Assembly: GCF_009834535.1 (NCBI RefSeq)
Contig: NC_045714.1
Location: 7,378,001 to 7,442,000, forward strand
DNA: 64,000 bases
DNA from: Camelus ferus
Lineage: Eukaryota
Direction: 5' to 3'
Shown piece by piece: positions 1-64,000 of the stretch. The notes beneath the pieces are model-generated. The model made no database searches. It saw nothing but the letters and a program-made list of their open reading frames with translations, and had not been told where the DNA came from. Made by a program: the position numbers and the translations under genes. Each line of letters opens with the position of its first letter. Positions within the stretch are counted from its first letter, which is position 1.

Positions 1-430
1 TGCGGGGGAACTGTACTGAGAAGTGACCTTTAAGGGAAGACTGGAGCAAGTGAGGAAGAAGTTCTGAGGTTGCCTGAAAGAAACAAACTCCAGAGGAGGG
101 AACAGTACCTGTCACTGCTCTGAGAAGGAACCACGATTTGTGTTTTACAAACTGTGTACTTGGAGTAAGTGAAGGGGAGATGGGTAATGGGGAGCCCAGT
201 CATTCAAGTTTCTTGGGTCATGTGGGGATGTTGACTTTTATGAACAAGTGACACATATGCCAGCAGAAGATTCTGATTATAGGTGGGCCTTAACGTGAAT
301 TGCGTTCTAACAGGATTATTCTGGCTGCTGTGAGAATAACATACTGTAGGGAACAGGCAAGTTTGTAGTTCATTGTCATAATTCAGGAGAGAGAGACTGG
401 GGGCTTGGACTAGGGAGGTAGCAATGGATG
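1..430 (-). mobile_element. L2 LINE fragment (3' region)
   Basis: Antisense L2-type text (actgagaagtgacctttaag... ggattattctggctgctgtgagaat... ggcttggactagggaggtagcaatgg). Confidence 0.7.
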
Positions 431-466
431 TGGTTGTTTCCTGACAATATTTCTTTGTCTGCTTAC

Positions 467-770
467 TCTTGTTTCTCCATTTCTAGCAACAGTTACTAAT
501 TCATGGTGATCACTGACATTTCCTACACTTTCAGGAGTTTCTTGAGCTCTGTCTGTTCCCCCAGTTTCATTGTTATCAAACAGCTTGGCTGTGATAGACT
601 GCTGATCTTCATCTTCATATTGATTAATTTTATTTTCACATGCATCACCCGTATCTCCAACATCTTCAGCAGTTTTCACATGATGAGTCATTTGCGAACG
701 ACAGATTTTCATTATAGGAGTCATCTTCCGGGTAGCACGTGTTGGACTAGACTCAGGTGAAATGTTTGCT
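467..770 (-). other. Candidate coding exon of an unidentified gene (D/E/N/T-rich, about 100 codons)
   Basis: Non-repetitive frame open from 769 to 410; AGA|GTAAGC donor at 467/466 in phase 0; purine-rich on the minus strand. No strong acceptor and no recognised homolog. Confidence 0.35.
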
Positions 771-1547
771 CAGTTCTGCCTAGTGCTCTCTCTCATGAAA
801 TGGAACTTGATGGGTTTTTTTTTTCTTTCTAATTTTTGAATCCGACCACTGTCAAAATAATTACAAAACTGTTTTCTCTTATTTATTTGCTGATTGGCTG
901 GGAATTGTGTTACTGTTTTACATGGGAAATATAATTCCAGCAGTCACTCCTTCTAAATGAAATGATGATGTGCTACATTTTGATTATATGACGTGTGCAT
1001 TACGGACTGAGGGCCTCAGTCCTGTGAGTCTCGCTACTAGAGTGGGTAGGAAAGAGGAACCTCACTCCAGCTAGCCCTGAATTGGCTAGCAGTCTCTTAT
1101 TTATGGCCTGGGTTGCAAATTCAAATAGCTCCCTGGGCCAGACAGCTGATATATGTGGGTGCATGAGGCAGGTGTAAGAAAATAGAGAGTGGAGGGGACA
1201 ATGCCAAGTTGGAGTCTGCAGTGATGAACAGCGTAATTTGCTTGTCCCATTGGAATGTGGTCCCAGCATTGATAGACTTCCTTAAAAGAAGCAGGAAATT
1301 TGGGCTATTATGGACGTCTGACTTTTAGTTTCTTTTCACTTTCTGAGGAACAAAATAAGTCTTTGCGCTAGATCAAATCCAAGTTCTCTAGTTTACAAGA
1401 ACACCTATGCCCCTCCTGTATTTATTATGCTGACTTTACTTGCTCCCAGTGATGATGACCATGTAGGGTTCAGCAGAGAAGATGCTTGTTATAAGTAACA
1501 GTAAAGAATCTGACTTGGGGAGGTTTACTAACCTATCTCCCCCCTCC

Positions 1548-1660
1548 TTTTTTTTTGTATTTTTTTTTTTTTATTGAAGTATAGTCACTTTACTATGTTG
1601 TGCCAATTTCTGGTGTGCAGCACAATGCTTCAGTCATACATATACATACACATATTCGTG
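1548..1660 (-). mobile_element. L1 3'-terminal fragment with poly(A) tail (camelid/cetartiodactyl type)
   Basis: Poly-T followed by ttattgaagtatagtcactttactatgttgtgccaatttctggtgtgcagcacaatg. Confidence 0.8.
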
Positions 1661-1779
1661 TGTAACCTACCCATTTTTGAACAGCTGTTGCCTTCTGTGT
1701 GGACCGAATATTGAACCCAGGCTGAACGGACCCTTAAGCTCTTCCTTCTGTCCTTTGCTGTCCACCAGACGGTAGACGG

Positions 1780-1845
1780 TGTTAGTAGAATTTGAGCTCA
1801 GGCCTTGGACACCAAATCCTGTGCTCTTTCCATCGCACTGCCCAA
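1780..1845 (-). mobile_element. MIR 5' fragment
   Basis: Reverse complement ggcagtgcgatggaaagagcacaggatttggtgtccaaggcctgagctcaaattctac resembles the MIR 5' end. Confidence 0.55.
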
Positions 1846-1889
1846 TGTCGCCACGTATGGGAAACTTTATAAGCAGAAAAGATAGTCTC

Positions 1890-2250
1890 ACTCTCCCTGA
1901 TTGGTTGCGGTGGGGGCGAGTGGGCGTGGCTCCCGGCTCCTGCTCGCCAAATCCTCACGCACGGGTGCGTCACAAGCCCCAGCGCATGCGTAACCAGCCT
2001 CCTCAGTTGCGGAGGCCAGCGGAAGAATTCACAGGGAGTGCCGGTTGGCTCCAGTCGGTGGGCTTGCTCTGCGGGCCACGAGCTGCACTTCCACCACCTG
2101 CTCCTTGCTCCTTTTCAGCTGCCCCGGGCCAGGGCCATACAGCAAGTGAGGGGGGACCTGCGGCAGGCAGGGCTCCCCAGGAATTGTGTGTGGCCTTAGT
2201 TGGGGGAGGGGGTCCTTAGGGGGCAAGGGCCCTAGGGCCTTCCGGTGCCG
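1890..2250 (+). promoter_or_regulatory. CpG-rich promoter-like segment upstream of the TSPY copy
   Basis: High GC and CpG. ATTGG (inverted CCAAT) 1900-1904; GGGCGTGGC Sp/KLF box 1922-1930; TGCGTCA CRE-like 1966-1972; GCGCATGCG NRF1-type 1982-1990; GCGGAAG ETS-like 2019-2025. Confidence 0.65.
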
Positions 2251-3167
2251 TGGGGGTGGGGCTGGATACGATACAGGCACTAGCTGGTGGGACGGCGGAG
2301 GAGGCCACTATCTTCAGGGTGGAGTCTGTGCCCGGAAGCGCGGCCCTGGAGGAGGGAGAGGTGGCTGCGGGGATCGGGGAGGAGGCGGCATTGGTGTTGG
2401 AGGACATCATGGAGGTGGTGGAGGTGGTGGCCGAGGAGGAGCAGGACGAGCAGGAGGAAGAGGTGCAGGCAGAGGAGCGGGATGAGAAGCTCCAGGAACA
2501 GGTGCTAGCAGAGCCAGGGCAGGGACGCACGACCACTCGGTCCCTGCTGGAGGCACTGGAGGCCCTTCAGTTGGAGCTGGAGCCTGTGAATAAGCAAGCC
2601 AGCAGGGCCTACTCTCGACTGAAGCTCAGGATATGTCAGAGACGGAAGCCGCATCTCCAACACAGAAGTACCATCATCCAGGGCATCCTTGGCTTCTGGG
2701 TCAAAGCTTTTATGAACCACCCCCAGATGTCAGCCATGATGAGTGACCAAGATGAAGACATGCTTAGCTACATGACCAATTTGAAGGTGGAGGAACTCAG
2801 ACATCCCACTGATTGCTGCAAGATCATGTTGTTCTTCCGGAACAACCCCTACTTCCAGAATGAAGTGATTGTTAAGGAGTATCTCATTAACATCGCTGGA
2901 TATAGGGCATCTCATTCCACTCCAATTCAGTGGTACCAGGGTTATGAACGTGAGGCTTACAGCCGCAGGCACCACAACAGCAGCCTAAACTTCTTCAACT
3001 GGTTCTCTGACCACAACTTTGCAGGATCTAGTAAGATTGCTGAGATCATCTGTAAGGACCTGTGGCTCAATCCCCTGCAATACTACCTGAAGGGGAAGAA
3101 GAGGGAACTGAGAGGAGGAGAGGAAAGCCCAGATTTTGAGACGAATATGACGGAGCATCACCCTTGA
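2250..3167 (+). CDS. TSPY: TSPY-like protein (NAP/SET histone-chaperone family); intronless retrocopy with intact frame. The first in-frame ATG is at 2409 (252 aa); the ORF track opens at GTG 2250.
   Basis: TSPY-diagnostic stretches EATIFRVE...[98 protein letters not shown] domain about 2544-3089 with no stop or frameshift. No introns; followed by AATAAA and an A10 tract. Confidence 0.9.
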
Positions 3168-3317
3168 CCTAAGATAGTGGAAAACCGAAGAAGCTGCTTC
3201 AGATGAAGATGAATGGTCAACGTGGTTCTCATGCACAGGAAAAAAATGAAGAGAGGTCTGGTGGTGAAACGCACAGAGGGGGAGACGCCAGTAAACCTGG
3301 AATAATATTGGAAGATA

Positions 3318-3349
3318 AATAAACAACAGCATCGTGTTTAAAAAAAAAA
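3318..3349 (+). terminator. Polyadenylation signal plus retroposed poly(A) remnant
   Basis: AATAAA at 3318-3323, then 16 nt, then A10 at 3340-3349 directly abutting a MIR. Confidence 0.85.
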
Positions 3350-3590
3350 GCTACGAGTCTAGACTTGGACCCTAGATTGACCAATCCTGACTTATTGTTA
3401 GGCGGTTTATTTAGCCTCTCTGAATTCTAGTCCTCCATCTATATAATGGGTTTATATTACTGTTACTACTACTACTAATGTGCTAATAAAAATAATGAGT
3501 TAATATTGAGATAATTATAAGGGTTGTTTGGATGATTGAATGACTCTGTATGTACAAAGTGCGTAAGTGTACAAAGGGTATAAAATTAGT
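3350..3590 (+). mobile_element. MIR
   Basis: ttagcctctctgaattctagtcctccatctatataatggg... ataagggttgtttggatgattgaatga. Confidence 0.65.
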
Positions 3591-4241
3591 GTCCACAAGT
3601 CCATATGTTGACATCAGTATCATTCATCTCATGTGAGAAACACTGCACTGTCTGTCTGCACTGAGCGCATCACGGACATCATTTGCCTCTACTATTAAGA
3701 CTCTGTGACAGGGAACATTTGCCCTTGATTTTCCTCACTAGTAGGACCTGCAGGTGAAGCTGACTCAAGGATTTGAAGACTTAGTCTTTTCTTTTAAGAT
3801 CCAGTACAAATAATCCAGCTGACTTAGGCTGGAAGCATCACCTGGCTTATAAGGAATCCTCCTTTTTGGATTATCTTTTCCTGACCACATGGAAATTACC
3901 ACCATAAAATTTAGAAGGCAGGACACAGGATCTGGATTAAATCCAATCTGATCTAAATCTCACCTCTACAGCTAGCCTGTTCTGCAGCCAGGGCCCAGGT
4001 ATAGTGGCTTCTGAGACTTACGCTTCAGTAAACTCAGGAAAATCTGTCTTGATCTATTTTTCTGTCTCTTCCTCTCTCCTCACCACTGTTGTTTATTTCT
4101 GACTTAAAAAAAAATCCTTAATTGTTGCCAGTTAGTATGAAAGTTACGCCAGTGAGACACAGATCTAGGAAAAGAGACTCCATCATTTTGGAAGTGAAAA
4201 TTGACTTCATAAAAAGTGTGCCACCAGCTTTAAGCTCAGGA

Positions 4242-4410
4242 TAATGCTCCAGAATGCATACTTTAAGGTGTGTGGGCGTTACTTTGAGATATTTAAAAAT
4301 GCAGATTCTGACTCAGCAGATCTAGGGTGAGGCCTAGAAGTTTGCTTTTATTCAAAGTGCCCAGGTGTTGCTGGTACTACTGGTCTACCGACCACACTTT
4401 GGGTAGGAAG
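4242..4410 (+). mobile_element. MER5A-type hAT-Charlie MITE
   Basis: aaatgcagattctgactcagcagatctagggtgaggcctag... accacactttgggtag. Confidence 0.7.
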
Positions 4411-4554
4411 ACCCTATAAAAGTGCCAAGTTCATCTTCTCATGTTTCTTTTCATCCTCAAATTACCCATTTTCCTTCAAGCATTAATGTTCAGAATGAGA
4501 GATTGTTTTATTCAATATATGCATTTTTCTGTTTTATTTAAAAGTGACCACAAT

Positions 4555-4695
4555 TTTTGATGGATTTATTACTTAATGGGGGGAAATCCTTATGCAATGT
4601 AAATGTATATCAAATAGTCACATTGTTCACTTTAAACATCTTTAAATATCTCACAGTCACATTTTATTTGTTAATTCTAAGTTGGAAAAAAAGTA
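4555..4695 (+). mobile_element. L1MA-type 3' end
   Basis: gtaaatgtatatcaaatagtcacattgttcactttaaa... ttttatttgttaatt then A-rich tail. Confidence 0.6.
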
Positions 4696-4834
4696 ACCAC
4701 ATTTAAGCTATGAATTAAAAAGGCTTTTTGTGTGAGAAAGAGTGGTTTTCTCAGGTACCAAACTACCATTGAGAACACTGTTTTCATGTTCAAAGATCTA
4801 AATGACCAAAATAATGATGATAATATAATAATAA

Positions 4835-5070
4835 TAATGGTAATGTTTGTTGAGCATATGCTTTGTCAAGCACCATGTTAGCATTTAATTTAGTGAATGT
4901 TTTTGATCATGATAACCATATGAGTTGGGAACTATTGCATTGATCTGAACTTTATACATGATAAACTAAAGGTAGGAAAGTCTGAGGAACTCATCCAGGA
5001 TCACAGAGCAGGTACATAGTGGAGTCAAGGTTGAACCCAAGACCTGGGATCCTTCAAAGTTTATGACCCT
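4835..5070 (-). mobile_element. MIR
   Basis: Antisense MIR text ending ggagtcaaggttgaacccaagacc. Confidence 0.65.
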
Positions 5071-5654
5071 GTAGAATTTGGGTACATGCCAGCCATGCAG
5101 GCTGGGTATAGTATCTGCTCAATGAAAATGACAGCAGGAAGAGCTTTGTCTGTGTCAACCCTGAGGGTCATGGTCTTTTCTTATTGCTGGGTTTCCCAGA
5201 GAGTATCCAATCTCAACAGATCCTTCAGAGTATTGGGACAGGTATACGAGGACAGAAGTGACCACAATAGGATGTAGCAGGTGAGGCTCAGCCCCAGCTA
5301 GGAAGGAGATGAAGGTGTTGAGAGGAGGTTCTTAAAGGTGTGGGTGAATCAAAAGGAAAATCTGTAAGGCAGCATTTCCTTATCTTTCAATCTTGTGAAA
5401 AATGCAAAATGCTACTCAAATGTAGCTTGATTGTTGGGTTCCTCTTGTGCTAAGACAGGGATTGAAGAGAAAATCTAATCAAACTTCTGAAGATTTGGCC
5501 TTTTGAACGAGCTTCTAGATAATAGCTCACGAGTAGTGTCAGGTCTAGCGTATGGGCAGTATGAGTCCAGGGGATCCCAAGGATAGGACATTCAGAGAGT
5601 CAGTGCGAGGTATTAGAGAAACCTGAGGCTCCAACACCCACCACCATCAGCAAT

Positions 5655-5810
5655 ATTGGGAAGTGGTAAAGAGAGTGGGTTCTGGAGCTAGACTCAATTG
5701 TTAACTAGCCTGGGAATTTGGGCTCTTCTTAGACTTGGATACCCTCTTTACAAAATGATACAATGGTATCTTCCTTATAGAGCTGTTCTGAGGATTAAAT
5801 GAGAGATTAT
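5655..5810 (+). mobile_element. MIR
   Basis: gtggtaaagagagtgggttctggagctagac... ttctgaggattaaatgag. Confidence 0.65.
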
Positions 5811-6482
5811 TTGGTTATTGATTTTCTCCCTTCTTAGACGATAGATTCTAGTAGACTACAAATAATCCCTAATTTTGTTTACTCTAATATTCCCAGACCT
5901 TTTGCTTCTTAATAACAAAGAAGGAATTGAAGAAATATCTTTAAATGAATGAACAAATAAAAACCCAGCCCATAAAAACACTTAGTACAGGGCCTGGTAT
6001 AGAATAGGAAATCAATAGATCTTAGCTAGTATAAATATTACCTTCCTTACTTGGATACAAGGAGGACTTGGATTGGTACAGTTTGGATTTAAAGCCAAGG
6101 GGTTTGGCTCCAGAGTCCATACTCTTTATTGATTGCTGTCTATCATTGATGTTCATTTAAGACTGATTTTTCCTTGTTCTTGCTTTAAGGCCTCCAGGTT
6201 GGGAAGATTTGCCTCTGAATTTATATCTCTTTGGACCAACCCTGATCTCTATTCCAGAGAGAGAACTATCTCAGCAGGGCCTAAGATGTCCATGGGTTTG
6301 GAAAAGACTTTGTGGACTGAGTAGGAATTGTACTTTTTAGTATCCTTGAATAACCCAAGCAAAGTTAACATTTATTAAAATTAAATTAAGGCTCTTGTTT
6401 CATCAGCTGGAAAGATGATATATAAAGAAATCAAAAGATGGGTAGCATTTAGCATCCCTGATCATAAAAAAATCATGAAATA

Positions 6483-6595
6483 CAAAATAAGAATATGAAA
6501 ATGAATATATGTGTGTGAATTTATGGCTGAACTATTATGCTGTACATCAGAAAGTGACATAGCATTGTAAACTGAATACTTCAATTAAAAAAAAG
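6483..6595 (+). mobile_element. L1 3'-terminal fragment (camelid type)
   Basis: aagaatatgaaaatgaatatatgtg... gctgtacatcagaaagtgacatagcattgtaaactgaatacttcaattaaaaaaaa. Confidence 0.75.
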
Positions 6596-7079
6596 GAAAA
6601 AAGGAAATGAAAAAAAGAGAAAAATATACTGTCAATCTTGCTAAATTATATGATGATATAAAAAATTCTATTAGATTGATTTTTAATTAATATAATAGTG
6701 AATGAAAGCTGAAAGATGATATTTTAGGAAGTTTTTATATTTTCCTTTGCAATATCTGTCTTTTTTAAACTTCTTAATAATAAACATTCATTATTTTCTG
6801 ATGAGAAAATGTATTATTATAAAGAACCCTCCCAATATGGTAGTACTAGAGGAATCTTGGTTAGTGACTCCAGTCACAACTTGTAAATCTGAATAATCTG
6901 GAAGTTTCTTTCTTCTTTGAGGGGAATCATTCCATCTGACTTTGGATCCAATCTCTCCTACCTTTCAGAGACATCAGTCTATGCATTATATCCTTTCTCA
7001 TCTCATTTCTCTCTTATCAGTTCCTTTTCATCGGCATTTTAACTTGGCCAAAGTCTCTGACATTTTAAAAATATTTCTC

Positions 7080-8100
7080 ATGGTCCTATGTTTGCTTATG
7101 TTGCCCTATTTTTCACCCATACTGAATATTATTATGTACTATTAAAATATTTATTATTTTAAGATATCTTTCTTTTTTATAAGTGGATTTAACCCATTCA
7201 TATTTATTAAATTGATTATTTGTATGCCATTGTATTATATCTTTTACTTACACGTGTTTTTTCTTTTTTCAAACTTTGACTTCCATTTGTGGATTGGCTT
7301 TTCTTGGTTTCAATTTTTCTCTAGAGTAGTTTCACAGTTACGTATCTTATTTAAATTTTTATGATGTTTATCTATAAATTTTAACTCATACGTATGAAGA
7401 TACATTTTTCCAGCCACATGTTGAGTTAATTGGAGTTTATATCTTTCCTCTGACCAAGAGAAAAACTTTAACATGCTTTACTCTATCCTCCAGCCCTACC
7501 TCTTAACCTGCCACGTAGTTTTTTTTTGAGGATTTCAGTTCTAGATTCTTATGAAAAGTATTTAGGTAATTGATTAATTATTAAATCTTATGTTTTATTG
7601 TGACTTGTTTCCCTCTCCTTCTTGTATATCACCTTCCTCTGGCACAGATTCTTTAGTAATTTCCCTGTGGTGTATCTTCAAGACAATCGAAGGGACTCTG
7701 TGGATGGAAATGTTCCTGATTTCTTACATGTTAGAAAACATCTGAATGATAGTTTACTTAGCTACAATCTTCTAAGTTTAAAATATTTTCCCTTCTATAT
7801 CCACTGTCTACAGTGTTGTCAATTAAAACTAATGACAATCACAATTTTAATCTTTTTAGGTAAAACTATTTTAGCTGTTTTTCTTTTTAGGTAAAACTAT
7901 TTTCATATGATTTTTTTTGCCTTTTTTCTGAAATTTCACCATAATGTATATAGGAGTGGGTCATATATTAGTGTTAGTTTTTATCTTGCTTGATGTTCAA
8001 AGGCCTATTCAATTTATTTTTCTTTTTCAGCACTAAGAGATTTTGTTATTTTATTTTTAAAATTTCTGTCCTCCTTCTAGAATTTCTTCTTGAAGAACAG
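7080..8100 (-). mobile_element. Old L1 (L1M) fragments
   Basis: Long T-rich degenerate stretch with L1M-like phrases (gtggatttaacccattcatattt, ggaaatgttcctgatttc). Confidence 0.5.
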
Positions 8101-8124
8101 TAGAAATTCTGAATCTACATTCTG

Positions 8125-8370
8125 CAGTCTCTGCCTCTGGTCACACTGTCTTTTCTTCTGTTGGTGTGGTCAAATCTCCCTCTGCCTCTCTCTTAAAGGA
8201 AAACTTGTGATGCATTTAGAGAGCACCAGGATAATCCTAGATAATCTTCCCACCTAAAGATTCTTAATTTAACCATATTTACAAAGACCATTTTTTCCAT
8301 ATAAGGTAACATGTCCAAGTTCCAGGGACTCGGACCTAATATGTTTGGGGGCCTTTAATCAGTGTATTCA
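8125..8370 (-). mobile_element. MLT1 (MaLR) solo LTR fragment
   Basis: ctccctctgcctctctcttaaagga... ataatcttcccacctaaagattcttaatttaaccatatttacaaagacc... aaggtaacat. Confidence 0.75.
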
Positions 8371-9878
8371 GGGTTCCTTCTGATCCTTCTAATTGTAGAC
8401 CTTGGGGCTAGAATTCTGTAGCTCTTCCAGCAGTCAGAGTTGTTTCACCTCTCTTGTTCAAACACCTCCTCTGTCTTCTATCCCCACCCTTTCCCCTCTT
8501 CCCAGTCCTTCCTCTTTCAACCTTTCCAACTCTCCCCACACAAGCCTTTTACCTTTTCCATTCATCTTCCTCACTCTTTTTCCACTCCTCCTTCTTCCTT
8601 TACACTCTATCCTCCAGTCTAATATCTCCACAGCTCCAATCAAATCTTCTCACCCCCAGCACATCAGGAATTCTTCCACATTTCTGGTTTGCGGACATTA
8701 TTTTTTCTACTTCCTTTCTAGTATCATGATTTATTTAATTGCAAACAAGCGAACAAAACCAAATCAGTTTCTGGAATTTTACTAAGTTCTTGGAGGGAGG
8801 AAGAACATACTTTACCATTTTAATCCCTGAAATAGCTCTTTATCAACCATACTTCTTTAGATTGTGAACTCCCAGTAGCAGAGACTCTGTCTTACATGTT
8901 TTTATTTACTTAACGCCCAGCACATGATGTTGCTCTTTCTTGTTTATTAAATGAATGTCATTGTGGATTTGATAAAATGAATTGTGTATGGTTGTTTTAA
9001 CTGATTACACAAATTGATTTGACTGCCATTTTCCTGCACAGAGAGGGTTCTCAGAAACCCAGTGATTGTTTGGACGATAATTTGAAAACCACACTCAAGT
9101 TTCTTTTAGTCCTGGTGGGTTGAACTTGAGAGTGCCGTTAACCCTTTCTCAGAAGAGTTGTTTGGAGGTGGATAGTGGCTTTGTGGCTTTTTGGTATGCA
9201 GCTGTTCACTTTCAAAACTTAATTTAAAACAATAAAAAATGTACATTGAAATCATTTTTGTCTCCCAATTTATTTAATATGATTTATTCTAAATGCATTT
9301 CATATCAACATAATGTATTGGAGCTCCACCACCACCTGTTATTTTGTAGGGGAAATAAACAAGACCTCTCTTATCAGATGAGTTAATTACACTGACATAT
9401 TCACTCCTCCCCAGAGATATCATAAACTAAAATGCTGCAAGCCTTTAATTCAAAAGAGCTGGATAGAAACAAGAAGTATGCAGTGGTGTATTTTCTTTGG
9501 AAGAATCAAAACTAAATACAATTGATCTTGGGGGGCAAGATGGCTTGAATTTATCAAATGGAGTCTAGTTAAGAGTCACATATGAAATCTGTAGGTGAGT
9601 TGAGCTTGAACCCATTTCTCAGTATTTGGCATTGTCTTTCGGTCTCTGTGCTTCTAAGCATCATGTGGTCATTTTCTTTACCTGCTTCTTCCTGTCATGT
9701 CTCCCTCCTCTCGGGTATCTGCCTGGTAATGGTTGTATATGCAAAAGGCCATTGGCACCAGGAAGAGTGCAGTGCAGTCTTACTTCAGTCTTGGGGGAAC
9801 ACAGCCACCACCAGCAGTAGTCACAGTGGCTTTCATCTCTTAGGGAACTTAGGTGGATATAGGGGAGGCTGCTGTGAG

Positions 9879-10352
9879 TGTCTTAGGTCAGAATCCCCAG
9901 AAGCAAAACCTGAGATGAGGATTCACATGCGAAAGATTTACTGAGCGTGTACTCCCAGAAGAATTGTATTAGCACATGAGGGAAGCAGGGCAGGGAAGGG
10001 AAAAAGACCAAGCAAGGTGTGAGCTCAGGCAAATCCCAGCCTCAGCCTGATCCTCTGGGGGTCTCTGGAGTATCAATCACACCTCAGAGCTTCTCCCAAC
10101 CTCCCAACTGGTGGCAAAACAACTGGATTTTTATGCTTCCCTCCATTGGTCACTGGCTGAGAGCCATAAACTCCCAGGAACTTCTGGTTCTCCTTCCTGT
10201 GTCAAAGTGTCAGTGTTGGCAGCCCCCTAAGAAATTCACAGTTAGGGGCAAAGCTCACAGAAACTCGAGGAGGGGGCAGTGCACAGGGCACAGAGAGACT
10301 ACGTAAGAGGAATTCAGGGGGATGCGAGAAGAGCACAGACAGTGTCTGCTGC
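9879..10352 (-). mobile_element. ERVL solo LTR (LTR16-family-like)
   Basis: tgtcttaggtcagaatccccagaagcaaaacctgagatgaggattc... cagcctcagcctgatcc... acagtgtctgctgc. Confidence 0.65.
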
Positions 10353-10544
10353 CTTGGGCTAGGGGAACCGAGGGCTTTATGTCTGCAGGCTGGGGGCTGG
10401 GGGAGGAGGATCCCCCCTCATCCATGTATCCTTGCATTAGGCACACTGTGCACAGCACCCATGGCCTGTATACCTTTTAACGATGTCTACAATATTTGAG
10501 ACCAAAAAACAAAATGAATTTAACTTTAAAAAATTACCTAAAAT

Positions 10545-12360
10545 TGATTAATTTATTAATTCAACAAATATGTAGTAAGCACATACTAATTTCTATTCTG
10601 TTCTGGGTGCTGATGTTATTTTTTTTTTAACATTTTTTTTTGATTTATAATCATTTTACAATGTTGTGTCAAATTCCACTGTTCAGCACAATTTTTCAGT
10701 CATTCATGGACATATACACACTCATTGTCACATTTTTTTCCTCTGTGAGTTATAACATTTTGTGTATATTTCCCTGTGATATACAGTGTAATCTTGTTTA
10801 TCTATTCTACAATTTTGAAATCCCAGTCTATCCCTTCCCACCCTCTACCCCCCTGGTAACCACAAGTCTGTATTCTCTGTCTGTGAGTCTATTTCTGTCC
10901 TGTATTTACACTTTGTTTTTGTTTGTTTGTTTGTTTTTTGTTTTTTTGTTTTTTAGATTCCACATATGAGCGATCTCATATGGTATTTTTCTTTCTCTTT
11001 CTGGCTTACTTCACTTAGAATGNNNNNNNNNNNNNNNNNNNNNNNNNNNNNNNNNNNNNNNNNNNNNNNNNNNNNNNNNNNNNNNNNNNNNNNNNNNNNN
11101 NNNNNNNNNNNNNNNNNNNNNNNNNNNNNNNNNNNNNNNNNNNNNNNNNNNNNNNNNNNNNNNNNNNNNNNNNNNNNNNNNNNNNNNNNNNNNNNNNNNN
11201 NNNNNNNNNNNTCCTGAAGTAGACTTCCTTCTGGATACAAGCCCAGGAGTGGGATTCCTGGGTCATATGGTAAGTCTATTCCTAGTCTTTTGAGGAATCT
11301 CCACACTGTTTTCCATAGTGGCTGCACCAAACTGCATTCCCACCAGCAGTGTAGGAGGGTTCCCCTTTCTCCACAGCCTCCCCAGCATTTGTCATTTGTG
11401 GATNNNNNNNNNNNNNNNNNNNNNNNNNNNNNNNNNNNNNNNNNNNNNNNNNNNNNNNNNNNNNNNNNNNNNNNNNNNNNNNNNNNNNNNNNNNNNNNNN
11501 NNNNNNNNNNNNNNNNNNNNNNNNNNNNNNNNNNNNNNNNNNNNNNNNNNNCTTCTGCCCATTTTTGGATTGGGTTGTTTATTTTTTTCTTATTAAGTCG
11601 TATGAGCTGCTTATATATTCTGGAGATCAAGCCTTTGTCGGTTTCACTTGCAAAAATTTTCTCCATTCCTTAGGTTTTCTTCTTGTTTTACTTCTGGTTT
11701 CCTTTGCTGTGCAGAAGCTTGTAAGTTTCATTAGGTCCCATTTGTTTATTCTTGCTTTTATTTCTTCTAGGAGAAAATTTTTGAAATGTATGTCAGATAA
11801 TGTTTTGCCTATGTTTTCCTCTAGGAGGTTTATTGTATCTTGTCTTATGTTTAAGTCTTTAATCCATTTTGAGCTGATTTTTGTATATGGTGTAAGGGAG
11901 TTGGGTGCTGATGTTATTACAGTGAACAAGACACAAAAAGACCTGCCTTTGTGATGAAAGTAGAAAGATGATAAACAGAATAAATGAGATATAGAGGGGT
12001 CTTATGTTGATAAGTCCCACGAAGGAAATGAGGTGGGAAGTGGGAGAGCCATAAGGCACATGGTGGCGGGGAAAGTAATTGTACTTTTATATGGGGTGGT
12101 CAGGGAAGGCTTCACTGAGAAGGTGACATTTCAGTAAAAGCCTGAAGGAGGTGGGGAATTTGCCATGGAGTTTCACAGAGGAAGTATATTCACAGCGCAG
12201 GAGTGGCAAGTGCAAAGGTCCTGAGGTAGGAGGATGCATCATGTGGAGAGAAGCAAGGAGCCCAGAGTAGCTGAGAATGTGTGATGGGGAGAGAAATAGG
12301 AAATGAGGTTAGAGAGGAGCACGGGGCTAGACAGTGTCAGGCTGGGAGACAACTGAAAAG
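10545..12360 (-). mobile_element. L2 element interrupted by a young L1 (L2 parts about 10545-10620 and 11902-12360)
   Basis: ttcaacaaatatgtagtaagcac... resumes after the L1 as acagtgaacaagacacaaaaagacctgcc... ggggtggtcagggaaggcttcactgagaaggtgacatt. Confidence 0.75.
10621..11901 (-). mobile_element. Young 5'-truncated L1 (ORF2 C-terminus, 3' UTR and poly(A)) with a perfect 17-bp TSD
   Basis: ORF2 motifs [78 protein letters not shown] at both 10604-10620 and 11902-11918. Two N gaps inside. Confidence 0.95.
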
Positions 12361-12449
12361 ATGCTGACTTTGTTTAACTTAACCATCATAAAATCTCCAT
12401 TATGTTTTTTAAAATGTCTAATTTGATTCTCTCACTTCCCTAAAATCCC

Positions 12450-12770
12450 TGTTATTAGGGTAAGGACAAGCCCATGTAGCAGAGGGACCTCAAAATAAAC
12501 TCTAACAAAATAGTTGTTTACGTCTCTCTTATGCAGCAGTGTGAGAGCAGGTGGGTGGTTCAGAGAGAGAGGCGGGATGAAGTCACGCAAGGGCCCAGGT
12601 TCCTTCCATCTCATTGCTCCACCAGCCTCTGAAGCATAGTCCTTGTATACATCATTGACCTTGACTGACTAGCTCCAGCTCATAACAAGAAGGAATGAGG
12701 GTAAAATAAATGAAGTCACTTCTGTCTAAGGAGCAGGATCTGAATGTTCATACGAGTCAGGCCTGCTCAT
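12450..12770 (-). mobile_element. Old MLT1 (J/K-like) LTR fragment
   Basis: ctaacaaaatagttgtttacgtctctct... gggcccaggttccttccatctcattgctcc. Confidence 0.55.
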
Positions 12771-13929
12771 ACACAATTGACCAGATTTAAAAACATGGTT
12801 ATAGTTAGAGGTACAGAAAAGCCTCCAGCTAGGTGACTTGTCTTCTAAAACTTGGGGTGGGGGGCAGTGAGAGTCTATTACTCAAATGAAGAATTGGAGA
12901 ATGGAACTCGGGGGCAATTAGCATTCTCTGCCATACATAATGATGGCTGGGTACTTACAGCGAAAAGCAAATCAAATGAGTTACTTAAAGCTAAATAGGG
13001 ATCTCTATAAAAATTCTTTTCACTCACTTTTAACAAAATAAATTATATATACAATGGAGTGGAAGTAGGGCCACATTTCAGGGAGCTCCATTCACAACTG
13101 GTTTTGTGCAATATGGCAGGCCTGGTAGTGTGTGTATTTTAATATACATGAGATAACTTGGGGTGGTGACTCCTACAATAAGTGTGCCCTGGGTTACAAG
13201 GTCTTAAAGCAGCCCTGCTCACTTTGGTCACACAGCGTTGCAGGTCTATGAGTCAAATGTCAGCTCACCCTAGGAAAAGTGGTGTTTGCAAACTGAACTC
13301 CTGGGAGGTGGCTTGATAAATCTGCAAACCAATTTATTCATTTACAGCAGGCAACATAGCCAGTACAATAACTCAACCAGTCTCTTTCCCGGTATTGNNN
13401 NNNNNNNNNNNNNNNNNNNNNNNNNNNNNNNNNNNNNNNNNNNNNNNNNNNNNNNNNNNNNNNNNNNNNNNNNNNNNNNNNNNNNNNNNNNNNNNNNNNN
13501 NNNNNNNNNNNNNNNNNNNNNNNNNNNNNNNNNNNNNNNNNNNNNGCTCGCTGAGAACCTGGCTCAGCTCTAAGCACCTTCTCCTTGAACTCTGATGTTG
13601 ACCCAAGTTTATCATCCCAGGCTTTTAGTGTACACTTGTAATCATTATATTACCTATTTTTTTTTTTAAATCTGAATTGTATTTTACATCAATGCAATTT
13701 TAAATGAGCTGTGTTCTGGCTGTGTCTAGGAAGGTCACTTCATCTCATGGATAAGCAGTAATCTTTCATCAGAGATAATTTCCTCTTTGTGATCTTTCTC
13801 TTTATTTTTTGGTCTGTCTCACTTTAGGTCCTCCCCCTCGCCCCACCGCCCTGCCCTTCTTTTCTCATAACTATAGCATATGTCTCAAAAAGCTGGGAAT
13901 AATATGCAGCTAAAACCACACCCTCCTTT

Positions 13930-15480
13930 CCTCATAGTGGTTAGGCGCCCACAGTCCAGCTGAACCCTGCCCCTTCCTCTTAGCGGCTGTATGGTTTTAA
14001 ATAAGCTCACCTTGCCTCAATTTTCTTATTTGTAAAATGGGCATAATAATAACACTCATGTCATAGAGTTCTTGTGATGATTGAGTGTGTGAGGACAGTT
14101 TAGAATAGCAGTTCTCAAAGTAAGTGTGTTTTGAGAATTCCTAAGGGTCCCAGAGACTTAGGATCCACAATCAAACATATTTCCATAGTAATTCTAAGAG
14201 GCTCTCTGTCTTTTTACTGAGTTGACATTTGCAGTGATGATACAGGAGCAGTGGTGGGTAGACCTGCTGGAGCCTTCGTATGAATCACAGCGGAGGCATT
14301 TGCTCTGCCAGCAGTCATGGGCTCCTCCACCACGACGCACTTACAGGGGAAAATAAAAACCCAGTTTCACTTGAGGGTCCTTGATGAAGTATAACATGTC
14401 AATTTTATTAGATCTTGACAGTTCTAATATTTTGTGTGATGAGATGGGACGTGGATGTAAAGCACTGCTGCTATATAAGGAATTATGATGGTTGTCTCTA
14501 AGGAAAACACCTCTGTGATTGAGATGGGAACTGAAGTAGCTGTTATTTTCATGAAACATCATTTTTAGGAAGGATGACAAAGGACGGTTATTCAGGACCT
14601 CAGGATCTGGCAGATTTTTTTTTTTTTTTGAAAATGAACAAAATTGGCTATCACTTCAAGGAAAGTAAGTAGTGGTATTTGTTGCCAATGATAAAATTCT
14701 TATTTTCAAGCAAAAATTAGAATTTTGGAAAACTGAAATTCACCACTCTAAGCGTGACAGCTTTCCCACACTTAAATACTTTTCTGATGAGAATCATGGT
14801 GATAATTTGGTAAGTTGACATTTTCCAAATGACTGATGTGTCATGTTCTAAAATTGTGTGTGGGTAAAAGCCATTCAAATTGCAAAATAGACCACAGGGA
14901 TGTTAATGTATCAGAGTATGAAAGCTTACTGATGTGGTCTCAGACTGCACACTGCAATCAGCCTTTAAGAAACCCTTACTTGTTGAGTTTTGGTGTGATA
15001 TCAGAGGAGAATATCCATACTTGTCTGAAAATCTTAAAATACTCTTCTCTTGTCCCACCATATACGTTTGTGAGACTGGATTTTCCTCATATACTTATTT
15101 CAACCGGAAACACATAGCACACCAGTGTCTGTGCAGGAGAAGATGTGAGAATGTAGCTGTCTTCTGTCACCAGACATAAAAATGTGTATCTCATTACATA
15201 TTTTTTGCTTGGAAACAATTGTTATGTTTTTGTAAGCATGTGGTGCTTATGTTAACATGTAATGGGCTTACTATTATTATTGTTACTAACTTATAACATG
15301 AATGAATACATATTTTAAAACTGTCCTGGTTTTAATTTCTATTATGAATATTGATTACTTTAAGCCATATAAGTAAAAGCTCTTTGGGAAGTTCAGTAAT
15401 TTTTATGAGTGTAAAGACTTCCTGAGACTTTGAGAATCACTGGTTTAGAACATTGCTTAGCATAAAGTAAGAGACGTACA
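13930..15480 (+). mobile_element. MIR split by Charlie1a (MIR parts about 13930-14105 and 15443-15480)
   Basis: gcctcaattttcttatttgtaaaatgggcataataata... gtttagaa | gtttagaacattgcttagcataaagtaag. Confidence 0.75.
14106..15442 (+). mobile_element. Charlie1a-type hAT DNA transposon (internally deleted, decayed)
   Basis: TIRs tagcagttctcaaa (14106) and tttgagaatcactg (15429-15442); perfect 8-bp TSD GTTTAGAA at 14098-14105 and 15443-15450; hAT C-terminal remnant EFWC.IRGEYP.LSE...T.YVCETGFSSY. Confidence 0.9.
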
Positions 15481-15544
15481 GCTGCTTATTCCCAAATTAT
15501 GCTTAATAACAATGACAATAATAATAATTAATCATCATCATAAT

Positions 15545-15775
15545 CATCATCTTTCATTGAATATTTACTGTGTGCCAGACACTGTGCTATTTGCTTTGTA
15601 TACATTATCTAATGTGACTTTTAACAGAATGCTGTGAGATAAGAGTGGTTGTTAGTTTTATTTGATAGATGAGGAAAATGAGTATAGGGAGGTTTGGTAA
15701 TTTGAACAGGATCCTACAGCTATGCAGTAGCAAAAATGAGGCCCCAGGCAGTCTAATTTCAGGGATTCTGCTCTG
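15545..15775 (-). mobile_element. MIR
   Basis: ttgaatatttactgtgtgccagacactgtgct... gatagatgaggaaaatgag. Confidence 0.75.
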
Positions 15776-17177
15776 AATGAATTACATTTATATTATCCCT
15801 TCATTTAAGAATCTCTGAGTTCCCCATCAACGTGATTGTAGTTTCAGAGTCTACTCTTCCTTCCCAACCCAAGGCAACTGTTTCCCGTGTTTGCTACAAA
15901 CCCCCCAGATAATGCCTTTCTTGGGATCACATTCCACCAGCAGCCACCCTCCATGCTCTTTTGTCTTCTCCTCACTCATGACACCACCAGCTGAAGGAGC
16001 TCAGCCACTCAGCTGATGGTGCCCTTTGTGTACAAGCCCCCACCTCTGTGTCTTTGGAATGTCAACAAGTGCTGGGCTCTATCAGAACCAGCTACATAAT
16101 CTGTGAGGTCCAGTGCAAAGTAAAAATGTGAGGCTGAGGCCTCTTTTTCAAACATAATTAAAAATTCAAGGCTGCAACAGCAGAGCCTTTATCAAGTGGG
16201 GGGACCCCATGTGACCGCATAGGTTGCATGCCCAGGGGGGACTGGCCCTAGGTTCTGTGCAGAGAAGGGAAATATCATTGCCTCTCTGAATCTGCCCCCC
16301 CCCACCCCTTCATGCCCAAGGGGCATGATGGCCAGGAGGCAGAGGCCAAGAGCCAGTGTTCTCATACATGTCCTCATGGGAATAGGTCCTTCAGCTTTTG
16401 GTCTTTATCCTTCGAACCAGAGCTAATCAAATCTAGTCCATAGGGTTGGGAGGCACTGATCTCCTTCCAGTATCAAAACCAAAGCCCTTGTGCTTGTCTG
16501 TGGTGATCGGTTGAAGAGAGGTTGGGGGGTGCAGTACCGTTCACTCTCCACAGCGGTACCAGGGACCCGTGATATTCCGTGGGCATTCCCTGGGTGAAAA
16601 ATTTTGATATGTAGAGAAAACTGAGGTTTTTATTTTCTAAAGAGCATGAAGCGTATGATATATTCATCAGGACTCCTGCACAGCAAGCTATAGAAAATCA
16701 AACTATCTTAAGCCAAAGAGGGGCATGTATTGACTTATTTAACGAAACCATAGGAAGGATGGGGCAGACTGGTTTCAGGCATAAGTAAATAAGTAACTTT
16801 CTGAACTTGCATTGTGAGAGTCTTGTTCCTGCTTCTCTGACTGGCCTTAACTCTAGACCCGGGGCCATTCCAGGACCGACCACTGTGGCCAGAGAAAATG
16901 ATGGGCTCAGTGGCCCAGACCGTGTCCACTCATGTGGTTGGGAAGAGGAGGGGGATGCTGTGACCAACACCCACCACCAGACCAAGAAGGGGGAGTAGGG
17001 GAGGAGTCATTTTCCCCAAGAAGGAATAGCTGTTCTGGGTAGAACCCTGAACATGGCAAAAACACGGTTCCCCCAAAATAATCCTTTGCAGAAATTTGAA
17101 CCTGAACGTTGGCAAACCCTCAGCATAATGAAGGCAAGGGGGTGGGATGCAGTTTGAGAATAATCTGGTTTATTAAG

Positions 17178-17265
17178 AAATGTCATGTATAACTGAAAAA
17201 CTGTGCTCTACACTAGAAATTGACACAGCATTGTAAACTGACTATAACTCAATAATAAAAAAAAA
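17178..17265 (+). mobile_element. L1 3'-terminal fragment (camelid type)
   Basis: ctgtgctctacactagaaattgacacagcattgtaaactgactataactcaataataaaaaaaaa. Confidence 0.8.
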
Positions 17266-17622
17266 AGAAATAGCATCAGGTAAGTGCTGATGTTTCTATC
17301 TTAGCAAAATTAGGGGATGCAGAAAAGGAAAGGTGAAAGTCATTAGAGCCCTCCTGTCCTTTGAAAGACATACAGACTCATCCAATGGATCATGTTCACG
17401 TCTGTTTTAGGATTTCGGGGATCCTGGTAGTGTTTATCAGCGCCAGGGTGTGATAAGACAGTTTCTATTTCCAAACTTACAATTTCAGAATAAATTTTAC
17501 CAAGATAAAGATAAGAAGAAACGATGACCTGGGAATTTTATCAGCCAAATCACTACATGGCATGTTCATCTGTTGTGTAAACACATCAAATGAAAAATAG
17601 AAAATATGCAAAAGACACTCAC

Positions 17623-17662
17623 TTGAGTAATGAAAATCAGCTCTCCTCCGTGAACTAGTGGC
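17623..17662 (-). other. Candidate 40-nt exon
   Basis: tttatcgtttgcAG|GCCACT...ACTCAA|GTGAGT; two of three frames open (PLVHGGELIFITQ or ATSSRRRADFHYS). Confidence 0.3.
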
Positions 17663-18344
17663 CTGCAAACGATAAACTCAAGGAAGAATTAACATACTTC
17701 TATTTATGTATGTCCTGTGTTTTGCATCAGAGGGAGTGTCTTTGCAGGAAGTCTATGTGTGTTCTCCCAACCCCCCCACCCCCGTGGAGAGAGCAGATAA
17801 AATAGAGGTCTAACAGGAGAGGGGAAGGGTCACTTTCTTAAGGGAGGGTGGAATAAATGAGAAGTCTGATTTGCTATGGTTCAGTGATTTCTTAAAGTTC
17901 GTTGCAAGGCTGACCTATTTCTAATTCCTTGAGCCTATAGTCTGAAAGGTCATAAATCTGGGCTAGGTTCATGACGCTGAGGCTTAAGACTTCTATTTCT
18001 TAAATGCCAAAGGTGTGTCAGATTGCTTTTCGGAATGTTGGTGTCTCTATTCAGGCGCGCAGTGGTTAGTAGAGAGGTACACCAGCATTCCCTTTCTCGT
18101 GGAAACATTCGCTTCACCGAAAGAGCCACCCCTGTGGGTTTTTTGTTTTTTTTTTTGACCCTTTGGATCTTTGCCATGGATTAAGAAGACAAACCGATCT
18201 CCCATGCACACTTTCTTTTTGTCAAGTACAGGGACAAAAAGGAAGGTTGACAGCATCACATGTACTTCCTAGGAGTGAAGCTGGAGGAAAACATGAAAAT
18301 GCCAACTTTTTCTTGTCACTCTCCTCTAGATTCCGCACCCCCCC

Positions 18345-18835
18345 CAATTTTCTTTAGGATGAAGTCTGAGCTCTTTGTTGTCACATATAAGGTTCTGTTT
18401 GGTTGTCTCTCTGTTTACATCACTAGTCTTATTTCTCTCTTCTCCCCAAACTTTCCTTTGACCACTAAGAACCTTGGTTCACTTTAGGGTCTTTGTAAAT
18501 GTCCTTTTCCACCCGCTTACCTGGCTGCTTCCTACCAGCTTTTCAGGTTTCAACTCAAATATTCCTTATTCAGGAGGCCTTACCTGATTCCTAAGACCGA
18601 GGGTGGGACTCCTCTTGGTGTGCCCATAGCTTTCTGTAAGGACACACTTCCTCCGAATTTAATTGCCTGTTTACTTGCCTTTCTTGACCTACTGTTGCCT
18701 TTTCTTACTTCTTTCATTTCTTCTCTCCCTCATCTCTTTCTCCCTCTCCTTCACTTGAGTGAAGTGCGTTTTCTTTGCACAGCATCGAAACATCACAGAT
18801 AAAGAGTGTAGTCTTCTTGGACCACGTGTTACATC
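18345..18835 (+). mobile_element. L2 3' region
   Basis: ttaggatgaagtctgagctc... ctttcaggtttcaactcaaatattcc... aaagagtgtagtcttcttgg. Confidence 0.65.
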
Positions 18836-18859
18836 TCTCTCATTGGTTTCTCTAGATCC

Positions 18860-19305
18860 ACATACTAGCCACCCGGCTCAGTGCCCTGGGAGGCTGACCG
18901 TAGTGTCTGCACTGATGAGCTCTTTGCCTTCCAGTTTCCTGTTGGATTTGGCCGTTAAGGCCACCAAGTAAGATCAGAGGGTGGAAGAGAAAGAGTATGG
19001 GGTACCGTTCCCTTACCTGCCCCACTGCTGCATGTCCGTGGGCTGATTGCCACTCTAACAAAGGCTACAGGTTCCTTCAGTGCCCCTCTTCATGCAGTCA
19101 CCTCACTGGCTTCTGTTCTTGTGCCTTTAGGCCTGGGCTTGTTAATGGTTCCCCTGTCACTGTATCAGATGTACAGTTCTGTACTGTGTTGCTTTCCTTA
19201 TACCTTGCTTTATTTAGTCTGTGTAAGCAGTCCCTTTATTAAATGCTCCTTGAACTATGCAGTTGGAATGTGCATCTCTTTCCTTTTGAGACCCTGCCTG
19301 ATATG
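18860..19305 (+). mobile_element. LTR33-like ERVL solo LTR
   Basis: ccctgggaggctgacc... ttcctgttggatttggcc... agtccctttattaaatgctcc... gagaccctgcctgata. Confidence 0.7.
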
Positions 19306-20924
19306 GACGATCACTTCCAATCCTGGTTCTTGCCGCTTTCCCCAGAGGTCACCGCAGTTATACCTGTGTCTCCCATACCACTGCAGCCCTAAATTGTAGC
19401 ACAGGGCATCACACACACAGGAGAGCTTCAATAAATGTCGGCTAAATGCTATTGTTGAATTTTGAGCTCCCAGGAGAAGATGGGTCAAAAGTTCCTAATT
19501 CTAGGCAAACTCTTGTTTCCTCAGCACATCATGAAGATGAGACAGGATCAGTTATTAGATTGGAAAATTCCTTCGCAGTTGTGGCAGCAGATAGCCATTT
19601 TGTGTTCCAATGAAAAGACTCAGGAATGGGTATAAAAATAATCCACTGTATACCATCAAAAATTGAAAGCACATTCTTTTCCTTTGAAACAAGATCGGCT
19701 TTTGGAAGCTTTTACTCCAACACCCATCCATCTAAAGCTTCTCTCTAAGGACACGGGTAAGATGCAATTTGTTTCATAATAAGCCTCGGGAGTTTTCTTT
19801 AAAGGCATGATTACCCAGAAGGCCATGAGAGCTGTCTACAATTTCTTCTGTTTCAAGAATATTTCTATCCTAAGGAGAGGCAGGATAAGCTCCAAAGTTT
19901 CACTGGAAACTCTGGCTTGTGAATTATACAGAAAACAGAAATTTTGCTTATTCATGATTTATCCTGGCTTGGACCTCATTCCCCCAGTTAGAATGTTCAA
20001 ATATGGAGCATGAGGTCCTCTTGGAAGCCCACTTATCTGTTAGACCAGTAGTATCACCGTGAACTGTCAGCCTTTATTCTACCCTGGCTTCATTGCTGGG
20101 CTCAGTGCCTATTTTAAAACCAAGCTGGGACGTTTGTATCAAGCCATGATCATGGCTGCCATTAGTGACGTCCTCACCATGTCCTTTGCATGTGTTATTT
20201 CACCCCATCCATCTATCCGCACCATGAGAAGACGATGCTCTTTAGCACCTCTTCTTACAGATGCAGACATCGAGACTTAGTGAGAGAAAGGAACTTCTCC
20301 AGCATTGCTTCCTTTGCAGCCCAGGTTCTTTGTTCCTATGCCTGCTGCCGTCTAACCCCGTCCTCTCCGTCTGAGTGGAGGTAATCAGGGTGAGGTCTGG
20401 CGTCCCTCTCCTCCTTGTCACTCACTTCGACTTTTGTACTTATCTCATTGTGTTGTAAGGATTTGCACTAAAAGGTCATAAAACTGGGCATGAGCCCTAT
20501 TTGGCCCATAGACTACCTCCCCTCCAAGGTCCTTAAAAGGTGTAACATTTTACTGAATCACACTTCAGGGTTATTCCTTAACATCTCTGATTATATGTAA
20601 TCCCCTCTAGTTTAGGTCCCTACGTAGGACCTTACTGAAAGGAGCAACGCATTGCCAAAGAATCTGCTGACTGAATCCCCATCTGTCCTCTTTAGAGTCA
20701 TGGAGTAGACACTCTAGTTAGCAGAGACTGTTTTCCAAAGTCCCACTTCTTCCCTCTCACCAACTTTCCCACGTCTGATTCTTCTCTCCCTTTGAAATGT
20801 CCTTGTTTTCCCCACTGCATCAGCTGGTTGCATTAGGCCACAGGTGCCCTGACTTGCAAATGCGAGGGATTTACTTCACTACCAGGCACTGCTTTGGTGC
20901 AGTTTACCTTATTTCAGAACACAC

Positions 20925-21000
20925 ACATTCCCCAAAAATGTCTCCAGACATTGCCAGATGTCCCCTGGGGCCAAAATGTTCCCTATTTGAGAACAAATGG
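20925..21000 (-). mobile_element. MER20 fragment
   Basis: caaaaatgtctccagacattgccagatgtcccctggggccaaaatg...ttgagaac. Confidence 0.8.
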
Positions 21001-22319
21001 GACAGGAAACATCAGCTTGTTCTTATATGCCACGACTCCCTGGAACATGCTCCAAGGTGACTATGAGTCTTCTCAATGAATGAGGCAGTTTGGAGCCCCC
21101 CAAGAAAGGATCTCAGTGAGCTTTTTTTTTCCCTTTTTGCATTTTATGCCCATTAGGAGCTCAGAGTCTAAGCATGTTCATTTCTGCATGGTTGGGGTTT
21201 CAGGCTGCAATAAAATCTTGTAGGGCACTTGTCTCTGGCTCTCAGGTGGTATGGCTCAGTGCATTGGGTCATTCTGTCTTTAACTCCACAGATGGCTATC
21301 ATTATTATTTTATAGATGAATACACTTAGAGGGGAAAGTCACATGTCAAGGTCATATAGATAGTGGGTGACAAAGTCAAGACCTTAGGCTAGGTCTTTTT
21401 GATTCCAGGCATCGCTGGTTGATCACTCTCTGGCATTGAGAGAGGGTTCTCTGACTCTTCTACTTGAGGAAGAAACACAGTAAGTAAAATGAGTGGTGAA
21501 ACTCAGCTCCTGGTCAGCACATTCAGGAGGCTGGCTTCTCGATAACCAATAAACTAAGGGCAGTTACCTTGACTGTTGTCGCTCCCAGAAAACTGAAAGG
21601 GGCCAGATAACAATCCTTCCTTCTGCACATCTGCCTGCCAGTCTAATCTCATCATTTCATTTTCCATCTAAAGAGTGGGCGGGCTTTAGATGCAATTGTT
21701 CCATTGCTGTTAGATGAACGTTGGCATCTAGTTTGCTGTCACACATCTTGTTTCGTAGACTATGTGAGGGAAGGACAATGTCTATATGGCTCACCACTTA
21801 GGGCTCTCGGTGAGCACTCACAGAATGAATGAACGAATCAAGTAATTAATGGATAATCACATCTTGAAGACGAGTAGACTAATTTTGACTTTTATTGTTT
21901 TTCTCAGATTTTTAGTCCATGAGCAGGAATTAGCAAGGGGCTTCAAGATAAGTGATCTTAACATGGTTTCTAGGTAATTGATGTAGAACCTTAAGTGTCC
22001 TGGAGGTTAAGTCTGTGTTCCTAGCATACATCTCTTGACTGAGAGCAGAAGGTAATACGGTATTTCTTAAAAAAGAAAAAAAATGATAAATAAGTATTGC
22101 TTGGGGGTACATTCACTCATCATTAAATGGCACTGACACGCACTCCTAGAGGGAAAGAACTACCCACTGAACTCTCTTTAGGTTCTCCTGCTTGGGCTGG
22201 GGAGAAAGTCTCACTTGGTGCTAGTATAAAACTTCATATCACTTTATCGCTTGTTAATCTCCTTTTTTAATAAAGCGAGAGCACACTTCAGGCTCAGACT
22301 CTTCAGTGGGTAAGTCTAG

Positions 22320-22573
22320 ATAAAATTTAATAGCATTTTTATGTTTATATTGTGATATATTCAAGGTGGTTATGTATTGAAGGCAAATGATGCTTGGTGC
22401 TTTACCTTTATGGTTTTCATATAACATTTTCATTTAAATAAACTTAGCTAAGTAAAAACAAAAGGGAAATTGATTGAAAGAAAATTATTTCATATGTTTA
22501 TAACAGTTGTTACACAGATACGACAAAAACTGTATATAAGGTACACTAATGGATAGAGTTTGAGAAATACTGT
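22320..22573 (+). mobile_element. Old hAT-Charlie element end
   Basis: acagatacgacaaaaactgtatataaggtacactaatggatagagtttgagaaatactg (Charlie-type terminus). Confidence 0.5.
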
Positions 22574-22584
22574 CATACGTGTTA

Positions 22585-22810
22585 AGAACAAAGATGGAAC
22601 TGGTTTTGAATCCTGAATTTACACCTCGCTAGTAAGTTGGTCTTCAGAAAGTTTTTTTTTTAAATCTTTTCCAAGTCTTGGTTCTCCCCAAATAGAAATG
22701 GGGATACTGTGCACATTATAGTTTTGTTATCAAATTGCAATGAGATAATACGTGTAGAACACTTGGCTTACTATCTGGCGTATAGGAAGCACTCAAAATG
22801 TGGTTGCCAT
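22585..22810 (+). mobile_element. MIR
   Basis: ggttttgaatcctgaatttacacctcgctagtaag... tgagataatacgtgtagaacacttggc. Confidence 0.65.
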
Positions 22811-23169
22811 TTGTTGTTATGATTATATTTTATTTCTCTATGAGCTGATATCATTATTAGTTGAGCTGTGGGCAAACCCTGGTATTATGGGGAATTGAAA
22901 AATAAGCCTTCTCTTATTCCTGAACTGGGCTGGCTTCGTTATATCAACCCTGGAGTTGCCTGAATAGACAACAGCTCCTGCTAGTTAATTATTGTCAGAT
23001 GGATGGGCAGCCGACCAGCTATTCTAAAACTATTATTTTTGGCAGACGTTCCTCAACATTTTCCTGGTGTATAAATAATGATCCCATACAAGAAGTCACT
23101 TCCTTTAGTTTCTTTGGTGTACCTTTCACAAACGGTTTGTTTTGGCGGATCCTCTGGGAAGTTGCATTA

Positions 23170-23460
23170 TCACAGCTACAGGTGGTTTATTAAGATTTCA
23201 TTTTGGTTGAGGAGGGCACCTGGTTACGTCTGCCTTAAATATTTTTGAGGCTGCAAAGATTTGGGAAATGCTAGATTCTCTTGGGTCTTGACTGTCTATT
23301 CTGTATCTTGGGACAGATTCAAAACACATTTCTGGGTTAAATCTTAGAATTCTGGCTTTGGGACTGGATTGTTCTAGCTTCTTTTTAGTTCCTGTCTTCG
23401 TCTCAGCTCCTCTAACACTCCAAGAATAGTGTCTGGTCGCCAGGGTTGTAATGGAACCAA
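23170..23460 (-). other. Candidate terminal exon of an unidentified gene
   Basis: ttctctctctcgccAG acceptor at 23461; frame open to TGA 23200-23198; AATAAA at 23191-23186; unique sequence. Confidence 0.3.
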
Positions 23461-24149
23461 CTGGCGAGAGAGAGAATTTTAAAGTGCTATCAACAAGGAG
23501 AGTATCACAGAATAAGGACACCTGGAGAAAGGGAAGGTGGTGCTTGGGGGAGGGACCTTGGATGCTGGGGGCCCCCTCATCACTTTTATGGGGACAACAG
23601 ATAAAAGGGTGGAGTCAGAGGGTTGCTTAATGGTTGGGTACGTGTCCTCAGGGGTCAAGAATTCCCTCCCAGCAGTGGGCTGTATCCATTAGCCTGGAGG
23701 TCTGCCTGGGTTTTCAGAGACCCAGTATGACTTTGGCTTAAACAAGAGAGCAATTCATTTTCCTCTAAGCCTGGGGCTGGTGTGGCAATCCCACAGTATC
23801 TGTCACCCACATACCTTCTTTCTTATTCTTCCTGCATTACTCGGGCAACTTCCTTGTCTTTCTGGCTCAAAATGGTTCACCACCATGTCCACATTTCTGC
23901 CAGTGGGGAGAAGTAAATGGAAAGCAGTGGGCAAAGCCATTCCTTTCAAGGTCATGACCTAGAATTTGTACAAATCACTTCTACTCACAGCCCTTAACAG
24001 ACTTTTATCAAGTACCTTGATCCTAGGCACCATGAGTAACACATATTGAATTTCCACCTCTGGTATGGAAGGTCAGCTAGCATTTTTCAGGGAGTATATT
24101 CTTGTTTCTTAGCCAATGAATGTTTATCACATTTTGAGAAAAACAACGT

Positions 24150-24895
24150 CATATATTCAGTGTTATGTGTGAAGAAATGAGCTGAGTGCTGAAGCGGCAG
24201 CAACAGACAGCTGGACAAGGTCCTCCCCTCATGGAACTTAGAGTCTTCTGATAAACAGCAGTGAGCAAGAAAATGAGAAAATTTAAAAAGAGATGACAAA
24301 CTGTGGCAAGTGTTTTGAAAGAAAAAATCTGAATGTTTATACAGAAAATAATTGGAAAGGATATCCTTTCAACAGATGGCAGCCAACGCTCTCTGAGAAG
24401 GTGTCATTGTAGGTGTCATTGATCCCTCAGAAGGAGTGAGCCAAGTAAAATGAAGGGGAGAGAATAAGACAAAATGAGGACTAAATAAATCCTGCTATTG
24501 GAGACTTATACAGCAGTGAAAAAGGAAAGAGCCACAGCTACATGCAACAATGTGGATGAATCCTACAACTGAGTGATAAAAACATATTGCTTACATACAG
24601 TAGGGTATTGTTTTTATTAAACACAATCAAAACTAAGTAACATGTCATTTAGAGATGCATATGTATGTGATAAAACTAAAAGCAAAAAGGAAAGGAGAAT
24701 GATAAACACAAAATGCAGGACATTGTATATCTGAAAGGGAGAGGGAGAGAGGAAATAAGAGTATATTCAAGGTCATGTTTCAGCTTTAAAGTTAGGTGGC
24801 ACATCCATGGAAGCTTTGTTATGCTTCCTAAATTATATATGTGTTGAATCTATTTTTAATATATCAAATATTGCCTAATATAAGACATTTTTAAA
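24150..24895. mobile_element. L2 fragment (minus, about 24150-24470) followed by an L1ME 3' end (plus, about 24495-24895)
   Basis: caaggtcctcccctcatggaacttagagtc... ctctctgagaaggtgtcatt; then cagctacatgcaacaatgtggatgaatc... tttagagatgcatatgtatgtgataaaact. Confidence 0.6.
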
Positions 24896-25329
24896 AACAC
24901 AGGGTAGGGGCACAATTCAACAGCCTTCAGAATTCTGGCAGGCAGTGTAAAATGGTAAGGAGCTGGGAGGGTCTGTGGTGAACAGCAAAATACTTCCCTG
25001 CTGACCAGGGGCACCACCACTCAGCCCCAGCTCACAGTTACCACTCAGGCTTTCTGGCTTAATGCATCCGGGACTGCCGATTTTTCTAGGGAAGCATGAC
25101 ACCTGTATTTTTATGAGCAGTATCCCAATTTTTAAATGTTGGTAATGATTCCAAATTTTAACAACTCTGCAAGACACACAATACCTTTTGGGGAACATAT
25201 CGATCCTCTGAAAGAGGTATGTGGAGTTGAGTACCGACTTAGTGTCCATTTTCAAAGAAAATGCCTAAATTTATTTCTACCATATTCCCTGCTCTGGGGG
25301 CAGGCAGGCAGGCAGGCAGGTGACCCACC

Positions 25330-25620
25330 CTCTCTGTGTCTTCAGGGCGTGCTATTTCCAGCCCGTCGCTCTGCTCTTTTCCTCTGCATCTCTCATCTGC
25401 GAGCTTTCACCTCTAAGTTTGGAACGTGTGAAGGTGGTGTGAGAGCAGCTGAGACGGATGGGAGCGCCTTGGTCTGCGCCTCTGCCCCCAGAGCTTTCGC
25501 TCTGCGTGGCGCCCTCCCTCTGGCTTCCAGACCCAGCATCGCAGAGTATTTGCAACATCCCCCACCTCTCTCTAAAGGCCGTGGGGAGGAATGGGCTTTC
25601 CTGAGCTAAGATCACTGCTG
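25330..25620. promoter_or_regulatory. Small CpG-rich unique island (promoter, enhancer or first-exon candidate)
   Basis: About a dozen CpGs in under 300 bp against a CpG-depleted background; no repeat similarity recognised. Confidence 0.4.
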
Positions 25621-25776
25621 CTGGGAGATCTGTTTCATGCTGCACACTGTTGGGACTGAATGCTTTCCATGGAGGAATATATTTTTTTCTTTAGGAAATA
25701 AGAGTTTCAATTGTAAGGCACTATTTCTACTAACACCCACCCATGACATCGTTGGCTATTTGTTTTCTCATTAACA

Positions 25777-25977
25777 CAGCAGTTCTTAACTGGGGGCGAT
25801 TTTGTGCCCCCAGAGGATATTTGAAAATGGCTGGAGATATTTTTGGTTGTCACAGTTGGAGTGGGGGCACCTGGTAGAGACCAGGGATGCTATTAGACAT
25901 CCTGCAATGAAAAGGGAATCCGCTCTCCTCAAATTATGCAGCCCCAAATGTCAATAGTGCTGAGGCTGAGAACTATA
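25777..25977 (+). mobile_element. MER20
   Basis: cagcagttcttaactgggggcgattttgtgcccc... ccaaatgtcaatagtgctgaggctgagaac. Confidence 0.9.
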
Positions 25978-27818
25978 CTCTCCACTTTTACAACCCCCCC
26001 CCCCCCACTAAAAAACAACGGTAGGTAAAGCCATAGTCTGGGCCATTCCCTGTGAATTATGGAAGGTGTGTATATTTTTGGGGGCGGGGTGGTGGTGGTA
26101 TGGTGAGGGGTATAAGCAACATGAATTTACCAGGCATGCCCTTTAGCTAGAGCTGGGATTTGTGGCCAATATTTTGGTTTTTATTAAAGCATAATGCTCA
26201 CAAGCAGAAGGGGAGATTTGTTATTCTAAAGACAGTTGTACACCAAAGCATGCTATTGTATAATCTGGCATTTTCCCCACCAGGGAGCTATGGCACATTA
26301 CTCACAAGTGACAGAACCAACGAGCTTCATTTCCCAAAGGGCTGGTGCATCCATTTAAAGGGAGCAAGTACTATGCAGACCCGCCCCAGCCCCACCCCTA
26401 TGCAGAGAGCAGGGTGAAGGTGAGCATCTTTTCCATCATGGGCAGGATGAGCTAGGCCAGGATTTCATGCCCACCCCCACCCCAAAAAGGGATGAGTCAA
26501 GTCTAGTTGTGTTCTGATAGCAGGATCACAGTTGTAGGAGACAGGTGCCTGGATTTTATTCTAGGCTCCATCTCGATAAATGCTGTTAGGGAAGTCCTGG
26601 CTCTCTCTGTGCCTCAGTTTTCTGGAAGATCATGCCTCATGGGGCTAGAAGCCTGGGCTTTAGGGGTTCGTCAGGCTTGGTTCAGATGCAGGGTCAGCAC
26701 TTAACAGTGCATCTCCTTGGATCCTGACTTCTCTCAAAACCTCAATTTTCTCATCTAAAAAGTGGGGATAGTCATGCTTGTCTCATAGGCACACTGTGAG
26801 GATAAAAGAGGCAAGGATTTTAAAATACTCAGCACTTGCCAGGCAGGGAGCAAGGATCCAATAAATGTTTGCTACCAATGTACCATTCTAGTGTTCAGAT
26901 ATCCAATGAAGTCAACATGTCTTCCTTCTGTACCTCACAGAACAGCAGTGAATTGAAATGAGATCATGGATGGGAAAGCACATGGAAAATTTTTAAATAC
27001 CGTATCAATGTAATGTAATGAAATCAATGTAAATATCAGTGTTAATAGTTATATTGTTTATTGTGCTGATCCTAAGAAAATGGAACAGTTATCACCCACC
27101 ATAATTATAACTGATTAGATGTAGAAGGATATTAGAGTTGCTTTAGTTAAAACCTTTCATTTTACAAAAATGGAAGAAATTGTTAGAGGTGAAAGTTCCA
27201 CCAACTCCAGTCCAGTGCTCCTTACGCTCCTCATGAGGTTAATGCTGGTTATCATTTGGCAACCCAGATGAAATGTCCCTAGCTAATAGTCATAAGCCTT
27301 AGTTTATTCATCTCTAAAATGGGCATGATTGCAAAACCTAATTCCCAGAGCAGTATTGCAGAATGAGATCCTTCAGGTAAATGGCTGGTGCATTAAAACT
27401 CCTCCAGAAATGGGAATCATTGTCTTATTAATAATAGTAATGATGTATATACAAGCATCTCTCCCAGAATCTGACTTATTCTGGGGGCCGATATACATTC
27501 ACTTATCTGTTGGTAGTAAGAGTACCTCAGGACTCAGAGAAGCATTAGGGTGGGGCAGGGGGACTCTAGGTCCTCCTGAAGGATTCACCATCATACTGTC
27601 TGGTTCCTGCGCATCACAAGGAAGGTCCTGGACAAGCTAATGGCATCTTTTTGTAGCTTCAGAAACAAAGAAGGGTGTCCAGCTGGTCTAGAATGTTGAT
27701 AGTTGTAGAATTCTACAAGCCAAAAGCCTTGATGCTCATTTTATTTTGGACTTTGAGGACTTGTGAGCATTTAGGGTGAGCGGTGGGTCTTGGATCACAG
27801 GTTCAGATGACCCTACAA

Positions 27819-28141
27819 CAGTGGTTTTCAAACTTTGACCTGCATCAGAATCGTCTGGAGGACTTGTGAAAACACATGTTGTTAACCCCACCCCCTGGTG
27901 GATCTGGAGTGGAGCCCTGTATTTTGCATTTCTAGCAAGATCCCAGGTGAGGCTGATGCTGCTGGCTTAGGGAACACATTTCAGAGTCACTGTCCTAGAG
28001 CAGCATTTCCCAACCTAAGAGCGGTTGATATTTGGGGCTGGATGATTGTCCACTGCACTGTACGATGTTTAGCAGCATCTATGGCCTCTGCTTCCTGCAT
28101 GCCAGTGGTGACAACCAAACATCACTGGTAGAGAACTGCTG
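27819..28141. mobile_element. Adjacent MER5A (27819-27992) and MER20-type (28001-28141) MITEs
   Basis: cagtggttttcaaactttgacctgcatcagaatc...ttcagagtcactg; 8-bp spacer tcctagag; cagcatttcccaacc...gagaactgctg. Confidence 0.8.
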
Positions 28142-29924
28142 CTCCAGAGTAAATAACCTGGAAATTGATCCCAGTCATTCCTTGTAATCGTGGTACGACC
28201 GCAGTCGTGTGATTGTGCCTCTGCAAGCATTGGCTTCTTCATCTACTTAACGGATACAGGAATGCCCACCTCATAATGTTCAAGTAAGGCTTAAGAGATA
28301 ATACAGGTAGAGCATTTAACAGAGTGCCTGGGACACAGTGAGCAGTTAATACATGTTAGTTATTACTTTTAAGCCTTCTACATCTTATCCACTAAATGAA
28401 ATGGTGTGGGTTTTTGTTTGGTTTTTTTGTTTGTTTGGTTTTTTTTGTTTGTTTGTTTTTTTTGCCTATCAAAAACTTTTCACATAGAAAACTAGAAAAC
28501 ATCAGTTTGGGTGGTGGTTGAAGTGAAGAGTTTGCAGGCTCTCATCTGGAGCCAAGCAGCTTCTAGAAAACTGTATTAAAAAACGTCCATTCAGGCAGAG
28601 GACTCCAGTGTTCTGAACTAACATCCAGCTTTCATCTAGGGTAAATAGCCCCCAGTCCTTAGCTCAGATGTGACTGGCAACAACACCTATTCCAGCTTTG
28701 AGTCTGTCTCCTATTTATTTAGCTAAGGTTGGTGCAAGAAAGACCTCTTTCCATTTTTTAATCACTCACATTTTATTTGCCAACTTTGCTCTAGAAGTGA
28801 ACTTTAAAATCTGGAATGCTGCTGCATTATGAGCTTCCAAACAACTGCTGTTGAAGAGTGATATATGCTGGCACACACAGGGGATCATGGATTTTTCTTT
28901 GGCTGTCAGCTTTTGAAATTACCCAGCAATCCCAAAATGAATTTCCACTAATCTGACAGTTTTGCCTCTCCTGACGTGATGTACTGTATATTTAGTGGTC
29001 AGCAGGGACTACTTAATTGCAGTTAAGCCCATGCTGTTCACTGTGGCATTTAAAATAGAGCAGTATGTAATGTGGTTAAACTTTCTGACTCTCCAGGCCC
29101 AGATGGGTGGGTGGAACATAATGTTTTTTTGGAAACTTTCTACCTGGTAGCACTTACACTGAATTAAATTTAACTGGCTAGCAGCTTTAATTCATTTACT
29201 TTCAAGATTTATAAAGATTAGAATCAAAATGAAATTCAAATCCCCTTAGAAGGTAGAAGGGACTGGAATATCAGATAAAACTGATGTTGAGTTAAAGATG
29301 CATCAAAAACTCAAGAAAGGAAAAATACAATGATATAATACATAACACTTTTCGAGTACTTACCATATGCTTGACAGTTTTCAGGTATTATCTCATTTTA
29401 TTCTTAAAGCATTCCAAAGAAGTGGGGACAGTTTTTTTGGCCCCCATTTTACAGATGTGGAAACTGAGACTTAGAGAAGTTAAGTAACTGCCCAAGATGT
29501 GTGCCCAGATCTGTTTAATAACAATTTATATTCTTTAGCACTACACTAAATTCCCTAAAGATTAGACATGTTGGGTTTAAACTGCTTATTTTACAGGTGA
29601 GTAAACTGAGGTTCAGATACTTTAAAAGTGATTTGCTCAGAACTGCTACCCCAGACTTGCAAAATTAGCCTGGGGTTATTCATAAGTCTTATTTCTAATA
29701 GTAATGTAGTGCTTTGCAGCTTTGAAGTGCTATAACATCCATTGTCTCATATTTAATTTTGGTTTTCAAACAATTTTGTTGTATGAACTGATAACTCAAA
29801 AAGAATTTTGGCCAGTACTTTTCTTTTCTTTTCTTTTTTTCTGTAGTTGAATCTAATATATGTATCTGTAGTTTAGCCACAAAAATGCTCCTGAAAAGTA
29901 AAGACTTAAATGGATCAATACTAT

Positions 29925-30370
29925 TTCAGCAGATACTATGAAGCTTCTGTTAAGTGCCAGGCATCATTTCAGGTGCTGGAAATACAACAGGGAGTAAAAG
30001 CAGTCAAAAATTCCCTGCTCTAAGAGAGCTTACATTCTAGAGGGCAGAGGAAGATGACTGACTAGATAAAAAGCAAAATATATATAGTATGTCAGATGTT
30101 AAGTGGGAAGCCATGAAATAAAGCTGAGGAGAGGGAAAAGGAGCACTGGGGGAAGGAATTAACTTTTTAAGTAGAGAAGGTGATATTTGAACAAAGACAT
30201 AAATGTCGTGAAGAACAAGCTTTTAGAATATATGAGGAAGAGCGTTCTAGGCAGAGGGGATGACAAATGCAGAGCCTCTGAGCAGTAGGTATGGGAAGTA
30301 CTATGTTTAAGGAACAGTAAGGAGACCAAATGCATGAGAAGTTTGAATATTTTTTGTTCTTGTTCTCAAA
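29925..30370 (-). mobile_element. L2 fragment
   Basis: gtgccaggcatcatttcaggtgctggaaatacaacag... gagcgttctaggcagaggga. Confidence 0.75.
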
Positions 30371-30374
30371 GTAC

Positions 30375-31430
30375 ATTTTAAAAAATTGAGATATAATTGA
30401 TATTCAATTAATTGTACATATTAAAGTACATAATTTGATAAGTTTTTACACATGTATGTACTCATCAAACCATCATTAAAATCAGGATAATTTTATCATC
30501 CCCAGAAATTTCCTTGTGCCCCTTTGTACTCTCTCCTGTTTTCCTCATTGTTCCTTTACCCTCATCCCCATGAAACCATGACCTGCTTCTTGTTAATATA
30601 GTTTAGTTTGTATTTTATAGAATTTTATGTATATAGAATTATGCAGTGTGTACTCTTTTTTTTTTTTTTTTTTTGGTCTTAACTTCTTTCACTCATCATG
30701 ATAATTTTGAGATTCACTTGTGATATGTATCAGTAACTTCTTTTCATTGCCAAATAGTGTTTGAATATATGGATATTCCGTAGTTTATTCGTCCCATCAT
30801 TTGTCTGGGCCATTTTCAGTTTTGGAGGGACTACAGACAAAGCTCCGTAAACATTCAGGGACAAGTCTTTGTGTTGGCATATGCTTTTATTTCTCTTGAG
30901 AAGATACCTAGGATTGGAATGGCTGGATCATATGGCAGATGTCTATTTGACTTTTTAAGAAAATGCCAAACTGTTTTTCCAAAGTGCCTAGATCATTTTA
31001 CATTATCACCAGCTGTGTATGAGTTCTAAATATGGTCAGTTATATAATTTTAAAATAATTATGTAGTAGTCCTTCACTGAGGTCTTAATTTGTATTTTCC
31101 TAATGACTAGAGATACTGTACAATTTTTCATGTGCTTATTTGCCACCCTTCCATATATCTTCTTTGGTGACATATCTGTTCAAATCTTGTGCCCATTTTT
31201 TGTATTGGTCTGTTTATCTTCTGATTATTGAGTTTTGAATATTCTTAATGTAATCTGGATACAAGTCTTTTATTTGATGTACAATTTTCAAATATTTTCT
31301 CCCTATCAAAGGCTTGTCTTTTCAGTCTCCTGACAGCATTGTGCTTAATTCTGATCAAGGCAAATTTATCTGCTTTTTGTTTAATGTACTGTGCTTTTGG
31401 TATTGTATCTGAGAAATTTTTGCCTTTGAT
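30375..31430 (-). mobile_element. L1MB/MC-type 3' region with ORF2 remnant
   Basis: aattgagatataattgatattc... ; minus-strand remnant TIPKAQYIKQK.DKF...LKRQAFDREKIFENC.SNKRLVSR. Confidence 0.85.
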
Positions 31431-31874
31431 TATTTTCAAAAATTGATTTTCTCATCAAGTAAAAGAAATTGTCCTTTCAAGTTCCTGCAAGTATTTCCAT
31501 ATTACCTAGGCAACCAAGTTATTTATCAATAAAGTGACCACTTGTAATGATTTGTTGATGAAGACATAAAAATATTACTTTCAAAATCTGAATCTGCTTC
31601 CAAGACCTTACCCCTTTTATTACCAGCATAGCTGGGACCGATGGAAGAGGGAAGTTGTGATGTGGTGGGAAGGGCTCTGTGGCCTTGGCAGCAGAGACAT
31701 GGATTTTCCTCTCTGCTGTGCTGCTGATCAGAAGGTCATCTATGGACCAGTCATGTGCCCTTTTTCAGTTAGGTTTCCAGTTGTAAAATTATGGCGCTGT
31801 GCTAGATTGTCCTGTCTTCACTTCTCATCCTAACACTAATAAATGAGACGTTGACACTCAATTAATACACTCCA

Positions 31875-32073
31875 CAGGGCTTGGAACAGGGTAAGGCAAG
31901 AGATGTGTCTAGGGCATAAAGTCGAAGGAGAGGCTTACTATTCGGGTTGTATAAGTGTTAATCGTGCATTTTCAGAACCTGAGGAGGAAGCTCTTGCCTG
32001 ATTCTGAGAATGAGGCCTCCTTAAGTCCTATACCCTAAGTACCTCCTCCGGTCTCAGCCCAGTCCTGGCGCTG
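31875..32073. mobile_element. Decayed palindromic hAT-Tip100-type MITE
   Basis: Arms cagggcttggaacagggtaagg...tagggcataaagtcgaaggag and, reverse-complemented, cagcgccaggactgggctgag...tagggtataggacttaaggag. Confidence 0.6.
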
Positions 32074-32816
32074 ACCTTCAGTGAGAGAGGTTGCACAAGC
32101 GGTGGAGCTGGGATTTGAACTTGTCAATCTTATATTATTATTATTATTATTATATCATACTGGCTGGGTGCACATAGCCTAGAACTGATGGCAGTCATTT
32201 TTGTAAACTCACAGAATGAGTCTCAGTGAGAAGGTATGGACTAAGAGTCAGCGTTTCAACAATGGAATTTGAAGCCCCAGATCTAACCTTACCCAAAACC
32301 TGGAGTTGCCCATTGGATATGCCAACTGTGGGAATAAAATTTACTCTCTTTTTGGTTTAAGTGAGTATGAATTGAGTGTTTTCATTTAATTTTTTTTGTA
32401 TCAGAAATATTCCTGAAAAAACAAAACAAAACAGAAAGAAATATTTATGATTAGTATACAGTGTGACCTTGGGCAGGGCACTTCCGTTCTCTGGGACTCA
32501 ATTTTCTTATCTATAAAATGAGGGGTCTGTCAGCATTCTTTGGTTTCAGGTTATCTATAACATTTTTTCCAGCCTTCATCAACCTTATCTAAGCCTTTGT
32601 TTCCACAGAACAAAGCCATTTGAGGAAGGAAGACAAAATGTCATGGAATCCTACTGTTCATAGTTCAAATCCTGACTGCATTATACTTACCTTGTTCGTT
32701 TCCTGTCTCTCACTACTAGAATGTAAACTCCATGAGGGGAGGCAGTTTTGTCTGATTTTCTCACTGCTATTTTCTCAGGATCTTGAACTATGTCTGACCC
32801 AGAGTGTGGTTTCAAA

Positions 32817-32886
32817 ATATATAAATATATATATGTGTGTGTGTGTATATATGTATATATGTATATGTGTATATATACATGCACAC
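32817..32886. repeat. Compound (TA)n/(TG)n microsatellite
   Basis: atatataaatatatatatgtgtgtgtgtgtatatatgtatatatg... Confidence 0.85.
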
Positions 32887-34069
32887 ATTCTTGTACTTTT
32901 TATGGGCAGCAAGCTGTTTTGGGCACAACTTTCAAGCACTAGTTCTTATTCTAGTGGGGAAGTGTTTAGGATTGGTACCTGTCTCTATCTGCTTCATGAT
33001 TCTCTGCTTGGTTTTTGACTTTATGTTACAGGAAAAAAAAAAAAAACCCAAAAAACAGAAGGAGCAAGCTGAATATTCTCCAAATAAAACACAGGCTTTT
33101 AATGCTTCTTAAAGCCTGTAACATATGATCACCTCTCGACTCACAGTAAGCAGTTAAGTTCTTATGATGGATGGATTTCCAGTTTGAGATGATAGAAGAA
33201 AGGGCTATGTCTTAACTTCCTTCCTATTTTACTTATATTTCGATATCTTAGTGGAGCTATTACACGAAATTGATCCCCCCAGCTTTAGGAAACAGGATAT
33301 TGCTGACACTGTTATGTGCTATTATATAATGTACATTATTTGTCATTTTGTCATGACATCCAGCCCAAGCTTCTCTTTCGCTAATAAACCTCCATTTTGT
33401 TTTGGGTGGTAGTGGGCTTAGACTCAGGCAATAATCATGCCTATAATAGCTACAACTTAAGTATATCTTAACTGTTTCAGGCACTGTTGCAAGCCAGTAA
33501 CTTGAATTTACTCATTAAAATGTGAAGGCAGTGGATTAGAATTAAGATCATCCAGCCCCACCATTGCTGCCTCTGGCCTTCCATACAGCTAAGTGTGTGG
33601 CCACGGTGCTACCCTCTACCACAGTCAGACTGCTGGGAGCTTTTGAATCCTATCACCTGCTCCTGGCTGCATGATCTTGAGTAATTAGTTGTGAGAGGGC
33701 TCAGTTTCTTCATTTACTGAGAAGGAGGCAAAAATAAAACAGACCTCACAGGGTTTGTGTCAGAATTAAATGAGATAATACATGTGAAATTATAATAAGC
33801 CCCAAATATGGTAAGCCTTCATCAAATGTTAGCCTTTGCAATTATTCAAAATTAGCTGAGGGAAAGGGGAGGAAAAGGGAGCAGGCACAGAGTATTTCAT
33901 GATTTGGCAAATTTCTCTCTTGCATGTCACATGACTCTGGTAACTGGGGCCTTTGGATGCTCCTTGTTTTTCCAAGTGCTTGAACAAATCTGAAGCACTT
34001 TTGGAGCAAGATACAGACCCCATCTTTATGCTCTGTGAGTCTTTCTTTCAGATGGGTAAGCTTCTTTGA

Positions 34070-34490
34070 GGCTAAAATCAGAACAACCCAAATGTCTATC
34101 AACTGGTGAATGGATAGATAAAATGTGGTATATCCATGCAGTGGAATACTAGTTGTCCATAAAAAGAAAGTAAGTCCTCATACAGGCCACAGCTTGGATG
34201 AATCTCGAATACGTTGTGCTACGTAAGAGAAGCGAGACACAGGAGATAGTGTGTTGTATGATTCCATTTGTGTGGAGTATCTGGAAAAGGCAAATCCAAA
34301 AGAGACAGAAAGTAAGCTAGTTTTTGCTGAGGGTGGGAAAAGAGGTGAATTGTGAATGTGCGTTTGGGGTGTCAAAATATTCTATCAGTGGATTATGGGG
34401 AAAGTTGTGCAACTTGTTAAATTTATTAAACATCATTGAAATAGGTAAATTTCATGTTACATGAATTAGAACTCAGTAAACTTATTTTTA
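34070..34490 (+). mobile_element. L1MB 3' end
   Basis: caacccaaatgtctatcaactggtgaatggatagataaaatgtggtatatccatgcagtggaatact. Confidence 0.85.
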
Positions 34491-36407
34491 CGAAGATGCT
34501 TTGTGGCTGCATTAAATAAATTTTTGAGCTCCTAAATTTTTATAGCAAGCAGTTAATCCTGACTTTGAGACATTTGGTTCCTAGATCTGAGTCTTTGGCA
34601 AAGTCAAAGGGAACATTAGCAGCTTAGTTAAACTGAGAAGTAGCTTTGAATTAACTGGGAACACCTGGTATTTGAAAGGGATATTAGACATTTTGCATCA
34701 CTCTACTCCAAGATTTCTGACATCTCCCCATGTTACATACTTTGGACAGCATTATCTCATCTACCTACAGAAATCCCTTCTCTGAGTTACTGTTATGAAG
34801 ATTGTTGAGATAGAAATCCATATTGCTATATTTTGTTTTTAGTATAGCTATATTTGAAGACATTGGCTGTTCGATTGCTTGAGGTCCCTAAAAAATAGAT
34901 CCATGTGAACATTTCTTTGGGGCCATGAAAAATGAAAAACTTTTACTTCTGGTGCATTTGTATGTGTTGTCCTATGATGCAGTATGAGACATATATTTAA
35001 ATATGTTTTCCTTCTTATCTTTGCTATGAGGATCAGCAAAGTTAAAGAATCAGTGTAGCTACTGCTCTGATGTATGGTCATGTCTGTCTTATTGCTCTTT
35101 TAACTGTTTTTTTCCCTTCATGATTGCATATATAATTGTCTTACCTACAGTATGCCTAGTTTAGTAAGCTTCCTTATATTTTAGGCAAAAGATGGATTAC
35201 AAGTAAAAGTAATGAATGCATCATTTTGTACATTGTATATTATCCTTTTGTGGTTTTGAAATTGATCACCATGGGCAGCACTGTTTGCTGCTGTTGCTCT
35301 GACATACACATACATCTGTACCTGTGTGGATCTGTTTTGATGTCTAGATATAGATGTAAACATGAACCCTCAGCTGAAAAATTTGAGCATATCGTCAAAA
35401 GTTGTGGCTAGATTGAAATCTGCAGAAACGGGTCTTTAGAAAGGAAACATTGATACAAGGTAAATTTTCCCAGGAAGAACTAGGCAATATTTCTTCTGTT
35501 ATAAACCACAGAGCATTATAAGGGGGAGTTAAGTTTAGATTACTTTAAGATACTTGTAGCTGCGGTTCTGTGATTCAGAAACAATCGGTTCTTTAAAAAT
35601 TATTTCTCATGACCTCAACAGAACTTCAAGGACATCTAATGCCTAAGGAATCAGATCAAAGATGCCACTTGAAATTTCAAAATACAATGCTGAGATATTC
35701 CACGGTAGCCTTCTGGCAGCAGATACACGAGTTGCGTTTCTGTCTTTGAAAATCGGTCTTGCTGCCTCATAAAGAACAGTGTGAAATTGAACTTGCAATT
35801 AAAAAATAAGCTTCAGCTGTACCCCTCTCCCCACAGACTGCTCCCCACAACCAAACTGAGGGTCATCAAGAAACAGGAGGAAGAGAATTTTGTGAGATTT
35901 CAAAGATGCCTGGCAGGAACATTTCTTAATTGAGCCATGCTTTCGAGCTGCGTGGAATTGTTCTTATTAAAAATTAAGTAAGAACAGCAGAGAAGAACAT
36001 GGGCGGCTCTGTGAGATTAGAGCTTCATCAGATTTACTTAAAAGGCTTTCATTAGGCACTGGGGGCTCTGTAGCATATTAAAACCTCACCTGTACAAAAT
36101 ATGTGGTGCTCTGGCTTTTAACCCCCTTTCCTAAGAAGTATGAAACATTGGTACCTAAAACAAGAAGAGGAAGAGGCTGTGTTTACAGTGTTCATTGAGA
36201 TAAAGTGTTTATTTTCAGACTGTGAAATAATTAGCCATTTCACTCTTTTCTTCCCTCCCTCCCTCCATCTCTCCCTCCTTCTTCCCTGCCTTTGTTGATG
36301 CAGGTTTTTTCAGACCCCATCTGTGGGTTTTGTAGTTTATTTTGTTATTACTGTTTCTAAAAAAAAATCAATTTTCTGTCTTGGATGAATGGAGGAAAGG
36401 TTTTCAG

Positions 36408-36540
36408 CAGTGCTCCTCAAACTGTAATGTGCACATGAATCACCTGGGAGCTTTTTGAAATGCAGATTTTGATTCAGTAAGTCTTGGGTGGGACCTGAGG
36501 TGCTGCATGCTGCTGGTCCTTGGGCCGTTCTCGGATAGCA
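36408..36540 (+). mobile_element. MER5A-type MITE
   Basis: ctcctcaaactgtaatgtgcacatgaatcacctgggagc...gaaatgcagattttgattcagtaagtc. Confidence 0.75.
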
Positions 36541-37299
36541 AAGAGCAATAAGTAGTCCCTAAATTAAATTAGATGGATCAGATTCCTATACATGTAGGGG
36601 ATGGACTGACTGGAGGAAGAGTGAGGATTAAAAAGAAGAAGAAAAAATGATAACAAGCAAAAAAAATATCCACCAAACACAAACAACCTAATTATCCACA
36701 TCTATTCCACATCTGTTCAGTTTGGTGATTTATCGTTCTTGAGTGAATGATACCTATGATGCAAATTTTGTCATGTCTTTCTAATGCAACTTGGGTTTTG
36801 GCAAATCAATTGGAGTTCAAATAAATGAGCCTTTGAGACACTGCATACACTCACTCTCTCTCTCTCACCCTTCAAGATGCTCCCAGTCAGAGCAACCTAC
36901 TCTTTTATAACATACAAGGCTGTATAATTTTCTCCAAGAATACAAAGAATCTTGTCACTAAGCATAACAATTTTGCCATATACACAACAGGAGGTAGAGA
37001 CTTGATACGCAACAGAAATTTCAGCCTTATGAAGCTCAACATATGCTAGGGCCATCTACCTTAATTTAAGACCCAGGGTTCAGGAGGAATTCCTTTGCCA
37101 ATAAAACCAATAAGATTCATTTGAAAGTATTGGAAGTATTATGCAAACTGTACAGTTTTAGGTAAGTCCAATTTGCTATTTTTTTGGAAAAAGCAATACT
37201 TTCTTATCTTTTATTTCATTAAAAATATTATTTTGAATTGTTGATTCATGCAGTTCATTTTGATCATATGTCTCACAAGTTGATGTATGCACTAAAACT

Positions 37300-37790
37300 A
37301 AAAGTTAAAAGTGGTCATATACTCCAACCTAGCAAATCCACTGTTCGAAATTAATTCTACAGAAATACTCATGCAAATGTGGAAAAATATATGCATGAGG
37401 ATGGCCACTGCATTATTACTTGAATAGGAAAAAATCTGAAAATACCTAAATACCTTTCAATAGGACTGTCTCAATGCATAATAACCCGTAGTGTGAGATA
37501 TTCTGTAGCTGAAACTCCCCGAATGAAGTACATCTGAAATGTGGGCATAGAAGGGTATCCTGAATATAAATCTAGTTACAGTTGAAAAGAAAAAAAAGAA
37601 AAGAGAGGAAAATATAACATTTCCTAAAGTTATCTTTCAAGCTTTCTTTTATTAGCCTAGTAAAAACTTAAAAAAAAAAACACCACACTAAAAGCTTAAC
37701 AACAGTGATTGAAGAAAGGATTATAAGAAACATTTCATTTCTATTTTCAATACTTTTGAGCTTTTTCGTGCAGTAATTCTGAAAGCAGAA
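37300..37790 (+). mobile_element. L1ME-type 3' region
   Basis: catatactccaacctagcaaatccact...ttattacttgaataggaaaaaatctgaaaatacctaaatacc. Confidence 0.55.
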
Positions 37791-40189
37791 CATAGAAAAG
37801 AGGACAGAATAGGTGATTAGAAGACTTCGATTTGGGTTGCAGAGAGACTCTGGTCAAGTTACATAGTGACTCTGAGCATGTATGTCCTCAAACGTACAGT
37901 GCGGGTTGTGACAATACCATGTTACGGTTTTATTATTATTTTTTTGAAGTCTGAATGAGGTGTGTAAAGCACTCTGCCCTCTGTAAAGAGCCAAGAATGT
38001 TGCGGTTTCTTTTGTTGCTCGAAACATCAGGATATGACGGCAGGGCCCCAGTACTCAGTGCTGATAGTGTATCTAGTTCAACACATTCGAAACCAGGGTA
38101 GAGGGGAAGTGCTTGGAGCTCAGTGCAGCTCTGCCCACCACTTCTCCTTGACCCCTAACCCCTTTCGAGACACTTTTCAGGCTTCCAGTGGCACCCCGTA
38201 AGTAAATGTCACAAGGCCTTCTGTTGTCCACTTTTATGCTTTTGTATAAGCATAAATCAATGTGTTCTTTCTCCCAGGAGCATTTGCAATTGTATGTTAC
38301 TTGACAATATCTGCCAAAGGATGTTGTGATTTTATCCCAAATGAAAGGAGTCTCAGCCCCCAGCAGACAAACCAGGAGAAATTCAAGCAGGCAAGATTCT
38401 TCCTGGAATCCCTGGAATTATATAGAACAGTATTTCCCACTTGTTAGTCACTCGCCGTCAATGTTGCCCATCCATGTGCCACCTCTATTATTTCACTCTG
38501 TTCTCCAACTCTATTTCTGTTGTGTATCAAGTCTCTACCTCCTGTTGTGTATATAGTTAACTAGCTGAAAAATCTATTTTAAAAGGAAATAAAAACGAAT
38601 ACCCTTATAGAAAGTATGTATTGATAAAAAATATATATATATGACTAATAAAATTTTAAAAGTGTTCATCTGTGCCTCACCTAAAATGGTGCCATTACAA
38701 GAGGGGAACATTTACCACCCTTAGGGCAACAAAGGCATAAACTGTCTCTGTTTCATTACAACGAGTTCCTTTTAGCATTTCTCTGTGGACAAGAGACCAA
38801 AACCTATTAAGCACTTTATGGATTGTGGCAGCAAGACAGTCCTGATGGTCCAGAGTGGGACAGTCTCTTCCCAGAGGGGTGGGCAGTTGTGCCTTCTTCC
38901 CTGCTATGTCCCCAGTGCTTGAGTGTCTGGCGAAAAATAAGTGCTTAACAGATTCTGGATGAATGAACAGAAAAATGAATGAATGAATGAATGCAGTGTT
39001 TCTTGTTCAATGCTAGTGGCTTTAAAAACAAATTTCCTATTCATTTCTTTTTAAAACAAAAACAATTTTCATTTGTCATATATCAAACTCCTTTTGTCCA
39101 TCTTGGAGTACCACATTTTTTAAAGAGCCGAATCCAGTTCCTCCACGATCACAAAGCTTGAGTTTGCACAAAGGATGAGAGAACGGAGACTATGCTTGGC
39201 TGTTAGTGGAGTTTGTAAAAGGAGAGAATTAACTGTACATCCTATATATATATTTGCAATAATGTCAGTACTAGACGCCTTTTGTTCTTATTTAATTGTA
39301 GAGTCTGCCTGACTGAAGTACCATGCAGAAGTTGTCAGTTATATAAAATCAAAGGACCTGAATCCTGGCATCCGAAGAGCTGTTTAATTTAAGACCGTTG
39401 GAACTCACATAATATCATTAAGTCCTGTCATGTCTCGACAATGGATTTTTTGCTAGATCCAAGTGGATCCCAGGCTAAAACCAGGGAGAACTGAAGAATA
39501 TACACATACGTGTGTATATGTATGTATGCACACTGCTGTAAATCATACCAGAATATTCTAGTTTGCAACAAATATGCACAATATTAGGCTGTGAACTACC
39601 AAGTATTCCAAATTCGGAGTATTATAATCCTTTTCTTAGTATAACTGACATAATTATTGTTTTCAGTGAAATCAGAGATTTTCTTTATGCAATCTATTTT
39701 TAAGAAAGAGATAGATACGTGCAAGCTTACAGCACACACACACCTATCATATAATTATATTCTTTCTGAATTTTTATACTCTCTGCTGTGATTTCCTTTA
39801 TGTCTTATTGGGGTTTTCATCCAGCCATTGAATGACTGGAGGAAAAGAAATAGAAATGCTTTTGTCATAAACATCAGTGTGCCTGGATTACACTACTGTA
39901 TATAGAAGTAGGAGTTTTTCAATTTTTGCATTCCTGACATCCTGCCATTTCAGATCCCTACTGTCTTCCCATATCTGAGTGTTGCAGATATGCAGTTTGC
40001 ACTTTCTATGACTGGCTGTTGTTTGAAAAATTAAATGTTTGGAGAGGACATCTGTTTGTGTGTGTGTGTCCCACCCTTCCAAGTATCCATTCACCTGTTT
40101 TTGGTAAGACAGCCCCAGAATTTTCATTTAATGAATCACAGCTCCCACCACCCTCTCAGCTCAAATGTTTATGTGTGATAGGCCATAAG

Positions 40190-40370
40190 TAAGGTTGTCC
40201 TAAAATATAGGACACCTAGTTACATTTGAATTTCAGATAAACAATGCATTTTTTTAAGTGCAAGTATAGCATGGGAGACACATGGTACTAAAAAACAATT
40301 CATTTTTTATCTGAAATTCAAATTTTACTGGATATCCTATGTTTTTATTTGCTAAATCAGGTAACTTCTA
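40190..40370. mobile_element. MER53 palindromic hAT MITE inside an old MLT1 LTR (about 40065-40555)
   Basis: tttgaatttcagataaacaatg...tttatctgaaattcaaattt inverted arms; ends taaggttgtcc and ggtaacttcta. Confidence 0.85.
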
Positions 40371-41048
40371 GCCCCAACTCTTAGCTTCGGGCCTGGGCCC
40401 TAATTGATGTAGGCTAGATCAGCATTTCCCATCTCAAGTGACTGGAATTTTTATTGGATGCCCAAGGGAGAGACACACTTTCTTTCCTCTGGATTTGAGG
40501 CTGAGGATAGGATTGTCTGGAGCTGTTGCTGCAGCCACATTGAGCCATGGAGGGACAGTACATAATGGTAACCATAATATCTATGGTCTAGGCACTGTTC
40601 CAAGTAAAACACATTCGCTCATTGTTCGGTCTGTTGTTTTGTGCTTGACTATAAAAGTGAAGGTTAGGGTTAGATTTATTAGGTTGAACCATAGTTATTT
40701 TCTGGCTCAACCTACCAGTTTTCTCTCACAACCAGGTGTGATGGCTGAGTGATGACATCAGGGACCCGGGTTTCTTTGTTTTTGCTCATCTACAATCCTC
40801 AGCATGTGGTTTTCATCTTCATGGTCACAAGGTGGCTGCTACTCCTCCAGGCATCCTTTTGTCATGTCAGAACAGTGGGGGAAAAGTCAAATAGCTTTTT
40901 CCTGGTGAGGTTTATCTTCTATTCAGAAAACATTCCTGAATTTTGGGGCAAGAAACTACTTTCTTTACTTCAGTCTCTTTCCCCTTTTAGCAATGAAGCA
41001 CCCAGAACACGGATAATGTAGGTAACCTGTTCAAGGCTACACAGCTAG

Positions 41049-41449
41049 TGTATTTTTCAGGGTTTTTCAGAGAAACACAATCAATTGGATATGTATGTTA
41101 AGGAATTTGTCCATGCAATGGTGGGGCTGTCAAGTCTGAAACATGCAGAGGAGACCGGCCAGCTGGAGACCCAGGGGAAGAGTTGATACTGCAGCTTAAG
41201 TCCAAAGGTCATGTGGAGGCAGAACTCCCTTTTCCAAAGGGGACAGCCGTCTTCTTTCTCTTAAGACCTTCAACTGATTGGATGAGGCCCACCCACATTA
41301 TGGAAGGTTATCAGCTTCAATCAAAGTCTACTGAGTTAAATGTTAAGAACATTTAAAAGATACCTTTACAGTGACATTTAGACAAGTGTTTGACCCTATA
41401 TCTGGGTACTGTAACCTAGCCAAGTTGACACCTAAAACTAACCATCACA
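41049..41449 (-). mobile_element. MLT2 (ERVL) solo LTR inserted in a MIR
   Basis: tg...cagagaaacacaatcaattgg... caactgattggatgaggcccacccacattatggaagg... gccaagttgacacctaaaactaaccatcaca. Confidence 0.85.
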
Positions 41450-41841
41450 TTCAGTACCAGGGGAACTAGAACCAAATCCTGGCAATGCTGTCATGGTCCA
41501 AACTCTTACCAGGCCACATTCTCAAGCCTCACTTGGCTTCTTTGAAGAAAAGTATTCAAGGAAGGGAAGGCAGTTGTTATCTCTCATGGGACAACTAGTC
41601 AGCAGATCTTTAGTCATTCTCTGTATGAATCACTTGATTTTACCTTTTCATTTTAAGATAAAACACAGAAAACCACATGTAGGAATTATATAGCTTAATG
41701 CAATAATATAACCTGAACACTCCTTTTAATAAACCACTCAGCTCAAGAAACAGAACTCTTCACCTCAGAAACCCCTTCATGTATTCTGTTCCCAGTCCCA
41801 ATTCACTTTCTCTCCTCCAAGATAACCATGATCTTGACTAG

Positions 41842-41995
41842 GGGCTGGTCTGCCCCTATTTTTGTAAGTAAAGCTTTATTGAACACAGCCATGCCCACTT
41901 ATTTACTTATTGTCTATGGCTGCTTCCATGCTGTAATGGCAGAGTTGAGTAGTTATGACAGAGACTACTGGTCCGCAATGCCTAAAAAATAGTCC
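41842..41995. mobile_element. MER58A
   Basis: tttttgtaagtaaagctttattgaacacagccatgcccac...gcagagttgagtagttatgacagagac. Confidence 0.8.
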
Positions 41996-41999
41996 TGGA

Positions 42000-44900
42000 A
42001 GAGTCCTAATCTCTACTCTCACAATGGTAATTTCCATGAGTTTTTAAATACTTGTATCACTCAGGTGTTCATCCCTAGCCCTTGCCTTTTTTTGGTATGT
42101 CTTTTAGGTCTTTTAATTGACAAGTTCCCCCTCTATTCCTTTATTTTCATTGCAGTTCATCTGTGAACGACCCAGGCGATTTAACCTGTGGTTTCAAACA
42201 ATCTGGATTTTGGAATTGCATCCTCTTGGTGTAGCTCAGCATGTTCCTCTGTTTATTGTATTTCCTGCAAATTGACAGATGAATCCAGAGACTTGATCAG
42301 ACTTGGATTGACTTTCTCTGGCAAGACTCTTGGTTGTGGTGTGTTCAGGAGGTATAGAATGTCCGGCCATCTCTCTGTCTATGACATCACACCTGTTGCT
42401 GCATGATACTTACATCAGATAATTCACTGTAGCTTGAGAAATGTTGATACTCTGATTAAATCAGTACATTTTTTATGTAATACTTTATAGAAACAGATAC
42501 TTTGCCTCATCTTCCATTTGAGTTCCTGGAAGTTCCTTAGGAAAGGCAGGATGAATACTGCATTCTTCCTCTTTATAAATTTTTTAGACACTAAATTTGT
42601 TCTCTAGCATCTTCCAAAGGGTACTGCTTAGTTTTATTATTGTGTTTATAATGCTATTAATAATGAGATATGTGATGGGTTTCAGCCCATTGCAGTTATT
42701 GTCTTACTGAAGCACAAATCATTCCATTTGGGGAGCCTTTTTCAGTTGACTCCTGAGTCCTTCTGACATGACCCTGATTAATCATTCACTTTCTGGTACA
42801 AGGTGTTCTAAACTCATCTACATTTTCTGCCCCAGATCTGGAGAGATCCTTCCAACCCTTTTCAAAATGGTATTTCAAGACCACAACGTGTATGCTAGGA
42901 ATGCTCATTTTTGGTTGGCTGGTCACTGGTTTTAGGTTTTTACTGTATAGAGAGGCAAGAAGAAGATAAAACACCTTATGAATTCCTATTGATACTTCCA
43001 AGTCAGGATTACAGGGTTTTGCTGAACCTCTTCTACATTATATCTATATTTTCTTTTTTTCCTTGTTGAGAATTTTGCTTGGGTTCATTGGAGGTGATAA
43101 AATGAGAATTCTCATTTGCTTATATCAGATTACACACCAACCTTGGAATAACAATACCAAAGCCACTACCATCAATATGATTACTTAAAACTGCTGAAGT
43201 TATTTTCACCTTTTCCCTCCATTCCACACTCCCTCCCCTTTTTATGATTGCTGTACTGCATGATCTGAGCAGGTGGTCATTGTGGACTGTATTTCTCCTT
43301 TATCTTTCCTTTATCTTAAACCTGTAAGTAACAGTATGTTTTATCTCCACCCCAAGTTAGTCCTTGTAGATGTTTCTAGTCATTTTGATCATCTGAAGCT
43401 CACTCGCTGTTAGATTCTTCAGGAAATACTCAGGTTTGGCAGATGACCCATTTTTTTTCCTGCTTCTTCTGTGCAGAGTCAGAATCCATGATTTGTAGTT
43501 TGTGGATGTTCTGAATTTTAGCCTGAGTTCTTGCATGTAGATAATGGTTCCCTTTATACTTGGAGGTCAGTTTTGCTGGATATAAAATCCTTGGCTCACA
43601 TTTCCTTTCCTTGAATATCTTAAGTATGGGACTTCATTTTCTTCTGACATGAAGTGTTGCTGTCAAAAAGTCTGATATAATATTTTTTCCTTTATAAATA
43701 ACTTTCTCTTTTTGCCTAAATGTCCAAATAATATTCTTTTTGCTTTTAAGTCCATTACATTTTACTTGAATACATATTGGAGATTATTGATCCAGGATGC
43801 TGTTCCACAGGTACAAGGTGTTTGCTTTCAACATTTAGTTTCAAATACATATTTTCTAATTTCAAGAAAGTTTTCCTAAATTACACATTTTGGCATTCTG
43901 TTCCCTTGCATTGGTATTCTTCTTTGCTAAGTCCTCTTTTCCATTGATTTTTGGATCTTCTCTGCCTATCTTTAATATTTGTCCTATTTTGTGAAATTTT
44001 TCATCTTTTTGTTTCTTTTTGATTTTAAAAATTTAAAGTCTTACTTGTCTTACAACACTATATATTTTGCTAATTCTTATATTTATTTTAGTCTTGTATT
44101 TTTTCTAGTTTAGCTTTCAATTTTAAATGACATTTTTCATTTGTAAATATTTCTTATGTTCTTTTACTTGATTTCTAAGTTATCTAATTCTGATCTGTGC
44201 TGGTTTTTTTTTTTTTATGATCTGGTATAATTTTATTGTATAATGTTGTACACTACAGTTCTGATCTGTTTTGTGGGCATGTCTTTCTGGCATCCTTTAA
44301 TCTCTGTAAGAATGTTATTGGTTCTTGGTTTTCTTTTTTCTCTTCTAATTTTGCAAGGGATCTGACCTCAGTACTTTTCTGTTGTCATTTTTGTGTGAAA
44401 TTAGTTTTCCTGAACTTTTAGAAGGAAATGTGATTCAGGATAATTTTTCTAGTCTCATAGAGCTTCCTCATCTGTTGTTTTCATGTACATCAGAAGTATG
44501 GTGGCTTACTTTCTGAGATTTTTCTGGCTCTTATTCCAACTTCCTCCCCCGACACATACACACATACTCTCTTTTATCTGAACTTTCAGTTTTGATTCTC
44601 TTCCCATCAGTTTCTCCTCAGCGCAGGGCCAAGTCCTGGAAGGGAATTTTGGCTGGTCGCCACCGAGGGTTCATGGAGCCCAGATAGGTCCTGCCTCTTT
44701 CAGAACTCACACTGGCCTCTTGCACTCACTGGCTGTTAGAACAGTCATAGCATTCCCAGTTCTGTCTGCTGCCTCATACTGGCCCACTGTGCTTTCCAGT
44801 GAGTCCTTCTTGTCTGTTTAGAGTTTCTGCTATTCTCAGGTCTATAGACATCCCATTTTTTTCCTGTGCTTCCTCTGTGCAGTCTGACCCATTGAGAATT

Positions 44901-45070
44901 CAGGGCTGTTTCCTCCATCCTCACACTTGAAATTTGGGGTTTGTATAGATGCTTTGTTACCTGCTTTTGTTGTGTATGTTGTCAATGTTTTTGCTATTTA
45001 GTTGCTCTATTTCTTTTTATGTAATAATTTCAGGAGATTAAAATATTTTGCTGTTGCTGCTACTGACATC
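42000..45070 (-). mobile_element. Long decayed old L1 (L1M/L1MC) segment
   Basis: About 3 kb T-rich stretch with L1M phrases (ttttgctggatataaaatccttggctcaca, ttgctgtcaaaaagtctgat). Confidence 0.6.
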
Positions 45071-45084
45071 TTTCCCAAGTCTCC

Positions 45085-46240
45085 CTTGTGTTGGTTACCC
45101 ATCATGTGTGACAAATAGTCACAAACTTAGTGGCTTAAAAGAACACCTGTGCATTATTTCATAGTTCTGTAAGTCAGAAGTCTGGGGGGGGGGTGGGTTC
45201 AAGTGGGTTCTGCAATTAGGGTCTCACGAGATTGAAATTTAAGTGTTGTCCTGGCTTGGGGTCTTATCTGGGTTCTTATCTGGAGTCCTTGAGGAAAAAT
45301 TCTCATACAGGCTCATTCAGAACTCAGTTCCTTGTGGCTGTAGAACTGGGGTCTCTGCTTTCCTGCTAGCTGTCAGCCGGTGGTCACTTTGAGTCCTAGG
45401 GACCACTCTCTGGTTTTCTCCTGGCTTCCTCCATCGGTATAGACATACAATGGAATATTATTCAGCTTTAAAAATAAGGAAATCCTGCCATTTGCAATAA
45501 CATAGATGCACCTGGAAGAAACTTATGAATTTCAATTTATGCTAAATAAGCCCATCACAAAAGGACAAACACTGCATGATTTCACTTATGTGAGGTATCT
45601 AGGGTAGTCAAATTCGTAGAAGCAAAGAATACAATAGTGGTTGCCAGAGGTTAGAGGTTGAGGTAATTCAGTTGTTCCATGGCTATAAAGTTTCAGTAAT
45701 GCCAGATGTGTAAGTTCTAGATGTCTGCCTGCAGTTGACAATGTGATATTATGCACTTCAAACCTTGTGAGGAGGGTAGGTCTCATGTTAAGTGCGCTAA
45801 AAAGTGAAAAGCTCGAGGAAGATTTGGAAGGTATGAGTTATATCTATTACTTTGATTGTGGTGGTGGATCATGTTTGCATATGTCCAAGCTTATCAAATT
45901 TTATACTTTAAATTTGTGCCATTCTTTGTATATCAATTATACCTCAATAAAGCTATTAAAAAGTCAGTAAAGGGGTGCTTTGAATCATCGTTGTGCTTTG
46001 AAACTCTCTGACCTCCCATTCTACTCTCAGCTATGGAAAATTCTCTGCTTTTAAAGTTCTCGTGTGACTACATTAGGGTCGCCCCCCCACCCCCCAGATA
46101 ATCATCCTATCTTAAGGTTGATGGATTATTAGCCTTAATTATATCTGCAAAATCCCTGTGTCACGTAAGGTGTCATGTAAGGTATCATAAGAGCAGGGGA
46201 TGAAGGTCATGAGGGCCAACTCAGAATTTTGCCTACCACA
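45085..46240. mobile_element. MLT1 LTR (minus) split by an L1MA 3' end (plus, about 45436-45961)
   Basis: MLT text stops at ctccatc and resumes at aaagtcagtaaagggg; the insert has caatggaatattattcagctttaaaaaataaggaaatcctgccatttgc...tacctcaataaagct. Confidence 0.8.
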
Positions 46241-49200
46241 TTCTCATTCCCTTATTTTCTTTCAATCCCAGTAGTTTATTGAGGTCCTACTATGTTCTAG
46301 ATCCAAAGCATACACCAGTGAACAAGACAGACGTGATCCTGGTTGTAAGAGGAGAAAATTAACGCTGAATGATTAATGAATGAGCAGGTGGATAGATAGA
46401 TGTAGGAAGGTCTAAATGCACATTTAGAGAAAAGCAGCAGAAGACTGAGGCTCAATATTANNNNNNNNNNNNNNNNNNNNNNNNNNNNNNNNNNNNNNNN
46501 NNNNNNNNNNNNNNNNNNNNNNNNNNNNNNNNNNNNNNNNNNNNNNNNNNNNNNNNNNNNNNNNNNNNNNNNNNNNNNNNNNNNNNNNNNNNNNNNNNNN
46601 NNNNNNNNNNNNNNNNNNNNNNNNCATCACACAGAGTCTATGGAAGGTAATAAAGAGGTGTAAATGAGAATTACACGGGTTAGTTGGTGTCATTAATGGT
46701 TCTTTTGTTCTGCTAGAGCAGCAGTATCTTATTCAGGAGACAGGGCTGCAGTTCTGGTTGACACAATAACTTAAACATACCCATTCAACTATGATTGGTT
46801 CTTCCAGGATGCTCTCCATCGCAAAAGCCCCTCACTCAAATGTATTGGCCACACTGTCCACTTCTGACCTCCCCTTTTTCCTGAGCCTTGCAGGGGCTTT
46901 AGTCATGTGGAGACATGTACTTTGTCAGAGTATGGTTCCACTCCTATCATTCTGTGTATGCTCTTGACATGGTTCTTTATTTCCTAGAAAGTTTCTAATC
47001 TGGTATCCAGCCCCTAATGAAATAAAACCATAGTGATCAGTTTTACAATAGACGCTACTACATGGGGACCCTGCTTATTTATTCAGAAATGTATGTCATA
47101 AAGATTGAATGAGAAGCTACTATTCAGAGCTGGGAAAAGCAATACTGTGTGTTAGGAAGAATCAGCATTTGTTAGCATAAGTAAGACTCTGAGTCTTGAT
47201 TATAAGTGTCAGTATGTTAAAAAACATTGACTAAATCCAGTGTGAAATCACAAGCCTGTAATGCAAATATATTTGGGGATATGCAAACACATTTATCCAC
47301 GGATTAATTCATTCACTCAACAGCAGTTTATTGAGTGCCTACCATGTGCAAGTGCTCTTCTAGGTGCCAGGAATGTAGTGGGAAAACACTCATAAACTTG
47401 TAATGCCCTTTGAGAGCTTATATTCTATTATAAGGGACTAGAAAATGCACAAAATAAAGACATCATTCCATTATCATTTATTGATAGACAGTAATAACTT
47501 TAATGTTAGCAAAGAAGTTTGGCTGAAACAAACTTGGAGAGTCTGTAATAGAAATATAAAGAGATTTGCTCTGTTTGCATATGTATTCGTGCTGTCTCAT
47601 GTGGACATTGCTAAGAATTGTGTTATCTTGGTTGGCCCACACATTTTTCGCATTCATTTCAAGATACAAAGTCATCAGTTAGCTGAATCTATTTATGTTG
47701 GTACTCAATAAGTGTTTATTGAATACATGGATATTACTGAGTTTAATTTTTATTAAAAATAGTTATTATAATTAAATTTCACAAATATTTTTGAATTATG
47801 TATTTTACACTAGCCTACATGAATGATGCTAGTGTCAGCACGACTAATAACTGCTACAATTTAATTTTTAGTTCTTAGCTTATTTGTCACCTATTTTAGA
47901 AAGATTTCCTTGGTCATTCTATCTACCAGGTATATGAACTATTACTTAATACTGCATCCTTCTAGTTTCCTTGATATTTGTTTTCTCAATGCACGCACAC
48001 AGTTTTATTTTTATGTATAATTGCTTATCATCTCTTTTCCTTAGTAGGCTGTAAACATCAGAAGGGAGGGGTTAAATCAGTTTTATCTGTGAATTCCCTT
48101 CATGATAACTGCCACATAGTAGTCCTTCAAGAATATTTACTAAATGAATGAAATCTATTCCCCTCCTTTCTCCTCCTGCTCTTCCCTCCTCTATCCTCGC
48201 TCCTTTCCTTCCTTTCTCCTTCTTTCCTTCCTTCCGTTTTCTTCTATCCATTCACTTCTTATTTCGTCTTTTCTGCAAATACTTATAGAACAATAATGGC
48301 AGCTAGTTTATTTATTGAGAGTTTATGAGCTACCAGACACCTTGGAAACAGATTAGTGATAATGCCTTAAAAAATGAAAGAAAACTAAATCTTATTGAGT
48401 GCCTACCTTGTATCAGGCACCATGCCAGGCTCTTTCTGCAAATTGTTCTCAATCCTTAAAAACCCCTGCACAACAATCATTTTCACTCCATTCGACAGGG
48501 AAGAATCTGAGATTCTGAGAGGGCAGGTTGAATGCCCAAGATCTCACCAGAGAGATCAGTAAAGGTCAAACTAAGATATAGAAAAATCTCTCTGAATCAC
48601 AGCTGGTGCTCTTTGCTGTCTCAAAGTAAACAAGCAATTAAAAAAATTTTTGTATTATGAGCACTAAATGATATGTTTGGATAAACAGGAGTGCTGAGGT
48701 ATAAATTGACATTGCTCTTATGAATAACACTGCAACTTTTGTTCTTATGTTCTCAGTGTAGCTTCAAACAAAAGAACATCATCTGATAATTGGAATTCCA
48801 CCATCTGCTAATTGAGAGGGCTGAATGTTCCCAGAGGAGTTAGAGAATGAGACTTTGGGCTCCAAATGAATACAAGTGTTGGGACTACCTCCCACTTTAG
48901 GTCATTAAAGATCACATCTTTATGTCTCCACTTCTTTCCTTGTCTTCCAGCAACATGCAGGATTCCATTTGAGGACTCAGTTCTTCCTGGACTCAGTCCA
49001 CTTGTCCTGAATGAGGCTTCTTCCTCAGCGGCAGGGTTGATGCCTCAGGCTGAAGCTGAGCAGGGCATTGTATTCCTTGAGACACTAGAATGACTCAGTT
49101 CAGAGTGAGCTGAGCTGGCCCAATCATAGTAAATCCTGAGGTCTATGTAGGTATCACCAGAAAATAGATTCTCTACTGCTCTGGATTTTTCCATGGGAAG

Positions 49201-49409
49201 ATGGGATCTGGAAGGGCTGCAGTTATTTCTGCAGTTATTTTGTTACTGGAAGGAGCCTGGGGCTTCTCTGGACAAGAGCTGGAGAGAATGTGATTCCTGT
49301 TTACATTGTTTAAGCTCTGAATCCAGATGTGTCTGGATTCCCTTTTTGCTCAAGCCAGTTTAATCACTTTAATCTGATAGTATTCTAATTGGTTTGGCCA
49401 GAGTGGGAT

Positions 49410-49822
49410 GATTAGCTATGCTGGGGCAGTGCTGGCCAATGCTGAAGTCACCAGCCAACCCTGAAAATAGGCTAAATAACAAAAAGGTACATTTCTCACT
49501 CCTGTCACAGTCTGCTGGGGGTTGAGTGAGTCTCCTACAGGGCTGTTCTGAACATTAACTTAAGATTTGGGCTGCTTCCATGTTTTAGCTATACATCTTG
49601 AACATGAATCCTCTGGGGGCACCAGGGGCAAAGAGAGAGAGGGCAACAGAGGGTAGAATGGGTCATTATAAAGTGCCAGACTCCTGGGCAAACACAATGC
49701 CTGGAAAAGGCGAATTTTACTCATCTTAGCCCAGCCACATGGCCCCAACCTATCTGCCAAAGAGGCCGAGAAATGCTGAGGGTCACACAGATATCGGGTG
49801 AGCAATCACAGCTTTTGTAACA
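49410..49822 (-). mobile_element. Old MLT1 (J-like) solo LTR
   Basis: gattagctatgctggggcag... gggctgcttccatg... cccagccacatggccccaacc...gggtgagcaat. Confidence 0.6.
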
Positions 49823-50959
49823 GCCACTTTCTCTAGAACTTTGGTGGTTTCTGTGTTTTATACTCTCTAGTCAGAAGAAAGGTTGTTTAGGAAAAGATTC
49901 ACAAATCTACCCAGAGATGCTCCCAAGAGAAAATGCAGGAATCTCCTTACTTCTTGGATGGTCAGGCAGCTTTGTGATGCCATCCAGATGGTTCCCGCCT
50001 GCTACAGGAGGGTGCATCACCTGTGAGTCATTGTAACATCTCTACCACTCAAAGAGCTTCTTTGAAGATCTCCTACATGAGGATGCATTTAGCCCAGTAT
50101 TCTTCCATATTAATTTGGTACAGTTTTTCTCTTACTATGTGTTCTGATTTCATGGGTTGCTCAGCTGCTTGTCTGTGCTGTCCTTCCTTCCTCCCTCCCA
50201 CCCTGCTCTCCCTCCTTCTCTCTCAGCCCCGTTCTCTTTTTCTTTCTTTCTTTTTTTCCTTGCACAGTTTAAAGGTATAAACGATTTCAATGTATATGGC
50301 TACTCTTAGGTGATGGCCTTTTTCTCCTTTCTCTCCTGATCTGTAGAGCTGATATCCATACATTAGGGCCATGAACTATGTTTCAAATCCACAGTCCTTT
50401 CCTGTGCCTCCATGGCTCTTTGTCCTCAATCATCCTCTTGAAGTTCTTCCCCCGACTTCCTTTTTGAGCTGGGTGCCTGCAGCAACCCTGTAATTCTCCT
50501 CCTCTCCTCCCTGCATTCTGTTTAGAGATATCTAACAGCAACTGACTGGGTTTATATTAGCTTTTTGGATACATTTTCCATTTCTCAAGGATCTTTCATC
50601 AGGGGTTCTTTGCCAGTAATTACCATGACACTGAAGACTTGAAGGAGCTTCCTCTCGGCATTGAGTGATGGGATTTCTTAATACTACTTCTTTTTATTTT
50701 TAGAGGGGAAAATGAAATTAAATGTGCTGCTGCATACTAGGCTTATTTAGTCTGCAAAGACACTGGAATAATTCTGTTTAAATGAGTTTCAGCCTTCTCA
50801 ACCATTCTGTCCAGTCGCATGAAAATAAAAAAAAAGGTCTTTAGTGGTGTGTATCATTTCTCTAAGGATATTTGTACAAAGTCAAATATAATCATAAAGA
50901 CCATTGGTTTTGAGGATAAGCCACTCACTGGCATTTTATCTTGCATCAGAGTTTGGCAC

Positions 50960-51168
50960 ATTAGGGCCTTTGGGCCAAATGCACCTGCTGCCTCTTTTTT
51001 GTAAATAAAGTTTTATTGAAACACAGTCATGTTCATTTGTTTACACATTTTTTAAACCAGGTTTTGCACTGCAACAGCAGAATTGAGTAGCTGCAACAGA
51101 GTCTCTGCAGCGCACAATCTCTAAAATACTTATATCTGGTTCTTCACAGAAAAAATTAGCCAGTCCTG
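50960..51168. mobile_element. MER58-type MITE
   Basis: gggccaaatgcacctgctgcctcttttttgtaaataaagttttattgaaacacagtcatg. Confidence 0.8.
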
Positions 51169-51307
51169 AAGAATCCCACCTTGATGAACAGATGCATTTT
51201 TTTAGTAAGCATTTTAGGATTTTTGCATATCTAATTGTTTTTATAGGAAATACTGTTTACCTGAGCAATTTCACCACCCGTTGGCAGGCTTAACTATGAA
51301 GGTCACG

Positions 51308-52091
51308 TGTAAGGGAAAAGAAGTTTGTTTACAAGTTAAAGGCCTGTAAATAGTTCCTGGACCCAATTCTAGCATGTGCATGAAGGCTTCCTATCACCAA
51401 TGAGCAATTCTTGGATGCCAGCAGGGTGTCCAAAGAGTTCAACTCAATTTTAACACTGTCTACCTGGAGGTAGAACCAGATTCCATAGGTAAAGAAAGGC
51501 TTTGTCCTACAAGACACCCTCCACTTCAGATGTCAGTTGCAAGCCCAGGTTGTCACATGTGCTTCTGAATGACTGACTGTAAATCATGCTCTCATGATCC
51601 TCTCCTTGGGTTTGATTTGTTGGTTAGAACCAACCACCAGATGAAGAGATACATCTGATGAGTTCTTGAACAAAGGAGCTTCTGTCCTCCTGGAGCACAG
51701 GGCCTGGTGTGGTGGCACATGGAAATGTTCTGGTTCTTCAGTCAGAAGCTCTCTGAAAAAGAAGGACCAAAATGCTGTCCTTTGGGTTGTTATGGAGGCT
51801 TCATTATGTAGTCATGATTGACTAAATCATTGAACAGGGGTGATTGATTCAACCTCAAGTCCCTCCCCTCTTTAGAAATTGGAGGATGAGACAGCCAGCA
51901 CCAATCCTCTAGTCACCTGATTGGTTCTCCTGGCAACCAGCCTCTGTTTTTAGGTGCTTATAAAAGTCATCTTATTCACATAATCAAAGACACCTTTATC
52001 ACTCTGAACACTTCCAAGAGTTTTGGAAGCTGTGAGCCATAAATTGTAGGTGAAGACCAAATATATATTTCTTATAAATCACAATATTGTA
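51308..52091 (-). mobile_element. MER21-family solo LTR
   Basis: caattcttggatgccagcagggtgtcc...caactcaattttaacactgtctacctggag... ggaggcttcattatgtagtcatgattgactaaatcattg. Confidence 0.7.
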
Positions 52092-53009
52092 GGACCCATT
52101 TATATTCTTTCATTCATAACTCTTCCTCAGTTTAAAAACAGTACAAAACAAAACCAATTATGGAAGAGCTAAAATTAAATAATTTTTTTTTCCTGTACTC
52201 CATCTCATTCCTTATTTCTGATTCTCCACAAGACTGCTAATTCTAGCATGCAAGTTGGAGATTACCCTAGGGCTGACACTGAGGACATGGTTTATTTTAA
52301 TTAGAGTGATTTTTCCCTCTTCTAAAAGATGCCCAAGTAGTTTTTCTGGCTAAAACCTCTTTAATCTCTGGTATCTGGCACTCAGCAATCAGCCTAACAA
52401 TCATGCTGAAAACTTACCACTTCATGACTATTTATGTCAAAAACATGGATGCTTTAAGTGAAGATCAGTTTCACAATTAGATAATTGGTATGCGTGACAT
52501 TCATCTACTGTTTCATTTGGAAATTGACTTGAAGATGAGAAAAAAATGAACCTTTTTTTTTTTTTTTTCAAAAGGGCAGATATTAGGAGATTTCCTTAAC
52601 ACCTAGATTATTTGTAGTGTAAGGTAGAAAGACTTCAGGGGCCTTGAGCTCACCTGTGAGAAATTATGTGGCGAGAGTTACCTTATTCTTTATGAGCAGG
52701 AGTGAGAAATAGTAGTAATCACATGGGGGGAAAATGGCCTTTTCTTTACCTCGCTGAAGAGAGTTAGAACTAACATTCAGGGTGTGGATTTATCTGCCTG
52801 GATCATGGTGAGTAAATAATAATGACATTAGTGATGGCTACTATTTGTTGAGCCTTTACTGTGTGCCAGAACTGTGCTCGTGGTTTACATACCTTATCCA
52901 TTAAATATTCCGCCAACGAACTCTTTAAGGTGGTTGATGTTTATCCCCATTTTAGAGATGAGGAAATGGCAGACCTGAAGTTTAAAGCCAAGTCTGTCTG
53001 ACTGTAGCC

Positions 53010-53232
53010 CAGAGGTTTTTAATTGGAGGTGATTGTGCCCCTTTCCTGCCAGGGGACACCTAGCAATGACTGGAGACATTTTTGGTTGCAATCTGGTTGG
53101 GGAGGTGCTATAGACATCGAGTGGGTGGAGGCCAGGGATGCTGTGAAACAGCCTACTGTCCACAGGACGGTCCCCCACAACATAGGGTTATCTGGTCCCT
53201 AATGTCAGTAATGCCAAGATTAAGAGAGCCTG
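53010..53232 (+). mobile_element. MER20 inserted in a MIR (about 52835-53290, minus)
   Basis: ggagacatttttggttgc...ggaggccagggatgctgtgaaacagcctactgtccacaggac. Confidence 0.9.
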
Positions 53233-54179
53233 CTCTAGAACTTGCACAACTAATACAGTCTTCCGAGTCTCTAGATTTAGAAGATGTCACCAGGGTTCTA
53301 GCTTCTTCATAATCCCAGGGAAGCAATTTGTGACTTTCTCTATCCATCTTTCCTGATTTGCCTCTTTCTCTTAGAAAAAAAAAAAAAAAAAAAAGCAGTA
53401 TTTTCCAAATAGCCACCAGATCCACGTTCTGTATACAGTGGACTAGAGATCTCTTATCCTTCCTTCATGTGAATTCCACAATCCCTTTTAGGGACTTTCA
53501 GTATAATAAACACAGATAACTACCTTTAGAGAACAGAAGTGCCATTACTGTGTTTCAGTCAGTCATGCTTCTTTATCCTTCTATCAAGCCAGCATTAAAT
53601 GTCTTAACCTGTCAAATGAATTTTTTTTGCCCCAAAAAGTGAAGATACATTACAAAAAGTGAGAGACCAGAGGCCAGTGCTCCCCAAACATAATTCGTGG
53701 TTCTGACAGGGTAGATGGTCTCACGTGCAATGCACCAGTCTATGTTGATGTCTTTCTCTTTTTATCCAGGTTTACCTCCCTGTGGCTTCAATCTTTTATC
53801 CACAGTCCACCTTCAAACCTCACATTGTGTGAACATCTAATTTATCTAGGGCCACGCCAGGCAAGCAACCTTTTCCTTACTGGGCTTCTTTGAGCTGTTC
53901 CTTCAGAGGGGCTTAGTTCTAAATCTCTGATCTCAAGCCAGATTAGAATTTCGGAGCTAATGATCAACAGTGACATCAAGCTTATTTCACGTTCCATATC
54001 TGATTCTACTCAAAGTGTAGTGGTTTTTTTTTTTTTTTTAATAGAAAAGAGGCTTCTAGAAAAGAAGCTATTAAAAAACAGAATCTTTTTATTTTAAGAA
54101 AAAGTCTCCTTTCAACTCCTCTACTTACCTAGCCATGAGGCAACTTTATGTTTCTCTCAGTTCTGACAAGTGCATTTAG

Positions 54180-56300
54180 GCTTCCTCCACAGCAGATCAA
54201 CATATAGAGTGCCATGCTGTGGGTGTGGCGTGCTGCCAGGCACTATGGGGGATCCACAGAAACAGAAGGAAAGTCTCTGCCCTCAGGGGTTTTACACTGT
54301 GGTTGGGGAAATGGGACATATGTACACACATGGAAACTGAAATAACTAAACAAGAGGTAAACAATAATACAAAGCAATAATCCAGGAGGTAGCAAGAAGT
54401 ATATCTGCTTTAAAAAAAAAAAAACAAAACAAAAGGTACAGCCCATTGTTCAGGAGGAAGCAAGTTCTCTATGGCCTGGAGCGTTCTGAAGTCTTCATGT
54501 AGAAAGGGGGATTTGAGGAAGAGAACATATTCTCAGGGAAATTAGAAAAAGAGGAAACCATATATAACAGAGGCTGGAGAGAAAACATGTAGGGTGGGTT
54601 CCAGGTGCCATGTGCCTACCAGATACAGTGCAGGACCATCCAGGACTATGTAGAAGTAAACCTAATGGGGTAGCAGAGGCCAGAATTTAGGAGACCTTAA
54701 ACGTCATGTGATAGAATTTCAGTTTTATTCCATAGGCACTGGGGAGTCATTGAAGCTTGCATCCAAATTAAAACAGCTCCCTAACTACCTTGGCTTTTAC
54801 TCGTGGCCCTCATCTAATCCACTTTCCAAAAGGCAGACAGACTTATTCTTTTAAGACAAAAATCTCATCATGTTGTTCCCTCACTTAAAGCCATCAGATG
54901 GTTTCCTATTGCAGTTGAATAAAACCCACATGCCACACTGCAGTTTCCATGGTCTTGTGTGATCTGGCCCCCAGCCTCATTTTAGGCATCTTTGCTCCTG
55001 AATCACAGTGCCCCAGCCATACTGTCTTTCTTGAAGACACAAATCTTGTTTCTACCAGAGGAACCATCTACTTGCTAGAACTCTGGCTTGAACTTGTCTT
55101 TTTTTTGATCCTCCAATGGTCAGTTCCTTCTTGGCATTTAACCCTCAGCACACACTCTACCTCCTTTGAAGTATCAGGTATGATTCTGGAGTATTTTCTT
55201 CATAGCTCTTACCACTGTCTAAAATTATATTATGTATATGCTTTGTTTGTTTGTACCCACTAGTAAATCTGTCTGTTTACTCCTAGCTTATCATGGGTTC
55301 ATCCTGATGCTGAGTATGGTGCATGGCATAACTAAGTTTCAATACATATTTGTTGAGGGGATGGATGAGTGGGGTAGAGACTGACATAGAACGGTGAATT
55401 ATAGAACTGTTATAATATTGATTCATCCATCAAATATCTATGGAGGTCTTCTTTACTAGTAGCTTGAGGATGCAGCACTGAAGTCCCTCGCACGATGGTG
55501 CTGACAGATGAGGGGACCAGGATTTAGCAAGTGATGTCAAGTGTGGTGAATGGTACCCGAGAAGAGATGAGGTTAAGACGGCACATCCCAAGGGAGGCTG
55601 TCCTAGACGCTGGGGTCATGGACTTCTCCGAGACCCACATTATGGGAAGGATTTGGGTAAGAGAAGGAGGTAGGGGGAGAGGAAACTGTTCTGGGTGGAA
55701 GGAATAGCATTTGTGGAGACAGTGAAATGGGAGATTGTGGATGTACCTCAAGGACCAGAAGATGGCCAGGATGGCTGGAATGGACCAGGAGTGGAGAGAA
55801 CAATATCATGAGGTCATAGAGTCCATCAGGGATCAAATTTTGAAGGAAGACATGAAGAAGATTTTAAATTTAATTAAAAAGTCACTGTGGAGGGGTTTGT
55901 AATCAGATCTGGCTTTTTCAAAGATCTTCTTGTATGGCTTTTGGATAAAAAAGGATGTGGGATAGTCAGTTAGGACGTCGTGTAAAATTATTAAGGTGGT
56001 AGTGGTGGTAGTGCTGGAGAAGATACTCATATTTGGAGGCAGAATTTTTCTTGGTGATTATCTGGATGTGAGTGATGGGAGACATGGTGTTTCGCCCTTC
56101 TAGCTGGGTTTTTGGTTCTTAGGAAACAGATGGACAGGTAGTGTCATTCACTGAGATCAGCATTTTCCTGGGAGGAAAGTTAGTTCAGTTTTGGGTATGT
56201 TGAATTAAGATACCTCGAGATATTTGAGAGTTACCATTTAGAGAAATGCCAAAGAGGAAAACAATAATCTAGGAATAGAGTGATGGTGGTTGGCTCATGA
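54180..56300. mobile_element. Cluster of L2 fragments in both orientations
   Basis: aagtctctgccctcaggggttttacactgt (minus); ctaatccactttccaaaaggcagacag...catatttgttgag (plus); gtagtgtcattcactgagat (minus). Confidence 0.65.
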
Positions 56301-56858
56301 GGTGGCAACAGGAATGGCAAACAAAAGACACAAGATTCATTTTCTATCCCAAATGCTTTAAAATATCCTTCTTCCCCATCCCCCCCCCAAAGACTTAGCT
56401 GCAGTCTTAGATATTAAAAATATGGATAAAATCCCAATTGCGAGTTGGCTGCTGGAAGAAGGGAAGAAATTCTGAAAAGAGCCTTAATTCAGTGTTCACG
56501 TTTGCACCAAATTACTGTATTTAAAAGGAGAAAATGTGATTTTACAAATTATGAAAAACATCTCAAGTGTCCTTTTTAAACTGTAATAGATTCTCTACTC
56601 CAAAGACCATTTTTGCACTGCAGAAATTAGTATAAATGTTGCTCTGTTTTATGGCATGGGGAGACAAGGAGATGTGGCAGTACCAGGATTTTATTAAACT
56701 CTGGACAAATTGGGGAGGATGTTTCCTGCTATTTGAAAGAAGTGACTGATCTTTTTTTTTTTTTTTTTTTTTTTTTTGATTTGGAAATGCTAAGAGGAAA
56801 GGAAAGCTGCAGAAATGGCTTAAAACAGCTCTGTGGTGCATTTGGCAGGAAGTTTAGA

Positions 56859-56859
56859 G

Positions 56860-56914
<55 letters not shown>
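56859..56914. repeat. (GT)3 GC (GT)24 microsatellite
   Basis: Read directly from the sequence. Confidence 0.95.
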
Positions 56915-56916
<2 letters not shown>

Positions 56917-57608
56917 ATCCCAGGGAGAAATTAGGGGGAAAAGGTGACTTTTATTGCTGAAATTAATTTTATTGTCATACTAACTAACCCTCTTCCTCCT
57001 CACTCCTTGCTATCACACAGAGATAAAAAGGTGACGAGAAATGCTTTTTCAGACACCATGGTTTCTCACAGTGTTTGGGAATTCTGGCAGCCGAATGTTA
57101 GGTTTGTAAATATGTCCCAGAAAACTGCAAAGCTACAAACAGATACATAAAGAATGAGGAATCTGATTAAGAAATGAGCATTTATGTTTTTACTGGATTT
57201 TACTTTTAACATAAAACATCTTGGAAAAAGTTTTATGATTTAGCATTTATGAATGACTAGATTTTAAGAGAATTGTAATATTTTTTTAGGGTATTTCAGC
57301 TCTATGNNNNNNNNNNNNNNNNNNNNNNNNNNNNNNNNNNNNNNNNNNNNNNNNNNNNNNNNNNNNNNNNNNNNNNNNNNNNNNNNNNNNNNNNNNNNNN
57401 NNNNNNNNNNNNNNNNNNNNNNNNNNNNNNNNNNNNNNNNNNNNNNNNNNNNNNNNNNNNNNNNNNNNNNNNNNNNNNNNNNNNNNNNNNNNNNNNNNNN
57501 NNNNNNNNNNNNNNNNNNNNNNNNNNNNNNNNNNNNNNNNNNNNNNNNNNNNNNNNNNNNNNNNNNATTTAATTTATCCATCCAAGACCACCAGAAGTAT
57601 GAAAATAC

Positions 57609-57863
57609 CTGAAATTGGAGCATGAGGTTCGTAACAGAGGCAAGGACACGCTTGCTGAGTGAGGATTTGAAACCCGAAATGGTTTCAAATACCATATTAG
57701 AGCTGAGAGTTAAAGAGACGTTGGTGTACGATACTGCACAAAAGGTGAAGTGGGTTTTTAACCTTTGTTGAGAAGTGGCCCACCTGGAGACATAGAACAT
57801 TACAGAAGAAGAACAATGCTCTCTGGCTGGCAGTGCATCCACCTTTACCACAATGATAGCCAC
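57609..57863 (-). other. Candidate 255-nt exon (85 codons, phase 0-0), unassigned
   Basis: ttacttccacccatactgtAG|GTGGCT...TTTCAG|GTATTT; one frame fully open; alternative acceptor tgtctccAG before 57783. Confidence 0.3.
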
Positions 57864-57919
57864 CTACAGTATGGGTGGAAGTAAACTAGAGCTTTCTAAT
57901 ACTCTGAATTCCCTCATTC

Positions 57920-58052
57920 TTTTTTTTTTTTTTTTTTTTTTTGAGTGGGTAAATTAGGTTTGTTTATTTGTTTAACCAGAGGTACTGGGGATTGAACCCA
58001 GGACCTTGTGCATGCTAAGCACATGCTCTACCACTGGGCTATACCCTCCCCC
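57920..58052 (-). mobile_element. Camelid tRNA-derived SINE (Vic-1-like)
   Basis: Reverse complement GGGGAGGGTATAGCCCAGTGGTAGAGCATGTGCTTAGCATGCACAAGGTCCTGGGTTCAATCCCCAG with A and B boxes, aaacctaatt body and A23 tail. Confidence 0.85.
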
Positions 58053-58700
58053 TCCCTCTTATATTATTCGCTGGTCTTGATCCTTCTGCTTTCCCACAAA
58101 TGATATTGGAATACCTTTTGTAGGAAAACATATCCCCAGCAATATTCTAAGCAGATGTGTTATATCAGCACAAAGGCAGGAAGGTGAGAGAAATCATAAT
58201 TGGAGACAAGGGAAAGCAAGGAGAAAGACTCCCTAAAGAAAGTAGGGATTTAGCTCTGACCTTTAACCAGAAAAGTCAGGGCAGTCATCCAGGAGTGGAC
58301 CAATGCTTTCCTTCTTTGCAGATTTGCTTATTGAACGAGATGGAACTTGCTCCCTCTTTTGAAAGAGAATACAAGAGGACTTGAAAATGCTTTTATCACT
58401 TTGCGCAAGGAACAAGCTGAAAGTTTGTGTGTTTTTCTTTTACTATTTGAGGTTTTCTTAGTATTACAGCCCAGCAACTTGTTCATCACCTTTAAGGCGA
58501 TACGTTACTAAAATAAAAGAAAATCAACCAAAATCACCGCACTGTTCTGTTTGTCTAAAACACTTTGTTTCCCATGGCTGGTTTTTTCTCATTATTCAGA
58601 TTTCAACTCAAATGCCGCTGCTTTACTGAGCCCTCCCCAGACGTTATATTCAACTCCCCATCCCTGACACACGTCATCTGTCACCCTTTCTGTTTCTTCT

Positions 58701-59350
58701 TAGAGCCAGCAAACTTTTTCTGTAAAGACTCAGAGAGCAAATGTTTTAGAATTTATGGAGCACATGATGTATGCCCCAAGTGCTTAACACTCCACTGTAG
58801 CACCAAAGCAGCTACATGTGAACAAAGAAGAACAAAAGAGCACGGCTCATCAACCAGTTGTACAAGGGTTAAGTCAACCCCGTCTCCCCAGCAATCTCCC
58901 ACCAACAGTACACCCTGAGGGGGATTCAGGATGAAAAACAAGACGAAGTACTCTAGATAAAGGCGCCTCTAGGTAGTTAGGTGCATATCTCAGGAACAAT
59001 TTTAATGACCCCAGATTCTTGCATCTTCCCATACATAGAAAAGTGCAAAAATCATTAACTTCAAATGTGTTCCTTGTGATTAACAGCAATTTTTTACCAA
59101 GATGTATGCTTGACTACAAGTATTTCCTAGCCAAAAAATTCTTATGTGTACTGGTTCCTCCTACCTCTTCGGAGCAGTTTCTCAGAGCTGTAGTCCCAGG
59201 CTATAGTTCTCAGAGACCCTGAGTAAAATGTAAACTCATAACTCTTGTGCGCGTTTTTCATTAAGTTGACGCACAGATAACATGTAAACGTTGTTCTGAT
59301 AATACTTTATTTACAAGAACAGCCTGTGAGCCATAGTTTGCCAACCTTTG
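58701..59350. mobile_element. MER58A split by an ERV1-type solo LTR (58817-59271)
   Basis: ccagcaaactttttctgtaaag...aaagcagctaca | TGTGAAC...AAGTTGACG | cacagataacatgtaaacg...tagtttgccaacctttg; 4-bp TSD taca/caca. Confidence 0.75.
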
Positions 59351-61849
59351 TTTTAAGAGAAACTTTTGTTTGAAACTTTTGCGTGCATTTATGTATTTTC
59401 CAAGTCTGCACGTCTCTCTCCATTAGAATTTGAGATTCACAAGGCCAGCAATATAATCTCCTCTAAGTTTACCACTACATCGTGAACGCTAAAAGGGTAG
59501 CACATATTAGGTGTTCAGTAAATATACGATGAGAAAATGAGCCAAAATGTCTCTCTTAAGTAGTCATTGTGCTGTTTTATTCTACTGTTTTAAAGTACAA
59601 AGCAAACCTATAATTTCTTGGAAAATGGTACAAAGTAATTTTTTTAAGTGAAGAGTTTTGGTGTATTTGTAAAATGACATGTTGGAGTTAAAACATCTTG
59701 AATTAATTTGGGGTTTACCTTATGGATTTAGTTCAAGCCCTTAGTTCAGATTTCATTCAGACTAGACTGAATGTGATTTAATACACTTCACCCCACTCCA
59801 CATTGTTATTTGATGGATTCCATGAAAATATTATAGCTCATGAGTTTGCTGTCACCTGAGTATATAATCCATGCTGCAATCAAAGGGCACTCAGCACTGT
59901 AGAATATTATGAATTCTGGTGGACTCAGTCACTTATTAAAGAGTTCCACTTCATTCATTGTCAGTGTAATTTGCCAGCAAGTCCATAGTTTGACTGTGGG
60001 GCCTAACCTAGCCAATCAGTTTGAGTGGTTCTGTTTCCTGACACTTTGGGATGTTAAAATTCTTCCCACAGTTTCAGACATATTCTTTATTCCTAATCCT
60101 GGTACATTCGGAACTGGAAAGCAGATTTCCAGTGTCTGTGTAGTGGTTGTGGAGGGTTGGGGGAGTTGTTTGAAGCAAGTATCATTCCAACAGAATTAAT
60201 TTGCAAAGTTCATTTTGCAAAGTTCCTTGGCTGAAAATCTTCATGTAAATGCAGCTATTTGTACAAATTGTGTTCTTTTCATTTGTGAGCTGGTTTGGAA
60301 ACCAACATTTGGCATTTTTTTCACAACAGGTTTCCCAGACTCCTAATCTAGGTATCACTGAAAAGTTGTAGATTGTCTTTTAGCAGAAATCACATGAGAT
60401 GTAATCAAATATCACCCTTTTCTTGGACTCAGTTCACCTTTAGGAAGCCTAAATTCACTAGAATGGAGGAGAGAGTTTTTACAGAGTTTCAGTGATGTGG
60501 AATGTTCAGATTTGCTGCCCTTCAAAAATCACTTCTAACTGAGGAAGGCTCTTGTGGATCTGAACTCTCCTCGGCAGCCCTCTAGGACAGGGTACTTGAG
60601 GAGTAGTAAGATTTTGCTACTGTTGGTAAGTATCAAATTCCTTTCCTTTTTTATTGACTTTGGACATTTAGGAAGCCATTGACAGTTCATAAAGAATGAA
60701 GACTGAAGGAAGGTCTTTAGTATGAGCTCAACCTAGGCATGAATGCAGTGTTCATATGTTGATTTTTATCTTCCTATCTTCCCATTGCAAGGTATTCTGG
60801 TGAGACTTTTAATTATGATCATCCACTCTATGAAATGGGACCCCCCAATGGGACCTTCATAATAGGACTCATTATCTTTATCTCTCTGCTTGGTCTAGGC
60901 ATGAACTCCTAACTAGATCAGCTGTTTAGAGTCTTCTCTGGAACTGACAAGTAGACAGTGAAGAGAAGAAATTCTTTTTCCACTGGGGTTGATAAACTTC
61001 AACAGTGGATCCTAGGGAGGAGAAGTATGGGGTCATTTCCTCTATGAAGAACATATCCAAGCAAAGGTTAGCAGTCCTAAAATGCAGGAAATGAAAGAGA
61101 CCAGATGTTGTTGACAAGCTTTTCCTAAAGGCAACCATACCCTGGTCTTCCCAAATTTATGAGCCAATCAATCCTCCTTTTTTAACTTAACCATTTGATT
61201 TGGGTTTTCTGTCACTTGCAACCAAAAGAATTCTGGCTAATATGGCTATTTTCTATCATTCTTAATCTTCTCCCCAACCTACAGCTCTATGATACATACT
61301 TTTTACCCTAAGAAATACCTTTTAAGCAACTTAACATGTTGAATGAATGGATCTGTAGTTTTATTCTACATACTCATTTTGTGGGGTGGTCTGTATAAAA
61401 TGTAAAAGCATAGTTTAATTCCCCAAAAGAATCTAGCATTTCTGTAAAACAGCTTCTTAATTAAAAAGATATGCCAGAGTCTTTTTGAGATACTGATTAT
61501 TTGATTTATTTGGAGTAGACCAGGCATGCCTGGTTGAGAACTACAGCTCTATAGCTTTGATGACTTAATTATTAAATGTATTTTTATTGATTCCTGGGCT
61601 TGGACCTTACAAATTATTTTCATTGAAGTCTTTTTTGATAGAAAAGTCTCAGGGGCAACTTAGCTTGGGGCACGTGCCAATTGAAATATATTCACTGTGG
61701 CCAGAGGAAAATAATGCTCTATTTGGTGGGACCTGGGTCACCCATCTTTGGAACAAAGAAAAGATGTCATCCCTATCCCCTCTCCCCCCATGAACTGAGT
61801 AAGATCTATCTGTAGTGTAGAGGAGAGCTGTCTCCAAAGAATGGGATAT

Positions 61850-62110
61850 TGGGGAAACAAAGTAATAAAATCAGGAATAGCCAAATGGAAGGGATGCATA
61901 GGGCAAAATATGGGGGAGGGTGGCGGCTGAGCTTCCATAGCCTCTCCGGGCATGTCACTCTCCCAGTATCTCCATATGTTCACTAACCTGAAAACTCTCT
62001 CAACCCCTTCAGTTAAGGTTTTTATGGAGACTTCATTATGTAAACATGATTGATGAAACCGTTGGCCACTGGGGACTGAACTCAATCTCTAGGTCTTCTC
62101 CTATCCCCCA
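61850..62110 (-). mobile_element. MER21-family LTR fragment
   Basis: atggaagggatgcatagggcaaaatatggg...ttttatggagacttcattatgtaaacatgattgatgaaaccgttggcc. Confidence 0.6.
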
Positions 62111-62619
62111 AACCAAGTAAATGGATGGGGGAAGCAGGCTGTGCGTTTGCAGAATTTCCTCTATTCTTTGTCTCACTTACGCCACCTTCCTCTCTTCCCT
62201 GTCCGTATGGTAGACATTTCTGCCTTAGATTCACGGTCTCAGCATTTAGAATGTAACTGTCTTGAGGCCCCCTCCTTCCTTGTGGTTGCAAACTAGTAAG
62301 TAAATACCTGACAGGTGTCCTGCATGAGTTCAGTCTGCCCCTGCTCCTTGAAAGCCAACTTTATATTTCTATCATCCCCTCCAGTATTCAGTTGTAAATA
62401 CATAACTAGGCTTCCTTAAGATATAGGAAAGTTTTGCAAAGAAGTACATTCTGCAATGGGAGTAGATGGGGCTGTGACTCAGGTCATGTTCTTGGATTTT
62501 AATATGACTCTTCTGTTGATTGTTCATTTAAGAGAAAAGAGAATTGAGAGGGAGGGACTCTCGGTTACTAGACCAGCACTTGATATCTCAGTATCATAAG
62601 TCACATTTTCAGAAAAATC

Positions 62620-62980
62620 ACATCGTTCATTTTTTCTAAAATATTTATTTGCACTTACATGTCACATTTCACTCGATATTACTTTGTGTAAGAGTAGCAG
62701 CATTCTTGCCCTTGTGGGGCTTGTAATCTAGCTGGGGAGACAGAGCAAAAACGGATGAACACAAGACAATTGATGAAATGGTTATAAATGGTGATTACTG
62801 CTATGAAGGAGGAAAAGAGGACACTGAGGAGGGTGGTCAGGGAAAGCCTGTTTGGGAAAGTGACCTCTGCACTGAGACCCCTCCATGGAGTAAGGGAGAG
62901 CTAAGTATTGCGGGCAACAGAAGAACATGTGAAAAGCATCCATCCAAATGACAGCCAGGAGAAAGTGAACGTTCTTCAAG
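62620..62980 (-). mobile_element. L2 fragment
   Basis: cttgcccttgtggggcttgtaatctagctggggagacag... gggtggtcagggaaagcctg. Confidence 0.7.
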
Positions 62981-63223
62981 TATATTATTCAACAGCAATT
63001 GCAATTATGTGATGTTGATTGGCTCCAAAAAGAAGTGGCAAGAAGTCTGGAAACTCATCCTGACAATGAGCTTCTCGGTGCCACGAATTGTGCATGTGTG
63101 TTTGTTCAAGCAGTTTTGTTTTTCCACTTCCTCATTTTCCTAATGCCGTCATGCAGCTGCCTCACCTGAATGCCAGTCGCTAAATGAGGCAGCAGCTATG
63201 GATCCAGGGAAACAAAGGGGAAT

Positions 63224-63237
63224 GTTGCCATAGTAAC
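63224..63237. promoter_or_regulatory. RFX X-box motif
   Basis: GTTGCCATAGTAAC fits the palindromic X-box GTTGCCATGGCAAC at 12 of 14 positions; lies in unique, CpG-containing sequence. Confidence 0.55.
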
Positions 63238-64000
63238 AGAGGCCAAGGAGAACAGCTCCTCCTCCTGCTCTCCGGAGTCCCTCTCGCAAGGGGAGGCTGG
63301 GGAGACGTCCTCAGCTAGATGCTCCCAGTTATGGGGCTGGCAGGGCCTTTCTCAGCCCTCAGTTAGTTTCCCAACCATCCCTTTGAGCATTTTAGGAAAG
63401 TTACTCAGTCCTTAGTTACCAAACATGGAAGAGAGAAATGAAATAGCTTAGATGTTTCATTTAGACTGGATTATAGGTTAGACTGGCTTTTATTCCTTTG
63501 GAATTATTTTGCATTTCTTCATTCCTACTGCCCCTTTCTCTTCCTATCAGTCTCCATGCACATAAAATATACATCAGCTGGTATTTGAGACACGGTACCC
63601 TGACTCCATTTACCAGGCAAAATTGTAGTGCTCCCTGCAGTATTGTAATATGAGTAGTTGCCCAAAGTTCTATGACATATCACTGTTCCCACTGTTGGAA
63701 AGAGTGATTTTTTGAAATATTCATCATGTTCTGATCAATTTTAACAGATCATGGTATCTGTAAAAAGATAATACTTGACAGCAAATGAATTGAAGCTGTT
63801 TTAATTGGACTGAAGTTCCCTTGTGAGAATTTAATGTTTTTTTTATTGACATTTCCAGGAATCTATCCCAGAGAAATTGGAATCTCCTTATGAAATGCCA
63901 TCCTCACCTATCTTTTGCATGCTCAGAAATTGCTCCTATTTCCACATGAAATTGAAGTCTTAATTTATACAGTTTTACCATTCTACTCCTTGGTCATCTT

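Follow-up and report, generated by a model that had tools for sequence, protein, structure and literature searches.

In the window, by which we mean the whole 64-kb stretch of Camelus ferus DNA analysed here, the longest open reading frame is located on the forward strand at 2250..3167, with 305 codons and a stop, and it is longer by a factor of two than the runner-up among the N-free frames, which encodes 157 amino acids. In fact the frame is open already at 2220, right behind an in-frame TAG at 2217-2219, and it ends with the TGA at 3165-3167; at 2250 it has a GTG, and its first ATG comes only at 2409. The preliminary description of this DNA had spoken of an intact frame of 305 codons, of which the absence of stops from 2250 to 3167 stands, but not the intactness, as the frame begins with GTG and has the in-frame TAG at 2217 before it. 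The AATAAA at 3318 and the A10 tract at 3340 of the same description were seen at 3318-3323 and 3340-3349. Moreover, when the retrocopy was searched against the 64-kb window by blastn and tblastn, no second TSPY unit was found, and because its DNA and its protein match themselves only, the window holds a single TSPY unit, in agreement with the earlier statement that no further unit lies nearby.

To trace the origin of this copy, the dromedary Y-linked "TSPY4-like" gene (XP_064339618.1; locus L002, with the gene at 10001-11870) was taken as the intron-bearing reference. By blastn, L002 aligns with the window in six collinear blocks, the 5' leader and the 3'UTR included. The exon ends in L002 were set by splice-site inspection (AG...GT, with one GC donor), which gives exons of 510 (from the ATG), 78, 112, 146 and 85 nt and a last exon. 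From the blastn blocks and the splice-site context, five intron-loss joins were placed on the forward strand at 2708/9, 2786/7, 2898/9, 3044/5 and 3122/3; that is, all five introns of the dromedary Y gene are absent from the window copy exactly at the exon junctions. The first four joins, which the preliminary description had already given, are exact on L002 with its internal exons of 78, 112 and 146 nt, and the join at 3122/3 is one more beyond them. The 3'UTR (3168..3339, +) has 80% identity to L002 12610-12805, which belongs to the last exon of the Y gene, and contains the AATAAA at 3318-3323. The A run begins 16 nt past this signal; only about six A at 3340..3345 (+) are left of the poly(A) tail, and the other A of the A10 run are part of the duplicated target site. 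With the Y-gene introns missing at the splice junctions and a poly(A) remnant present, the proposed origin from a spliced mRNA is borne out.

The target-site duplication (TSD) has its 5' copy at 1875..1888 (+), with 14 nt in Camelus after a 3-bp deletion and 17 nt in alpaca, and its 3' copy at 3345..3360 (+), placed by the alignment with alpaca. The alpaca sequences, AGAAAAGATAGGAGTCT for the 5' copy and AGAAAAGCTACGAGTCT for the 3' copy, match at 15 of the 17 positions. The core of the TSD (13/15 matched) is found exactly at both ends of the insert, a match equalled in 2 of 500 shuffles of the searched flanks, and the TSD adjoins the point where the Y-gene homology starts. Another TSD candidate, CTTGGAC... 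at 1804 and 3364, was dropped, the 15/17 match abutting both insert ends being preferred. From the limits of the Y-gene homology together with the flanking TSD, the insert extends from 1889 to about 3345, and the poly(A) remnant and the TSD at its two sides support the retroposition by L1 that had been suggested. Hence 1889-3345 of the window is a full-length processed copy of Y-linked TSPY.

A protein search over about 5.8 billion proteins, in which the best 120 matches were considered, places the encoded protein in the same family. The named proteins among these 120 are TSPY in every case, and the relatives have 52-74% identity apart from the protein's own orthologue cluster at 98%, which consists of predicted proteins of Camelus ferus, C. 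bactrianus, C. dromedarius and Vicugna pacos. Together with the exon-by-exon and 3'UTR nucleotide homology to Y-linked TSPY, this agrees with the earlier assignment to TSPY proper and not to the TSPYL or TSPX types.

As for the chromosomal location, the window comes from the forward strand of the C. ferus record CM020786.1 (GCA_009834535.1; 43.7 Mb), at about 7.38 Mb. The orthologous loci in dromedary (CM070327.1, 48.0 Mb) and alpaca (CM108738.1, 46.9 Mb), both in chromosome-level assemblies, are collinear with 1-9000 of the window, with 99.5% and 96.9% identity respectively; in the dromedary "Waris" the locus is at 8.3 Mb of the CamDro3 record CM016645.2 (45.2 Mb). Over four camelid species, the Bactrian camel included, the records bearing the retrogene span 43.7-53.4 Mb, a chromosome size that speaks for an autosome and against the X. 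The dromedary Y is a record of its own (CM070347.1, 20.6 Mb), which holds intron-bearing TSPY genes and lacks the window's gene. Moreover, the CamDro1-3 assemblies derive from the female "Waris" and comprise chromosomes 1-36 and X only (PMC7468183), and CamDro3 carries the locus in full, its ORF being the same as in the other dromedary. Since the insertion is found at the matching place in dromedary (the female CamDro3 included), Bactrian camel and alpaca, it is not Y-linked and is older than the camel-alpaca split. The copy is thus off the Y and carried by females, both as predicted from the window, on chromosomes of 44-53 Mb and with the dromedary Y assembled separately.

It is hardly conceivable that the locus is Y-linked after all or that Y sequence was misplaced on an autosomal scaffold. 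Such a misplacement does occur in the C. ferus assembly, which puts Y-type TSPY genes on a 102-Mb record, but the 9 kb around the copy are collinear in the dromedary and alpaca chromosome-level assemblies, the Y in mCamDro1 is a separate record from the retrogene's chromosome, and the locus with an identical ORF is present in the female assembly. In addition, the transcript-derived TSPY primers of published PCR work are male-specific in alpaca, dromedary and Bactrian camel, so that they detect another gene. A further candidate connection, to the camel chromosome-18 growth-GWAS locus annotated "TSPYL4" (about 30 Mb, near DEXI/CIITA), was discarded as its position does not match the 8.3 Mb of our locus in CamDro3.

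The 5' leader of the copy (1889..2408, +) consists of parental upstream and 5'UTR sequence and of a decayed N-terminal coding part. The Y-gene homology starts abruptly at 1891, which corresponds to L002 9564, 437 nt upstream of the Y-gene ATG. As transcription of the source began 437 nt or more before the Y start codon, the copy brought along the CpG-rich proximal region of its parent. The segment 1891-2141 is CpG-island-like (GC 0.66, CpG o/e 0.63) compared with CpG o/e of 0.14-0.29 in the flanks and 0.29 in the copy's own coding part, and it bears a CCAAT box (GATTGG), a GC box and an NRF1-like GCGCATGCG, all of which are common to the Y gene and identical between camel and alpaca; the leader overall, with 3.9% camel-alpaca divergence, is not conserved above neutral. 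The retained CpG in an old insertion suggests germline hypomethylation, and the inherited CpG-rich segment may act as the promoter of the retrogene, judging from its composition and motifs. A bidirectional promoter of the host at the CCAAT/GC-box region was also considered and ruled out, for the region is inside the insert and homologous to the Y gene; the idea is further weakened by the low CpG o/e of the upstream host flank (0.2-0.3).

In the DNA alignment with L002, a GTG stands at 2250..2252 (+) where the Y gene has its ATG, and this is the case in C. ferus, dromedary and alpaca. The TAG at 2217..2219 (+), also conserved in these three species, sits in a stretch which in bovid TSPY, aligned in the same frame, is N-terminal coding sequence. 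In-frame ATGs are found at 1845 and 1857, which are in host DNA outside the insert, at 1986, and at 2409; the last has A at -3 and G at +4, and its methionine is conserved. Given the change of ATG to GTG and the upstream TAG, the product likely begins at ATG 2409, and about 55 N-terminal residues are probably missing since the parental ATG has been lost. The proposed coding sequence, 2409..3167 (+) with 252 codons and TGA, would encode the complete NAP domain together with the dimerisation helix and an acidic stretch. A transcript beginning close to the 5' boundary of the insert would, ahead of ATG 2409, also contain an upstream ORF of 77 codons (ATG 1986 to TAG 2217).

The existing annotations differ in this respect. 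The CamDro3 protein KAB1262647.1 has 252 amino acids and starts at ATG 2409, whereas the RefSeq models bypass the TAG via a GC-AG intron of either 78 nt (2142-2219) or 135 nt (2142-2276), so that their N-termini differ from the 2409 start and their lengths are 414 and 348 amino acids. One orthologous autosomal gene thus appears under several database names (TSPY3, 3-like, 4) and lengths (252, 348 and 414 aa).

Comparison of camel with alpaca reveals where along the insert the protein is constrained. The flanks diverge by 2.3-2.5% and have 24 indels in 7.5 kb; 1889-3167 has zero indels where about four are expected. For 2409-3164, dN is 0.0033 and dS 0.027, with an omega of 0.12-0.16; 4 synonymous changes were counted but only 2 nonsynonymous ones, where the flank rate, which dS equals, would predict about 15 (P=3e-5). 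Upstream of ATG 2409 the picture is different: 1845-2141 has dN 0.032, dS 0.068 and omega 0.47; 1986-2141 has dN 0.027, dS 0.076 and omega 0.35; 2220-2408 has dN 0.038, dS 0.124 and omega 0.30; and 2277-2408 has dN 0.053, dS 0.125 and omega 0.42. With dN of 0.027-0.053, at or above the neutral value (0.025 in the flanks), these parts are unconstrained as protein. Seven amino-acid differences occur in the 305-codon frame, five of them within its first 52 codons, and the density of nonsynonymous changes is 13-fold higher upstream than downstream of ATG 2409 (Fisher P=0.0017). As the constraint begins at this conserved internal methionine, the 252-residue product is favoured. The retrogene is under purifying selection from ATG 2409. 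The earlier suggestion of a retrocopy that kept its frame holds for the part downstream of 2409, by its low dN, but not for the parental 5' end, which has decayed.

These values bear directly on whether the working product could be the longer RefSeq-type protein, with 348 or 414 residues from ATG 1986 or 1845 and a GC-AG mini-intron of 135 or 78 nt. The NCBI models do use the long structure (XP_032318222.1 and XP_064332047.1 with 414 aa, XP_072799634.1 and XP_074204004.1 with 348 aa), frame 0 is open from 1779 to 2219 with three ATGs conserved in camel and alpaca, and the donor GCAAGT agrees with the GC-donor consensus. However, dN in the additional segments does not fall below the neutral flank rate and is ten times that of the frame after 2409, and ATG 1845 is in host DNA outside the insert; long open frames arise by chance in GC-rich DNA, and both mini-introns are multiples of three that remove the sole stop, which is the typical choice of a frame-preserving gene predictor. 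The independent CamDro3 annotation, moreover, begins at ATG 2409 and not upstream. We therefore regard the longer protein as unlikely, and the product is probably the 252-residue NAP-domain protein from ATG 2409.

The selection on this shorter frame was examined further. The frame is intact in C. ferus, in two individuals of dromedary, in Bactrian camel and in alpaca, so that both dN/dS and the state of the frame in the sister camelids came out in favour of a maintained gene. The three-species tree has as many nonsynonymous as synonymous changes, 5 each, and the former compare with 16 expected at the flank rate (P=0.001); the internal binomial test on these small counts (5 of 10 changes nonsynonymous) gives only P=0.034. 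Between C. ferus and dromedary, 4 nonsynonymous and 1 synonymous changes give an omega of about 1, the numbers being too few to interpret, and the dromedary branch holds three Camelus nonsynonymous changes, E62D, R197Q and T224S. Along the long path from the retrogene to the Y gene the average omega is about 0.5 (dN 0.134, dS 0.26). Of the 57 positions where conservation among 42 other TSPYs reaches 90% or more, the 252-residue product keeps all 57, the top rank in the set, compared with 88-97% in the camel Y copies. The probability that a frame of 252 codons survives neutrally is 0.035 if only the crown is counted, and it falls to 2e-3 at K=0.05 and to 4e-6 at K=0.1.

A processed pseudogene, with a frame that is open by chance, possibly transcribed and without protein function, would account for the lost parental start codon, the in-frame stop upstream, the omega near 1 that the very few changes between the two Camelus species give, and the absence of the product from Logan transcript contigs. 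For the latter, neither the 252-aa C. ferus product nor the alpaca 396-aa model had a carrier among the Logan assembled transcript contigs. Against this, four species at 2.5% neutral divergence have kept both the frame and ATG 2409 intact, with zero indels, dN is seven-fold under the flank rate, all the family-conserved residues are still present, and the dS of 0.26 to the parent puts chance survival of the frame at about 1e-6. We consider such a pseudogene very improbable; a frame that has been readable and slow-changing for tens of millions of years is probably a working gene.

The insertion, the TSD and the start-codon loss are common to camels and alpaca, which places the event before the Camelini-Lamini split. 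How much earlier it took place is more difficult to tell from divergence. The dS between the retrogene and the nearest Y gene, 0.26, is about ten times the camel-alpaca dS, and the 3'UTR identity is the 80% given above. Between dromedary and C. ferus the substitution is 0.55% on the Y and 0.35% on the autosome, a ratio of about 1.6. A strict-clock date from the dS of 0.26, the recent camelid rate and this ratio exceeds 100 My, which is impossible, and it was dropped; for this reason we limit our claim to an age older than the camel-alpaca split and probably in the early stem of Camelidae. Faster earlier rates, or a lost or unsampled Y paralogue as the true parent, may explain the misfit of the clock.

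A maximum-likelihood tree was built with TSPY only and rooted on xenarthran and afrotherian TSPY. In this tree the retrogene clade (100/100) is nested in artiodactyl TSPY (90/93), where it forms a polytomy with the camel Y TSPY4-like genes, pig, cetaceans and ruminants; a clade of the retrogene with camel Y TSPY4-like is not rejected (AU p=0.24). The root-to-tip path of the retrogene is the shortest among the artiodactyl TSPYs in the tree. Taken together, the copy probably arose tens of millions of years ago in the early part of the camelid stem lineage, or possibly before it. The pig protein P0002, the best non-camelid match with 70% identity, was considered as an orthologue and set aside, as it falls in a separate pig clade. 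Its N-terminus resembles a tandem-array chimera. It was also supposed that within Camelus the Y TSPY evolves more than 10 times faster than the retrogene, which is rejected by the dromedary and C. ferus Y "TSPY4-like" proteins being identical at 224 of 228 residues; the long Y-TSPY branches in the tree are an artefact of differing C-terminal isoforms.

TSPY and SET are dimeric NAP-fold proteins that take part in germ-cell chromatin and cell-cycle control. In the window's protein the NAP domain PF00956 (Pfam) scores 61.4 bits (1e-16) against a gathering cut-off of 28.6, and human SET structures are matched at 7e-41 over residues 107-290. By homology, the 252-residue product would be a histone-chaperone-type, cyclin B-binding protein of germ cells.

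The following course of events would account for these observations. A spliced, polyadenylated mRNA of Y-linked TSPY, from the "TSPY4-like" lineage or a close relative, would have been reverse-transcribed, and the L1 machinery would have inserted the cDNA into an autosome in the camelid stem, well before the split of camels from llama and alpaca. The long source transcript would have carried the CpG-rich proximal region of the parent, a possible promoter, into the autosome. Then the parental start codon would have decayed, from ATG to GTG and with the upstream TAG in addition, and selection would have maintained the frame from the internal methionine at 2409, leaving a TSPY without about 55 N-terminal residues; the truncated protein would still hold the whole helix-plus-NAP domain. 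Overall, an L1 retrogene of Y TSPY from the camelid stem, maintained from ATG 2409 with a 252-residue product, is in our judgement the best explanation, and we hold it with good though not complete confidence.

As a rule, TSPY has been studied only in the form of a Y-linked multicopy array. Here a TSPY that is autosomal, single-copy and recombining has been kept by selection beside the Y copies. This natural experiment could show what role TSPY has once it is no longer tied to the Y, limited to males or subject to sex-chromosome silencing, and whether back-up copies on autosomes arise before the decay of a Y gene and not after it. In practice, TSPY-based sexing and copy-number assays in camelids can cross-react with the autosomal copy, and the divergent RefSeq names and N-termini mask the single orthologous autosomal gene. 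A more far-reaching idea is that this copy has taken over from the Y copies as the canonical TSPY of camelids, in view of its full set of family-conserved residues, its being the slowest artiodactyl TSPY and the drifting Y genes; we regard it as speculative and rather doubtful. If it is true, a core spermatogenesis gene that is elsewhere universally Y-linked would be midway in its transfer with the Y gene still existing, and expression would be possible in females.

In the literature, TSPY is among only seven Y genes present in all 25 placental mammals surveyed (PMC7674692), and published work on alpaca has TSPY on the MSY with a uniform exon-intron structure. A full-text literature search returned no description of a camelid autosomal TSPY gene, which so far exists only as RefSeq or GenBank models, differently named and started and without comment. 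The kind to which it belongs, the autosomal retrogene derived from a sex chromosome, is already familiar. In a survey of XY-derived retrogenes in 25 placentals without camelids, four other gene pairs make up about 95% of the retrogenes found.

Compared with its Y-linked relative in L002, the window copy is alike in nucleotide sequence (86-88% identity in exons 2-4, with homologous 5' leader and 3'UTR) and in the NAP domain and family-conserved residues, which both possess; it differs in being intronless, single-copy, autosomal and present in females. The protein identity to the camel Y copy is 65%, and about 14% of the coding sites differ between the retrogene and Y TSPY. Regarding the leader, Carelli et al. 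2016 (PMC4772013) documented inheritance of a parental promoter in about 3% of expressed retrocopies. Like those retrocopies, ours has 360-520 nt of parental sequence upstream of the coding part, and this is CpG-island-like; there, however, the parental start site is upstream, whereas here the segment is a candidate promoter. Hughes et al. 2015 (PMC4446799) described eight transpositions from sex chromosome to autosome, with the Y gene lost each time and TSPY not among them, and cited the relocation of TSPY in Tokudaia. In camelids too, a conserved Y gene family has gained an autosomal copy kept by selection. The difference is that Y-linked TSPY is still present and male-specific: the dromedary Y retains intact intron-bearing TSPY genes, whereas the Y parent is lost in transpositions of the Hughes type. 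The "rescue" of a Y gene that the preliminary description had in mind is therefore not borne out, given the persistence of such copies on camelid Y chromosomes, and the gene in the window is an added autosomal paralogue.

Finally, TSPYL1/4/5/6 are intronless autosomal genes of the TSPY/TSPX/SET superfamily that were retroposed and retained as functional. The camelid gene is of the same form, being likewise a retroposed, intronless, autosomal NAP-domain gene, but the parent lineage of TSPYL1/4/5/6 is another and much older one (TSPX/TSPYL2-like), while the window copy has TSPY proper as its best 120 relatives and shares UTR sequence with the Y gene.

As for the in-frame TAG of the window's intronless TSPY copy, the RefSeq models excise it by means of a GC-AG mini-intron of either 78 nt (window 2142-2219) or 135 nt (2142-2276), both lengths being divisible by three, and this mini-intron could represent true splicing or a prediction that preserves the frame. 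Moreover, a comparison of the copy with its dromedary counterparts places one synonymous change and three amino-acid replacements (E62D, R197Q and T224S, numbered on the 305-codon frame) on the dromedary branch, and the two dromedary individuals agree in all of them.

On the dromedary Y, two adjacent TSPY genes of different subfamilies are located at 6161-8406 and 9781-12805 of the locus L002. The subfamily annotated as TSPY1-like is strongly diverged, with a protein identity of only 51-58% to the window protein, and in the tree it clusters with horse, apart from the other artiodactyls (support 87/85), a grouping that possibly reflects long-branch attraction or ancient paralogy. In the TSPY4-like gene, the donor of intron 3 is GC instead of GT (L002 11483).

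Besides the TSPY copy, the window contains on the minus strand an ORF (10953-11666) similar to the C-terminal portion of L1 ORF2, which is broken by masked N runs at 11023-11211 and 11404-11551; other such runs are found at 13398-13545, 46461-46624 and 57307-57566. A tRNA-Ala(AGC) match, also on the minus strand (57977-58048; Rfam 52 bits, and ARAGORN), could be either a genuine tRNA gene or the head of a tRNA-derived SINE. A masked N run adjoins this match, and a (GT)28 microsatellite lies nearby at 56859-56914.

In dromedary, the intron-bearing TSPY4-like locus (L002) belongs to the Y record of 20.6 Mb, but in the C. ferus assembly (L005) it is part of the 102-Mb record CM020804.1, the two loci being 98% identical over 4.2 kb. 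Probably, Y sequence has been scaffolded into this large chromosome in the male C. ferus assembly. Among the best 120 protein matches, TSPY-named proteins of several other mammals also come from very large records, namely those of Mesoplodon (142 Mb), Cynocephalus (181 Mb), Nasalis (152 Mb) and Suncus (93 Mb). It may be a frequent situation that TSPY copies lie off the Y, or that Y sequence is misplaced.
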